Source: Epithemia pelagica | Lineage: Eukaryota > Protista > Bacillariophyta | Reading direction: 5' to 3' | Assembly: GCA_946965045.2 (NCBI GenBank) | Contig: OX337234.1 | Span: 1,302,001-1,366,000 of the forward strand | DNA length: 64,000 bases | In this document: positions 1 through 64,000 of the stretch, in pieces | How the letters are laid out: the number at the start of each line of letters is the position of its first letter | Numbering within the stretch: position 1 is the stretch's first letter | Notes under the pieces: generated by a model | Database searches by the model: none | Told to the model about the DNA's origin: nothing | Seen by the model: only the letters and a program-made list of their open reading frames with translations | Program-made: the position numbers and the translations under genes

Positions 1-135
1 ATTGCTCCGGATAAGGATGATTAGTGCGTCTTCTTTAATCTCTACAGTGACGTCAGCAAAACTGAAAACTGTACAACTGAGAGTAGATTCCAATCCGTGA
101 AATCCTCCACTACCTACCTAGGTTAACGCCATTCG

Positions 136-195
136 TAAGCGAGTAGCGTATAGCTGTCTCCCATATAAGCGAGACAGCTATACGCTACTCGCTTA
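136..195. repeat. Perfect 25-bp hairpin
   Basis: TAAGCGAGTAGCGTATAGCTGTCTC (136-160), 10-nt loop, GAGACAGCTATACGCTACTCGCTTA (171-195). Confidence 0.95.
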
Positions 196-887
196 ACTTC
201 GACTTGCCTTAACTTCATATAAATTCAATTCCACACTAATTTGACTTTATCGTTGTATAGAGCTTTGGAATATGGAACAACTTCAGATATGATAGTCTAC
301 AGTAAAGATCCACTCATTAGCTTGATATTTGAACTTGAAAAATTGGTGATTTTCCTCATTTTCGCTCATTTACATCTTCCATCGGCTGAGCACCAACTTT
401 AGTACGCTTTATATGTGTGACATCTGCACCGATTGTTGCAGGACTCTCTATTCTGGAGATCTATATGGCAAAGAAGGCCTTGACCAAAGGAAATGTCGTC
501 CCAACCCTTCCCTGTGGAAAATGACGACCGTGAGTCGGCGCAACTGGATTCGTCGCAATGGCTCATCAATCCACATGCCAAGCAACCCGTCCAAGATATC
601 GATCTCAGATGCCAAGTGACCCGTCCAAGGTGCTACCAACCTTGCACCTGAAGCCAGTACAACAGTACCAGAGGAAGCTGATGATGAGGAGGCAGATATA
701 CACAAGAAAGAGGAGAAGGACTGCCGGCAACAGCAATATGGAAGAGGATGAGAACAACACGAAAGACAACAACGTCTATGGTGAGGACGACGAAACAACG
801 GAAATCCACTGATTGTGAGAACAACAGTAGATAGGAATAAACAGAGATTTGTAGATGTGAAGAGTTATTTTGTTGACTTCTCGTATC

Positions 888-956
888 ACTACATCATGGT
901 CGCTACATCATGGTCACAACATCATGGACTAGGTGTCAACATCATGGACTAGGTGC
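888..956. repeat. Short tandem repeat with ACATCATGG core (4 copies)
   Basis: ACATCATGG occurs four times; the last two copies extend to CAACATCATGGACTAGGTG. Confidence 0.85.
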
Positions 957-1040
957 CACTTGTATGACAACACCAACGGAGGGGGCAATTGTCATATTGC
1001 TTAACACGGGTCGGGTTAGTGTTTTGAGAAGGGAGACAAC

Positions 1041-1101
1041 TAAGCGAGTAGCACGTTGTCTCCCATAAATTTTATGGGAGACAACTATATGCTACTCGCA
1101 T
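1041..1101. repeat. Hairpin cassette homologous to 136-195
   Basis: GTTGTCTCCCATAAA-T-TTTATGGGAGACAAC (1055-1085) is a perfect 15-bp-arm hairpin, flanked by TAAGCGAGTAGC and GCTACTCGCATA. Confidence 0.9.
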
Positions 1102-1204
1102 AAGCTTAACACCCGTTCTTTATGAATGGCGTTAATGTTTTGACTCCCCACCAGTCTCGTGTCTCGCATTGCCTCATTCTTATCATCTCGTTCTAACTTG
1201 CAAT

Positions 1205-1876
1205 ATGGAGGGAGACTCTGACTGTGACGACACCGATGCACTGAACGATTGGTACAACAAGAGGAGGAAGCTGGTTCACACCATCAACCAAGCTGCTGCC
1301 TTGGCAGCCACTATCATTCTTGAAGACAAACAAGATCAACAGTCTTTTTCCACCCAATTCTCGGAAGCACGGGCACTGTCGACCCCTCGTAATCGCACGT
1401 CAAGAATCATGAATATGGTCAGAGATGAGACTAGCCAGATTGTTGCCATGACTGCTATGCTGTCTCCATGGTACATCAGTTGTGTTTCCAACCCTCGTCC
1501 TCTACTAGACCCTACATGGTTGAAGACCTTCAGGTTGAGGTTTCGCATATCTTATGGTGCCCTTTTCCCTATTCTGTTGAAGAAAACCAAAGATGACAGC
1601 CAAGTTGAACTGTTTGGTCGATGGACAGAAGATGGTTCTCCGCGTCAAGAGTTGAGGTCCCCTATAGAACTACTTTTATTGGGGGCCTTACGATACAATA
1701 TCTTCACCGTGGAGATGGACTTTTGACGATTTGTATGAAAATACAGGCACAGTCGCGAGGTACATCGTTGCTTTATCCATACCTTTATCAAGTTTGGACA
1801 GCAGACTTTGTTCATTGAATATGTTCGTATCCCAACTACGGTCAAAGAGGCACGATGATCTGACTACGAGAATGCG
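1205..1876 (+). pseudogene. PIF/Harbinger-like DDE transposase, N-terminal fragment, frameshifted and truncated
   Basis: Reads SPIELLLLGALRY, then across frameshifts (G)WTFDDLYENTG and EVHRCFIHTFIKFGQQTLFIEYVRIPTTVKEAR. This matches the LLGxLRYLGRGWTFDDL...HRxFFHxF pattern I recognise from diatom/plant Harbinger-type transposases. It ends at the LINE junction. Confidence 0.6.
1859..1876 (+). repeat. 18-bp target-site duplication, left copy (TCTGACTACGAGAATGCG)
   Basis: Identical to 10176-10193; the two copies bracket the LINE. Confidence 0.85.
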
Positions 1877-1999
1877 AAAAAAAAAAAGGTACAGTCTATT
1901 TTAACGCTGCCGCGTGTACCCGCTAGGGTATCGTCGACCGACGCGCCCGGCCCCAGAAAACTGAGGCGAGGACTAACAGTACGGGAGATGGATGAAATA

Positions 2000-4900
2000 T
2001 TACGGGAAATGGTGTGCAGAACGGAGGATAACTGGGCGCCACGTATTGAGCCAGTTCCTCAATTGAATAGAAGTGGTGGCATAGGTGAAATGAACTTGGG
2101 GTGAATCGTAAAACAAAACAGAGTCGGCAGATTGGACCTGTGACCGAAGAGAATATACTTCGAGAACTTCTCGTTGCGCTTGAGAATAAGCAGAAGCTTC
2201 GATTGATTGTGGAGTATCACCATGAATATCGTTGTTACGTTGCAACCATAAACGATGCACATGGTGCCAGATAATAGTAATGGTAGAAGAAATGAGGCGA
2301 GAGCCGGAGAAAAGTGGAGAGGAAATATCCTGGGAAATAAGGAACTGGTCTTGAAGACGAGACCAATGTAAAGAGAAGCGGCCCATGAACACTTGTTCGA
2401 GGCCGATAGTAAGTTGGGAGGCAACTGCGCGTTGGTAAGGGAGCGGAACTGTAGGAAAGGAAGGAGGAACATCATGCAACCACGAGCGGAGACATTCGGT
2501 AAGGAGCATGGCTAGATGTGGATCGGCATTCAGAGAAGACCATTGTTTTTCAAGATCTGCAAGGAGCGCGGGAAACCATAAACGGTGAGGACATCGAAGA
2601 AAGTGAGTCAAGGTCTCGAGAGTCGAAGGACACAAGGGGCAGAAATCTTGGTAATAGGTAGCGTATCTTGATCGTAGATGCCCCAAAGGTAACCAATCAT
2701 GTATCAACTTAATGATAAAGTGGCGTTTGGGAAAATTTGCATTAATGGCTCTGCTATGTGACTGCCAGTCGATGCTGTCGAAGGTAGAAAGAGACCAATC
2801 AAACTTCGTGCACAAATAATGAGTCGATCGTTCACGAGTAGCGAGCCTGCGGAGAATGGAACGATAGTTGGAAGCTATGGTGCCTGATAAACCATGAAGG
2901 ACTGCCTGACTGCCAGAGATTAATGGAGCAATCGTGGATGAAACGTGGTCCGGGTAGGTGTAAGAGGAAGCAAGACCATCTGCGTCGACGTTCAATTGAG
3001 AGGGAAGCGGCAAAGTCGAATATACTTGCGCGTCGTCCTGATGACCCTTGACATGTTGAACGACCGGCAGTTCCGAAAACTGACGGAGAGAATAAGTAAT
3101 CGCTTGTTGTAAGTCCCAATCAGCGGTCATGGTGGAATACGGAAATTCCACCATCCATTCTAACCGTTTGTGGATTGTTTTAACCAGGCTTTCAGAATCG
3201 GTGTACAAGCGGAGCGATCCCGGTAGAGGAATATCACTGAAAGAGCAAAACTGTATGATGAAGCGAAGAAAAGCTAAGAATCCGTAGCTCTCCGCTCGGA
3301 AGGAAGACGTACGGTAGCCTGGAGCAGGACCATGTACCATAAAAAGACGAGTACCACCTTCAGTGGCGCAAGTACAACCGAAAGTACCAACAAACGACGC
3401 AGCAGAACCGTCGCTGCATAGTAACAGAGGGGCAGATTGAAGAAAGTGCGTGACCAATTCATGTTCCTCGCATACCAGTGTGCTCTCTGACATAAGTTGT
3501 CGTTCCCAAGAAGAAAGTTGACTAACATAAGAGTCGAAGCTTGAAGGAGAAGGAGAAGGTTGTGTAATAAGAACAGGGCATGACGGGAGAACCAGACGTG
3601 TAGACCCAGTATTGGCAGTAGCCACAGGACACGAAGAAGACGGAACAGTGGACCGAATCACTGGAGTTGATACAAAAACGGGCCCCATAGCTCGGAATTC
3701 TTGCCATTGTTGATGTGAAACGTAAACGTATAACTTGGATCGAGCTGAGTCCAGATACGAGAACCATTGGCGTGCTGTGTCATTACCGCCTACAAGCCAC
3801 CTGCATAAAGGAGATGCGAGGCGACGTGCGGACATAGGAGCAAGAAAAGATCCGAGAAACTTTCTCCATTTTCCCCAAGCGCGAGAACCAGGCCTTGTTT
3901 GGTATGGAGTTAGCAATTCGCAAGAAGATTTATTGTCTCGTCGTCCATCCAGTGAGGCAAGAGTAAAAGTGCAACCGTCGGGGGTAACGATATCGCTGAG
4001 CATTGTCACTTGAAGATACAACCGGCACGCGTTGATTAATTTGAGATCTGTTGCAGACGACGTAAAGGCTAGAGCTGAATCCATCAGAAAGACATCGTTT
4101 TCCCTTTGTAAGCGAGGTACAAAGTCTTCTTCTAGTTCGACACGACAATCCACCGAGGAAAGAAACTGACGGAGCTGTGGTACCCATTGCATTGGAGTCA
4201 AATGGGGGAGAGGGGTATGAACATCTTCGAGGATAGGAACACCAGTGCCAGCAAGAAACTGACCCCAGGACATCATGATGGAAGCTAACTTGTGGGGTAC
4301 ACCGTCTGAACGGATACAAGCCAGAAACAAATACAACTGTGCGATTCCGCGTTCAACTGAGAGAGTCCGCAAACCAATTCCGCCGTACTCTGAGGAGCCA
4401 TACACAACAGCATTCGGCATGTTGCGGTTGAAGCCGTACTTTGGTAAAAAGGCTTGTTTGAATTGTCGTTGTAAGGCAGTACAGTGTGAATTGGATAGTG
4501 TTGATGACGGTAGGGGGTAGCAAATACTCGGAAGGTATATAGCATGGTAGTAGGACCACGCATCTGTTCTTGAAAATGGACTCCTTGCCATAACTCTGGT
4601 ATGTTCCTGATTTCGTTTCAACAGTGCCAGAAATAACCCTTTGTCAGTGGCGTGGGGGGATTTTTGTACCCCTAAGGTCTTGTGACTTTTGAAAGCCGAT
4701 AGGTGCTTCAATGGTACGGACGGACGGCCGTCAGTAAAGGAAATAGTGATTGTAGGTCCGAAGCTTCCATCTCTCAAAAGAGGTAGGCCATCGATGGAGA
4801 AGCGGTAGTACATAAAATGATAAGAGCACTTCAACGGATTGAGGGCTCCTCCAGACAAACCAAGAAGATCATTCCATCTCTGAGCGTCTTCCTGCGCTTT

Positions 4901-7838
4901 GGACAAGTAATATTCAGGTGGTGCTGGATCGGTACGACAAAAATCGTTTACGCTGCCGCTAGTATCGTCGACAAACCCGATCATGTTGATTGTTGTGCGA
5001 ATTTTGCCGTCAGGAGAGACAAACGTAGCTCCGTGGGACTTCTCTTCATAGGTGTCAAAAAGAACGCTCGAGATCACACACCATATCGCAGGGGAATTAC
5101 CGGCTCCCTGTCCTGAACCATAAATCGGGTAGATCGTACAATGCTTGTAAGAACTCTCAGAAACCCCCAATTGTGTTTTAAGATAATACTTTGCTTCAGC
5201 CAATGTCTTGGCGTTGATAAAGACAATCGACCGGTTCTGGCCGAAACTCCGCGAGACCAGACTGCCAACCGATAATACAATCCGATCATAGCAAGCCGTG
5301 GCATCATAGTCGAGATGTACCAGAGGGCGTTTGCTTGCACGTGATATTTCATATTGAAATTCTTCACAAAGCGTTGGAATCACTGCATCCCGTCCCGGAA
5401 CGCCGCCAAATTGCGTAGGATGAATCACCTGTTGATTGGTGGAAAGCTGAATCATTTGTCGCCATTTGATTGCAAGAACAAGGTTGTAGTCTTGTTCGTA
5501 AAGGTGGATGACACGCAAACGATGGATGCGCAAATCGTTTGGTTCCTTCAAGATCATGACGTTTACTATATGTTTCCATCGGGAAAACGAATATTTGTTC
5601 TCGAGACCACAGTTCAAAATGCCAACTTGCCAATCAATCAGATCTTCCCTCTTGCGTTCCAGAGCTTGACCCTCCTCCGACGACGGATCCAAATCATGCG
5701 GTGCAATAAGTACCTTGCTATGTCCCAAATGAAAGCCTGATGGTGACGTTGTAGTAGACTCCGGCCACGATCGAATCTTACCAATCCAGTCCTCTTTGCT
5801 AATTGCGCATGGAATCGCATCTATAGCGACTCGCAACTTCATGTGATCCAATAAACTTTGTTGCATTTCGTCTAACTCATCTGATTGCAATTCTCCTTCT
5901 AAGATCAATTCCGCTGTGTGCGTGGAAGCACCCCAATCGCACCATTCCGAGAACGGAGCTTTCGTGGGAAAAGTCCCGTTCGCTTGGCCAAAGTGGCGTC
6001 TGTTTCGTTGAAGTAAACGTTCTTCGATCTCTGCTGGCGTATCTATCGTTATCCAGCTTGAGCAGTTGTTGTAGTCTGTTGTCGTAGTATCTGCTGGAAC
6101 GTCTAGGCGCGTGATTCCCGACTTCTGACTACCCCGATATTGCCGAAGTCGAGAGTACATTGCTTTCGTTCTTTCAGCTGCTATCCGAAACTTCAAAGCT
6201 TTTGATTGTTGTTTGTCTCCGCGATCCAAAGCTTCTTGGAGCGCTAGCTTCAATTCATTTTGGCGTTTAAAGACTGCTTGTTTTGTAAGAGTCTTGATTT
6301 TCTGTTGTACCACTCGAAGTTCAGAGCGACATTCGGAAATTGTAGAAGGGAAACCGCCCGTATAACCACGTTCTGTAATATGGGCAATGCCCGAATCGAA
6401 AGATCTCTTCAGCCGTGTCGCCGAAATGAGACGTTGAAGCAAGTTCTTTCGTTGTCGGAGCTCAGCAATCTCAGTAACATAGGGAACGCCACGCGGTTTC
6501 TTAGCGCACTGTTTGGCAGCATGCTCACCCGCACGTTGGAAATTTTGATCTAACCGTTCGGCTAATTCAGGATCCCATTCTTGTTGTAAAGCGGCAAGTC
6601 GTTCCGCAAATCTGTGTTCCTGGCAATACTGATGCTTGGCCTCAATATAAACTCGATTCGAGGACTTATCTTTGCTGGTGAAGTCTCGACAGGAGATTGG
6701 TCCAAGTTGTTGTGTTTTGTTTCCGAATAGTTTTTCTGCGTCAAAATCGATAAGTATATTACGATGGTCCCCGCGAGAGCGTTGACCAAACGGTTCGTAG
6801 CAGCCATCGACAACAGCCTCGGCAACCCAATCGGACGCTAACACGTAATCTATCCTGTCTTTTCCGCGAACGTGAGTACCAAATTCAGTAGTTCCAAGTA
6901 TCTGACTCATTACGTCGCATAAATCAGCTCTGAGCAAAGTTTCGACATGCCTTGATTCGAATCGTTGAGAGGTTCGTTGAAATCGCCAAGAAGAATAATA
7001 CCCGAGTTTGCCGATTGCCTATCCCGTATGAAATCAGTCAGGTCCTGGATAAACGCTTCCCGTGGGGTGCAATACCGATTGTTCTGTCGGAGCATAGAAA
7101 CTTGCTGAGACGAGGCTGTGTATGAACGAATTTGCCCAGTGGAATCGTCAACGATCTTCTGCTTGCAAACTTGATACGCCGTATGATCGTGAGAGATCTA
7201 TGTCCGCGGCATGAGAAGACTTGATACGTCCATCGTCCAAGATTGTCTCGACCTTGAGCGGTGACTCTACCTGTTGTCTTTTCTTGAGTAACTTGAAGGA
7301 CACCTCCTGGTTAGTATTGTTTGCATCTTGGAGACGGAATGTTGCTGCTTGTGACAATCAACCTTGAATGCTCAGTGTGTCGTCGAAGTGTTGTTTCCAG
7401 TCGATTCCGAACTGAATGTTGCGTACTATCCAAATTTATTTCGTACAGTCCCCATGTATCCACCATAAGATTGGTCATCTCTAAACATAATTCCGCGAAT
7501 TCCCCACCGTCATGACCGATCTTGAGCCCATTCGGATTGCAACCGAACAAACGGAAAATGCCATCCTCTTTCCTGGGGTTCCTTGGTTGGCCGATAAAGC
7601 CGTTATTTGCGTAGTTCAGCTGTCCCGTCAGTGTCATTTCTTCTGGTTCTTGGTAATAAAAGTTCTCCTCGACTGCATCTTGATGTTGGTCTTGGATGTA
7701 ATCGTTGTGCGTGTTATTTGTGCTTGTGTTTGTGTCGTAGTCGGAGTGCATTGCATTTGTAATGTGATGAAATTCTTGATTTGGTTGTTCTTGGTTGTCT
7801 ACATTATAGGTTACCGTGCTATTACAATCTTGACTCAT
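2000..7838 (-). pseudogene. LINE ORF2: AP endonuclease + reverse transcriptase + RNase H + C-terminal zinc knuckle
   Basis: APE motifs: NPNG, EIN, Y*PGG, GRW, AYQVC, ILLGDFNE, IDYVL. RT motifs: QFGGVPGR, DYDATACYD, GSGQGAG, GFVDD. RNase H motifs: CSDGS, RAESYG, YTDSES, HVKGHQD, NVDAD. CPLC..ETLTHFLRC lies near the C-terminus. Lesions: TAA at 7311-7313 and single-base frameshifts near 7181 and 6923. ATG 7838 overlaps the ORF1 stop. Confidence 0.9.
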
Positions 7839-10020
7839 GACTAAACACACTGGTGTTGGTCATGGACTCATCCGCTGCACTGGAAGAGTTACCGTGATCC
7901 ATGCTCACATCAAGGGATGTGGCCGGCTGCTTGGAGTCGTGCTCGGTGGCTACACTGCCATCCTGACTCATTTCATTGGGTTTCCGTTTGTTGTGTTGGT
8001 TTGTCGCTGTTGCAATGTTGGTAGCTGTTGGTTGCTGTTGGTTTTGTTGAGGATGATCGTATTGTCCTTGAGGATGACTTGCAGGGCTTGGAGCGTTGTA
8101 ATGCTGTCCATCATTCTGTGGAGCAAAGTTTTGTTGCACTGGCATTCCTTGGTTCGAGACGTTGTGGTTATATTGGCCGTGAGGAGGAGGAGTAAAGTTT
8201 GGTTGTGGTGGTACTCCATGCATTTGTGGCGGTATTGATGAGTACATTGCCTGGTTTGATGGGTGAAAAGATGATGGCGGTTGTCCTTGAGGGTAAGGAG
8301 GTGGTCCTTGTGCTGCATAAGGAGGCATTGGTGGCGGCGGCATCTGTAATTGCTGGAACGACTGCATCATTTGTTGTTGCATTGCAGCCATCAATGTCTG
8401 AACCATTTTGTTTTTGTCTCGTTCTTGTTGAGCCTTCTGGTCTCGAATGTAATTTTGAAACCTAAGATCCAATTCATCGAATCTTGTTTGGAGTTTGTCT
8501 TTTTCTTCTTTCATGCGATCGTAATCTTCTTGACTCACTTGGCTAGAATCCAAGTCAGATGATTTGCCCCTCATTATGACTGTCTGGATAGGTACTGCAC
8601 TCGTCCACGCTTGCGTGGTTGGTCCAGTTGCAATCGGCGGAGAAACGTAGTTGTTTTGCTTTCGAGAACCTTCATTGACTTTGCCGTATGCTTTGTCTAA
8701 TGCAGTAATATAAGTTGCAAAAGATCCACCGTGAGAGGACCCTGCCGAGGAATCTTCATCTTCATCCATATCCGCGTAGACATTGCGTTTGAATGCTACT
8801 CTTGGCGGCAGATCAAATGGGACTGGGTTGAGACCATTAGAATTCTTTTCGGCATTGACAAGTGATTCTATGTTCATGCGTAGATATGACTTGATCGAAT
8901 CGAAATAATCTCTCGTTGTATGCACATTGTAACGTCCAATACGGTCGCTATCTTTGTGTTTTGTAACTCGTTGAACGCCTTCCATGCTACTCAGCTTTGA
9001 TGCAAGACTCCACATGATCGTTGGGTGTATTCCTGCTATCGGAACAATTTGAATTTCGCTCAGATAATGATTCTGTTCAATCATTGCATTGATGTACTTC
9101 TCTTTGTTCGGAGTGTGTTGAAGTCGGTGAAATAGAAATTCCGGATTGTCTTCATAGGTTATATGAAGTAACTCCAAAAGTTTCTTGGCATCTTGTTGCC
9201 GGCACTGGAAGTCGAATGCTTTTGTAGAAAACGGATCGCCTGAGTCGAAGATCATGGGCGAGGAGTAGTTGCAACAAAATTTTGGTATTTTCTTTTCCGG
9301 TGTTCTTGTCTTGCGAGCGATTTCTTTCTGAACCATTTCTTGCATTTCGTCCGGAAGGATGTTACTTGGGTCATACCCAACGAAAAATCCTAGATTTGAA
9401 ATTCTGATTTCATCCTCTTTCCACATGTGTCTGGTCATCTTGGCGTGGGAGGACTTGAGTTTTTCATCGACAGAAAAGTGACGACGAATCTCGCTGAGTG
9501 CGATTCGGGAGAGAATACGATGTACTACCATATAAATTGGAGTTCTGCTCTTGTTCCTGTTGCCCTTGGAGTAGTGAAGGTCGTAATGGCGAAGATATGC
9601 CGTATATGACTGAAGCGATTCGATCTTTTTTCGGCCAAGTCTCGTACCTCTGTTGTCGTAGATTTTCACTTCAGGGTATACTTTAGCGCTTGTTTGCAAG
9701 ATCGCATAATGGTAACGGGCAACTTCAGTGCTTTGTTTGTCATCTTTGGGACGAAACATAAATTTGATGGTATACTCCTTTTCTTCTCCTTCATACGCAA
9801 TGGGTTGGTTCGTAGTCGTTGCGGTAGCGGCACTTGCATCGTCGGTGTTGTTTTCGTTGGGGGCATTATCGTTGCTACTGCTGTTTGTGTTGTTGTTGTT
9901 AGGTTCCTTCGATACCTCTTGAGTTCCAGGTTGTTGAGTACCAGTTTGTGGATCTGAATTATCCTTCATCGTTGAATCATTGCCAGAAACGGCATGAGCT
10001 CCATTGGATCGTTCCGCCAT
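7822..10020 (-). CDS. LINE ORF1 (gag-like protein with coiled coil and Q/P/N-rich tail)
   Basis: Long uninterrupted ORF immediately upstream of ORF2; first ATG at 10020 (MAERSNG). Confidence 0.85.
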   Translation of the reverse strand: MAERSNGAHAVSGNDSTMKDNSDPQTGTQQPGTQEVSKEPNNNNTNSSSNDNAPNENNTDDASAATATTTNQPIAYEGEEKEYTIKFMFRPKDDKQSTEVARYHYAILQTSAKVYPEVKIYDNRGTRLGRKKIESLQSYTAYLRHYDLHYSKGNRNKSRTPIYMVVHRILSRIALSEIRRHFSVDEKLKSSHAKMTRHMWKEDEIRISNLGFFVGYDPSNILPDEMQEMVQKEIARKTRTPEKKIPKFCCNYSSPMIFDSGDPFSTKAFDFQCRQQDAKKLLELLHITYEDNPEFLFHRLQHTPNKEKYINAMIEQNHYLSEIQIVPIAGIHPTIMWSLASKLSSMEGVQRVTKHKDSDRIGRYNVHTTRDYFDSIKSYLRMNIESLVNAEKNSNGLNPVPFDLPPRVAFKRNVYADMDEDEDSSAGSSHGGSFATYITALDKAYGKVNEGSRKQNNYVSPPIATGPTTQAWTSAVPIQTVIMRGKSSDLDSSQVSQEDYDRMKEEKDKLQTRFDELDLRFQNYIRDQKAQQERDKNKMVQTLMAAMQQQMMQSFQQLQMPPPPMPPYAAQGPPPYPQGQPPSSFHPSNQAMYSSIPPQMHGVPPQPNFTPPPHGQYNHNVSNQGMPVQQNFAPQNDGQHYNAPSPASHPQGQYDHPQQNQQQPTATNIATATNQHNKRKPNEMSQDGSVATEHDSKQPATSLDVSMDHGNSSSAADESMTNTSVFSHESRL

Positions 10021-10175
10021 GGTCAGCCAGAAACTTAGGACCGCCGCTACACTTTCTGGCGTAGGGCTTAGTACAAAATCTACAGAGACACCAGAAACTT
10101 TCCTTAAACCCAGTACTGACGTTACTTTCAATTTCGCCTTCTACGAAAATGCTTCCTCAAGATCTCAACTTTGTG

Positions 10176-10193
10176 TCTGACTACGAGAATGCG
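10176..10193 (+). repeat. 18-bp target-site duplication, right copy
   Basis: Identical to 1859-1876. Confidence 0.85.
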
Positions 10194-10528
10194 GTAGTCT
10201 ACCCATTACCCCAACCTGTCCGCACAAACTCTTTCGTCATTCCTGTCCCCCACGCTAAATTTGGGGGTTGGGGTTGGGGGCAAATTTTCATTTCCAACAG
10301 ACGATATCGTCGGATTCGTTCAGCAGATAGACAGTAAGGTGTTTCTTACGGGTCATTCGGGAATGGATACTACGGGACTGCGGAACGTGACTGTGGAACG
10401 TGCATAGTCATCACGTTTACCTCTTATTGTCTTATTGAATTGAAAGGAGATCCTCGATAGTGTGAAATCTGATCTTAGATCTTAGTCTTTTTCTTAACGA
10501 AGTGAACTCGCTCTACTGACGTAGATAA

Positions 10529-12169
10529 GTGAGTTTATCAGACCCACTGGCTTTGAAGCGAAGGGACCCAGTGATGGGTGGCAACTTAATCAAAGGAATC
10601 CTCACGTTTGCTCGAGTTGTTGATCGCTTTCCGGCCATCTGGTTGCGAGAGGGAGGTTCGCGTGGAATTAGTAAGTTGAAGATGACGACGGCAACGCGTG
10701 CGACGACGACTGACGAAGACCTCCAAAGAGTCGCCGAAGAGTTTTCTTTTAAACCCCAGGCAACGTACGAGTCGTTCGAGGAAGTAGGCTTTGGTCCCTT
10801 TGTGGTGCAGTGGACAGGGCTCGTTGAAAAAGTAGTGAACGTCGCTAGCCCCCGTGTGTCCTTCCACATCAACGGGTGCCGGGGCGCGGGGAAAACAACC
10901 TTATTGAATCTGATCGGATTGGCTCTACAGGCTAAAAACAAGACTGTGTACTTTATTGAGAACGCGACATTCCTGAACCGAGAACTCGTGATCCGTTTCG
11001 TCAAGACCCTGGCTAACGAGAAAAAGCAAGTGTGGCTTCTCATTGACGAAACCCAAGATAACGTGGGAGGAGGACTTTTTACTCTCCTCCTGAAGAATAC
11101 TATGAACCACAAGATCACCACGGTAGGCGCTGGTGTGCCCGAGTACCGAACGATGAGTCAAAAGTTCACGCAAAAAGTGGACACGTCTGACCTCTTCTTG
11201 TCGTCAAACGAAGTGATGGTTCGCGAAGGAGTGGTGGATTATTTTTCGGGTGTGGCGGCTGCTGTAGGCGGGCCAGCTGCTGCGAATGTCGAAAGTCTCC
11301 GTACGGTCTTGGAACATGTACGTAACTACGTCGGTGGGCACATCCATCCCTTAATGTGGCTCTCAGAGGTTCTGGTAACGAAGCGTCTTGCGCTAGGCTA
11401 CAATACCGCTCAGACATTAGAGTACTTGCATTCATATGAGTTGCAAGGCCAGGACCAGTACAAGGCCATGGCTGATCGGTGTCTACCTGATATTTTATCT
11501 ACTGACGTGCGTCCACTACTGTATAAAACCCAGGATCCAACGGTACTCTATGATCTCAAGCGAAAAGGCTTCTGCGACGCCAACAATAAGATCTTATCCG
11601 AATTTCTCTTTCAAGGATTCATCTCCAAGATATCATCAAGCCACTCTTTCAAAAGTCAGCTCTCGCATGGTGTCGAAGGTGTGCAGGAACTTCTTCAGTT
11701 CGCTCTTCCAAATCTAGATTGGACGCCATACAACCCTTTTGGGGGGCCCATTGAAGATGCACTTACGTTGGAACTTTTAATCATTCTTTCGGGGGTTTCC
11801 TACCTCAAAACTCGATTGTTCAACCCAAAGCTTGTCAATGTTGGGACGGCAGCAAGAAAACCTGACCTATATTTCAATTCTCGTGTTGACTCTTTCGTTG
11901 AGTGCGTCCTAACGAGCGCCATCAACAACACCGAAATCGCGAAGCTTGACGAGCACATACTCAGATTCTTTCCGAAAACTCCCGGAGGGACCCCACACTA
12001 CGTGATTGGTAACAGTAGCTTTGCGATTCTGAATTATCAAAAAATGGGCGACCGGCCAATAAAGCCAAGCCCGCAATATCAGGGGCGGTTCTTTGAAAGC
12101 CAAGTTTTCACATTCCTGATGAGCACGAAGGAAGTCTATAGGGGAAGTACTCGCATTGCAGGTCCATAA
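10529..12169 (+). CDS. Crinkler-like P-loop NTPase with C-terminal PD-(D/E)xK-like nuclease; start uncertain
   Basis: Walker A GCRGAGKTT, Walker B WLLIDETQ, C-terminal RKPDLYFN...FVECV. In-frame ATGs at 10553 and 10682. Confidence 0.65.
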   Translation: MSLSDPLALKRRDPVMGGNLIKGILTFARVVDRFPAIWLREGGSRGISKLKMTTATRATTTDEDLQRVAEEFSFKPQATYESFEEVGFGPFVVQWTGLVEKVVNVASPRVSFHINGCRGAGKTTLLNLIGLALQAKNKTVYFIENATFLNRELVIRFVKTLANEKKQVWLLIDETQDNVGGGLFTLLLKNTMNHKITTVGAGVPEYRTMSQKFTQKVDTSDLFLSSNEVMVREGVVDYFSGVAAAVGGPAAANVESLRTVLEHVRNYVGGHIHPLMWLSEVLVTKRLALGYNTAQTLEYLHSYELQGQDQYKAMADRCLPDILSTDVRPLLYKTQDPTVLYDLKRKGFCDANNKILSEFLFQGFISKISSSHSFKSQLSHGVEGVQELLQFALPNLDWTPYNPFGGPIEDALTLELLIILSGVSYLKTRLFNPKLVNVGTAARKPDLYFNSRVDSFVECVLTSAINNTEIAKLDEHILRFFPKTPGGTPHYVIGNSSFAILNYQKMGDRPIKPSPQYQGRFFESQVFTFLMSTKEVYRGSTRIAGP

Positions 12170-12199
12170 AAACTCCCCTCTCCTCGCGTCGTCCACATA

Positions 12200-13121
12200 G
12201 ACTGTACAGTAGCTCAACATGCTCCAACATAGTTTACCTCGGCAGGTTAGGCCAGAGTAGTTGCCCTTTCTCGTCGTTCCGACAGATTCCAGAACTGTTC
12301 TGACATTCCATAGTTGTGATTGACAGAGCTTCATCCAATTTCTGTTGTCATGAATCTTGATTCATTCTCAGATATATCTCTTGATATATGTGTAGGCAGT
12401 TCTTCCTCAGGACAATTTGCTTGCCTTGGCTCCATTTGACCTCTATGCTTGGTGATGTTGAGAAGATGGTAGGGGGACGGATGAAACGAAGTAATACAGT
12501 GTGGTCTACAATGTCGGTATGCCCAAACTGCAAAGCAGAAACTGGTGGCACGATCATCGACAGAAAGTGAGTTGATCGGCGTCCATGATGCAATGCCCAA
12601 CATGTTGTGGTGTCGGGAGTTTTTGCTGGCCCAAGGATAAGCAATAAAAGAAACCAAACTACTACAAGACAACATGAGCGCAATGTTGCTAGAGAAGCAT
12701 GGAAAGGCCTCCAGCAGCAAACGTACCAAACATATTAACATCCGGTTTTTTTTATCAAAGACCGAGTGGATAAAAAGGAGATTCAGATTGAACATTGCCC
12801 GACTGCTGAAATGTTGGCTGATTTCCACACGAAGCACTTGCAAGGATCACTCTTCTACAAATTCCGGGATCTGTTGTTTAATATATCCCAAAGAATGATA
12901 AATATCATTCTTCGGCAAGGAGTGTGTTGGAACAAAACCAGGAGAACAAGCAATAAGAGCGACCAAAGAATGAAGAAGTGGAGGATTGGCAAGATGTTGC
13001 CCTAAGCGGTCATAAGATCCGCAAAATGAAGGAGACATCTAGTGCTCACTCTTTGTAATCTATAACGAAATTTGCTTCAGCTTTGTTGCCTGTACAGCAC
13101 GAAGACTGATCAGTTTCAACA
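12200..13121 (+). mobile_element. Degenerate Ty1/Copia remnant (RNase H end, PPT, 3' LTR)
   Basis: KQKLVARSSTESELIGVHDAMPNMLW...Q(stop)...QDNMSAMLLEKHG..SSKRTKHINIRFF, then a frameshift to CPTAEMLADFHTKHLQG. PPT AAGGAGTG at 12917-12924. The left boundary is approximate. Confidence 0.85.
12925..13121 (+). repeat. 3' LTR of the Copia remnant (TGTTGG...TTCAACA, 197 bp)
   Basis: TG..CA termini directly after the PPT. Shares TGTTGGAAC and GTTGCCTnTACAGCACG with the intact element's LTR. Confidence 0.75.
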
Positions 13122-13598
13122 ACACATACCCTAGAGGCAGACAATGGGCCTCTATATTTACACCACCCTGAGACGCCCGGGCCCGGGCGCCAGTGCTTCT
13201 CTCGTAGTTGTCTTCGTCTTCTATCTGCCATGGACTCGCGGTGAGACGTACGGTTACGCACCTGCGGCAACCCCCTCTCCTTTCTCGTCCTAGGGACATC
13301 TCTACGTCGTCCCTTTCTAGTACTGCAGCAATCAACCATCGACTCTCACGGCATAACAGCAACCAAATGTGCTGCTGTGCTACGAGAAGTCTTTACCAAG
13401 CCGGTAGTGATGGATGGGTTCTGTTTGGATCACAAGAAGCCCTCGTGTTCAACACTTCGCTTTGAGTCCCGGTGAAGCGTTTTCCAAGTCTCAAGCCGCA
13501 ACAACAAGCAGACAAATCTGGACTATCATCCTGTGACCAGAAAAAGAGGACAAATCTGGACTATCATCCTGTGATCACAGAAAAATACATCCACGAAA

Positions 13599-13786
13599 AT
13601 GATGTCCCTATGGAACTTCTCATCAAGCGCTTTTGGTGGTCTCCTCAGCAGGACATCACCGGTAACACAAACAACCACGGTCCACTTGTCGCTGAACCAG
13701 AGTGAATTATGCAACAATACTCGATTGTATCTGGCGTTTTTGCAAAAGATTCACAAGACAGGAGTAACAGTCAGCAACGGGAGCTC
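13599..13786 (+). pseudogene. 5' part of a GRDP/DUF1399-like gene, interrupted by the Copia
   Basis: ATG 13599 ...LSLNQSELCNNTRLYLAFLQKIHKTGVTVSNGS rejoins the frame at 19810 when the element and one TSD copy are removed. Confidence 0.75.
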
Positions 13787-14000
13787 TGTTGGAACGGAAC
13801 CAGGAACAGAGCAAGGCACAGGATGACCAAACAGCGACCAGCAAAGATGAAGAAGATGAAGAAGGTTGGATCTTAGTCAAGCGACGTGGCAAGGCGCAAA
13901 AGAAAACTACAGATGAGCAAAGAGCTCATTCTATTGGAAATATCTAAAATAAGAAGCCTTTTGACGTTGCCTTTACAGCACGGCTTGTTTAGTTCCAACA
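13787..14000 (+). repeat. 5' LTR
   Basis: TGTTGGAACGG...GTTCCAACA; direct repeat of 19596-19809. Confidence 0.97.
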
Positions 14001-14014
14001 TATTTCCAATAGAA
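14001..14014 (+). promoter_or_regulatory. Primer-binding site complementary to the element's own LTR (putative self-priming)
   Basis: TATTTCCAATAGAA is the exact reverse complement of TTCTATTGGAAATA at 13929-13942. It lacks the TGG start expected of a tRNA-3'-end PBS. Confidence 0.7.
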
Positions 14015-14048
14015 AATACTTTCCAGATTGTCCTGTGAACTACTGTGA

Positions 14049-14675
14049 ATGGCTTCCGGGGACGGTGATAGTGTCACAGATCAAGTTGAAGAACACGTTG
14101 ACCCAGAAACGCCATTGGGGCGTCTTTTGGCCGAACTGACCCAATTGAGTATCAACGAACAAGAAGCGTACACACAATTGGAGCGGAGGTACGAGGAAGC
14201 TGCACGACAGCGCGAGGCGGCGTTTAGTGAAGCCAGAGCCCAATTGGAACGAGATCGACAAGAAGAACTCAGATTCGATTTAGCTCAACTATCAACGTCG
14301 AGAGCGGCCGTACACCAAAACGCCATCGAAGAACGACGACAACTGATCCGCCGTATTCACGGGCTGGCACCACAAGAACCGGTCCCTCAAGATATCCCGT
14401 CCAACAACGGCCATCAACGGCGCAATCAACCCAGACGCGTTGGTGTGCCAGTTCGCCCGGTGAACGTCCCTCGAGAGTTGCCAATCGGGACACGAGTCCG
14501 TGTATTGAATTCGCTGCGTCTCGCTCAGCGTACCCCAGCACGAAACCTCGAAGGTCGTGTTATCAGTGTTGGAAGCCGGTTCTACACTCTTTCCATTTGG
14601 AATCCTACGACACGGCAAACAGAAGAACACCGCCGTCAAAGGAACAACATAGCAGTGATTACGGACAATGAGTAA
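14049..14675 (+). CDS. Extra upstream ORF of the Copia (208 aa; coiled coil + SH3/KOW-like C-terminus)
   Basis: ATG-initiated ORF with an E/R/Q/A-rich helical N-half and C-terminal LPIGTRVRVLN..LEGRVISVGSRFYTL. Its stop overlaps the gag-pol ATG (ATGAGTAA, 14668-14675). Confidence 0.7.
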   Translation: MASGDGDSVTDQVEEHVDPETPLGRLLAELTQLSINEQEAYTQLERRYEEAARQREAAFSEARAQLERDRQEELRFDLAQLSTSRAAVHQNAIEERRQLIRRIHGLAPQEPVPQDIPSNNGHQRRNQPRRVGVPVRPVNVPRELPIGTRVRVLNSLRLAQRTPARNLEGRVISVGSRFYTLSIWNPTTRQTEEHRRQRNNIAVITDNE

Positions 14676-17600
14676 TCGTTCAGGGACGGAGGCCCGCCCT
14701 GACGCAGCACCCAGCAGCAATGCAGGATCGTCCAACACGCGCAGCAACCAAGGCGGAGGGTCCAGGCGCAGTGGCGGCGGACGTGGTCGAGGCAACAGGA
14801 ATCAAGGTCCAGCCAATCAGTCTCGCTTCCAAGGCCAGGAGCCTTCATTAAAGGACTGCACCTTTGATTACTCAGAGGACTCCCAGTCCAAACGTTATAT
14901 TCGAAACATTGAGTTGTTGGTTGGGTACATTGGTACCAATTACAATCGACATAACATGCACTTCCAGAAAGCAGTGGAGCAACTGGAACTCCCTGATCCT
15001 CCTCCAGTCAAGCGTCCTAAAGATATGAAAGATCTGATTGAGGTTGAAGAATGGAAACTCAATTACAAAGCAAGAGAGGAACAGATGCTAGTATATGAAG
15101 GATTTCGATCCTCGCTGTTCAGTTTGCTACTGGGGCAGTGTACTCCCCTACTACGCGACAAGTTGAGAGCCAAGAGTGAATACCAACCGATTCAAGACAA
15201 GCGGGATGGCGTGGCTCTGCTTAAACTCATCAAAGCAACCACATTCACCTACGACTCAAATCGTCTCTACACGGCGGTGTCAAGGGACCGTTTGAAAGAA
15301 GAATTCTTCTCCTTACGTCGCAAAAATAATCAAACTATTCAAGCATATTATGAGGTATTTCGCGCAAAGTACAAGGTTCTAGAAGAGTTGAACATTGTGC
15401 TGTATGACGAAGACTTCGCCGCCGAGATTGCCAAACGCGAGAAGCGGAGCAAGGTGACCGATGAGGACAGAAAGGAAGCACAAGAAAGATGTGTGGCCGT
15501 GCGGTTTATACGTACATGCGGCCAAAAAGATTATGAATCTCATCTTCAAAACACCTTTTTGGATGGACAGAACAACTATCCATCAAGCCTCGCCGAGGCC
15601 CGTGCCATTATCGATAACCGGCTGATGAGCAATCGACACAACCAGAATAATCAAGTGAATGTGAACCAAACTGGGAATGAGTCTGCCACTGGAGTGGCAT
15701 ACCATACCCAGGGCGTGTCATCTGATGATACTTCGACCCTCACAGAAAACACATCCGGAGCAGGGACCCAAGAATCAGGTAATCGAGGACAAGGTACAGT
15801 AACCTCATCCTCCCGATCCATTCCCCCAGTTGTAACAGACTCACCTCCTGCATTCTCCTTTGCTGCTTCCTCTTCACAGGCCAGCATCCCTCCTAACTGG
15901 ATCCTCCTGGACAATCAGTCCACAGTAGATATCATCGTCAATCAAGCACTACTCAAGAACATTCACGCAAGTGACCATCCAATCACGGTGTCCAGCCATG
16001 CGGGCAGCCGCATATTGTATCATCAAGGCCTGTTACCAGGATACGGCTTAGTCTGGTACGACAAGGCTGGCCCTGCCAACATTCTATCACTCCACAATGC
16101 CCAAGCAAGATTCCACATTACGTATAATAGCGTGGACGGCAATAGTTTCGAATTAAAAGATCCTGCAACGGGAAGACTCAAGCACACCTTTCATCAGAGT
16201 CCCGAAGGACTATTCTATATGGATAGTAGTAACCTAGCACATGGTAGTTTCTTAACTACCGTGTCTACTAACGAACGTGGTTACTCCCCAAGGGAAGTCT
16301 CAAGAGCTAAATTAGCAAGAAGCATACAGGCAAGAATCGGTCGCCCATCAACAAGGGATTTTATCAAAATTGTGGAAGGGAACATGCTCCCTAACACACC
16401 CATCAATGCCAAGGATATTCGAAGAGCAGAGACAATATATGGTCCCGACCTTGGATCATTAAAAGGAAAGACTACCCGAAGAAAGGCACCTGTTGTGGAC
16501 ACTGAGATCCTAGTGCCCCCTAGTATCAAGGATGAACACAAGGACATCACATTAGCTATGGACGTCATGCATGTGAACGGAATCCCGTTCTTGCTGGCAA
16601 CAACACGAAAGATTCGGTTCGGCATGGTTGAAGCTCTTCCACGATTGACTGAAGATGCAATGATGACAGCAATCAAACGGATTGTTGGCGTGCTAAGACG
16701 AGGCGATCTACGTCCGCGAGTACTGCTGTTCGATGGAGCACTGGCCTACGAAAGTTTCCAACATCGGCTTAATATGCTGGGCATCCAGCTTAACACCACA
16801 GCTCAAGACGAACACGTGGGAGAAGCCGAACGGTTCATCAGAACTGTGAAAGATCGCATGCGTAGCGCCTTCAACATGTTGCCATATGCAACCGTTCCCA
16901 AAGTGATGGTGATTGAACTGGCCAAGTTTGTCGTGTTTTGGTTAAACAGTTTCCCGAATAAAAATGGGATATCGACTACCATGAGCCCACGCGAAATCGT
17001 AACGGGAGAGAAGATGGATTATCGAGCCCACTGTCGATACGAGTTTGGACAATACGTACAATGCCACGAGCAACACGACAATTCAATGGCTCCCAGAACG
17101 ATCGGAGCTCTGGCTTTACGTCCTACCGGCAACAGGCAAGGAAGCTACTATTTCCTTAGCCTTGACAGTGGACGGGTCATCACCAGAAATAACGCAACAA
17201 CTTTACCTATGCCGGATGAAGTGATTAAGCGTGTGGAGGCCTTGGCAGCTGCACAGTCCATGCAGCCAGGACTAGCATTCAGTAACCGCGACAACAGGAT
17301 CCTATCGCTAGATGATGACAATCCACTGTTCAACGAGGCCGATGATGACACCTATGTCGACGACGACGAATCCGATGAGGATCTCCGCTATGATGATGAC
17401 ATGGTGGCTCAGGAATTGGAGCCAGCCGTCGATCATCCAGAAGCGACGGAAAACCCAGGAGTGGGGGAAAATCAAGGAGTGATGGAGGATTTAGGAGTGG
17501 AGGAGTTGGTAGTGGGGGAAGAAATGCAAGAGGAGGAACCGGCCGCTGTGACCATCGACGATGTCCAGCATGATGCTCAGGAGGAGGATGATATCATAGA

Positions 17601-19569
17601 GGAGGATGCTGGCTCAGTAGTGGAGGACGAGGAGAGTCAAAACAATCAGGCGGACAATGAGGTTGTCGAGAATAATGAGGGGGACGTGGAAACCGTGAAT
17701 GAAAGTATGGAGATCGAATTCAACGACGATCAGCCCGAATCATCACAAGAGTTGTTTCCGGATGACCACCAACACGGAGCTGAGATGATTGATGATGAAC
17801 AACCGCATTACAATCTACGGCCAAATCGAGCACGCGACTATCGATACAGATACGGACACAGTTTTGCGTGTCTTGACTCCCTTCCAAAGGGTCGATATGA
17901 CGGTTACCTTTATAGGGGTATTGTCTATTTAACATCGACTGAGGTCAATCAATCTACACCTCAGTACCCCATGAAATATGGGTTGAAGTTGTTCGGCGAT
18001 AAAGGAGTTACTGCAGTTAAAAAAGAGATGCAACAATTACACGACCGTGGAGTCATCCGTGCGGTCCACCGATCCGATTTGTCGTGGAGTCAAATCAAAG
18101 CAGCTCTCGGGTATCTTATGTTTTTAAAGAGAAAGCGGTGCGGTAAAATCAAAGGCCGTGGTTGCGCGGACGGTCGCAAGCAACGTTCTTTCATCGACAA
18201 GGCTGATTCTGCATCGCCTACTGTTTCAACCGATGCAGTCTTCTTCACCGCCATCATCGACGCAATTGAACGCAGAGACGTGGCCATAATTGACATCCCA
18301 GGCGCCTTCATGCATTCGGATATGGATCCGAATGTGTTCATGCGGTTGGACGGTCTCATGGCGGAACTATTGCTAGAGGTCGACCGTGAGATGTACGAAC
18401 CCTATGTAACCTACGAAAAAGGGAAGCCGGTCATCTATGTTGAAATGCTAAAAGCATTGTATGGGACCCTTCGCGCCGCACGTTTGTTTTGGGAGCGTTT
18501 GTCCCGGGTGCTGGTGAGCTGGGGATTTGTAATTAACCCCTATGATTCTTGCGTCGCCAACAAGTGGGTGAATGGCAAGCAATGCACCATCACCTGGCAT
18601 ATTGATGACTTGAAGGTGTCCCACGAGTCGGCTCAAGTTGTAACCCACATTTTGGAAGATTTGAAAGCTGAGTTCGGACGCCTTGGCGAATTGTCCGTAT
18701 CACGCGGCAAAAGGCACGACTATTTGGGAATGTATCTCGACTTTAGTGAAGATGGGGTGCTGCAAGTGGATATGCGGCCATATATCGCAACCATTATGGA
18801 TGATTTGCCAAAGCAGATGAGAGGACGTGCGAGGACCCCAGCAGCACTCCATCTTAACAACACACGCGACAATGCAACCAAGTTGGACAAGGACAAGGCG
18901 GATCAGTATCATAGCATCACAATGCAGCTATCATATCTGGCGCAAAGAGGGCGTCCAGACATTCGTACCGCCGTTGCCTTTTTGTGTACCCGCGTTGCAT
19001 CGCCGGATGAGGACGATTATCGGAAACTCTGTCGGGTTCTCAAATACCTTCAATCCACATTCGATCTGGTCCTGCGATTGGAAGCTAACACCGACGGAGT
19101 CCTACGCTGGTGGGCTGATGCCTCATACGCTGCACATCCCGACATGAAAGGTCATACCGGCGGGTGTATGACCATGGGGAAGGGTGTGTCTCATGCCGTG
19201 TCATCCAAACAAAAGTTGGTGGCCCGCAGCTCGACCGAAAGTGAATTGATCGGGGTACATGACGTAATGCCGTCATTACTGTGGAGCCGAAACTTCCTCC
19301 AAGCACAAGGTGTGAAGGTGAAGGATGTCGTCCTAATGCAAGACAACAAAAGTACGATTTTGTTAGAAAAGAATGGACGGCGATCAAGTTCAAAAAGGAC
19401 CAAACATATCAACGTACGATATTTCTTCGTGACCGATAAGATTCAACAAAAAGCATTGAGAGTGGAGTATTGCCCAACAGAAGAGATGTTGGCAGACTTC
19501 TTCACGAAACCTCTCCAAGGCAATCTGTTCTACCGCTTACGGGATTCCGTAATGAATATTGTGCACTAG
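14668..19569 (+). CDS. Copia Gag-Pol polyprotein (Gag-PR-IN-RT-RH), 1633 aa
   Basis: Protease ILLDNQSTVD; integrase DVMHV..FDG..EAERFIRTVK; RT DIPGAF, KALYG, WHIDD; RNase H WADASYA, TESELIG, QDNKS, LADFFTKPL. IN precedes RT, as in Copia. Confidence 0.97.
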   Translation: MSNRSGTEARPDAAPSSNAGSSNTRSNQGGGSRRSGGGRGRGNRNQGPANQSRFQGQEPSLKDCTFDYSEDSQSKRYIRNIELLVGYIGTNYNRHNMHFQKAVEQLELPDPPPVKRPKDMKDLIEVEEWKLNYKAREEQMLVYEGFRSSLFSLLLGQCTPLLRDKLRAKSEYQPIQDKRDGVALLKLIKATTFTYDSNRLYTAVSRDRLKEEFFSLRRKNNQTIQAYYEVFRAKYKVLEELNIVLYDEDFAAEIAKREKRSKVTDEDRKEAQERCVAVRFIRTCGQKDYESHLQNTFLDGQNNYPSSLAEARAIIDNRLMSNRHNQNNQVNVNQTGNESATGVAYHTQGVSSDDTSTLTENTSGAGTQESGNRGQGTVTSSSRSIPPVVTDSPPAFSFAASSSQASIPPNWILLDNQSTVDIIVNQALLKNIHASDHPITVSSHAGSRILYHQGLLPGYGLVWYDKAGPANILSLHNAQARFHITYNSVDGNSFELKDPATGRLKHTFHQSPEGLFYMDSSNLAHGSFLTTVSTNERGYSPREVSRAKLARSIQARIGRPSTRDFIKIVEGNMLPNTPINAKDIRRAETIYGPDLGSLKGKTTRRKAPVVDTEILVPPSIKDEHKDITLAMDVMHVNGIPFLLATTRKIRFGMVEALPRLTEDAMMTAIKRIVGVLRRGDLRPRVLLFDGALAYESFQHRLNMLGIQLNTTAQDEHVGEAERFIRTVKDRMRSAFNMLPYATVPKVMVIELAKFVVFWLNSFPNKNGISTTMSPREIVTGEKMDYRAHCRYEFGQYVQCHEQHDNSMAPRTIGALALRPTGNRQGSYYFLSLDSGRVITRNNATTLPMPDEVIKRVEALAAAQSMQPGLAFSNRDNRILSLDDDNPLFNEADDDTYVDDDESDEDLRYDDDMVAQELEPAVDHPEATENPGVGENQGVMEDLGVEELVVGEEMQEEEPAAVTIDDVQHDAQEEDDIIEEDAGSVVEDEESQNNQADNEVVENNEGDVETVNESMEIEFNDDQPESSQELFPDDHQHGAEMIDDEQPHYNLRPNRARDYRYRYGHSFACLDSLPKGRYDGYLYRGIVYLTSTEVNQSTPQYPMKYGLKLFGDKGVTAVKKEMQQLHDRGVIRAVHRSDLSWSQIKAALGYLMFLKRKRCGKIKGRGCADGRKQRSFIDKADSASPTVSTDAVFFTAIIDAIERRDVAIIDIPGAFMHSDMDPNVFMRLDGLMAELLLEVDREMYEPYVTYEKGKPVIYVEMLKALYGTLRAARLFWERLSRVLVSWGFVINPYDSCVANKWVNGKQCTITWHIDDLKVSHESAQVVTHILEDLKAEFGRLGELSVSRGKRHDYLGMYLDFSEDGVLQVDMRPYIATIMDDLPKQMRGRARTPAALHLNNTRDNATKLDKDKADQYHSITMQLSYLAQRGRPDIRTAVAFLCTRVASPDEDDYRKLCRVLKYLQSTFDLVLRLEANTDGVLRWWADASYAAHPDMKGHTGGCMTMGKGVSHAVSSKQKLVARSSTESELIGVHDVMPSLLWSRNFLQAQGVKVKDVVLMQDNKSTILLEKNGRRSSSKRTKHINVRYFFVTDKIQQKALRVEYCPTEEMLADFFTKPLQGNLFYRLRDSVMNIVH

Positions 19570-19595
19570 TCCATACCATTCCTCACAAAGGAGTG

Positions 19596-19809
19596 TGTTG
19601 GAACGGAACCAGGAACAGAGCAAGGCACAGGATGACCAAACAGCGACCAGCAAAGATGAAGAAGATGAAGAAGGTTGGATCTTAGTCAAGCGACGTGGCA
19701 AGGCGCAAAAGAAAACTACAGATGAGCAAAGAGCTCATTCTATTGGAAATATCTAAAATAAGAAGCCTTTTGACGTTGCCTTTACAGCACGGCTTGTTTA
19801 GTTCCAACA
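19596..19809 (+). repeat. 3' LTR
   Basis: Direct repeat of 13787-14000. Confidence 0.97.
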
Positions 19810-21216
19810 AGCTCCTCCATAATATCTCTCGATCGGTATCTCAACTATTGGCTTCCTCTCGTTGCGGATGCGGATGAGATCCAGCAATGGATACCTCCTC
19901 CCGATGTTGCATGGTTGCGGCATTGCCATCGATTGTCACCATTCCACTACCAATCGTACTGCCGAAAACGATTTGGAAAGGTTGCGGAGACTCTGGAACC
20001 CTTTTCTTTTCAAGTCGCTGACGCAGAAGACGGTACCAAAGAGAATCACACCCAAAAGACCTGGTATTCGCCTTTTCCAAATGAACCGTTCTTTCTCGGA
20101 AAGGCAGACGTTACAATGGAATATAAGAGCGGACTCTCCCGCACAAATACCGAGATGGATGGTTTTGATTTGCTTTCTAGTGCAAGACGCCATTCAACAT
20201 TCCTGTGGCGAACCTCGCAGCCACGCTTCAAAGACCCAGTCTTCCTGGAACAAGGAGTTGAACAATACTATCAGTTCCTGACTTTAAAAAATGAGAGCAA
20301 CAACCTGTTTCCGCTGATTCCGACCACTCAGATTGAACTTATTTGGCGTACCCACAATGCGTCTTCGGTCGCCAAGTATTGTGAAGACTGCATGGTGATT
20401 CGGGGAGAGCCATTTAGTCCAGATGACTCTTTCAATGATGTTTCATCGGTGGAGAGCGCTTTTCAAGAAACCTGCCGTTTATGGAGGGATACTTACGGGG
20501 AGGATCTCATCGTCGACGAAAGAATGCATCGTGGAGACCCCCCTCCCGAGTTTTATGATCCATTGTGGGATTCAGAGGCTTTGACAATCACAGCCACAAC
20601 AAAAGGCTCAACAAAACTTGCTGGTTCTACCTCGAATGGAAAGCAGAATGTTGGTCTCGACGACAAAGGAACTAACAGTCGCGAGGACATTTTGTGGAAA
20701 CGCGCTCATCCGGTGAATGATACATTTATTCCATATTTTCCCAAACGTAACGGTCTTTTTGTCAATTCAAATCCCCAGAAGGAAGGCTATGTGTTTGGAA
20801 CTGGTATTATTTGGGGTGTTGGATATTATTCGTTCGGGACAAAGGACGCCTATGTGATCCTTCACAGACGACTCGTCAAGGTGGAAGAAAAGTTACAGAA
20901 GGAATACGAACCAAATTGTTGTTCTTGCTTTGTTCGTCCAAAGACGGAAATCGAACATGATATTGTGAGAACGATTGCAATGATTGCCTATTTTGAAGCT
21001 CGACTACTCACCAAAGGACCACAAGTACCACTTGCAGACGATGATATGAAGAAGCGTTGTTTCGGAGCCTTGGAAAGGTATAACCTCGAACATGACACTC
21101 CCTACGTCAATGGATATTGGATGATAACAGGGAATCATCGTGGAAGCGAGGAAAACCAAGACCCAATTGTCCAACAGGCATATCAAGTCGCTGCTTGTAC
21201 GGCAGAAACATTGTAA
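19810..21216 (+). pseudogene. 3' part of the GRDP/DUF1399-like (glycine-rich domain-containing protein) gene
   Basis: SLDRYLNYWLPL..WIPPPDVAWLRHCHRLSPFHY, then a second repeat DLLSSARRHSTFLW..YYQFL..LIPTTQIELIWRTH..DDS. These are the two repeats typical of GRDP1/2-like proteins. Confidence 0.8.
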
Positions 21217-21659
21217 GTCTTGTTGCACAAAAGGTTTTGTACAACAAGTCGTTCTAACACTAGCTTGGGAATGTGCATTTCCATACTCCGATTCGCAGAG
21301 ACTTCGAAGAGACAGGATATATTGGATGTGTCGGTGGTGGCTGGCGAATGTTGGGTTGCGTACTGTATGAACTTATGAGCTTGCATTAATACGAGAGAAC
21401 CAGTGCTTGCAATGCGTTGCTCCTTCTAGAGTGGATCGGTATCTCGTTGTTAGTTGAAATAATGATTTCTTCTCGTGTATCGAATGGTATTTTGTCGTCA
21501 CTGTATCAATCCAAGTGCTTCTCTTTGTTGCACGAGGGACGTGAATTGTGGCCTTCTATAGAGAGTCCTGGCTTCCAAGGTACAATCACCTAGTATTGCT
21601 TGTCCACGTAAATAGCAGAGAGTGGAGAGAGGTTCTATGAAAATCATCGCCAGCATGTC

Positions 21660-22020
21660 TCTTAGAATAACATTTGTTCACTGGGAATCTCTGAGCAACA
21701 GATCCTCCACTGCTTGAGTTTTCTGCAGGCGGTTTGGGAAGCAATGGCGCTCACGGAGGCGATGGTGGGGAGGTTGGCTTGTATGTGGTACAAGATGATG
21801 TCTATTTGTTAATGCGTGTGGAGGCCTGCCACCCCAAAGATACATTGGCCAATCCACGTACTGCAGGAGGGATGGGAGGATTGGCTGGTAGACACGGAAA
21901 AGGAGGGATAGGAGGACGCGGCGGTCGTGATGGGAGCTCCTATTCTTGGACGACTACACATGAAACAAAGACGCAGTATCACTGTAACCCTGGTGGTTGT
22001 CAAGGGCAAAATGGATCAGT
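21660..22020 (+). pseudogene. Duplicated fragment (intron 2 + start of exon 3) of the DnaJ/Gly-rich gene
   Basis: GSNGAHGGDGGEVGLYVVQDDVYLLMRVEACHPKDTLANPRTAGG parallels GSNGARGGNGGKVDLYLEQDDVYLLMRVEGCHPQETLANPRTAGG at 24979. The upstream intron sequence (GGAATCTCTGAGCAA) is also shared. The fragment has no start and ends prematurely. Confidence 0.85.
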
Positions 22021-22035
22021 TTGGGAACGAACTTG

Positions 22036-23643
22036 TCAGTCAACAAAATTACTAGTTCTTCTACCTGGTACCTCAAACCCACCGCGTTGGAGCTTGTCTT
22101 GTGTTGATGGGGGTTGGCCGTCATGAAAGCTTTCCAAAACGGCCTCAGTCAATGGCAATGGATCGTTGTACCGATAATAGTTCTGGAAACTGGAGAAGGT
22201 TGCAAGGCCCCTTTGACGCTCAGCTTGTTGGGACCGCTCATCTTCTGCTACTACATCAATCGAAGGATATGCACGCTTGGTTCCGTATGTCGTTTTTGAA
22301 TTGGGCCTGGCTTTCGATTTATTCGTTCCCTGTGGACGTACGCGAGCGCTTTTTTTGGTAACGACGTTTTGCACTTGAGAATCAAGTGAATCCCCAATAC
22401 ACAAGCCTATGTCCAGAAATTCCTCTTCAGTGAGATCATTCCTAGCAGAAAGTTTGTGTAGCCATGTTATAACGCATATCATACGTCCGGGTTCAATTTC
22501 GCGATGCGAGAGATAGGCCTTGCTTTGTCTTGGAAAATGTATCAACACATGAAGACATAGACCGTCGCACAGTACAGAATATATCACTTGAGGAAGCTGT
22601 TTGTCCTTCCGTAGTAGAGCCTGTGACTTGGCAAGTGACTCAGCAAGAAGTTGCGACTTACAGTCCATTGCTGAATGTTTCAATTCCATTGCCTGCTTTA
22701 TTTCAATATGATAAGCACAATGAAGAAAGGCTTGATTTGAATCTCCCGCAAATGACTTGTGGCAGACGACGGCATCACTTTTTATCGAAAGCTGATGCGA
22801 GGTGCCAGTTCCTCCTGAATTCTCAGGTTTCCCCGCTAAACACAGGTATTCGTTGCACACTTCAACCGAGACAATAACGGCATTCATACCCACAACATTA
22901 CAGACTCTCATGTTACTCTCAGCCCCTTCTAGTTCTTGTACAAGGCCACCCAATAAATGCAAAAAGAGAGCTTGAACTTCTGACTCCACCAACATTTGGG
23001 TTCTTAGTACATGTTGTATCATCTCAAGTCGCAGGGGGTGGTTGGCAAGGTTCCCAGCTTCAATACCAAGGAGTTGGCAGAATTCTTCATCGACCAAGCA
23101 TGGATCGCCCTGATGAACTACACCAGAGATGAGAGGATTGTGCCCGCACGAAAATCGTTGGCACTCAATCATTGTTTCACCATGACGGAACATCATAAAG
23201 TGAACCGAATCACCATCCAACTCATTTATGGTTCTTGTACTGAACAGTGCGTTCGAAGTAAGCGTTTCATAGGACTGCTCTAATCCATTGGTGGAATAGC
23301 CGGAGGGGTCCAATGATCTTGGGGTTTTGTATTGTTCCTCAAACAGAGAACGCGCAAGGAGAAGGTCCGTTTCTCGTGGACTGATTGTTAATTTCGAAAG
23401 TGTCTGTAGCTTGCGCAGGGCCTCGGTTTGGGCAATGAGTTTGGCAAGATATACCGCCCCTTTCTTCAGTTCATTGAGAACCTTTTCCTTGTTATGTTTC
23501 GAATCCAGAATCTGCTGCAAATCATCCTTTGTGAATTCTTGTTGAACACTTGTCGGCAAACCGTCGTACGCAGCGTTGACCTCATCCTCGTACTCAACTG
23601 CCGGGAGGAGACCCAAAAGTCGTGCCGCCGGGGAAAAGGCCAT
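22036..23643 (-). CDS. Crinkler-like restriction-endonuclease-fold (PD-(D/E)xK) protein
   Basis: KSDAVV...HIEIKQ...QLLAES resembles the D..ExK..Q..E active-site pattern. Helical N-terminus; single ORF of ~535 aa. Confidence 0.55.
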   Translation of the reverse strand: MAFSPAARLLGLLPAVEYEDEVNAAYDGLPTSVQQEFTKDDLQQILDSKHNKEKVLNELKKGAVYLAKLIAQTEALRKLQTLSKLTISPRETDLLLARSLFEEQYKTPRSLDPSGYSTNGLEQSYETLTSNALFSTRTINELDGDSVHFMMFRHGETMIECQRFSCGHNPLISGVVHQGDPCLVDEEFCQLLGIEAGNLANHPLRLEMIQHVLRTQMLVESEVQALFLHLLGGLVQELEGAESNMRVCNVVGMNAVIVSVEVCNEYLCLAGKPENSGGTGTSHQLSIKSDAVVCHKSFAGDSNQAFLHCAYHIEIKQAMELKHSAMDCKSQLLAESLAKSQALLRKDKQLPQVIYSVLCDGLCLHVLIHFPRQSKAYLSHREIEPGRMICVITWLHKLSARNDLTEEEFLDIGLCIGDSLDSQVQNVVTKKSARVRPQGTNKSKARPNSKTTYGTKRAYPSIDVVAEDERSQQAERQRGLATFSSFQNYYRYNDPLPLTEAVLESFHDGQPPSTQDKLQRGGFEVPGRRTSNFVD

Positions 23644-24015
23644 GCTCAATCAACCAGAGCAGAAGAGGAGGGGAAAAAAGGAGAAAAAAGAAGACAAGAA
23701 GAAGAAGACAAAAAGGAAGAATATTAGTGAAAGCTCGAGTCGCGCGCGGTTTGCGCTTGCACGTCTCGAGCGGTTCGGAAGAAGATCTATACAGACACGA
23801 CACAACAACAACACGGCAACAAAACAAAGGTAACTAAACCAAAAAGGCAACCCGTAATCAACATGTTTCATATCCAAAAGACCCAATCGCACCTTCTTCT
23901 GCCACAATCATCTAGAAGGCAGAACGAGAACGACTTCACCGCTCCTGGAAGATAAATCCACGGGCAACCATATCACCGATATACACAATCGCGGTAATAT
24001 ATCACGGCAATAACC

Positions 24016-27000
24016 ATGAACGAAGACGACAATGCATATGAAATATTGGGAGTTCCGAGAACGGCCACGAGGGCGGAAATCAAAATGGCCTATATCAAGT
24101 TGTGTCGGGAATTTCATCCTGACCGCGGAACCTCTGAAAAGGACATACAAAGACGCACTTTGAAAATGTTTGCCTTCAATGCCGCCAAAGATATCTTGAT
24201 GGATGAAGCAAAACGCAAGGAACATGATGAATTTTTGAACGATCGTGAACAAGGGGGCACAGGAGATCGTCATGAACAAGGACAAGGCTTTGCCGACACA
24301 TCTGAGAATCCAACCTTTCGGCGGCCCAAACCACGTCCTTCAGGGCTGGGTGTGCCCTACACCTGTTCGGAAACCACGTGTTATACTTGTTACACCGATG
24401 GCATGGATGGCGAAGATGCTATTGATGGACGCAGAGGAAGTGATGGAGATTGGAAAGGAGGTCATGGCACGGACGGTTCCGATGCATCCCCGGCCAGTGA
24501 AGGAGCACACGCTAGAGATATGGAAATTCGCATGCGAGTGGGAGTCCACGAGGGAGGATACTTTGAAGTTGACATTCAACATTTTCGTGGAATGGGAGAA
24601 ATTGTCGATTTGTCTCGCTCCGACAATTTCAAATCGATTCCACTCAAGGCCTTTGGAACACTTGATTGGTCCGCAAAGGGGGGAAAAGGAGGAAATGGCG
24701 GCCGCGGAGGGGATGGCGGCAACGGTATGTTCACTTTCCAGTCATTTGTATCATGGCCAGGTACATGCACTCTTCTGACAAACTTCGTATTCGTTGTCTT
24801 TGCACCTTAAGGAGCCCCTGGCTATAACGGACGAGATGCCACCCGATATTCTAGCGGTACAAACGGCGGGCCGGGAGGGAATGGAGGGGATGGTAAGATT
24901 TTTGTACATTTGTTTACTAGGAATCTCTGAGCAATAGATTCTCTACTGCATAAGCTAACCAATTTTTCTGTAGGCGGTTTGGGAAGCAATGGCGCTCGCG
25001 GCGGCAATGGTGGGAAAGTTGACTTATACCTGGAACAAGATGATGTTTATTTGTTAATGCGTGTGGAGGGCTGTCATCCCCAAGAAACATTGGCCAATCC
25101 ACGCACTGCCGGAGGAATCGGAGGCATGGCTGGTAGACACGGGAAAGGAGGGATAGGAGGGCGCGGTGGTCGTGGCGGAAGCTCCTATTCATGGACGACT
25201 ACCTCATATCATACATCGCATGAGACAAAGACACACTATCACAGTAACCCTGGTGGTCGTCAAGGGCCAAATGGATCAGGTGGCTATACACCTACTCGCA
25301 TTTTGCACAACGGAGAGGATGGCACACATGGAAAATTTACCATTAAAGTCAGCCAAGGGAATGGAGCTATATTCAAATACGAATCGCGCTACAATTTGCG
25401 ATTTACATCTTTCTCGAGTGAACGTCTGTCCGAAATGATTGCCCCCCGAACGTTCGAATTTGGAGAAAACGTTATGGTGTCTCATCTTAAAGTTGTCAAT
25501 ACGGGAGGTATGCCAAGTCCCAACCAACGAGTCATGCTTTCATTTGGGCCAACATCGGGTTTAGATTGTGACAAATCTGGTCGCTTGTTCTTGGCTGCTC
25601 ATACTAATGTTCGGCCTGGAGACAACGGCCTTGCAGAAGAAGGACATATGGAGTTTAGTTGCCCTTATCCCTCGTCGGTGACGTCCTCGGCGGGAGATGA
25701 GGTCGCCCGCCGACCTAGTAATGTCCCGGATTTTGATCCAATCAGGGAAGAAGCTCGCATCTGCTTCATGGCCTATCAATTGGGCCATGAGAACAATGCC
25801 ACTGATGTCGCGCAAATTTCTGATTTCCAAGCGCGCTATCTTGATTTTCAGGAGCAAGATACAGTTGTTTACAAAGCCTATCCGATCGAAAACCCCTATG
25901 GAATACAAGGCTTTCGATCGTTGGCTCCCATGGAAACTTCTATTTTGGAATTTCCTATTCGAAGTACTACTCATCAGAGTTTAGGAGAAGATTCGGCGAC
26001 AGGACGGGTTTTAGTTGTCCAAATTTACTACGCAGACAATCAACGATACGAAATCCCAATCGAGAACATTTGTGTGCGTGCTGAAAATGGCAGGACCGTG
26101 GATGTTAATCCTGCCATGTCACTTGTTGGCAAGGGATATCGCTATCAAATTCGGAATCTTCCTGCAGGCCGAGACTTTGTCGTTCGAGTCTCTTTCAAGC
26201 TCAACGACAAGAACATTGAAGTATCGGAAAAGGCGGGTTTGCAATTTGATATGTACCTTCAAAAGATACCCCAGTTGCAGCATACTGGCGAAACTGAAGA
26301 GACTACACGGAAACAGTTGGTTCAAAGGCGCTTGTTTGTCGCAAGTTGCCAACCTCGTTTCTCCTCGCATAAGCAGGAAAGGGATGTCCTTTTGGTCACC
26401 ACCACAAGCACAACCTCCCATCAGGTACGGGCTTGGAAAGCCTTGTTGTCGCGTTTGGGTTTGAACATGCAGCACTATTCTCTATCTCGGTACGGTCACT
26501 TGAATCCGCAACAAGAAGTAGAAGGTGAGACCTTTGGCAAAGCCTTGGAGAAGAAACTAGTCATTTTGTTGAACGACGAGTTTGTTCCCAACCCAAACGC
26601 GGCTGGACATGAACGGCATTTTAAGTGTCGCCCGTCAAAGCTCTTCAAAAGCACTTTGGATCATCCAGAGTCGGCGAGATTCCTTTTCGTGGGAGGAAAC
26701 TTGAACAGTACCAGTAACTCGGACATGGAACATTTATCTCCTCGATTCTCCGTTTACCATACACGACAAGTTCCTCATTCCAAATACAGCAACATGAAGG
26801 AAGGTGTCGCCGCTCTACGCACACGTGTGGCTCACGAAAGGGCAAATGGCTTTGTTGCGAGTGGTGATCAGTGTCGGGAAGGCCCTCGTACCTTCGAAGT
26901 TTGTCTCAAAGCCAAGATGCTTCTGACGCCATCCAGTAAACGCATTGCGCGAACGGCTAACATTCGAGCCAAACGTCTCGAGCGCGTGCTTCGTGCCCAA

Positions 27001-28224
27001 GATCCTCTCCGGCCGTACAACGTGACGGTTATGCCCCAAAGTACATCGACACAAGATAGGAAAGGTCCTTTTCAACCACGCCAAATGGGACGTTTACTGG
27101 TTTCTGTCGGACCTCCGCGATTCCAAAACACTCTTGCTGTTGTTGAAGAGAGTGGAAAGGGCCAGTTGGCTGCGCCAAAAGCAATTGAAACTGCTTCAAT
27201 GGCCTATGCAGTCTTTTACGACTCCTCTTTGGATACAAAGTTACATCATTACTGCCGTTGTCTCTCAGCTGCTTCTCCTCAAGACACAGCCAATGAAGAA
27301 TTGTTGACGGTAGTGAAAGATTGTTTGGTAGGAGATTTTGTGGCGGAACTGTCTGACTATCACCATGGTCGCTTCAATGTTGTTGCTGAAAAAACGCACA
27401 GAACGACAAGCTCTGATGCAGGGGATTCCAAGAAAGCTGGGACGAGTGGCACCGCAACAAAGGAGGCAGATGGCCCATCCATATGGGATCGATCTCCCAC
27501 TCTCAAAGGCCTTCGCCGTTGCGAAGCTTTGAATACAATCTTGCTGGGATCAAAGCGCCAGACGGAAAGACACGGCAAGAACAATGAAACAGGACATTTG
27601 ACCGAGTTGGTGACTCGGCATTTGTCCTTGTTGATGGGTGCTCTCGAAAGTGTGGCTTGGACAAAGGATTTACGACCATGGTGGAATCCCTTGAGTCGGA
27701 AGCATCGGGAACGTCGGCAAATGATTGAAGTTCTTCGCGCCTTGAAAGATCATTGGGAGGACGTTTTGGACGATGATATGGTTGAGGAGCAACACAAATG
27801 CTTGGACATTCAAGCAAAGGAACTCTTGCAAGAACGAAAGGATACCAAATATATCATGCTGGGCATTCGTGGCCGATGGCGTGCTGCATTGGCAACGTTA
27901 CATTCACCTTGGAATAAAACCACTTATCCCCAAGATGATTGCTTTCGTGGTGCGAGTCTTCGCGTCCGTCGCGAGTGGGAACTTTGCCGAGGCACAAACG
28001 ACAAGAGCAATCGCGGTGCTGGTGTAGTCAGCAACGATCACAGCAACCGTAGCAGCAAGATCTGTGTCAGTCCCAAGGTGAAAAAGTTTGTCCCCGCCTC
28101 AGTGACGCCGATGCAGCGGTCGTTGGCCCAAAAGGCAAGTCGCCGTGATCAAGATTATCGCCAGAGCATTCAAGCTGCAATGGAAGCAGAGTATGAACTT
28201 TACGTCCGACAAGAGGATGAATGA
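24016..28224 (+). CDS. DnaJ-domain protein with Gly-rich (collagen-like) repeats and a large unknown C-terminal region; 3 exons (24016-24724, 24812-24892, 24974-28224)
   Basis: J-domain AYEILGV..YIKLCREFHPDR. GT-AG introns at 24725-24811 and 24893-24973 (branch point GCTAAC) keep the frame through the GGxGGxGG repeats. Confidence 0.8.
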
Positions 28225-28617
28225 ACGAGGCGAGAATATTTCCACGGTCTCAGAATGAATCATGGCTTTAATGGATTCACCTTTACTTGAAACCTGATTG
28301 CGTAAGGTAATAGCTTGTTGTTCAAATCTTGTTTGTTGTCCTTGTCGTCCTCTTTCAAAGTCTGGAGGCATTTGTGATTCGGGCAGGCCATTAAACTTAA
28401 CTGGAGCTGGAGGCGCTGTCGGCAGTTGCAGCCATGTCCTTTTGCCCGTCCGACGTCATCTGCTTTCCCGACTACATCTTGTGGTTGTACCCACTACTAC
28501 TCCACAAAATTTCCAACAATGCGATCCTACAATACAAAGACTGCAGACATGACAATAACGTTCCAGAACGTGCGATCACACGTCATTCCTTAGAGAGCAG
28601 TACAAGCTTATAGCATC

Positions 28618-30393
28618 CTAGTATCCGTATTCTTCTCGTCGTCGCGGAGCCGCCTTAATGATATCGTCGACACGGAGAATCATTTCGGCCGCTTCCGATG
28701 CGCTCGTGAGGGAGTACATTTTGGATGCGTACGATTCCCGAATACCCAATTCTTCCATATCTCCTGTGGTACCTTTTGCCATGTCCAGACCAGCTGTGCA
28801 ACTAGACTGGTCGGCCTTTTCGGCAGCGGCATGAAGGGCTCGGAGCTGTGTCACCAATTCGGCCGCATCGTATCCTCCATTGTCGGCCACAATGGCTGGG
28901 ATTTGTCGGAGTGCTCGAGCAAAAGCTTCCATCGCCAGTGCCTTTTTCCCGGGTGTTTCGGCGGCTGCCTTTTCGACTGCGGCAGCCATGGCGATTTCGG
29001 TACAACCACCTCCGTACACTGTGCGTGGATCTTTGACCGTGGAAACAAGAATGGCCAAAGCATCATGCAAGGATCTCTCGGCTTCGTCCAGCACATGCGT
29101 TGAAGCACCTCGCAAAACAATGCTACAGGCTTCTCCTGATTTGCAACCCGAGAACCGCAATACTTTGTCTTCTCCAATCATGACTTGCTCAATCAAGTCA
29201 CATTCCCCCAATACCACTTGATCCGGTGCATCAAAGGTACTCACCACATCACCACCAAGGACAGCCGACAAGCGCTCTACTCCATCAAAGTCAGCGTGTT
29301 CAATCGCCATGATGCCGCGTTCGGCAAAGATGGACTCGGGTAGATTGTAAATAAGCTGTCGATTGATGAAGCAATTCATTCCTGGATGCGCCAAGATTTT
29401 GTCCACCTTTTGCCGCATTTTGGCCTTTTCCGCAACTTCAATGGCCGCAACCTTATCAATGGAATCCACCTTGACGCGGGAGCCGTAGATTTTGATCTTA
29501 TCCGTATCCATGGAGGTGTTGGCAATGAGAATTTTGGCCTTTTCGACCCGTCGCGGTTGGCCGGTTCCTGGTACCTTGTCCAACAAAAATCCAGATTCCA
29601 GATAGGAATCCTTGAGCGACCCACCTGCTTTCTTCAAAACTTGAATGTGTTCCAGATTGTTGCTCCCCTTGAGCCGCATTACGGCATCCACGGCCAATTT
29701 CGCAAACTGCTCCTTTTCATAGGTTAACAACTTGCTGGACAATGTCGTGGAGGCAATCTGTAACAATTTGGAACGAAAGGATTCTTCGTCATTCTCATCT
29801 TTATTGCGAATAGCAGTGGCTTGGTCCAACAATGCCTGGAGTGCATGTTGTCTCGCCAATCGCCATCCATAACAAATGGTTTGTGGATGAATATGCTGTT
29901 GGTTCATGAGTTGTTCAGCTTCTCGCAACAGCTCACCGGCCAATACAGCCACACTGGTAGTTCCATCTCCCACTTGATCGTCTTGTACCTTGGCCAGATC
30001 CACCAAGATTTTGGCGGCCGCATTGTCGACGGGCACCTGTCGAAGAATGGTGGCTCCGTCATTGGTCACCGATACACTCTGGTCGTGAGGATCCACCTTT
30101 TGCAAGATCTTGTCCAATCCCTTGGGACCCAATGTCGTTTTTACCAAATCCGAAATGGCAATGGCACCCACAATCGAAGACAATCGCGCATTTTCACCCT
30201 GTCGTACAACGAGACAACAGGCACAACATGGTCAGTCAGTCCAACAAACGAATGAGACTCGGTGTTCCGAAGAATACAATCCAGTAGAATCTTGGAATAG
30301 ATCTCGAGAGAGATCAGCACAAAGCGCTTTCTAGAGCAACACGAAACGAACCTTATCAATGGAAGTTCCCTCGGATACAAACGCAGTCTCCAT
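28618..30393 (-). CDS. CCT2: T-complex protein 1 subunit beta; exons 30393-30352 and 30198-28618
   Basis: [14 protein letters not shown]|[59 protein letters not shown]-terminal [14 protein letters not shown]. 153-bp GT-AG intron. Confidence 0.96.
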
Positions 30394-30731
30394 CTTGGTA
30401 TTGCTCTATTGGTCTTTCGTCGTCGCTGGATGGGAAGATTGGCGGCGTCGAAAACGAAGCGAGATGAATGATGCAGTAACATGATCGCTTATGGGTCGCT
30501 TTAATATTCGGTCGCTGAACGACGAACTAGCACAACTTTCTTGGTTCGCCATAGACTAGGAGAAGGAGTTTGTCAATGTTCAGGCTCCAAACAACACCAT
30601 GTAACCCCCCACCACCACCATGGATGGCAATTGCCTGATTATAAGTAGCACTCGTGTCTCTTTGCGAAGGAGATGCTCTCATGCAAAAGGGAGAACGGAA
30701 CAGAAAGTGATCCGGCACGCACAACCTTCCG

Positions 30732-31724
30732 TTACAGTCGACAACGAGGTGGAATATCCTCAAAACGAGGATTGTCATCTTTGGAGAGCGCAGCCAGCAT
30801 GGCCTGTTGTGCATCCGGAGCCTGTAAAGCCAATTGATTGTACGATGCAATTTGATCCAGTCCTTGCGCGACGGAATGATCACGACTGTAGAGGAGTGCT
30901 CGTTTCGTTCCGTGGACCGCCAATGGACTATGAGAGGCAATCGATTGACAGAGACGCAACGCTTCTTGGTACAAGGGTGATGATACGGCGGAATTGTTGG
31001 TTCTGGAAGACGAAGAAGAAGAAGAAGAAGAAGAAGGAACGATTCGTGATACCAATCCCATTTGCAAGGCCGTGTCGGCTGTAAAGGAACGTCCCGTGTA
31101 ACAGAGTTCGTGCACCAACGATTGGTTCCCAACCAGTTTGGGCAAGCGTTGGAGGGTTCCCACGTCAGCCGCAAGGCCTACGGCAACTTCTTTTACCGCA
31201 AATATGGAATCGGCCGAGCAGAGCCGTACTTGTGTTGCTGTGATCAAATCGATCGCTCCTCCGACGCAGTTTCCATGGACTGCGGCCACAACCGGAACCG
31301 GACAGTTTTCCACATTGGTAAAGGCTTGTTGCATATCTCGTAGTTTCTGTTCAAAGGCTATTCCAGCACGTGCAGTATCCATGTCAGTGTCGTTATTGTT
31401 TGTGCCATCATCCATAAATGGCGTAAAGAAGGACGTATCTTGGACGTCAATGCCGGCACAAAACGATGGTCCATTTCCAATGAGCAAAACACACCGACAG
31501 GGCGAGTAGTGAGGAGAGACCCCGATTTGTGAAAAGAGAGTACCAATCTCTTTCCACATGCGGGCATTCAAGGCGTTGTGTTTTCGAGGTCGATCCAACG
31601 TCACGATGAATATCTTACTGCTACTGTCGTCCTTTTCGTGGTTTGGGGTCAATGGGACGGATAATCGAAGATAGCGATAGTTTCCATCCATCGGATGGAT
31701 CTTTGTAGGAAACAAGTTAGCCAT
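30732..31724 (-). CDS. ECH1: Delta(3,5)-Delta(2,4)-dienoyl-CoA isomerase (crotonase family), probably peroxisomal
   Basis: LDRPRKHNALN, SFCAGID, PVPVVAAVHGNCVGGAIDL, EVAVGLAADVGTLQRLPKLVG. C-terminal CRL fits the PTS1 consensus [SAC][KRH][LM]. Confidence 0.85.
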   Translation of the reverse strand: MANLFPTKIHPMDGNYRYLRLSVPLTPNHEKDDSSSKIFIVTLDRPRKHNALNARMWKEIGTLFSQIGVSPHYSPCRCVLLIGNGPSFCAGIDVQDTSFFTPFMDDGTNNNDTDMDTARAGIAFEQKLRDMQQAFTNVENCPVPVVAAVHGNCVGGAIDLITATQVRLCSADSIFAVKEVAVGLAADVGTLQRLPKLVGNQSLVHELCYTGRSFTADTALQMGLVSRIVPSSSSSSSSSSRTNNSAVSSPLYQEALRLCQSIASHSPLAVHGTKRALLYSRDHSVAQGLDQIASYNQLALQAPDAQQAMLAALSKDDNPRFEDIPPRCRL

Positions 31725-32302
31725 GAGATGTATTGGTTACCCACTATTATCCGACTCTATTGTATTTGTTTGCCGCGTCGTCTCATGGTGGTGATTGCGG
31801 GGGTCACCGGATGGGTCAGGGGGCGTGTTATTATGGTATCATGTTTTTGGGGGGCAGGTCGCTCTTGGGTCGGAAGTTGGGGAAATCGGCCCTACTATGC
31901 ACAATCAGGGTTTAATGGCAAAAACTAGGTAGGTCTCTAGGGTATATTGTACTCCTAAGGAACTTTTTCCAAGTTTCCAAGGGGGGATGCACGAGGATGC
32001 GACCACTAACGGAATGGACATCACACACTACCTAATTATTGGATGATAGACTTGATTCATGTTATCTCTTAAATCTCTAGAGATCCAGAGCTGCCATATC
32101 TCTCTGGTCAATGCTTTCAAGAAACCTGGTGCCTTTTGGATATCGGAGACAAATTGTGGGCGACGATGTTGGTACGAATTGTGCGTCTGTCAATGTCACA
32201 TATGGGGCATATAAAAATTTAAACGCGAGCCCGCTCATATCGCGATGGCCCGCTCGATTCGGGTTGGCCTGCTCGATTCTTCTCATATCGGGCTGGAATG
32301 CA

Positions 32303-32468
32303 CATATCGGGCTAGCCCGATCATATCGGGCTAGCCCGATCATATCGGGCAAACACCGTGTAAAATCACATAATAAAATGCACAGATCGGGCTGGCCCGA
32401 TCATATCGGGCTAGCCCGATCATATCGGGCTGGCCCGATCATATCGGGCTAGCCCGATCATATCAGGC
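32303..32468. repeat. Tandem array of 19-bp units built on the palindrome ATCGGGCTAGCCCGAT
   Basis: Two blocks (2 units and 4 units, plus half units) of ATCGGGCTRGCCCGATCAT separated by a ~35-bp AT-rich spacer. Degenerate copies occur upstream from ~32230. Confidence 0.92.
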
Positions 32469-32799
32469 AATTAACTACAATAGCCCTGTAAATAGCCCCT
32501 CTCAGAAATAAGAACACAATACACATATTATATCGTATTGATGCTGGATATACCATATTGCAAAGTCCAACATATGGAAAAACGGCAAAGAGTGTCATAT
32601 TCATATTAAAAAAGTGCAGCTATTGTCATATCGGCACTCAAATATGACAAACGACTGCGGTGGAATGTTGAAAGATATGGATGTTGTTTGGATTTTGTAT
32701 TGGGGATGCCGTTTGGTTTTTGAGTGAAACTGACCAACGACCACAACCCTCAATCAACCTCAACCCTGTCCTAGTGGAACCAGGGTATTGAAGTTATGA

Positions 32800-33220
32800 A
32801 ATCCAGTTGTGACTTTGACTTCTAACTTTAAGTCAGATTTTTTTTTCATACGAACTTAACTTCCATTCCAAAGTCATCATAACAGTACCCTTGATTTCAA
32901 TGTCTAACTAATAATCATACAAATCATAACCCCAGCTTAACTTCTGACTTTAAGCCATTGATAATTTCACAACGACTTAACTTTGACTTTTCTTGTCACG
33001 CGCGCCCCACTCATGACTTAACTTCATCTGACTTAGTCATACATTCTCATCTCATGACTTGACTATTCAACAAAAGTCAAGTCAAGCACCTCATTGACTT
33101 GACTTCGTCCACGATGCAAAGTCAAGGTACCCCCATGACTTAACTTTTCTCCTGACTTTTTCTACCTTCGTTTGACTTAAGTCAAGCCAAAAGTCAGACT
33201 TTTTGTATGACTTAAGTTAT
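32800..33220. repeat. Left subterminal repeats of the hAT (GACTTAAC/GACTTTGAC/AAGTCA)
   Basis: Many short GACTT and AAGTC motifs in both orientations; mirrored at ~39100-39450. Confidence 0.85.
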
Positions 33221-33428
33221 GACTTTGTCTACATGATACATGATACATACCGCAGAAGTTGGCAGTATCACCGTCATGCACGTCATACTCGAGTAGTACT
33301 TGCCACGAATCCCGCCATGTTAGTCGCGAGTCATAGGTCACCCCCACCTCCACGTTGGACAACGTGCCTGCACCAGTTCTACATCCTAGAACATCACACC
33401 AAGGAAATGGCAATCAAACAGATGCACA

Positions 33429-34977
33429 ATGAACAACTCTCTTCAACGAACAAAAAGAAATCCATTGATTCCCTATGGCCCTCACCCTCTTTTTACTTTG
33501 GGTGAAGGGAACTACTTTGATACATGTCCAAGTCATGAATCGGCGAAGAAGAAGAAGCAACGAAAAATGAAAAAAGCAATTTTTGAATGGATGGAATCAC
33601 TTACTGTTCCAAGTCATATAGAAAGATATCCACGAAGCAGAAATGCAGATGGACAGGCAACCAAGATCACGCCGTTTGTTGAAGATGTTTGCGACATCCA
33701 AGTGAAATATCTCTGTTACAGAGTACGACGCGACGATGTATGGGGGCAGCTGAACAGCAGGGGTTTTGCATATATGCAGCATGCCCTCGACCACCAAATT
33801 CAAGACACACTCTACTACGATGCCATGCACTGCGCGGAAGGCAGGCATTGGAATCGATTTGCCCACACCAAGGGAGCACAGTTCGTCGTGCTCCCCTTGT
33901 GCCCCGTCTCTGAACTCGGAGCAGCCTGCGACTCTCAACTGGAATGGATTTCACTGATTATTGGGAAGTGGATTGAGAAATCATTTCCCCATCACAAGTG
34001 GGCCTCGCCATACCTATTCAGCTGTAAGCAGATTGATACTCTCATTATCATGTCCTTATTCCATTGGCTGCTGTCGTTGTCTCTCACCTTTTTTGTTCTT
34101 GGGCTCACGTTTTGTCCCCACTTTTCTTGCTTTTTATTTCGTGCAATGTGTCCCCACTTATCTTGCTGTTCTCTGCTTCATACACTCGGCTCACGTTTTG
34201 TCCCCACTTTTCTTGCTTTTTATTTCGTGCGATGTGTCCCCACTTATCTTGCTGTTCTCTGCTTCATACACTCGGCTCACGTTTTGTCCCCACTTTTCTT
34301 GCTTTTTATTTCGTGCAATGTGTACCCACTTATCTTGCTGTTCTCTGCTTCATACACTCGGCTCACGTTTTGTCCCCACTTTTCTTGCTTTTTATTTCGT
34401 GCAATGTGTCCCCACTTATCTTGCTGTTCTCTGCTTCATACACTCGGCTCACGTTTTGTCCCCACTTTTCTTGCTTTTTACTTCATGCAATGTGTCCCCA
34501 CTTTTCTTGCTGCTTCCTTCTTCACAATTCACACACTTGACTCACATGTTGTCCCTACTTTTCTTGCTATCCTCTCATGCACTTCGTCCCCAATAAACGT
34601 TCTCTTTTTGTCATTCAGGGCATTCAGATCCTCCCAAAGACAGGGAAGCTGGATACCACCTTGACCTGCCTCATGAAGGAGACGTTGAAGATGCATTAGA
34701 ACTGGCAGGCAACAAATCATTTCCTTCCTACCTCTACCCGATCATCATCCAATTTGGTCTATGCAAAGACTCTGGTGGTGGTGGAATGGAGTTTAGCAGC
34801 CGCCACCGGGGTAACGGAAAGGTCAAGCGTCGTGCAACTTTTTGTTCACTGGACTACGGCAACATTATCATCTTCAGAGCGGACGTTTATCACAAGTCCG
34901 TTTATCCCACGACATGGAACTCTGTTCTACGTATGAGCATTGGCATCAGGTATACACGACAACAAGCATACTGCTAA
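33429..34977 (+). CDS. hAT cargo gene: 2OG-Fe(II) dioxygenase, AlkB-like; exons 33429-34023 and 34619-34977 (317 aa if ATG 33429 is the start)
   Basis: Splicing GTAAGC (34024) to TTCAG (34618) joins PYLFS|WHSDPPKDREAGYHLDLPH...GGGGMEF...SLDYGNIIIFRADVYHKS...LRMSIGIRY in frame with no stops. This gives HxD (34657-34665), a distal H (34891) and RxxxxxR. The splice is predicted only. Confidence 0.7.
34103..34560. repeat. 86-bp tandem repeat (about 5 copies) inside the predicted cargo intron
   Basis: Units start at 34103, 34189, 34275, 34361 and 34447. Each unit holds two TGTCCCCACTTWTCTTGCT sub-repeats. The period is not a multiple of 3. Confidence 0.95.
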
Positions 34978-35226
34978 CCACAAACCATCTCTCACAATAA
35001 CTAAACATTTACCTAAAATCCAAGAATATCGTCTCCTTCTTCGTTGTTTGCACCATCCATATTGTCTACAGCTTGATCGATCTCCTCTTCATCTTCGCTA
35101 CTGGTACCAAAACCCAAGCCAAGTGCCAACTGCTCTCTTTTGCCTTTTCTAAAGAGAAATATCCGGCTTTCCCTGGCCAAAAAATCCCAGCTTCTTTTAG
35201 AACGCTCATCTGCAAAGGCAATTGCT

Positions 35227-38200
35227 CTATTTGGCCGTGTTGGTTATATTGTCCGTAGATGATTTCTGTGTTTTGTTGGAAGTCGAAGATTGGTCAGACG
35301 CCATGGGAGGGTCCTTCCTTTTCCTTTTGCTGGATAAACTGGTGTTCGTAGTCGCACCCACTTCATTCACAGGTGCACTCCCTTCATTCACAGAAGCCTG
35401 TCCAGGGAAAGGAAGAGTCGTTAGAGGGGGCATGCTGTCTGAAAGATCATCCGCCAAATCCACTACAACAGATCCCGATTCTTTTTGCTTGTTCTTCAAC
35501 AGTGCTACCAGTAAGTTATCATCGTCGACTGTTTCTTCAATCATCGAGGCACTTGACTCAGGACCACGTAAATCCACAAATTCAACAGTGTCTGCATACA
35601 CAACATCGTCCTTCTCGGCCTTGTCCTTGTTGTCACAATTGGAATCCAAGTAACCAAACTTGAATATATCCTCCGCTTCTTTTTCTTTTAGATACTTGTT
35701 CAATTGTTCAATGCCCTCAAGCATCACGTCCACTCGGACTCCATCTCCTGTGGTCATGGTATTAGAACTTGCACATGTCGCACTGTTCACCGAGACCACA
35801 CCCACACCCACACCCACACCAACATTTCCATTGGTGTCTGGTACATTCACTGCTGTGGTTGAACTGCGGGAAGTGGGACCGGATATACTGCTGGTGGTAC
35901 TGGTTGTGGCAGCGGTGGCAGCGGTACGAGAACTGGGACGACTTGTATCGTTTGTGGCAGCGGTGCGAGAACTGGGACGACTTGTATCAGAGATACTAGT
36001 GCTTGAGGTAACATTGGTTCCCGTTCCTTGGGTAGATTTCTTCTTCAATCTATCTGCTTGAAGGGCTTTCACTTTCATGGACACCTCTGTCGGTGGTAGT
36101 TTAGCCAGTTCTGTTTCAGCAAGAATGATGCTTTTACGGACTGGCCTCGAAACACATGTCAATGATCGCATCTGAAAGTTATGGGGAGACTCTTTTCGCA
36201 TAAGGCGATTGGAGTCCAACCATGATGAACAGGAAAAAACTCTTTCCTGAAATGCATTGGTCGCTGGTTTTGCCAGCCAAACCAGTGCTGTCGGAAAAAG
36301 ATGAGGGTATGTGGATTTATGGGCGTCCCACCATTTCATGACATGGAAGTATTTCCCAACTGACATGAAATCGTGCTTCTTGCAGCGAAAAGCAAACCAC
36401 TTCTTTTTTGGATCGTCCCATGTAATGAGCTCCTCTAGGTATTGAGGAGTGGGGTACTCATTGATCAAATCTTTCCAGTTATACAACCCTTTCTTTTCAC
36501 AATAGCGCTTGTATTCGGAGAACTCTTCCAGGATGGTTTTCTCCAACTTTCTTGCACGTTCAGTAACAGGATCGTTGCCATTATTGGCAGCAGTGCCACT
36601 CTGTTCCACATCGTCATCATCAGCAGCTAAATCCAGGTCGTCAAAAATATCAAATATGGAGGAAGACGGGTTGTCATCATCAGCATCGTCAATGGCTGGC
36701 ACATTTTCCTCTTGATTGGTGCCTTCATTGTCATTGTCTTCGTCCGTTGGTACAACCACTTCTGAGCAATTAAATTTCTCGAACGCATCGTCTTTGAAGT
36801 TTTTCTCGATTTGGAACAAGTCTGTGTTGTCATATACTTTGATTTTCTTGAAGAGGCGTGGACAAGAAGCGCAAAGTAACGGGTTGCCAATCATGGCTTT
36901 CTCTGCGTCGATGTCACGAGATTCCAGCATGTAGCGCTTGTACTCCCGAATAATGCGTGTGATTAACTCTTTAGTGGGGGGCAGTAGGAGGGCATGTTCT
37001 CGGTTGACTCTCTTGGATTCTAATTTTTTCATTGTAAGGGAAGGATCCCAGCTAGATGTCTCAACGTTGAGTACTTGAACTCCATTGTCCACCATTTTTT
37101 CAATGAAGTGTTTCGACATAAAAATCTCCATAAGAGAAGCGGAGGCTGATGAGACATCATCAGTTTGAAGTGTCATGGAACAACCTTGCAGAGGCTGGAG
37201 TACGGCCTCGTATTCTGCGAGTTGTTTCCATTCTTCTGGTGATGGGTATTTGCTTTTGAATTCAGCATCTTGCACAAGGGCTGATCTCGCGTAGTCATCC
37301 ATCACAAACTTGTTCCTAAAGAGACTATGGAACATGATGAGACAACCTCCGACGCGGGTGCCATTGGGTAGTTGGAGTTCGATTACAATCATCCCATTCT
37401 TTGCGGCAAATTCCTTGAGTTTCTCGAACCGGCTTCGTGCTTTTTTGCTCATCAACCACGAGGCAAAAGTGTGAAACTTCTTGTAGATTTTAATGAAGGC
37501 TGGGTTCTCGTCAACCACCGTTCTGCCTCTGCGACGAACAGCCTGCCCTGTGGCATGCTTCATGATCAATTCTGCGCGATGCATGTTGCATTTTCCGCCC
37601 ACTGCCATGCCAGTAATATACTTACCAGCAAGTACGGCAGAGTTGGTGTTGTCGTTAATGGAGGCGGCGAGATCAAGCTGTGTAAACCCGACTTGATTCA
37701 ATATATTCTCGGTGTGATTGGCAATCTGACGGGCGGAGTGCCCTTTTGTTTCCATAAGACCGACAGGAACTTTGAAGACATTGCAATTTCGTGGGTCAAC
37801 CAACATTAGAGTGATGCCAAGGATGTCTTTCTTGCATCCTTGCCAAACATCATGGGCAATACTGGCAAATCGGATTCGTTGTCCACACAATACTTCAAAT
37901 GTGGTGCGAATGTTATTGCCGAGATCGTTTACAACTCGCAGGTAATCATTGTATGAGTCGATCCTCATGGATGTCATGGCTCTGTTGCTGATGGAACAGT
38001 CTGACATCTTCAATAGGTTTGCATTGTTAAGTATGTACTCCAATAGAGATCGAAATGCCGGCTTCTCTACTGTGCGAGTGGGGAAACCCATGTCGTTGAC
38101 GAATTGGAATATTTTGTGATGGAACTCGCTACGCACTTCTTTTCGTGAAATAGTGATTGGAATATAAGAAGACATCTTCTTCTGTCCAGCTTTTTCCATA

Positions 38201-38931
38201 ATGCTTTCTTCAGGGGTTTTCTTTGCCTGTTCTTCTTGGTGGACTCGGTCTCTGTGTTGCTTTATGTTCGAAGATGAACCATGTTGGCCACATCCAATCG
38301 CACATTGCACAAGTGGAATATTGGGGTTCTTGAAGCATAAATGGCATACTGCTAGTCTTTTGGCAAGCTTCAAAAAGTTCTTGTCACTCGCATGTGAAGG
38401 CTGGTCAGACTCGGCCAACACTTTCAAACATTTGCGAAGTCCAGGATAGTTAGATGTGTCCAGGGGACTGTTTTCATCCCGGTATTTCTTTAGCTTCGCC
38501 CAATCAATGTGGTCCATGAGACCCCAAAATGATCCTTTGAGGTTCTTGAAAATGGATTTTGGTGGAGCACGGAAACTCAGGAGTTGTTTTTCTTCTTTGT
38601 ATCGATCCAGAGTCTCTTGGGATAGCGGTCCTTCTTCATTGCTTGCATTGTTGTTTGCAGCATTTTGGTTGGTGGTGGATGAGGACTCTTCAGCTCCTTC
38701 ATTTGTACGGGCTCTAGCTGGGTTGTCGTTCGAAGGAGCAATGGGTTGTTCTTGATTCATCGGAGCAGCGGTGTCTTGGTTTGGATTAGTGGTGGATGGA
38801 TTGTTGTTGTTGGTGTTTGTCATACATTCACCATCATTGCTGGTACGGCCATTGGTTGTTTCAGACATGGGAGAGAGTGATGATATGCTGGCTATCGTCG
38901 ATCTGGGTTGAGTGATCTCACCAGGAATCAT
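35227..38931 (-). CDS. hAT transposase, 1234 aa
   Basis: BED-like finger CHLC..SSNIKQHRDRVH; catalytic IAHDVW and NDNTNS; CNMH (CxxH); hATC dimerisation region KWWDAHKSTYPHL..AKPATNAFQERVFS. Confidence 0.93.
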   Translation of the reverse strand: MIPGEITQPRSTIASISSLSPMSETTNGRTSNDGECMTNTNNNNPSTTNPNQDTAAPMNQEQPIAPSNDNPARARTNEGAEESSSTTNQNAANNNASNEEGPLSQETLDRYKEEKQLLSFRAPPKSIFKNLKGSFWGLMDHIDWAKLKKYRDENSPLDTSNYPGLRKCLKVLAESDQPSHASDKNFLKLAKRLAVCHLCFKNPNIPLVQCAIGCGQHGSSSNIKQHRDRVHQEEQAKKTPEESIMEKAGQKKMSSYIPITISRKEVRSEFHHKIFQFVNDMGFPTRTVEKPAFRSLLEYILNNANLLKMSDCSISNRAMTSMRIDSYNDYLRVVNDLGNNIRTTFEVLCGQRIRFASIAHDVWQGCKKDILGITLMLVDPRNCNVFKVPVGLMETKGHSARQIANHTENILNQVGFTQLDLAASINDNTNSAVLAGKYITGMAVGGKCNMHRAELIMKHATGQAVRRRGRTVVDENPAFIKIYKKFHTFASWLMSKKARSRFEKLKEFAAKNGMIVIELQLPNGTRVGGCLIMFHSLFRNKFVMDDYARSALVQDAEFKSKYPSPEEWKQLAEYEAVLQPLQGCSMTLQTDDVSSASASLMEIFMSKHFIEKMVDNGVQVLNVETSSWDPSLTMKKLESKRVNREHALLLPPTKELITRIIREYKRYMLESRDIDAEKAMIGNPLLCASCPRLFKKIKVYDNTDLFQIEKNFKDDAFEKFNCSEVVVPTDEDNDNEGTNQEENVPAIDDADDDNPSSSIFDIFDDLDLAADDDDVEQSGTAANNGNDPVTERARKLEKTILEEFSEYKRYCEKKGLYNWKDLINEYPTPQYLEELITWDDPKKKWFAFRCKKHDFMSVGKYFHVMKWWDAHKSTYPHLFPTALVWLAKPATNAFQERVFSCSSWLDSNRLMRKESPHNFQMRSLTCVSRPVRKSIILAETELAKLPPTEVSMKVKALQADRLKKKSTQGTGTNVTSSTSISDTSRPSSRTAATNDTSRPSSRTAATAATTSTTSSISGPTSRSSTTAVNVPDTNGNVGVGVGVGVVSVNSATCASSNTMTTGDGVRVDVMLEGIEQLNKYLKEKEAEDIFKFGYLDSNCDNKDKAEKDDVVYADTVEFVDLRGPESSASMIEETVDDDNLLVALLKNKQKESGSVVVDLADDLSDSMPPLTTLPFPGQASVNEGSAPVNEVGATTNTSLSSKRKRKDPPMASDQSSTSNKTQKSSTDNITNTAK

Positions 38932-39637
38932 ACTCTGGTCTCAATGCTTGAGATGAATGAGCAACAAGAGACTGGCCAGAAAAGATGTGCCGCTGCAATT
39001 TGCTGTGCAATAAAGATGCCAGGGAAACTACCTATTCGTCGATTTCTAGTTTCTAGTCGTAGGGAAGGGCAGTATAGGGAAAGTTAGTACTGATATTGCG
39101 TGGACTGACTTAAAGTCAGTGGGGAAAGACGCCCGTGACTTGACTTCTCTGTAAAGAAGTCAGTAAATGAGGCACGGTGACTTGACAAGTCATTCAAAAA
39201 ATGTCGTGACTTTGGATTTGATTTTGAGCGAGAAAACCCCCCAAAAGTCAATGATTTTGGTATGAAAAAAGTTCGTTCCTAGATAGAGTGACTTGGATTT
39301 GACTTTGACTTCAGAGAAAAAATCGTACAAAATATAGGTTGATTTAAATTCGTTCAGAAAAGTCGTACCAAAGGGACGTGACTTTGACTTGATTTTGTAA
39401 AAAAAGTCAAAAGTTATGACTTAAAGTCATGAAGTCAAAAGTCAACCGGTATGACTTCAATACCCTGAGTGGAACACAACATTATCACGGCATCCCCGTT
39501 GTCGCTAGTTAGACCCTATTCTATGCATACTTCGGGTGGGCGGGCTGATTTCCCCAACTTCCGTCCTGTAACAATACTTTTGCGGCAAAACCGCAACAAC
39601 AGATTGTGCGAGGATTGAAACAATCGTAGAAATCATC

Positions 39638-41986
39638 ATGTCGAGCGACGAGCAAGGAAACATGCCTGAGCAAAGTGTTTGGGTCCAGGTCATCCAAAAA
39701 ACGGGCGAAGGCAATTACGAGTACCTCGGAGATTCATTTCAGATAGTGCCGCGTCCGGCGAACGTGAGTCACTTGCGCGAGAAAGTAAAGGAAAAGGCGG
39801 CAAACAACCTTGCGCATGTTGCCGCTAATGAACTCCTTGTCTACCGTCTCAACAACGAAGTCAGACTGCCGGACGGCAATCATGCAATCTTGTTCTTGAA
39901 TGAAAACTACACGAAGCTTGGTCCAAGGACCCGAATGGGATCATTGCAACCACGAGAGGACGACACTTTAATTGTTGTTGCTCCGAAACCACAACAGCAG
40001 CAGCAGGTAAGTTCTGTTCATGCTTGATGAACTGAACTGAACTGAATTTGATTTAATTATGTGGTCGATTCTGTTTATGCATGTTTGCTCAAACTGTTTT
40101 TTGTTTGCCTTTTCCTCATTTTGAAAATCATCCAATCTTGGAACCTGTGTGCGCTATCGTTCTGTTTTTTGTCGATTTTCTCGTTGAAATCCACACTGTG
40201 ACCAGCAAGAGCGCCAAGCGAAGCGTCCGAAAGATCTCTCAAAGCTTGATCCTCCCCATGTGGTAAAGGAGCTTCAAGATCTTGCAGCAGACTATCTTGG
40301 GACTAATCCAGAAAACCCGAAATCGCACCGTTGGCCTTACTATGATACACTCGCCACATGGAATTGGGAAGAGACACAAACTGAGCTTTGCAAGAAACGC
40401 GAAGAAATCCACGAAAGACTCAAGTCCTACAGAAGACAAGGCCGAGAAAACGTTGTATTAGGGATGTGCCTGGGATCTGGCTTTGGGAAGACACATTTGT
40501 TAACCGAGGCGCCAAACCTGCTACAAGCCCAAGGCTTGTACGTGTCCTTCGGTATGAATCAAGATCTAAAAGAAGACATTGCATCACCCGAACAAGCGTT
40601 GCTTGTCCGTTTGATGCTTTCGGCTCTCGGGTGCAGTCAGCTCGATTGTGGAGAGTTCATTCGGTCCAAAAATTTCCAGTATTTCCAGTACTTACCTCCG
40701 GAATTGCTACGTAACTGTTTTTTGAACCTTACCACGGAGACATTGAAGTGGGGAGAGGTTGTTATTGGTATTGACGAAGCGGCTTCGCTTGATGAAGTGG
40801 CTTCGCTTGGTGAATACCCAATTAAGGTTATTATTTCAGAGCTGTCAGAGCTTTCCTATGTCTACACGACAGCAGATCCCAAATCGAGATGCACTTGTAT
40901 TATGTCATCCTTGCATGACAAAGCTTTTGCGACATGGAGTGGACGAAGTGTTGAAGAATGGGTTCCAAGGAAGCCAGACGATACGGCGTTTGAACATTTT
41001 GCCAAGGGGATATCATCAATGGAGCGAGAGAAGGCTTTGGCATTGGCAAATTCTGTGTGTGGCAGTCATTTGCGATCGATTGCTATTGCGTTCAATGAAA
41101 TTAAGAGAGGGTCGGAACCTACTGTGAAGTCATTGCTTTCTGATATTTATGAAAAATTGGGCAACAAGATCACACGCACGCAATTTGCTGCGGCCCGCAA
41201 GTACGTCCTAGACTGTATCTGCCTTTTTTCTCACCTTACCCTGATGCCGTTGAACAGTACGTTGGGCAAGATATGGCTCTCCCACCTGTGATAATGATGA
41301 AGGCTTTTGAGAGCGAACCTGGAGAAGTGCAGCTTCACGGACTTCTGAATTCCTTTTCTTTGTTCGACGGAGGTGAAGGAAAGCAGCTTGAGACCATTGG
41401 GAAATTTTATGATTTATTCCGAGCCGCAACGCGGCTGCCTGCCGTCCCTGCGCAAGCAGACATACATGGTTGTCCCTCCAAGTCAGCAGAATGGTACGAA
41501 AATCTAAGCTTTCCTGAATCCATAGAGGAGAGCAATGAAGATTTGTTGAAAATACAAAAAGTTGGCGGGAACATAGAAGTGGTTCCAACGGGGATAACGC
41601 CAGAGTTGGGAAAGTATTATCATCCCGGTTCGGCAAATCACCCTTGGCTCGACCGTCTAGTTGTCGCGCAACACAAAGATTCGGGAGAAAAATGCATGAT
41701 TATCTACCAAGACAAAGTTAATCAGAACGATTTTGCACCAGCATGCAAAAACCTTGCAAATGCAGCCAGGCTGCTTTCATCGACAACTGAGCTGAAGGAG
41801 GTCCTGCTGGTTGTCAATGTTATTGGGGCGTCGAATTTGACTTACGCTCAGGCGGCACTAAAATGGCCATACATTCTTGTTCGTGAATCGGAAATCAGTC
41901 AATTTTATTCTCGCAACTTTGCCAGCATGGTTCTGTTGGCTAGAAAACGGCACTTTTTGTCTCTTGGTGGAACGACAACCCAATGA
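39638..41986 (+). CDS. Crinkler (CRN)-like gene: ubiquitin-like header + P-loop NTPase + nuclease-like C-terminus; intron 40007-40205; apparent frameshift at ~41223-41229
   Basis: Header VWVQ..LREKVKEK..LAHVAANELLVY..LIVVAPKPQQQQQ. A phase-0 GTAAGT..ACCAG intron joins it to the 40260 frame. Walker A GSGFGKT, Walker B VIGIDEA, C-terminal WLDRLVV..IIYQDK. The frame changes in a T6 run. Confidence 0.75.
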
Positions 41987-41987
41987 C

Positions 41988-42190
41988 ACCGATGTGGAAT
42001 GCGTCCAGAACAATCGAGGTATTGACAATCCTTTCAGAGCACCAAAGACATCGCCTCAAAATTCTCACCTTTTGTCATTTAAGAACGGGTGAGTCATGGA
42101 AGACTGACTCCCAACCCACGCGTTGTGATGTTCAGCGACATGACTAGGATTGTCAATACCTCGAATTCTCTGGACGCATTCCACATCGGT
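41988..42190. repeat. Long inverted repeat (~45-bp arms, 113-bp spacer)
   Basis: CCGATGTGGAATGCGTCCAGAACAATCGAGGTATTGACAATCCT (41989-42032) pairs with 42146-42189 with 3 mismatches. Confidence 0.92.
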
Positions 42191-43157
42191 CGTTTCTAGG
42201 ACTCTGACGAGGTATCTCAGGTCGACAATCATCTTAAACTCAACTAAGCCTCGAATCACATAGAAACTTCCCGAAGCCTGAAGTCCTCTCCCCTAGAAAC
42301 ACCCCTTCTTGGAACTCTAAAGAGGACAGCCTTGCGACTTCCAGGCTGTGGCTTACAAGTTGCCAATCCCATCCCGACAATCGATGCTAGACATTTTTTT
42401 CAATTTGCTGGGACACAGGCTCCTTTGGTAGGTATTCTGTACGATCACATCCAGTTGTGTCACAATCGGGCAACCGACGCAGCATAGCAAGTTGCTAGAG
42501 GACGTTCGAGCATTAAAAAAGCTTGTCGTCGAGAAAACAGTAAACGAATCGAGAGCTGTAAGCTATGCAGAGTACTACGACGAAAAAATGCGAGAGGGTA
42601 GGATCGAAACCTGGTGTCCGACACCTAAAAACGCCACCGACTGCACCCAATCAATTGCCAGTGTACCTTATTCAAGCTCCAAGTGGATCTGAAAATTAGA
42701 CCGTCAAGCCATTTTGGAAGGATGTTTGAAGCCGACACCAGCTCCTCCCGGCATGGAATAACGGTTACGAGATCGCACATTTGGGCACGAAAATCCAATT
42801 TTTCCTCAACATCTAGAAAAGCCGTTAACAGAGGACTTTGTTGCCGCGGGAGATTGTAAGGGAAGTGCTTGGGGTGGGAAGTACTTGGGGTGGGACATCT
42901 CGTGCAGAATTGGGAGTCCTACGTACACCGAATGCTTGATGCTCAACCGTGGCTACAGCTGATGCAAGAACACGGGGTATCATCCGCCCCCCGCTGTGAG
43001 CGGATATCCTATTTCCTTCGACCAAACTCTCCGACCGGGAGGGACATGTCGTGCATTTGGAGCAACCTACCGTGGGGCATCTGCGTGATCAAGGATGCGC
43101 CATTGTGACTCTTTGGTCTAATAAACAACCAACACATACTTATGTCTACCCGTTCTA

Positions 43158-45377
43158 CTAGGACGATTCTTTCAAAAAGTCACGGTAGGTCAAAACCTTT
43201 CGGTTTCCATACCTTTTTGCTTTCTCGGATGCCTTATCCAGGCGAGGTTGAATGGGAAAGGTCGATCGAAATGTTTGCATCCGTGTCCTAGCCTGTTCCA
43301 AGAGATTGGGTGGTGTTTGTAGTTCGTTCCATCCGGCATCCGCGTCTCTTTGACACACAGGTTCAGCCTGAGGATCCAATGCGCGGGCCAGGAGCGTTTG
43401 ATTCCACGCCTTGATGAATGGATTTTGCGGCAACACGGGACAACGGCTGTCGTTGGACAAGGACAGACCACGAATCAAATCTTTGGCAATCTGTAGCTGT
43501 TGATCGCTGGAATCATCGCGGTCGGATTCCTTGGGCGGTGATGGTGGTGCTGGATCGAACGCATGAGTCGGGAGTTCCTTGATGTCACCGGCATAGGGAA
43601 GTTGTAAAAAGACAAGAGGATGAGAATTGGGACTGGGATCCACTTCCGTATTGTTGGTGGGAAACAAGCCTCCCAACACGGGTTCACCGTCCCGTTTCTT
43701 GTTAAACAAGACAATGGCAACCTTGTTGGATCGAGTGAGTGCACGAGCCAAGGAGGACAATGCTACAGTATTGCGGCTGAATCGTCCATCGACAGAAAAG
43801 ATACGATAGGGTGGTCCTTGTCGATACACGCGAGGAACTTGGGATTCCAGCATATATCCCAGTACTTGAATGGTTGGTTTGGCAAATCGTGGAATGGAAG
43901 AATCGGCCGCTTTCAAACCTTGTATATCAAAATCATTCATGGGAATCAGATCTGCTCCATAGCGTAGCGCCTTGGTCGTTTCCGTCAGCGGTATGACTGT
44001 GTGAGGATCTTCTGGGTCCACAAAGGCTGTGATCTTGGTTACTTCCTCCGTCATTTCTTCGCCCAAGGCGTTTTTACGAACTGTTGTTGGAGTACCTTCT
44101 TGACTATCCTTGTTATCGTCACCACGAGGGGGCTTTGCATCGTTTTCGTCGTTTTCGTCGTTCGCATCATCTTGGTCTTCTACGACTTGCACGGCCTCGA
44201 GTTGAAAGCTTTTGACTGCCATGGGACTGGCCCAGAGACTGTAACGGACATCGTGAAGGACCAAGGTGGGAGTCAGACGACACTCCACCTTGTAGGCAAC
44301 TCCGACCGACGGCAATCGTTGCCCCTTTTGTTGCTGCAAAATCTCTTGCATGGTATGGGCGGCCAACACAGTCCCACCTGTTTTTTCCGTCAAGCTCCGA
44401 AGCAATCGTTCTCGATCCTCCGGTGTCTCATACACCAATTCATCTGGATTTTTAGTAGTATCGTCGTTGTCGTCGTCATCGTCCTCTTGCTCTTCATTGC
44501 CAGTGTCATCACCGTCCGTGTCCTGATCGGATTCTGGTGTTGGTGCTTCTTTCTTTTGTTTTTTGGATGCGACTCCTTCCTCATCCTCTGGATCATGATT
44601 GGCGACGTCATCGTTGTCGTTTTGTTTGGAGGGGGACAAGGAGGTTGGTGCTACGGCAGGCAATCGGTATTCTACCGAGGGCGTACGAAAGTCCATACCC
44701 ACGACATAGAGACGGCAATCCATGGATCGTAAGGAATCAATGACTTGGAGCATTTGTGGAACATCCATGACAACATTGTAGCCACGAGCATCGGTCCACA
44801 AAACAATGGATCGTTCAAAGGCCAAATTTTTGGTTCGTTGGTGGAGGGCATCGGCGGCCAACAAAATGCCATCGGTAAAATCACCGCCAATGAAAGGCGA
44901 CGACGAATCGTCCGCTTCTTCTTCTTCTTCTCGCGGTTGCAACTCTTGAATGGCACGAAGTAAAGCGACGGTCGGTCGTCGGACTCCGGCTGGACAGTAT
45001 TCGGTCAAGTGAGGAAAGGGAATGTCGTTTGGTTCCTCCGTCTCATTGTCGTCGTCGTCCTCGTCCTCTTGCATTTTGTCCCTGCCATTGTTGTTGTTCT
45101 TGTCGTCGTCACTGTTGTCGGGTTGGTAGAGGTGATGGCAGGTATCCTGGGTTTGCAAGACAATGACGGAACATTCATTGGTTTTGGATTGCATCATCAA
45201 GTCTCCCATCATTTGCAAAACACCTTGCTTGGCACACTCAAATCGTGTCGTCGTGGTCGATCCAAAGGCATGACGTCCCATGGACGACGAACCATCCAAC
45301 ACGTATACCACGGCTTGTTTGGGCATGATTCTTACTGTTGTTGCTTCTTTGGGTTTCTCGTCTTGTTTCGTTTCCAC
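43158..45377 (-). CDS. KU80: Ku80 (NHEJ Ku heterodimer subunit)
   Basis: vWA start AVVYVLDGSSSMG; beta-barrel motifs ALRYGADLIP, VLGY..SQVPR, LSSLARAL, LPYAGDIK; arm LPQNPFIK. Acidic insertions present. Confidence 0.85.
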   Translation of the reverse strand: METKQDEKPKEATTVRIMPKQAVVYVLDGSSSMGRHAFGSTTTTRFECAKQGVLQMMGDLMMQSKTNECSVIVLQTQDTCHHLYQPDNSDDDKNNNNGRDKMQEDEDDDDNETEEPNDIPFPHLTEYCPAGVRRPTVALLRAIQELQPREEEEEADDSSSPFIGGDFTDGILLAADALHQRTKNLAFERSIVLWTDARGYNVVMDVPQMLQVIDSLRSMDCRLYVVGMDFRTPSVEYRLPAVAPTSLSPSKQNDNDDVANHDPEDEEGVASKKQKKEAPTPESDQDTDGDDTGNEEQEDDDDDNDDTTKNPDELVYETPEDRERLLRSLTEKTGGTVLAAHTMQEILQQQKGQRLPSVGVAYKVECRLTPTLVLHDVRYSLWASPMAVKSFQLEAVQVVEDQDDANDENDENDAKPPRGDDNKDSQEGTPTTVRKNALGEEMTEEVTKITAFVDPEDPHTVIPLTETTKALRYGADLIPMNDFDIQGLKAADSSIPRFAKPTIQVLGYMLESQVPRVYRQGPPYRIFSVDGRFSRNTVALSSLARALTRSNKVAIVLFNKKRDGEPVLGGLFPTNNTEVDPSPNSHPLVFLQLPYAGDIKELPTHAFDPAPPSPPKESDRDDSSDQQLQIAKDLIRGLSLSNDSRCPVLPQNPFIKAWNQTLLARALDPQAEPVCQRDADAGWNELQTPPNLLEQARTRMQTFRSTFPIQPRLDKASEKAKRYGNRKVLTYRDFLKESS

Positions 45378-47079
45378 AGCAACAATGAGACGGTGCGTTG
45401 TGGCGCAAGGATTGCACAGGAAATCTGGAAGTTCGTTCCGACGTCGAAAGGAGGATATGGATTATCGCGTTTGAGTCGCTTATAAGTGAGAGGTCTGTCA
45501 GCCGTGCGAATCTTTCTGCCGCGAAATACAAACCATGAGAAGGGCAATGGAAATAATAGTTCTATTCTGTCCTTGACATTCCTGAAAACCGATCCATACC
45601 CCAAATGACAAGCTTTGTTGTTGTCATGGCAGGATCTATTGCAGCAAAGAATGTTTTGCATTCGGAAATCAGAGCATTCTACTACAAAAAATAGACTACC
45701 TGGAAACCGGAAACTCTCCCCACAATACCATCTTCTCTGTTCAAGAGACCACTCGTTATCCAACGATACTTTGCATTGTCAATGTTTCGTTCGGCGGCTC
45801 TCGAATGCAAAATGTATGAGCACGGCACCAAGATTGTGGTGAAGGATGGAATTGGAAAAATTGGTACTTCCAGTTTGGGGGACTGTTGGGGGAGAACCCT
45901 TCCCGCGTTGGTCGGAGAAGCCGTTGGTGTGGACAACTGGAAGGGCCTTCTCAGGAGCGACTGGCGCGCGAAGTCCGTTTTGTCAGCATTGGGAGTCCAA
46001 TACAATTCCCAACGCATCTCCACCGCCGCTCCCTATCAAAAATCGGATTCCAATAGGGAGCGTTAATCGAGCCGTTTGAAAGGCCTAAGTAGTGCAGTTT
46101 GAGATTGTACCTTACAACCTTTTTTTCGAAGGGCGTCGGGGAATTTTGATTTCGCGCTGTTCGCATTCAAGATGCCTCGATTTTGTATTCAAAAATACAA
46201 AGATACTCCAAGATTCTATTAGATTTTAGATTCGACCGTTGGGCTTTGGCCTGCGCGCTGGAATGCCAACTACTACCACGTGAAAGTAGAGGACATGCGA
46301 ACTTCGTTAATCCGTGTCTTGCAATTGGTAGTGTACTCGTACGAGTACGAGTATGGAAGATGTTGTATTCGGATTTCGGATCCATTCAAACCGTACTCGT
46401 AGAGTGGATTGTTCAAACCCAGACTGAGCTACAATGCTATAGTAGTGTAGAGCGCATGTCGAACTTTCGCGAATTGTTTAAATATTTGTGCGCAAACATG
46501 TGTAAGTCTCTCGATCGCCGGCCGTGCGGCGCAATCTCTCCCTCCGCCCTCACACACTTTGTAGTTCCACCGGATTGCTTCGTGTAAGGGGGACCTCGAG
46601 TCTTTTCTTGAGCACACATTTTCTGGGGAGACGATCCGAACAAAACCAGTTCCAACAACCACCAGGGACAATCCTCATCATCATCATCTCTCTGGAATCC
46701 AACCATTCAACAGAAGCAAGCAAACAGCCGGTCTTGTCCAAGGTCGATGGCCGATTGTGGTGTTTCTTGGTTTGTGTGTGTCTTCCTTCCTTCACTCGGG
46801 CAGAATTTCCAAACCTAAAAATTGGGGACCGCTGTCAATCTTGTTTTGCCAGTTCCATTTTTGTCCATCCCAGCACCTCTTCTTTTGCCTGGAAAGAGAC
46901 GGGCAACGCATCGACGACGTGTCCCGAACCAAGACATTGCAAGCCACCAAGATATCACTACGTGAAACAACGGTTGGTGCAGTTGGACTTTCTTCCCAAG
47001 AAAACCACCCTTGCGCCAAACGATTTCCTAACCTCCTGAATAGTGGGTTCCACCAAGCTTGTACACCCGAACAATACCA

Positions 47080-49886
47080 TGTCGTGCCACACTCCTACCG
47101 CCGTGCCGTGTCCTCCTCCTTCCTGCTCTCGCACTTCTCCTCCGGCGGCTCCCCGTAGTATGACGGCACCCTCCACCGTTCAATCCTCTCGGACGCGGTC
47201 GTCGTCGTCGTCCCATTCCTCGCAGCGACACCAACCACATTCGTGTCTGCGGTCGTGTTCGGCCACGACGCCACACACGTCCGTCGTGGTGGCGGAACAA
47301 CCACAACACGAGATTCTGCCTCGTCCCTTGCCACGGGCCAAGAGCGCGCTTCCCCTTCAGCACGGAAGAGGAAGAGGAGGATTATCCTATCCATCCAAAC
47401 AACCACAACCCCACACTGTGTCGATGCGACGCAGTCAAAGTAGCAGTCAGGCCGCCGCCTTAAGGTGTCCACCGCGGTGTGGTGGAGGCAAATCCTCATC
47501 ATTGGTCCATTCCTTGTGGACCCCCCTTTGGAGTTGTGTCAAGCCGGGTCGGGCCGGTCCTCCGGTCTTGGAACAACCAGACGCTTCCTTGGGTGCCGCC
47601 TCGACCTTGACCTCCCTGCCCACAACACTCGAACCGGACGCCGTGGTGAGTTCGACTCCTCCTCCTCCGCACCGTGTCGAACGAGACGAGGAGGTGGAGG
47701 TGGAGGAGGAGGAAGAAGAAGAAGAGGACGACTTGGCCCTGGTGTGTAGCACGTCGGGTGGTCGGGGAGGGTCTCCCTACGTCACGCCATGCAGTACGAC
47801 AACTAGTACGAATCATGCATCCTCGACGGGACACCACCCCGTGATTCTGCACGATCTTCGTCCGCCCGGACGACACGCACCCTTTCAATTTGCCACCAGC
47901 CATGCGCCTCCGCACTATTATGGAATGCCACCGCAGTACGCCTCGGTGGTTCCCCAACCCTTTGTCTTGACCAATTTGTCCTCCTCCTTTGATGGGTCCG
48001 ACACCTCGGGGTCTTCCTCGTCTTCCTCCTCGTCCGCGGCGGCCAATCGGTATCCACCCCTTCCCATTTGGCAACCCAATTCCAATGATGTTCTCTGCGG
48101 CCGTGGCGGAGGCAGTGGCAATCCTCATTTGGGCAATGCCCGCTTTCGACAATTGATTGCCTCGCAACAAGACTATTATCATTCGCTCACGACCAAGAAA
48201 CAAAAACTCGCCTTGGCCCGCCTCATGGTGGACTTGATTCGGGGTGTGGGGGGACGCTTCTTGGCGCGGGGCGATCATCCCTCGGCCATTGCCGCGGGCA
48301 TGACCTCGGCGTCTCCCTATTCCGGTGGCACCACGGGATGGTACGACATTGGCATGGCACGAAGCATCGAAAAAACCTCTCAAGCCTTTCGTGAAACGGC
48401 GGCCACCAAGCCGGCCAAGGCGCCCAATGGAGATGGCAAGGTTAACAGTAAACTGCCCAAGACAACTCCTGCGTCAACCACGAGGGCCACCGCCACCACC
48501 ACTACCAACGCACCTTCCCTCATGGATGCCATGGCTCTCACGGAAAGCAGCGGGAGTAGCTCCACGGAAGAACCGTCTCTCTCGACCAACAGTTCCACCC
48601 TGTCGGAACAAGACGACGGGGAGGAGATTCCCGGCCTGGACGTTTCGGCCTCCACCGTAACGGCAAGCACCAGTGCCAGCCACAGTTGTGCCATGTCCAC
48701 CTTCTCCACCACCTGTTCGGAAGTGACGACCAAAATGCACAATCGAAACACTGGCTCCACCGTCGCCTTTCACAATAACTATACCAACAAACCCTATGCC
48801 AAAATGCTTTCTCAGTTGCGCAAACTCCCCTCCGACTTGCTCCAGTTGTATGGACCGGCCGTGAAACAATTAATGGACGACCCTCCTGGTCCTTCACCCA
48901 GGCAACAACAACCGCAACATGCCATGGCACAGCCCTTTGTTCGGCCAGCACCGCCCATGCCCACGCACGACTTTTACTACCGAGGAGGAGGCGACCCGCA
49001 CCGATCGAGGACCATGACGACGGCCCCTCATCCCATGCAACGAAACAATTCCACGCCGACACCTGTTCCGCCAGCCTTGGCGTCTCCGGCTCCCCTGGTG
49101 CGACCGGCGTCGTCCTTGATTCCCAATCACCCGTCCTTGGTTCCGCCGACCTCGCAGAAACCACAAAACCAACCATTGGGCATGGCCTACCCCATGCCAA
49201 CCAAGAATACTCAACGAACATCGCCTCATCCACTCCAACAAGAAAAGTCACCATGGGGTTTCATGAACAAGTCAAGCTCCAGCAGCAAGACAAGCAGGCC
49301 CAGTGCAACATCCCCCAAATCTTCCATACATGATTCAACACCATCCATCAGTCCGACGAGGCAACAAGTTTGGAAGCGACCTCGAACGCACGGTGATGCA
49401 ACAGCAGATGGTTCAGCCACCAAGGGTGAACCCGTGGCAAATTTGATTCCGGCGGCACTGTCACAAACGGACGAAAGTAGCAACAGTAGTGACTCTGCCT
49501 ACACGGACGATCCCTACGACTACACCTACAAGTACAGCAATGACTTTCCGGCAGCTCCCACCTTTTCGTCCTTAACATCGGCATCCTTTGGTCCCAACAG
49601 CAATAACAACAACAACAGTCATTTGGAATCCAAACTTTCTCTTCCCGATCGAGTCATTCGAGCCCCCAGTAGCGGTTCTTCCCATTCGAGCAACAGCAGT
49701 ACGAGTACTCCCACCTTGCTGCCGCCCAATCGCGTCGTGGGACGACAACCGCACTGCCGATCACCCAGCAAGAGCCCGCATAGAACGGGCAGTTCGGTGG
49801 AGTATCGCGAAGAGGACAGTGGGGCAGGAGAGATGGCTGCCCTATCCACGACCGAATTCTTGCAACTCGATAAAGTCGTGGAATGA
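47080..49886 (+). CDS. Low-complexity protein with a DUF6824-like diatom domain
   Basis: PNSNDVLCGRGG..GNARFRQLI..Y..K.....VDLIRGVGGRFL..WYDIG..EKTSQAFRE, embedded in S/P/T-rich sequence. Confidence 0.8.
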
Positions 49887-51378
49887 ATGGAAGATGACGG
49901 ATCCATCCGTGTGGCCTTTTGATCCTTGATTGTCTTGGGATTGATATTGGATACATCTTTCACGACATCTGCATGTGAATTGGTGCAAGCTTTTCCAGAT
50001 GATATGCTTCTCCTTTGAATCACTAGGCATTGTACAGTCCGCATTTAACAAAGACGAGAACGTCACTCCCACGCAAAAATGGAAAGTGGTGGTGATGGCG
50101 TTTCTTTTTGTCTTGCAACAAAAACATAAGAACAAGAAAAGTTTAGTCTCCTTAGTTATAGATCAACATCCATCCTACTCTCTAGTTTACACGGGGGTTT
50201 CTTGGTTACGAAGCGTACGGATAAGGAGGCCTCTTTTCTTGACTCCTCTCCTTCCAAACTCTCACTGATGTGCATGGTTCAACTACAACGTGGAGCATCA
50301 CAAAGTCGGTGCGCTCAAGTGAGGTCTTCATAAAGGCATTACTGCTGACAAAACATTGGTCTGCCCGGAAAAATGGAATTATCCAGTTACTTTTCACTAC
50401 GGGACTCGCAATCAACACTGGAAGACCGCCATGGTCATTGCGAAAGAAAATGTGAGGGAATTCACCGTAAAATTTGAAATCTAAGATCAAATCCTTAACC
50501 CTATACGGCCCCTTCAAGCATTTCGAAGAGCATGCACGAGGACGGCGCGCGCCGGCGAGGAAGACGAGACATGATCCAAACGCCACCGCCGAGCTAAGTA
50601 CAAAAGATCTTTAAGTATAACGAGAGGCAGACCGCAGAACACAGGAAGAATTGGAAGATGGGAGGAGATTCATCATGCAGTTGCAGGTTGCAAGTCTTGC
50701 CAGTTGCCACATGTGGATTGCGGATGAAGTTCCAAGCAACATGATGTCTTCTTTTTGGTCTCTCGGAAGATGGAGGAGATGAAAGTTGCTAGGAGCACGT
50801 AGAAACCAATCTTATAGCACGGGAATGTTGTTGCAGAAGATGACTGATGGTATGTTCGACAACACTGTCTCCTCGGACGATGAACATGGGGACCTTTTGA
50901 TCTCGGTTGGAACCATATCCTCGCTTAGAAGGTGAAGGTTGTCGATTCGAGGCGCGTACGACTAACCACTGGAGGTGCATACCGTTGCTCGAGTTTGCAT
51001 GCCTTGCGCACAATCGCACCTCTCGTCGCGACTCCGAGAACACTGTTTCTACCTCGGATAAGAACCATGTCACAGAATGAACCAAGGAAAGAAGACCATT
51101 AGACGTGGCATAAACCGATCACCATTCTTCTCTCGAAACGGGCCCTCATGAACCATCCATCAACACAAGTTGTCGCTTCGAGCAGTCTTCATTATTCTCG
51201 AGCTTTCATTTTTGAAAAGACAGAGTGTGCACAACATTTCAAGCGAACAACGAGTACAGATCATTGACAACAGAGAGAACTGGGAGTCCATCACTTTGCA
51301 TTGGTACGGTAAACGGGACATCAACGTAAAGACTTGTGGTTTCTCGTGGTTTTCGCAGGACAAGAGGACCTAGCAGTC

Positions 51379-54300
51379 ATGAGTTGGGCCAAAGGAATAC
51401 TCGAAACGGTCGTGTTCCTTTCCCTTGCATCGACATCATGGGCATCCCAGCTGTTCGACGCCTCACGAGCCGTGAACTTGCGCGCTACCCTGGCTCGTCT
51501 CAATCGTATGCAAAACGACTCGTCGATCATGATCAACGCGGACGGCGGTTCCAGTGAGAACAATGGCGCAACGTTTCGGTCGTATTTTGAGATTGGTTCC
51601 AATGAAACGATTGCAGAGCAGTCCCATAGATTCCTTCATTCTCGAGAGAGCCCCTACTTTCAACCCCTGGATTGTGGCGTTCCCGACTGTTCTGTCAACA
51701 CAACATGGACTAAACAGCGCTACGATGGTAGCGATGGCACAGTGGTGATTCCATGTGGCCATTGTGTATGGATGGACCACGATCAAGACGAAACGCTTGT
51801 TTTACCCCATGGCATTGATGTTCAAGGACATTTGTATTTTCCTGATGGATACAGCTTGACGATCGAAACTCCTTTCGTTTTAGTTCAAGGCTTGTTGGAG
51901 ATGAATTCAACTGGACAAGTCACAGATGAACCTCTTATCAAGTTTGTCATTGCCGCCACGCGGCAAAATGTCGGCTTTTTCCCTGCTTACAACAACAAGT
52001 TTGTATGTCCTACCAGCACTGGTCGCGCCGGAAAATGTGACATGGGTTTTCGGTCTGTGGTCGTTGCGGGAGGGACATTTCGTGCACGTGGTCTACCCAC
52101 TGGATGTACCACTTGGACATACTTGGACGACGTTGTGCCCGTGTCAGGAGCCTCCATCCCAAATCATATCACCCTCACCAGGTTGCCCGAGCTCGATTCC
52201 GACCACCCAAATCGTTTGTGCCGATCTTACGATCCCTACATTGACGAGTCCTTCGAAACCGACGTTGGGAAATGGACTGGTGGATATGGTGCTCTTTTCC
52301 GTAATGCCAATGGAGCATTTGTAACAACGAATCGAAAATCTGCGCAGGAGCATGGTCCTACTTTTGACTTGGTCTCCTTTCAAGAGTGCATGGTTCCGGG
52401 TCAAAAGTATTTGTTCAGCGCGAGAGTCCGCATTGATGACCCTTTGGAAGCCCGCGGTGAACCAACTCCATGCAACGCGGCGGGTTGTCTTGGTCTCGTC
52501 TTTTCGACACGGTTCGCCAACGGGACGATAGTCTCCCATAGCCAACAACAGCCGTATGCAAACACAGAGTACCGGAACAGTGTCTGGGATAACTTCTACG
52601 CCACCGTGGAACTCACCGAAGATGAACTGAGCTCCCAAAACACGTTTCATATCTTGCAACTGGTTGGAGCTGAAGAGCGCTACGACATTTTTCTGGACGA
52701 TGTATCATTTGGTCTTCCCGATCCATCGCTTGTTCCCGATCCAAACGATATTTGTGGGTCCAACATGGTTATGAATGGAGATGCCGAGGGACACAGTATT
52801 CATCCTTATCCTATGGAGGCTATCGGAAATGGCCAGCTAACTATCCGTACGTTTCCCGCCACTGGAAACCGGGTGTTCCTGGTGAGCCAGCGAAGCCGCG
52901 ACACGGACTCTCTTGTTTATCTGATGGATGCACCAAACTGTATCACAACATTGACGCGCTACCGAATTTCCGCCCAAGTCTATGCTGAGTCTCCAAGTGT
53001 ATCGGTCGAAATTGTGATCAAATACAGTATTACGCTTCTAAGTGGCGAGACACGTACCGAGACTGCTGCGGAGTGCCCATCCTCTCAAGAAGAGTGGATG
53101 GATTGTAGCTCCACCTTTTCGATTCCAAACGATATTAAATATGAGCGAATCCAGTCCATCCAATTCTGGTTTGAAACAAGAAATGCTCCGACGGTAGACT
53201 TTATGGTTGATGATTTCTCGCTCTTTGTGGACAAGGCTGCAAAGTCCGGTATTCTGGTTCCCAGATCAGGTGTGAGAAATTGTTGGAACGAGGGTGCCGA
53301 AATCCTAATCACTTCGCATACGTCCAACACTGCCGATTCGCAAGTGCGTCGTATGGTGCACAATCCTATCTCGGTCGGGAATGGACTAGTTCGATTGGAA
53401 CTCGACGACGACATCACCATGCCAGTGACGGCGCAGCAAGATGCACGATTCCCTGTTGAAGTGGCATTGCTGAGCCGAAACATTCGCTTTCAGGCAAGAG
53501 AAGACGCACGGTTCCCTCTTCTTGGAGGGCATTTTATTGTTCTTCGCACACCTCTGGTGGATCAACATATTGAGGGGATCGAATTCATTAACTTTGGTCA
53601 ACAAGGTAAGCTCACAACGTACAATGTACTTTTCGGATCGCTTGTCGAATCAATCACCAACTTATGCTTCGTTTGTTACAGGTAATCTTGGACGATATCC
53701 GATTCATCTTCATTTGTGTAAGAATGCGAACTCTTTGATAACGAAGAATACCGTTCGTGAGTCCAATCAACGATGCATTGTCATCCATGGAAGCCACAAC
53801 ACAACCATTGAGGAAAACATTGCGTTCAACACGTCTGGCCACTGCTTTTTAACGGAGGATGGAGGAGAACTGGACAACCGTTTCATTCGTAACCTTGGAA
53901 GCAATACGAGACGCGCCAGTTTGATTGTACGCGAGGGCGAATCAGATGCCAACAACCCATCCACATTCTGGAGTGCAAACCCGAAGAACGAGTGGATTGG
54001 GAATGTCGCTGCCGGTAGCGACGCCAACGGGTTCTGGCTGGAACTGCTTGATTCAGTGAAGATGCCAACCGCGATGATGGAAACCTCGTTCGACATGAAT
54101 CCAAGGAGACTTCCACTGACAAGTTTTGTGGACAATGTTGCCCATAGCAACTTTCGACATGGACTCAGTAAGTGCTATATTTATCGATTTGATCACACGC
54201 TGCCTGGTGTTCGTGCGTCCTTACATTGATTTTTGTTTCAGAAATGTATCCTCATGGTCTTCTGCCCAGTGAAACAGCAGTATTTGAAAATTTCAAATCA

Positions 54301-56844
54301 TACAAGAATCGACGTGACGGCTTTTTCTTTCGAAACATGGAAAACGCGGTTGTTCAGGGTGGGATACTGGCTGATAACCGCTATCAAGCAGACTTTGACT
54401 TTTCTGATACTATGTTGATGAGAGGAACTCAAGTTATTGGTATCACTCCTCGGTTCAAAGAGATAATGGAAGAAAAAGGGGGTTCCGCCTATCATCAAGA
54501 CAGAGTGGTGGGCCTCGAATTGCATTCTTTTGCTCGTGACCCTTCCAAGAAAGGACTCACAATTAGAAATATTGTGTTTGATGGGTTCGATGGGACGAAC
54601 ACTACGCATACTGCACTAGTCGAGATTGATGGCGACAGCGACGATCCATGGACTGGAAACTTCAACTACTGGACTACTTTTGAGGGTGTCAAGATCAGGA
54701 ACAGTGACGTTGACTTTTATTTTGATTTTCTGGAAGCCATGGAGAAGTCCTATAAAGGAGTGTACCTCGTCGATGTTGATAGCAGCATGAGACCCCCGTC
54801 CAGCGACGCAACTGGAATTTCGACCATAATTGCCGATTCTGATGAAATAACGACGTTCGTGGATCCTGAACTCTGTACACGGGTTAGAAATCGTGGATAT
54901 CAGTACTGCCGAGATACATGCCTCCAATCTTACACCTATGGTGTAGACCCCGGGCAGGTGGAGAACCTTCGTCTCCGTGTTCGCACCATCCCTGCGAAAA
55001 ATGATTTCTTTGTGGAAGGATCACAGGACGTCCTGGTTAATGAGAATATGGATCGACACATCCGAGCGAAAACTGATCTAGCATATCTCAGATACTTCAC
55101 GGTTGCGGTGCCACCAGGAGATTACAGAGCAATGTTTGTCCACAATATCACGGATGAGAGGTTCTGGCCAACATTTGTGGAGAAATGGATCGAGCCGTCG
55201 TTCTGTGGTGGCTCGGTGGACGACTACGACGTCAAGTTGAACGAACCCGGAGTGGAAGCTGGAGATTGTGTTCAACTCATTCGAAATGGAGATATCGAAC
55301 AGTCAGCTGTGTCAGCACCTTACTGGCTTCATCACAATACCTTGTTGGAAGTGGCGAATAGACAAGGAAGGCGTGGATCAAGGGCTCTGACTGAGATCGA
55401 CCAGAAAAGCCCTGTTGCATATGTCGGCCAGTACGTTGATGTACGATGTTTGAACAAAGGCGACACATATTTTATTCAAGTCTGGGTCTACATGGAGTTA
55501 GATGGATTTCCCGGCTCATGCGACGAAACTCGGTCAGATGATTGCCCACGATTGGAGGTTGGAGGGGTGATGGGCCCTGGTGAACGAGGAGTCACATCTT
55601 TTGCTGATTTCAGTTTCACGGTTTCTAGAGCGTTTGCCAAACCGCTTAACGATGATGGATGGAACCTTCTTCAGGGACTCATCACTGTTGGCCAAGATCT
55701 TGCCGCCGCAACACGAGCCGTGGTCTATGTTGAACGCCGAAGGGCAGGTGTTAAGTTGTTCCTGGACGATGTTTCCATGACTCATGTAAACAAGGAGTGT
55801 TCAGAGCTTGTGTTTAATGGAGATTTTTCGGATGGTTCAACGAGTTTTTGGGACCGAGACGAAGGTACCCTTGATGTTGTCGTATCGAATCGAAACCATG
55901 CTCTTCAACACTCTGGACGAATAAACGCCGTCTCGTCTATCACTCAACGGATCCAGACTGGATGTATGAAAGAAGGAGAACGCTTTGTAGTCACCGCAAA
56001 AACTAAGGTCCTCAGCCCAGATGGTGGTCCGTTTCATTGCAACCCATCCAGAGTGTTTGGTGACATGGCCTGTCCTCGTTTGAGGATTCGTACCGAGTCC
56101 ATGGTTGCAGCCAACAACAGTGTTTCTAGTTCGGGAGGATACATCGCAGCCAGGACGGATCATGGTGTTACATCAGACAACTGGATGACAATTTCGGGAG
56201 TATTCTCAGCTACGAAAACTGACGAACTTGCCGAACAAAACGTACTCGATATCGATGGGCCACCCGAGGGCGTAATTGTGATTGTAGACGATGTCTCGAT
56301 TTCCCCGCTCCCGCTTAACTGCGACGAACTGATTCTAAACGGCGATGCTGAATGGGGGGGCACGGCTCGATTTTGGCGGATCTCTTCCCAGAGAGAGGCC
56401 CCGGAGATAAAAGTCATCTCTGAGAATTCCGGAAACCGTGCTTTCCGCTTGACAGAGCGGGAAACCTCTAACGACGGCATTGCACAAAGCATTGATGACC
56501 GATGTATGGAATTGGGATCTAAATGGAAAGTTGAAGCAGAAATGAAACTTCGCTCGCGCTCCGATGGAAGTTTTGGTGCCTGCAAGCCTGGACGACAGAC
56601 TGGCGCTGACAATGCGTGTCCTTCAGTGCACTTGTTTGCGTTAAAAGATGGCGTTCGCGTGGATGAACACAGGACAATGACAAACAAGCAGATGACATGG
56701 GTCAAGAATGCATTCAATAAATACGAGAGTATTGTGGAGGTAACTCAAGAATTACAAAATGGCCATGACTTCCACATTGGGTTCCAGAGCTTTGACGTGG
56801 ATTGGGATCTTATTCTTGACAACGTGTCGGTCACGCCGTTCTAG
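51379..56844 (+). CDS. Secreted G8-domain / TMEM2-CEMIP-fibrocystin-like protein with multiple CBM4/9-like modules; exons 51379-53605, 53682-54167, 54242-56844
   Basis: Signal-peptide-like N-terminus; G8-like VVIPCG..LVLPHGIDVQGHL; VALLSRNIRF; GQQG|NLGRYPIHLH; SNQRCIVIHGSHN; GHCFLTEDG. Repeated NGDxE...DDVS modules. Both GT-AG introns keep the frame. Confidence 0.88.
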
Positions 56845-58511
56845 GACTAGGTAGACGACCCCAACATTGTCACTTTCTGCAGCAGCCGGATCAGCACCAG
56901 AATTCACAACCAATATAGCCATGATTGCATTATTCCTTTTTTTTTTTTTGTTTTGCCGTAGGACAAAAGTATGACAGACGGGCTTGAATTCATATTGGTT
57001 GCCCTCCACGAGAAAATAAATCTCTATTTACCACCTTGTTCCCAAGCAACCCATGGGTCCGTGAATTGCCGCCAACGACTGTGCATAGTTCCCCCCTGCA
57101 TACATGTTTCTCGTTTCATTCGTTTCTCCAACACTGTTCATGGAGCACCTTGGCAGGTCATTCGATTGGTCACAGTAGGCTTCCAAAGCCCATCATTGTC
57201 TACAGCATGACTTTGGCTGATCACAGGTAGATGTGTTGCAATCGGCACGGAGCGCGTGTCTTCGAATCTCACAGATTCGAGTGTACGGCATAACATGATT
57301 CAAGAACTGGCCCTGTCCAATCCTTGTCGTGCAGCTGCGCAAGTTTCGTAACTTGCAGATTCTCCTAGGTAGTAGTGTTGGTATCGTTCCAGTTGACGCG
57401 TTTTCGTTCCAACGCAAGAGGGGGGCACACGGCTTGAACCAAGTTGCAATGGGATTGGACCCGTCCAGCCACACACAATTGGACAGTCTCAATGTACCCC
57501 GTTTGGTGAAAACGTGTCAACAGAGGCCGGTACTACAGTAGACCACCCAGGAATGAATGGTGATCCAACACCAGAAAGCCTCGGTAGGTCGTTTGAATAC
57601 GCCGCGTGATTCATTCGTCATAATGGTTCCAGGCCTCCCGTCTCAATTGTGGTTTTCTAGAAACAAGGCTGTCCGACCCGTCCAATTTCCCAAATGAAAA
57701 GGGAATGCTGGACTCGAATGAGAGTTTCCATCCAGCTTGCGATAGGCCACTGGAACATGTTGCAGCCAATTCACGTGGAACGTTGCCCCGTCCCAGAACA
57801 GCGCGACATTGGAAACTGGTTTCACAAAAAAGTCCACCAACCCACGGTGGATGGTAGAGTACCACTCAGCTCGGGGGTTGTTGGAACGGTTCAGTCCGTG
57901 GATGCGAAAAGACTCTGGTAGAACGGGTCATGGCAATGGTACTGCGTCAATTCTCCCAGCCACCCTACCTAGATTCTCCCACCCACGGTTGGAAAAAACG
58001 GGGTTGGTTTGCGCCCAGTTTCCCTTCCTCCCGAGTTGTATTAGTATTCCACAACCGTGGCCGCGTTCGGGGGCCCTCCTCCTCCTCCTCCCATTCTTGT
58101 TGATGTTGGTCGTGGTAGTTTCCTGTTGCACGGCCATGGAGGGATTCCATGGTCGTGGAGTTGTTGTAGGATCGACCGACATGGGCACTCACAATTTTCG
58201 ACAAAATTGACACCAAAGTGTGACTGCATTTTTTGTGAGGGGGCTTAACTTTTTGCGGTCATTGTTTGGGTGTGACCGCTCCTCCCCCCAATCATCCCTC
58301 TTTCATTAAAAAAACTATTCCCCCACCCCGAAAGTCAGGTGGGTATCTTTTTTTCAAGTGGATCGATCCACGACTCGGGAGACGAAGTTCATCCTGTTCC
58401 AACTTCCGCTCTGTGCGCAACCATCATCATCAGTATCCACAACAGGGCAAGTCACCACAACCAAAAGCATTGGAACGGCCCGTGCGCTGTGTTTCGGGGA
58501 AAGGGACGACA

Positions 58512-59789
58512 ATGATGACGATGACAAGGAGACGACCGTGTTTGGGCCGTAGCAGTAGCAGGAGTCTACTTGTGATGCTGGTGGTGGTTTTGGTTTCGAC
58601 GACACTGGTTTCCTCGGAATTGACACTCGTTCCGAGCGGCGGGGAATCGAGTCGTCCGAATCGGCATTGTCCAGCTGGTACAAGCATCGGCAGCACAGTG
58701 TCTGGTGCCAGGAAACTCGAAACGTGCCGAGGTGGTGGTGGCAATGTGGTCGTAAATGGGAACGACCCACCACCATCCAGCAGCACCACCAAAAGGGTTC
58801 CACGAGCCGCATGGTCGTGGTGGTGGAAACGACAACAGCAACGGCCGGTTGTTTTGGTGGTGGGAGCCACGGGTGGGACCGGTCGTCATGTCGTGCATCA
58901 ACTCTTGAAACGTGGATGTACCGTCCATGTCATTGTTCGATCGACGGACCGAATGGTACAAGCCTTGTCGTCCTGTACCAACCACACCGAGACTCGTCGT
59001 CTTATTCCTCGTTCCTGGAGGAATCGATTGCACATGACACAAGCATCCCTCTTGGACGACGACGTGTCCATGGACGAATTGGTGCAGTTGGTGGAACCGG
59101 TCGACGCCGTCGTGTGTTGTTTGGGCCATTCGCTGACGTTGTCGGGACTTTGGGGCCCCCCGTATCGGTTGGTCACCACGGCCATCCAACGCTTGACGAC
59201 GGCACTTCAAAGGACCATGACGACCGGGTCTCCATCCTCACCACACAAGCCCAAACAATTAATTCTCCTCAGTTCCGATGGTGTCCGGAATCGTCACTTG
59301 GACAATGCACCATCCTGGTCCACGTGGTTGCTCCTGGGCTTGATTCGACTCTTGCTTCCCCCTCATGTGGACAATGAACAAGCGGCGGCCTATCTATGGC
59401 ACCACCACCAGCCGTCGCAAAGCAAACAGTCGGAATCCAACCAGGCACCACGGGTCGAGTGGGTGATTGTGCGACCGACTGATATGGTTCCGGATGATAA
59501 TGCCGAGGAGCGGGGGTACCATTCACGACGACGACGACGACAACGACAACCCGGCTACCAATTGCAGTCCACACCCGAGGGTCCCTTGTTTGGCGGATCC
59601 CATGTCGTGTCACGTCGTCAAGTGGCGGAATGCATGGTCCATCTCCTCACACGTCCCCCCTTGTGGAAGAGGTGGAAATTTCAAATGCCCGTCGTATACA
59701 ACAACAATGACGACGACAAGACCAACCACCCCAAAAAGCAGCAGCAGGAAAAGAAGAAGACGAATGGTGACACAGCAATGCCGAAATGA
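58512..59789 (+). CDS. NAD(P)-binding Rossmann-fold protein (flavin reductase/NmrA-like) with hydrophobic N-terminal segment
   Basis: VLVVGATGGTGRHVVHQLLKRG..VIVRS, DAVVCCLG, WVIVRP, VSRRQVAECM. The start is uncertain (ORF open from 58266). Confidence 0.8.
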   Translation: MMTMTRRRPCLGRSSSRSLLVMLVVVLVSTTLVSSELTLVPSGGESSRPNRHCPAGTSIGSTVSGARKLETCRGGGGNVVVNGNDPPPSSSTTKRVPRAAWSWWWKRQQQRPVVLVVGATGGTGRHVVHQLLKRGCTVHVIVRSTDRMVQALSSCTNHTETRRLIPRSWRNRLHMTQASLLDDDVSMDELVQLVEPVDAVVCCLGHSLTLSGLWGPPYRLVTTAIQRLTTALQRTMTTGSPSSPHKPKQLILLSSDGVRNRHLDNAPSWSTWLLLGLIRLLLPPHVDNEQAAAYLWHHHQPSQSKQSESNQAPRVEWVIVRPTDMVPDDNAEERGYHSRRRRRQRQPGYQLQSTPEGPLFGGSHVVSRRQVAECMVHLLTRPPLWKRWKFQMPVVYNNNDDDKTNHPKKQQQEKKKTNGDTAMPK

Positions 59790-60119
59790 TACCCAGCACG
59801 GGAGTACTATTATCTTTCCCGAGCTCCTCCACAACGACCAACGACTCCCTCTCTGGGCAACTGCTATCCTGAGACAATTGGACTTGCCTTTTTGCTCATA
59901 GAGACTCCATTATTATTATTGTTACAAGTTTGATAGTCGTTGTTGCATCATGTCTTTTTTGGACCGTTTTGGGTACCATTATTTGGTTCAAAGACTCGTC
60001 AATCGTCGAGATTCAGTATAGAAGGAGGACGTTGGGGAACGACCGATTCCGGTGTTCCTGGTGTCGGACCCAACAATCCATGGAGGCGTGCCATGGCGAC
60101 CAATGGGTCTGGAAAGCCT

Positions 60120-63100
60120 TGATTGTGCAAACAAATGTTGCCCCATCAGTCATGGCTAGGCTTGAGAACACAAGTCCAGGAATGGGTGTGGGGCTGGACG
60201 GACCTTACGTTATTAGGGAATTCTTCCAAAATGGGGCTTGGAACACCGCAGTCACGGAGTAACTCCTCGGATGCTTTGGGAAACAACGTATCGGAAAAGC
60301 GGATCCGTGTTCCTCGGAATTCAGGCTTGTCTCGTCGTTGTGAGAGCCATGAATCGCCACAACAAAAACTCCACAAGCGCGCAAGGACTTTGGTTCGTTC
60401 ATCCAACTGCACTGACCGTCCATTCCATGCTCTAGCTAGGGAAGAAATCAAGGATTCCTCACTACTCTTAGCTTCCGAGTCCGCTGCTTCCGAATGCTCT
60501 GGCTTGCGTTCCACAACATGCACTGATTTATACTGATTTGGGGTACCTCTAGGCACCTAGACTAGCCATACGAAGATATGTCCAAGTCGGAAGTCGGAAT
60601 CTTGGAATCATCTCTCCTTCATGACAGTTGAAACCGGTGTCATTATTCATTATGTCTGCTATCGGCGACGTTTCGCTTCCCCTTCGCTTTTCCTTTTCCG
60701 CCCTCATCCCTCATCTCCATTAAGAAAACCCGTCCGTTGAGCATACGGAGCACCGTCATGGGTGCACGGGTACAAAAGTCATTCCAAACAAAGAAGTGAA
60801 CTAAAATATAGGTTACAGAGTCACTACTCCCTATCTTCTCGATTTTCATACGTACGACATACATACTTTCTTAGTCCCCTCAAACAGTACTCGACCCAAT
60901 TGAGAACTGTTTGCCATCCCAGTAGTAAGTGTATTCGGGCCAACTAGCCCAGGAAACCTCAAGACCTGCACAAAACCTCATAAACAATGATGAGGAAAGG
61001 ACTCACTCTGGGGATCCATGATCATCAGTAATATCCCAAAGGACCAGACTCAACAAATGATTGCGTTTCTGTCCTCCTGGAATCACCTTGGTGGCCAAAT
61101 CGGCTGGATTATGCTGCGTGGGAATATGTGTAGTCAACAATTCACCCATGGCAACGGCTTCTCTGACAGCATGATAGCAAATAGAATTGGACTTCTTCTT
61201 CAGCGATGATTCCGGCTTCGATGTATTATGAATCACGGACATGTTATCACCATAAACATATGTAGGACCAGACAACGGCACTCCCATCATCCGTAATTTG
61301 TAGCGTAGTCCCCTGACGGCCTCCATGCCCGTCTTCATTGCGACAAACTCAGCTCCAAAAACGGATGTTTCGATGGTCGCTTGTCGCTTGGTATACCACA
61401 TAATAGGTGCCATATTCATAAAGATGAAGAATCCAGTTCTAGATCGCCGTACCATCTTGTCACCAGCATGATCCGAGTCAACATACAGCCGCAGATCCAC
61501 TTCTTTACCACGTGCCTTTGGTGCATTCGGTGGAACTGCCTCCTTTACATCGCCGTAGAACTCCTTCCAGTCGCAATCTTCACGAAATTCTCGGAGGTCT
61601 ATCTCGGGATAGGTCGGATCAAATGCCATCCTGGCATTGTGCTTGATTTTCAAATAGGAATACATATGGAACACTGCTTCCAAATGTCCTTGTCGTGGAC
61701 TTGCCACTTGGGATGCTAACAATGATGTTTCGGTCATGATATCCACCCTTCCCAGTTCAACCATCCATCTGAGGACGCCAATCTGGGACTGGTAGAACGA
61801 CACCTTGTCTTCATTCAGTTGATCTGTCACGTCCAGAACTGGGTCATATTCTGATGGGAACGGAGTCGCCGCGCGTTTTGCGAGCTTGCGGCCGCCACAC
61901 TCGCGTTCCAAATACGTCTCAACATTCGAAACAGCTTCTTGTACATACTTGCTCGAACTTATAGCCCAACTGACAACGGAATTGGGCATGGTCATGGGCT
62001 TAAGCTTCCCTCCAAGGTACATGTCAGGATTTCCGATCGAGCCCGGCTTCATAGGGAAGAAATGATCTAACTCGTGTAACATCGCAGTCGCATCGTGCGA
62101 TATGGCCAAGACATCGTCTACGTACAGCAATACATAGGCGCAGTACTTGTGACCGTCACTCGGACGTGTCATAGGCTTCATCCACAAGTCTCGATCAGCA
62201 CCCAAGCACGGATCGTACCCAAGAGTTCTCATACAACTCGCAAGGTGGTTGCGGAAACTTGCACCGGCACTCTTTAACCCATACAATGCTCGTACAATAT
62301 ATGCACGCTTCCCAGCGTTGGACCCAAACTCGGGGCCCAGTACAGTCCAGATTTTCTCACTGTTCGGCGCAGTTAAATAAGCATTCTTGATGTCGGACGT
62401 TTTGACCTCTAGGTCGTTGAGAGCGGCAATAGTGAGGGCAATACGAACACTTTCTCGAGATACAACACTGGCATAAGTCAATGTTGCTGGTACCTCTGTT
62501 GTGTGTCCGCCCGCTACAAACCGTGCTTTTCTCCTGAAATCTTCCATTTTTACGTCGAAAACCATGTGGCATCGGATCTCCTGGAAGCCAGGAGCTGGTT
62601 TCTCGTCGTCTTCCATCAACTTGAACGCCACTCGAACAGCTTCCATCTCTTTCTCGATGGCCTTTCGCCACAAGTCGTTGCCGTTCCTTCTGTCAAGTTC
62701 GTATGCTTCGGCAACAGTCTTGGGGATTTCGATCCCAAACTTGTGCGTCCGCTTGTGGTAGCGGCTGTTGACGGCGGCGAGTATCCGATCTCGTCGTCGG
62801 AGGAATTTACTCACCCACCAATCAAACGCTGGCTCGTTTTCAATCTGCTTTGCGATGGCGTACTCCGCCACTTCAATCGGATTTGATTCCTTCAGTCCGG
62901 CCAGGCGCTCCCAGGACGTTGATCCGTCGCGCCACTGGACGCACAACTCCCACCCTTTCGTCGTCTTCTTCCTGTGCTTCCGTCCTCGGACAACAACGTA
63001 GCGGTTATCGTGGTCGACAGCGGCTTTGGTCTTGCGATGGTCAACAATGCTGTCCAACAGCAAGAATTGGTTTCCCTCGGCATCGCACTGCGCATACATA

Positions 63101-64000
63101 TTTTCCGCGATGACATTCGCGGCATACTCAGACGTCTCGCCGTCTGGAAACTCAACAACATAAACTCTCGAGTCTAGAATCGGGTTGTGGGACGACGTCC
63201 CCTTGAGACGGCCATCGCTGGTCTTGGACCGTCTTTTCACCTTGCCCGTCACCATTGCATCACCCTTCGGCAACAAGACGTCGGCTCCAACGTAGTTATC
63301 GTAGGTGTCTGGTGTGATGTCGTCAATGTCGGGTGCAATCGGTGTCTTGGGGTCATCATCGTCTTCATACGCCTCGTAGGTCGGCGTTTCCACATCAACT
63401 AGACCATCGTAGTCTTCGACTTTAGCTACACTGCCTAGCTTCTCGTTGACCTTGCTCGTGTAGTCTTTTCTCTTCTCTATTTCAGTCGGGTCACGGATTT
63501 CGTCGTCCGTCAGATGTCGGTAGGTCGAGCGAATCTTGATCATTCCTGACTCGGCTAGGATCTTAATTGCATGTGCGGGTCCCATGTCCGTCGCAGGACC
63601 TAGGTACCTACCCAGTTTCTCCTTGTCTTCCGGGTAGTTGGCCGCTGAGTCGTAGTAATAAACCCAGTCGTACCACCCATATCCAGCCAAGAGTGAAATG
63701 TCGAAGGTCTCCCCGTACATTGCCGTTTCCGGGACTTGACCTGACAGCTCGAAATTACTATGACATGTAGCCGATCTGATATAGGCTTCCAACTCGAGGC
63801 AATGATCCCACAATACCTTGGGAGATTTAGTTGAGACCATTTTCCGTCCAGTACCACGCTTCAACTCCCTAATTGCACTCTCAGCCGCATTTGCCCATGG
63901 AGTATAGGGCTCCAACTGTTTCACTCGACAACCAGCCTCTCTAGACTTCTTCCTGAACTTGCCCTTGACCTGTTCCGCGGCACCATCCATGATTAGTTCC
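60120..64000 (-). mobile_element. Second Ty1/Copia element (different lineage), 5' part outside the window; candidate 3' LTR ~60120-60873
   Basis: pol ORF followed by a TTGAGGGAC purine tract near 60880. The LTR limits are guessed, since the partner LTR is not in the window. Confidence 0.8.
61003..64000 (-). CDS. Copia pol (partial): integrase C-half, chromodomain-like insert, RT, RNase H
   Basis: IN EPYTPWANAAESAIRELK; RT HMVFDVK..RKARFVAGGH, DIKNAYL, LYGLKSAG, YVDD; RNase H YVDSDHAGD, ETSVFGAEF, GDNMSV, NPADLATK. Confidence 0.95.
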   Translation of the reverse strand, partial: ELIMDGAAEQVKGKFRKKSREAGCRVKQLEPYTPWANAAESAIRELKRGTGRKMVSTKSPKVLWDHCLELEAYIRSATCHSNFELSGQVPETAMYGETFDISLLAGYGWYDWVYYYDSAANYPEDKEKLGRYLGPATDMGPAHAIKILAESGMIKIRSTYRHLTDDEIRDPTEIEKRKDYTSKVNEKLGSVAKVEDYDGLVDVETPTYEAYEDDDDPKTPIAPDIDDITPDTYDNYVGADVLLPKGDAMVTGKVKRRSKTSDGRLKGTSSHNPILDSRVYVVEFPDGETSEYAANVIAENMYAQCDAEGNQFLLLDSIVDHRKTKAAVDHDNRYVVVRGRKHRKKTTKGWELCVQWRDGSTSWERLAGLKESNPIEVAEYAIAKQIENEPAFDWWVSKFLRRRDRILAAVNSRYHKRTHKFGIEIPKTVAEAYELDRRNGNDLWRKAIEKEMEAVRVAFKLMEDDEKPAPGFQEIRCHMVFDVKMEDFRRKARFVAGGHTTEVPATLTYASVVSRESVRIALTIAALNDLEVKTSDIKNAYLTAPNSEKIWTVLGPEFGSNAGKRAYIVRALYGLKSAGASFRNHLASCMRTLGYDPCLGADRDLWMKPMTRPSDGHKYCAYVLLYVDDVLAISHDATAMLHELDHFFPMKPGSIGNPDMYLGGKLKPMTMPNSVVSWAISSSKYVQEAVSNVETYLERECGGRKLAKRAATPFPSEYDPVLDVTDQLNEDKVSFYQSQIGVLRWMVELGRVDIMTETSLLASQVASPRQGHLEAVFHMYSYLKIKHNARMAFDPTYPEIDLREFREDCDWKEFYGDVKEAVPPNAPKARGKEVDLRLYVDSDHAGDKMVRRSRTGFFIFMNMAPIMWYTKRQATIETSVFGAEFVAMKTGMEAVRGLRYKLRMMGVPLSGPTYVYGDNMSVIHNTSKPESSLKKKSNSICYHAVREAVAMGELLTTHIPTQHNPADLATKVIPGGQKRNHLLSLVLWDITDDHGSPE

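Follow-up and report, generated by a model that had tools for sequence, protein, structure and literature searches.

A hAT transposon of the diatom Epithemia pelagica carries an old, conserved second gene with candidate Fe(II)/2-oxoglutarate oxygenase residues

The window analysed here is a 64,000-nt stretch of the Epithemia pelagica genome (OX337234.1:1,302,001-1,366,000, forward strand), and all coordinates refer to it, position 1 being its first letter (Table 1). A hAT element of 6,687 bp was identified at 32781-39467, with inverted CAGGG ends, an exact TSD of 8 bp, a transposase of 1,234 aa and, convergent with the latter, a cargo gene, the stop codons of the two genes being 249 bp apart. 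The sequence-only reading that preceded this analysis had placed the cargo gene inside TIR/TSD-bounded ends and beside an intact transposase, and the ends, the TSD and the transposase ORF were all present. The first 14 nt of the TIR (CAGGGTATTGAAGT) were exact at both ends and absent elsewhere in the window. The two subterminal clusters of TGACTT/AAGTCA were the only such clusters in the window, and two copies were counted in the 5.6-kb interior of the element; the subterminal repeats are candidate transposase binding sites and probably act as such. Contigs from DNA runs connect position 33285 to 38907/38926, the pattern expected of internally deleted, Ds-like copies, which indicates that the element family has been mobile. 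With its two convergent genes, 32781-39467 appears to be a young and autonomous hAT DNA transposon.

Table 1. Coordinates of the hAT element and its genes in the E. pelagica window.
Feature	Position	Strand	Basis
Left TSD, AGTGGAAC	32773-32780	.	identical (8/8) to 39468-39475
Left TIR, CAGGGTATTGAAGTTAT	32781-32797	+	17 nt, 16/17 complementary to right TIR
Left subterminal TGACTT/AAGTCA cluster, 21 copies	32810-33225	.	repeat count
Cargo exon 1 (aa 1-198 and first base of Trp199)	33429-34023	+	translation; homologous blocks in L001-L005
Cargo intron, phase 1, GTAAGC...TTCAG, 595 nt	34024-34618	+	sequence; position, phase and borders as in L003, L004 and L005
86-bp tandem repeat, 4.9 copies, intronic	34102-34524	.	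Tandem Repeats Finder, 97% matches
Cargo exon 2 (aa 199-317 and stop)	34619-34977	+	translation, family alignments, PhyH-type profile similarity
hAT transposase ORF, 1,234 aa, uninterrupted	35227-38931	-	ORF list
Right subterminal TGACTT/AAGTCA cluster, 20 copies	39106-39457	.	repeat count
Right TIR	39451-39467	-	17 nt, pairs 16/17 with left TIR
Right TSD, AGTGGAAC	39468-39475	.	identical to left TSD

The transposase was assigned by the Pfam model Dimer_Tnp_hAT (PF05699), which matched aa 857-902 (E-value 1.3e-6, 28.5 bits, cut-off 21.4), and by the C-terminus of the Hermes transposase in the PDB, which matched aa 848-904 (E-value 8e-4); both matches were confined to the C-terminal domain and did not locate the DDE catalytic residues. 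The element shares with the classical autonomous hAT elements Ac, Hermes and Tol2 an 8-bp TSD, short TIRs beginning with CAG, short repeats in the subterminal regions, a hAT dimerisation domain at the C-terminus of the transposase and derivatives with internal deletions. It differs from them in that its transposase is unusually long and in that its lineage retains a second conserved gene, whereas Ac, Hermes and Tol2 encode the transposase only.

Joining the two cargo exons gave 954 nt, or 317 codons, with no internal stop. Exon 1 contains a basic KKKKQRKMKK stretch (aa 40-49) and a G-F-A-Y motif, and the motifs of exon 2 are H212-L-D214, G-x-x-E (in GGMEF), H290-K-S292 and R303-M-S305; the motifs listed beforehand were all recovered, namely GYHLD (H212, D214), GGGGMEF (aa 251-257), DYGNIIIFRADVYH (H290) and RMSIGIR (R303-R309). 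The E. pelagica sequencing runs were DNA-like, with reads passing both splice sites unspliced, and of two marine metatranscriptome contigs that touch the gene, at the start of exon 1 and at the repeat of the intron, neither crosses the junction; one of them, 167 nt long, spans 33419-33585 at the exon-1 start. Spliced 34023|34619 RNA was thus not seen in these runs and the two contigs.

Comparison with relatives bears out the two-exon model that had been proposed from the donor GTAAGC at 34024 and the acceptor TTCAG ending at 34618. A phmmer search that covered 1.8 billion representatives exhaustively, together with a profile search, retrieved about 20 relatives, all of them short ORF fragments on eukaryote-like contigs. 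In the loci L001 to L005 the exon-1 homologue lies directly upstream of the exon-2 homologue, and in three other public sources relatives retain both exons, the stop position (also kept in the family alignments) and a phase-1 GT-AG intron that splits a Trp codon. The donor T|GT[AG]AG, the acceptor YAG|GG and the split Trp codon (T|GG) are common to the window, L003, L004 and L005, whereas the length of the intron is 84-95 nt in the latter three and 595 nt in the window. The window intron is unusually long because of the tandem repeat within it.

The linkage to hAT elements recurs as well. A convergent hAT transposase was found in the contigs of three relatives, one per public source: a transposase remnant lies immediately downstream in L003 (E-value 2e-15) and, with a weak match (E-value 0.04), in L004, and the Logan contig of P0017 carries convergent ORFs of 332 aa and 649 aa, the former with a faint Dimer_Tnp_hAT match. 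The gene is thus no one-off captured host fragment. Most cargo copies in the assembly ERZ25042306 are decayed by stops and frameshifts, and a search for TIR/TSD ends around these copies, which are too decayed, found chance-level pairs only. When metagenome loci were scanned with the family alignment, 25 pattern matches turned up, none of which was confirmed, and a tblastn search of plasmids with exon 2 returned nothing at an E-value of 10.

Among relatives with 35-45% overall identity, YHLDLP, G-x-x-E, FGNIxIFxxDxFH[KR]SV and LR[VLM]SI are kept. YHLDLP, which contains H212 and D214, is kept in all relatives covering it, except that P0012 reads YHLDLQ and that the decayed L003 copy has a stop codon in frame in place of the Tyr, and H290 is found in all 15 covering rows of the 16-row alignment. 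R303-x-S305 sits 13 residues past H290, and in 2OG oxygenases the basic residue that binds the C5 carboxylate of 2OG is expected 10-15 residues after the distal His; R303 is kept in every relative that reaches that far, and the Ser is replaced in one (FRVLI in P0013). Variants in other copies or strains were 3 synonymous to 1 non-synonymous for the cargo gene and 4 to 10 for the transposase. Comparative evidence confirms that the cargo gene is real and part of the element and, as read from these sequences, this second gene has long been inherited together with a hAT lineage and is not a recent capture.

The cargo product had been described as an AlkB-like 2OG-Fe(II) dioxygenase. The broader part of that description is plausible given the conserved HxD, distal His and Arg-x-Ser and the profile similarity, but the family is most likely PhyH-type and not AlkB. 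In hhalign comparisons the exon-2 family scored 26.4 (P 0.0025) against six plasmid PhyH proteins, compared with a mean of 12.1 (sd 2.3, maximum 19.7) in 200 column shuffles, and 30.2 (P 6e-4) against a 126-sequence PhyH alignment, although the hhalign probabilities against PhyH were only 12-29%. The exon-1 family alone scored 19.7 against the N-terminal G-Y motif of PhyH, exceeding 100 of 100 shuffles. Three segments were collinear on PhyH (aa 100-140 on columns 22-38, aa 236-265 on columns 149-160 and aa 266-317 on columns 191-229); the HxD segment alone gave no PhyH signal and was matched to the PhyH HxD in one of two runs.

Searches of other collections gave weak matches in the same direction. 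The only PDB match of the 8-sequence family profile was PtlH, a PhyH-type Fe/2OG hydroxylase, on GDILLFHAHMCHKS..RMS (E-value 1.2); the 16-sequence profile had no PDB match, for which reason the PtlH match is regarded as fragile. The only NCBIfam match of the window exon 2 was the 2OG-Fe(II) oxygenase TIGR04324 (E-value 0.089, sub-threshold), and three family members matched phrog_274 in PHROGs (best E-value 0.009, sub-threshold), which was likewise the best PHROGs match of a bona fide PhyH protein (E-value 1.3e-4). Pfam gave no match up to an E-value of 10 for either exon or any of eight family members.

The cargo and PhyH (PF05721; PtlH, 1-deoxypentalenic acid 11-beta-hydroxylase, PDB 2rdn) have their motifs in a collinear order: N-terminal G-[FY]-x-[YV], HxD, G-x-[LI]-x-[VF] and G-[DN]-h-h-h-F...H-x-S...R. 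Fourteen residues are invariant in six PhyH seeds, of which the cargo family matches Gly, His, Asp, Gly, Phe, His and Ser when the alignment is read by eye. The cargo differs in having a spacer about 14 residues longer from HxD to the G-x-x-E strand, in lacking the G-S-H and N-x-S motifs of PhyH and in scoring below all curated thresholds. The identity of the product as a Fe(II)/2OG oxygenase of PhyH type is moderately supported by these similarities. We consider it reasonably probable that the element is a two-gene hAT transposon with old cargo whose product is a Fe(II)/2OG oxygenase with a double-stranded beta-helix core, its closest detectable relatives being PhyH-type enzymes and not AlkB. 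Known PhyH-type enzymes act on small-molecule and lipid substrates, which offer no obvious gain to a transposon, and are host metabolic enzymes rather than products of transposon genes.

Rather unlikely, in our judgement, is the alternative that the cargo is a conserved hAT accessory protein of another fold or one that is no enzyme, such as a cofactor of transposition, and that the HxD/H/R residues and the PhyH similarity are coincidental. No curated family model was reached, the hhalign probabilities stayed below 30%, and AlphaFold2 obtained no fold for exon 2 alone, both predictions failing (pLDDT 50 with the 8-sequence and 45 with the 16-sequence alignment). A language-model atlas placed the window exon 2 in the 2OG oxygenase clan and the relative P0017, with equal score, among beta-barrel porins, while exon 1 was unplaced with a score of only 0.6; these placements carry little weight because they are inconsistent between family members. 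Against a coincidence stand (i) the collinearity of the three segments, which fall at the right places of PhyH and of which two exceed every shuffle, (ii) the weak matches in the PDB, NCBIfam and PHROGs, the top or only one in each library being to an oxygenase of PhyH-like or 2OG type and falling on one and the same C-terminal motif, and (iii) the invariant residues, which coincide exactly with the candidate ligands of the metal and of 2OG.

Less likely still is a nucleic-acid dioxygenase, AlkB-like or very divergent TET/JBP-like, that strips methyl marks from the DNA or RNA of the element and so lets it escape silencing. All these families share the HxD...H...R pattern, and the basic NLS-like stretch in exon 1 would suit such an enzyme. 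The DNA/RNA demethylase with an anti-silencing function that the sequence-only reading had envisaged is pure conjecture, and no PhyH-type enzyme is known to act on nucleic acids; it is to that type that every weak match in the PDB, NCBIfam and PHROGs leads. As for the AlkB label, which had been drawn from RxxxxxR, every relative has Gly in place of the second Arg of this signature, and another copy or strain of E. pelagica shows the same exchange (R309G), so that the signature is not conserved in the cargo family. In hhalign the family profile scored 13.3 against AlkB (P 0.29-0.5), at the background given by a shuffle mean of 12, while PhyH itself is detected by that AlkB profile (score 35.4), and Pfam 2OG-FeII_Oxy_2 had no match among eight family members. 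The likeness to E. coli AlkB and its relatives is confined to the generic HxD...H...R of 2OG oxygenases. The TET/JBP arm was weakly tested, no reference sequences being at hand: Pfam Tet_JBP matched none of eight members at an E-value of 10, although divergent TET/JBP proteins need structure comparison, and no TET chains were among the PDB matches of the 8- and 16-sequence profiles.

A precedent for such cargo exists in fungal DNA transposons, including the hAT7 elements of rust fungi, which carry a gene for a TET/JBP dioxygenase (Kojima, 2025, PMC12730594), so the pairing, of which the sequence-only reading was not aware for hAT elements, is not new; some of these proteins are recognisable by structure only (PMC12730594). 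The TET+ hAT7 elements and the window element are alike in having a second gene of the 2OG/Fe(II) dioxygenase type within the TIRs, beside the transposase, and each enzyme is proposed to work for its element. They differ in that TET+ hAT7 has 7-bp TSDs, occurs in Puccinia and encodes a recognisable TET/JBP enzyme (PMC12730594), whereas the window element has an 8-bp TSD, occurs in a diatom and encodes a product without TET/JBP signal that resembles PhyH-type oxygenases.

That the cargo is a passively captured, decaying host-gene fragment of no use to the element, a case of transduplication, is hardly credible: DNA transposons do capture host fragments and many ERZ25042306 copies are decayed, but the entire two-exon gene, with start region, intron and stop, recurs beside hAT transposases at only 35-45% cargo identity, the window copy is intact, the variants between cargo copies are mostly synonymous, and the 1.8 billion representatives yielded no full-length host homologue standing on its own.

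Under the favoured reading of the cargo product as a PhyH-type oxygenase, iron would be held by H212, D214 and H290 in the proposed double-stranded beta-helix and 2-oxoglutarate by R303 (with S305). The enzyme made by the element may act in the nucleus, which is proposed because of the basic NLS-like stretch (aa 40-49). Its substrate would be one whose modification benefits the element, with marks on chromatin or DNA, host factors and the element's own transposase as candidates.

A wider interpretation is put forward tentatively, as possible rather than likely. Diatoms and related marine protists may harbour an ancient hAT lineage that obligatorily encodes a hitherto unclassified Fe(II)/2OG oxygenase, distantly PhyH-like, distinct from TET/JBP and AlkB, nuclear and beneficial to the element. 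This enzyme might remove a silencing mark or alter a factor of the host or of transposition, and might be one instance of a broader, so far undescribed tendency of diatom DNA transposons to carry enzymes that modify bases or chromatin. Known anti-silencing enzymes of transposons comprise few cases, namely VANC of plant VANDAL elements, SET genes of oomycete elements and TET/JBP of fungal elements (PMC12730594). If this interpretation is true, a non-fungal hAT lineage in which another kind of oxygenase has been retained over a deep divergence would broaden the picture of anti-silencing cargo, the strategy would be bound neither to TET/JBP nor to fungi, and diatom biology would gain a defined candidate gene for the interplay of mobile elements with DNA or chromatin marks.

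The locus also carries a warning for annotation, as the spliced cargo gene was overlooked by the ORF track and is missing from the protein collections searched (word-indexed collection, 1.8 billion representatives). The word-indexed protein search with exon 1 as query gave zero matches, even to itself, and the cargo gene thus appears to be unannotated. The ORF track conceals it because the repeat-filled intron prolongs exon 1 into a spurious ORF of 411 aa. The depth of this intronic tandem repeat in contigs from the DNA runs was about 20- to 400-fold over that of its flanks.

The region from 32781 to 39467 is a complete hAT transposon of 6,687 bp, and the positions of its features are collected in the table below. 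The first 14 nt of its inverted ends match exactly and are absent from the rest of the window, and the hexamer TGACTT/AAGTCA occurs 21 times in the left and 20 times in the right subterminal region (twice in the 5.6-kb interior), forming the only clusters of that hexamer within the window. In hAT elements, transposase binding sites are usually arranged in this way, as short repeats packed subterminally. Searches with the transposase open reading frame (ORF) gave a hAT dimerisation domain scoring over the Pfam cut-off and, in the PDB, a match to the C-terminus of the Hermes transposase. The sequence-only reading had placed a second gene, referred to here as the cargo gene, within TIR/TSD-defined hAT ends and convergent with an intact transposase, and the inverted ends, the target-site duplication and the uninterrupted ORF bear this out. 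The element is a recent, structurally complete insertion and codes for two proteins, a transposase and a second, conserved one.

Features of the hAT element and its cargo gene (window positions)
Feature	Position	Strand	Length	Details
Terminal inverted repeats	32781-32797 and 39451-39467			CAGGGTATTGAAGTTAT; 16/17 complementary
Target-site duplication	both flanks of the element		8 bp	AGTGGAAC; identical copies
Cargo exon 1	33429-34023			followed by GTAAGC donor
Cargo intron	34024-34618		595 nt	pyrimidine-rich TTCAG end
Cargo exon 2	34619-34977
Transposase ORF	35227-38931	minus	1,234 aa	uninterrupted

Splicing from the GTAAGC donor to the TTCAG acceptor had been claimed to yield a stop-free 317-aa protein hidden by the ORF track, and the join indeed gives 954 nt and 317 codons with zero internal stops, the junction codon (T/GG, the slash marking the exon border) encoding Trp199. 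A tandem repeat of 86 bp (4.9 copies, 34102-34524) makes up 423 nt of the intron and is open in the frame of exon 1, which produces the misleading 411-aa ORF in the ORF list. Every protein motif quoted in that reading was found in the spliced product, which also contains a basic stretch (KKKKQRKMKK) at aa 40-49. The runs holding ~80% of the region's words behave as DNA, with contigs that cross both splice sites unspliced, and in these DNA-like runs the summed contig depth of the 86-bp repeat is ~20- to 400-fold over its flanks. Among marine metatranscriptomes two contigs matched, one covering the start of exon 1 (33419-33585, one synonymous difference) and one lying within the intron repeat (exact match at 34360-34475); neither crosses the splice junction (0/2). 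Given the high depth and the exact metatranscriptome match, the repeat resembles a minisatellite or satellite spread through the genome that expanded within the cargo intron.

Relatives of the cargo were searched exhaustively using phmmer with exon 2 against 1.8 billion representatives (11 matches, the genuine ones being short ORF fragments), followed by a profile search that added eight. The relatives came from the long-read ENA assembly ERZ25042306 (loci L001, L002, L003 and L005), a JGI metagenome contig (L004) and a Logan contig of SRR20217197 (P0017). At every locus with DNA an exon-1 homolog lies immediately upstream of the exon-2 homolog. At four loci (the window copy, L003, L004 and L005) the donor T/GT[AG]AG closes the exon-1 block and exon 2 begins after YAG/GG, the same Trp codon being split in the same phase, and the three outside introns measure 84-95 nt; the position of the stop codon is also common to the window cargo and its relatives. 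Strong comparative support for the splice model comes from coding blocks and an intron position that are conserved while the sequence and length of the intron are not.

A convergent hAT transposase remnant is present at L003 (28% identical to aa 769-935 of the window transposase, E 2e-15), and L004 has a weak convergent hAT transposase match at the contig edge (E 0.04). Directly downstream of the P0017 cargo lie convergent ORFs of 332 and 649 aa, the former with a faint Dimer_Tnp_hAT match. Judged from these contigs the linkage of cargo and transposase is conserved, and since the outside cargo proteins are just 35-45% identical to that of the window, the pairing is old. The collections searched, including the 1.8 billion representatives, held no free-standing full-length cargo homolog. 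Most copies in ERZ25042306 carry stops and frameshifts, as expected for old transposon copies. At L001 and L002 (locus 4403-7472) the decayed cargo copies sit among copia-type (RVT_2) and piggyBac-type (DDE_Tnp_1_7) ORFs, and these two loci are near-identical segments of 20 kb from separate contigs. Counted over further copies or strains of the window's organism, synonymous and non-synonymous variants stood at 3:1 in the cargo and 4:10 in the transposase; the numbers are small but lean towards constraint on the former.

The cargo was not recognised by Pfam (both exons and family members), and two AlphaFold2 runs on exon 2 alone reached a pLDDT of 50 and 45, so that the evidence on enzyme identity comes from motifs and profiles. 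The best-conserved family residues are those a 2OG oxygenase needs (YH212-L-D214-LP, H290-[KR]-S and L-R303-x-S305). Using NCBIfam the sole match of the window exon 2 was a 2OG-Fe(II) oxygenase (E 0.089), and a language-model atlas placed it among 2OG oxygenases and P0017, with equal score, among porins. Against the PDB the family profile matched only PtlH, a PhyH-type (phytanoyl-CoA dioxygenase) Fe/2OG hydroxylase, over the distal-His/Arg block (E 1.2), and a richer family profile lost this match. Compared by hhalign with a profile of six PhyH proteins from plasmids, the exon-2 family reached a score of 26.4 (P 0.0025; 200 column shuffles: mean 12.1, sd 2.3, maximum 19.7), and with a 126-sequence PhyH alignment one of 30.2 (P 6e-4, probability 29%), all hhalign probabilities to PhyH being <30%. 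The exon-1 family alone scored 19.7 against the PhyH N-terminal G-Y motif, exceeding 100/100 shuffles. When the cargo family was cut into five segments, aa 100-140, 236-265 and 266-317 mapped in correct order to PhyH columns 22-38, 149-160 and 191-229, the first and last scoring higher than all shuffles; no PhyH signal came from the HxD-containing segment or its predecessor, and the alignment of HxD to PhyH was unstable between runs. Three family members matched phrog_274 (best E 0.009). An undoubted PhyH protein encoded on a Rhizobium plasmid has its top PHROG match to this group as well (E 1.3e-4, covering positions 33-178 of the 192 in the profile), and the group's label "DNA endonuclease V" is probably misleading. 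From this evidence we consider it likely that the cargo product belongs to the Fe(II)/2OG oxygenase superfamily, and a PhyH-like affiliation within it seems, on balance, the better guess.

Less probably, the cargo may be a very divergent relative of TET/JBP, proteins whose recognition can need structure comparison, although the Pfam and PDB-profile searches, run without TET/JBP reference sequences, gave no pointer to them. The AlkB identity, proposed from a terminal RxxxxxR, was rejected and the label removed, since this signature (R303...R309) is found in the window only, with Gly at the second position in every relative (IGY) and in a contig from a different copy or strain of the window's organism (A>G at 34948, R309G), and since an AlkB profile built in the same way as that of PhyH scored 13.3 against the family, which is background (AlkB and PhyH profiles detect each other with 35.4).

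As a predicted Fe(II)/2OG oxygenase, the cargo protein would act inside the nucleus on some substrate from which the hAT element benefits. Because no PhyH-type enzyme is known to act on nucleic acids, an anti-silencing role is regarded as rather doubtful. It would be the obvious hypothesis by analogy with the TET/JBP cargo of fungal transposons (PMC12730594). The hAT7 transposons of Puccinia, as the window element probably does, combine a hAT with a 2OG dioxygenase gene, in their case TET/JBP (PMC12730594), and the claim that no such pairing had been reported therefore no longer holds. The literature search turned up no report that connects dioxygenases with the DNA transposons of diatoms, or transposons with PhyH-type enzymes. 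What is added here is that the intron is conserved, that cargo and transposase are linked in three outside sources, that AlkB is rejected and that the affiliation is probably of PhyH type.

In two of the DNA-like runs there are contigs in which 33285 is followed directly by 38907 or 38926, with ~5.6 kb skipped from the left subterminal region to the start of the transposase ORF, which is consistent with internally deleted non-autonomous (Ds/MITE-like) copies of ~1 kb elsewhere in the genome. One contig of run X4 joins 34542 to 35079 (536 bp missing, shorter side just 29 nt), the skipped part stretching from the intron repeat's end to past the cargo stop codon, and some hAT copy may accordingly be without exon 2. 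On either side of the element are the arms of a 25-nt inverted repeat (31868-31892 and 39542-39566, 92% complementary), which would be ~1 kb apart if the insertion were removed, so that an older MITE-like element may have been the target of the hAT insertion. A palindromic block of short repeats (32306-32468, unit ATCGGGCTAGCCCGATCAT), in which numerous inverted pairs overlap, is situated ~300 bp upstream of the element's left end. Between the two stop codons, at 35000-35200, depth is 4- to 7-fold over that of neighbouring genes and several contigs diverge at 34999 and 35107; this piece seems to be common to other repeats or element variants.
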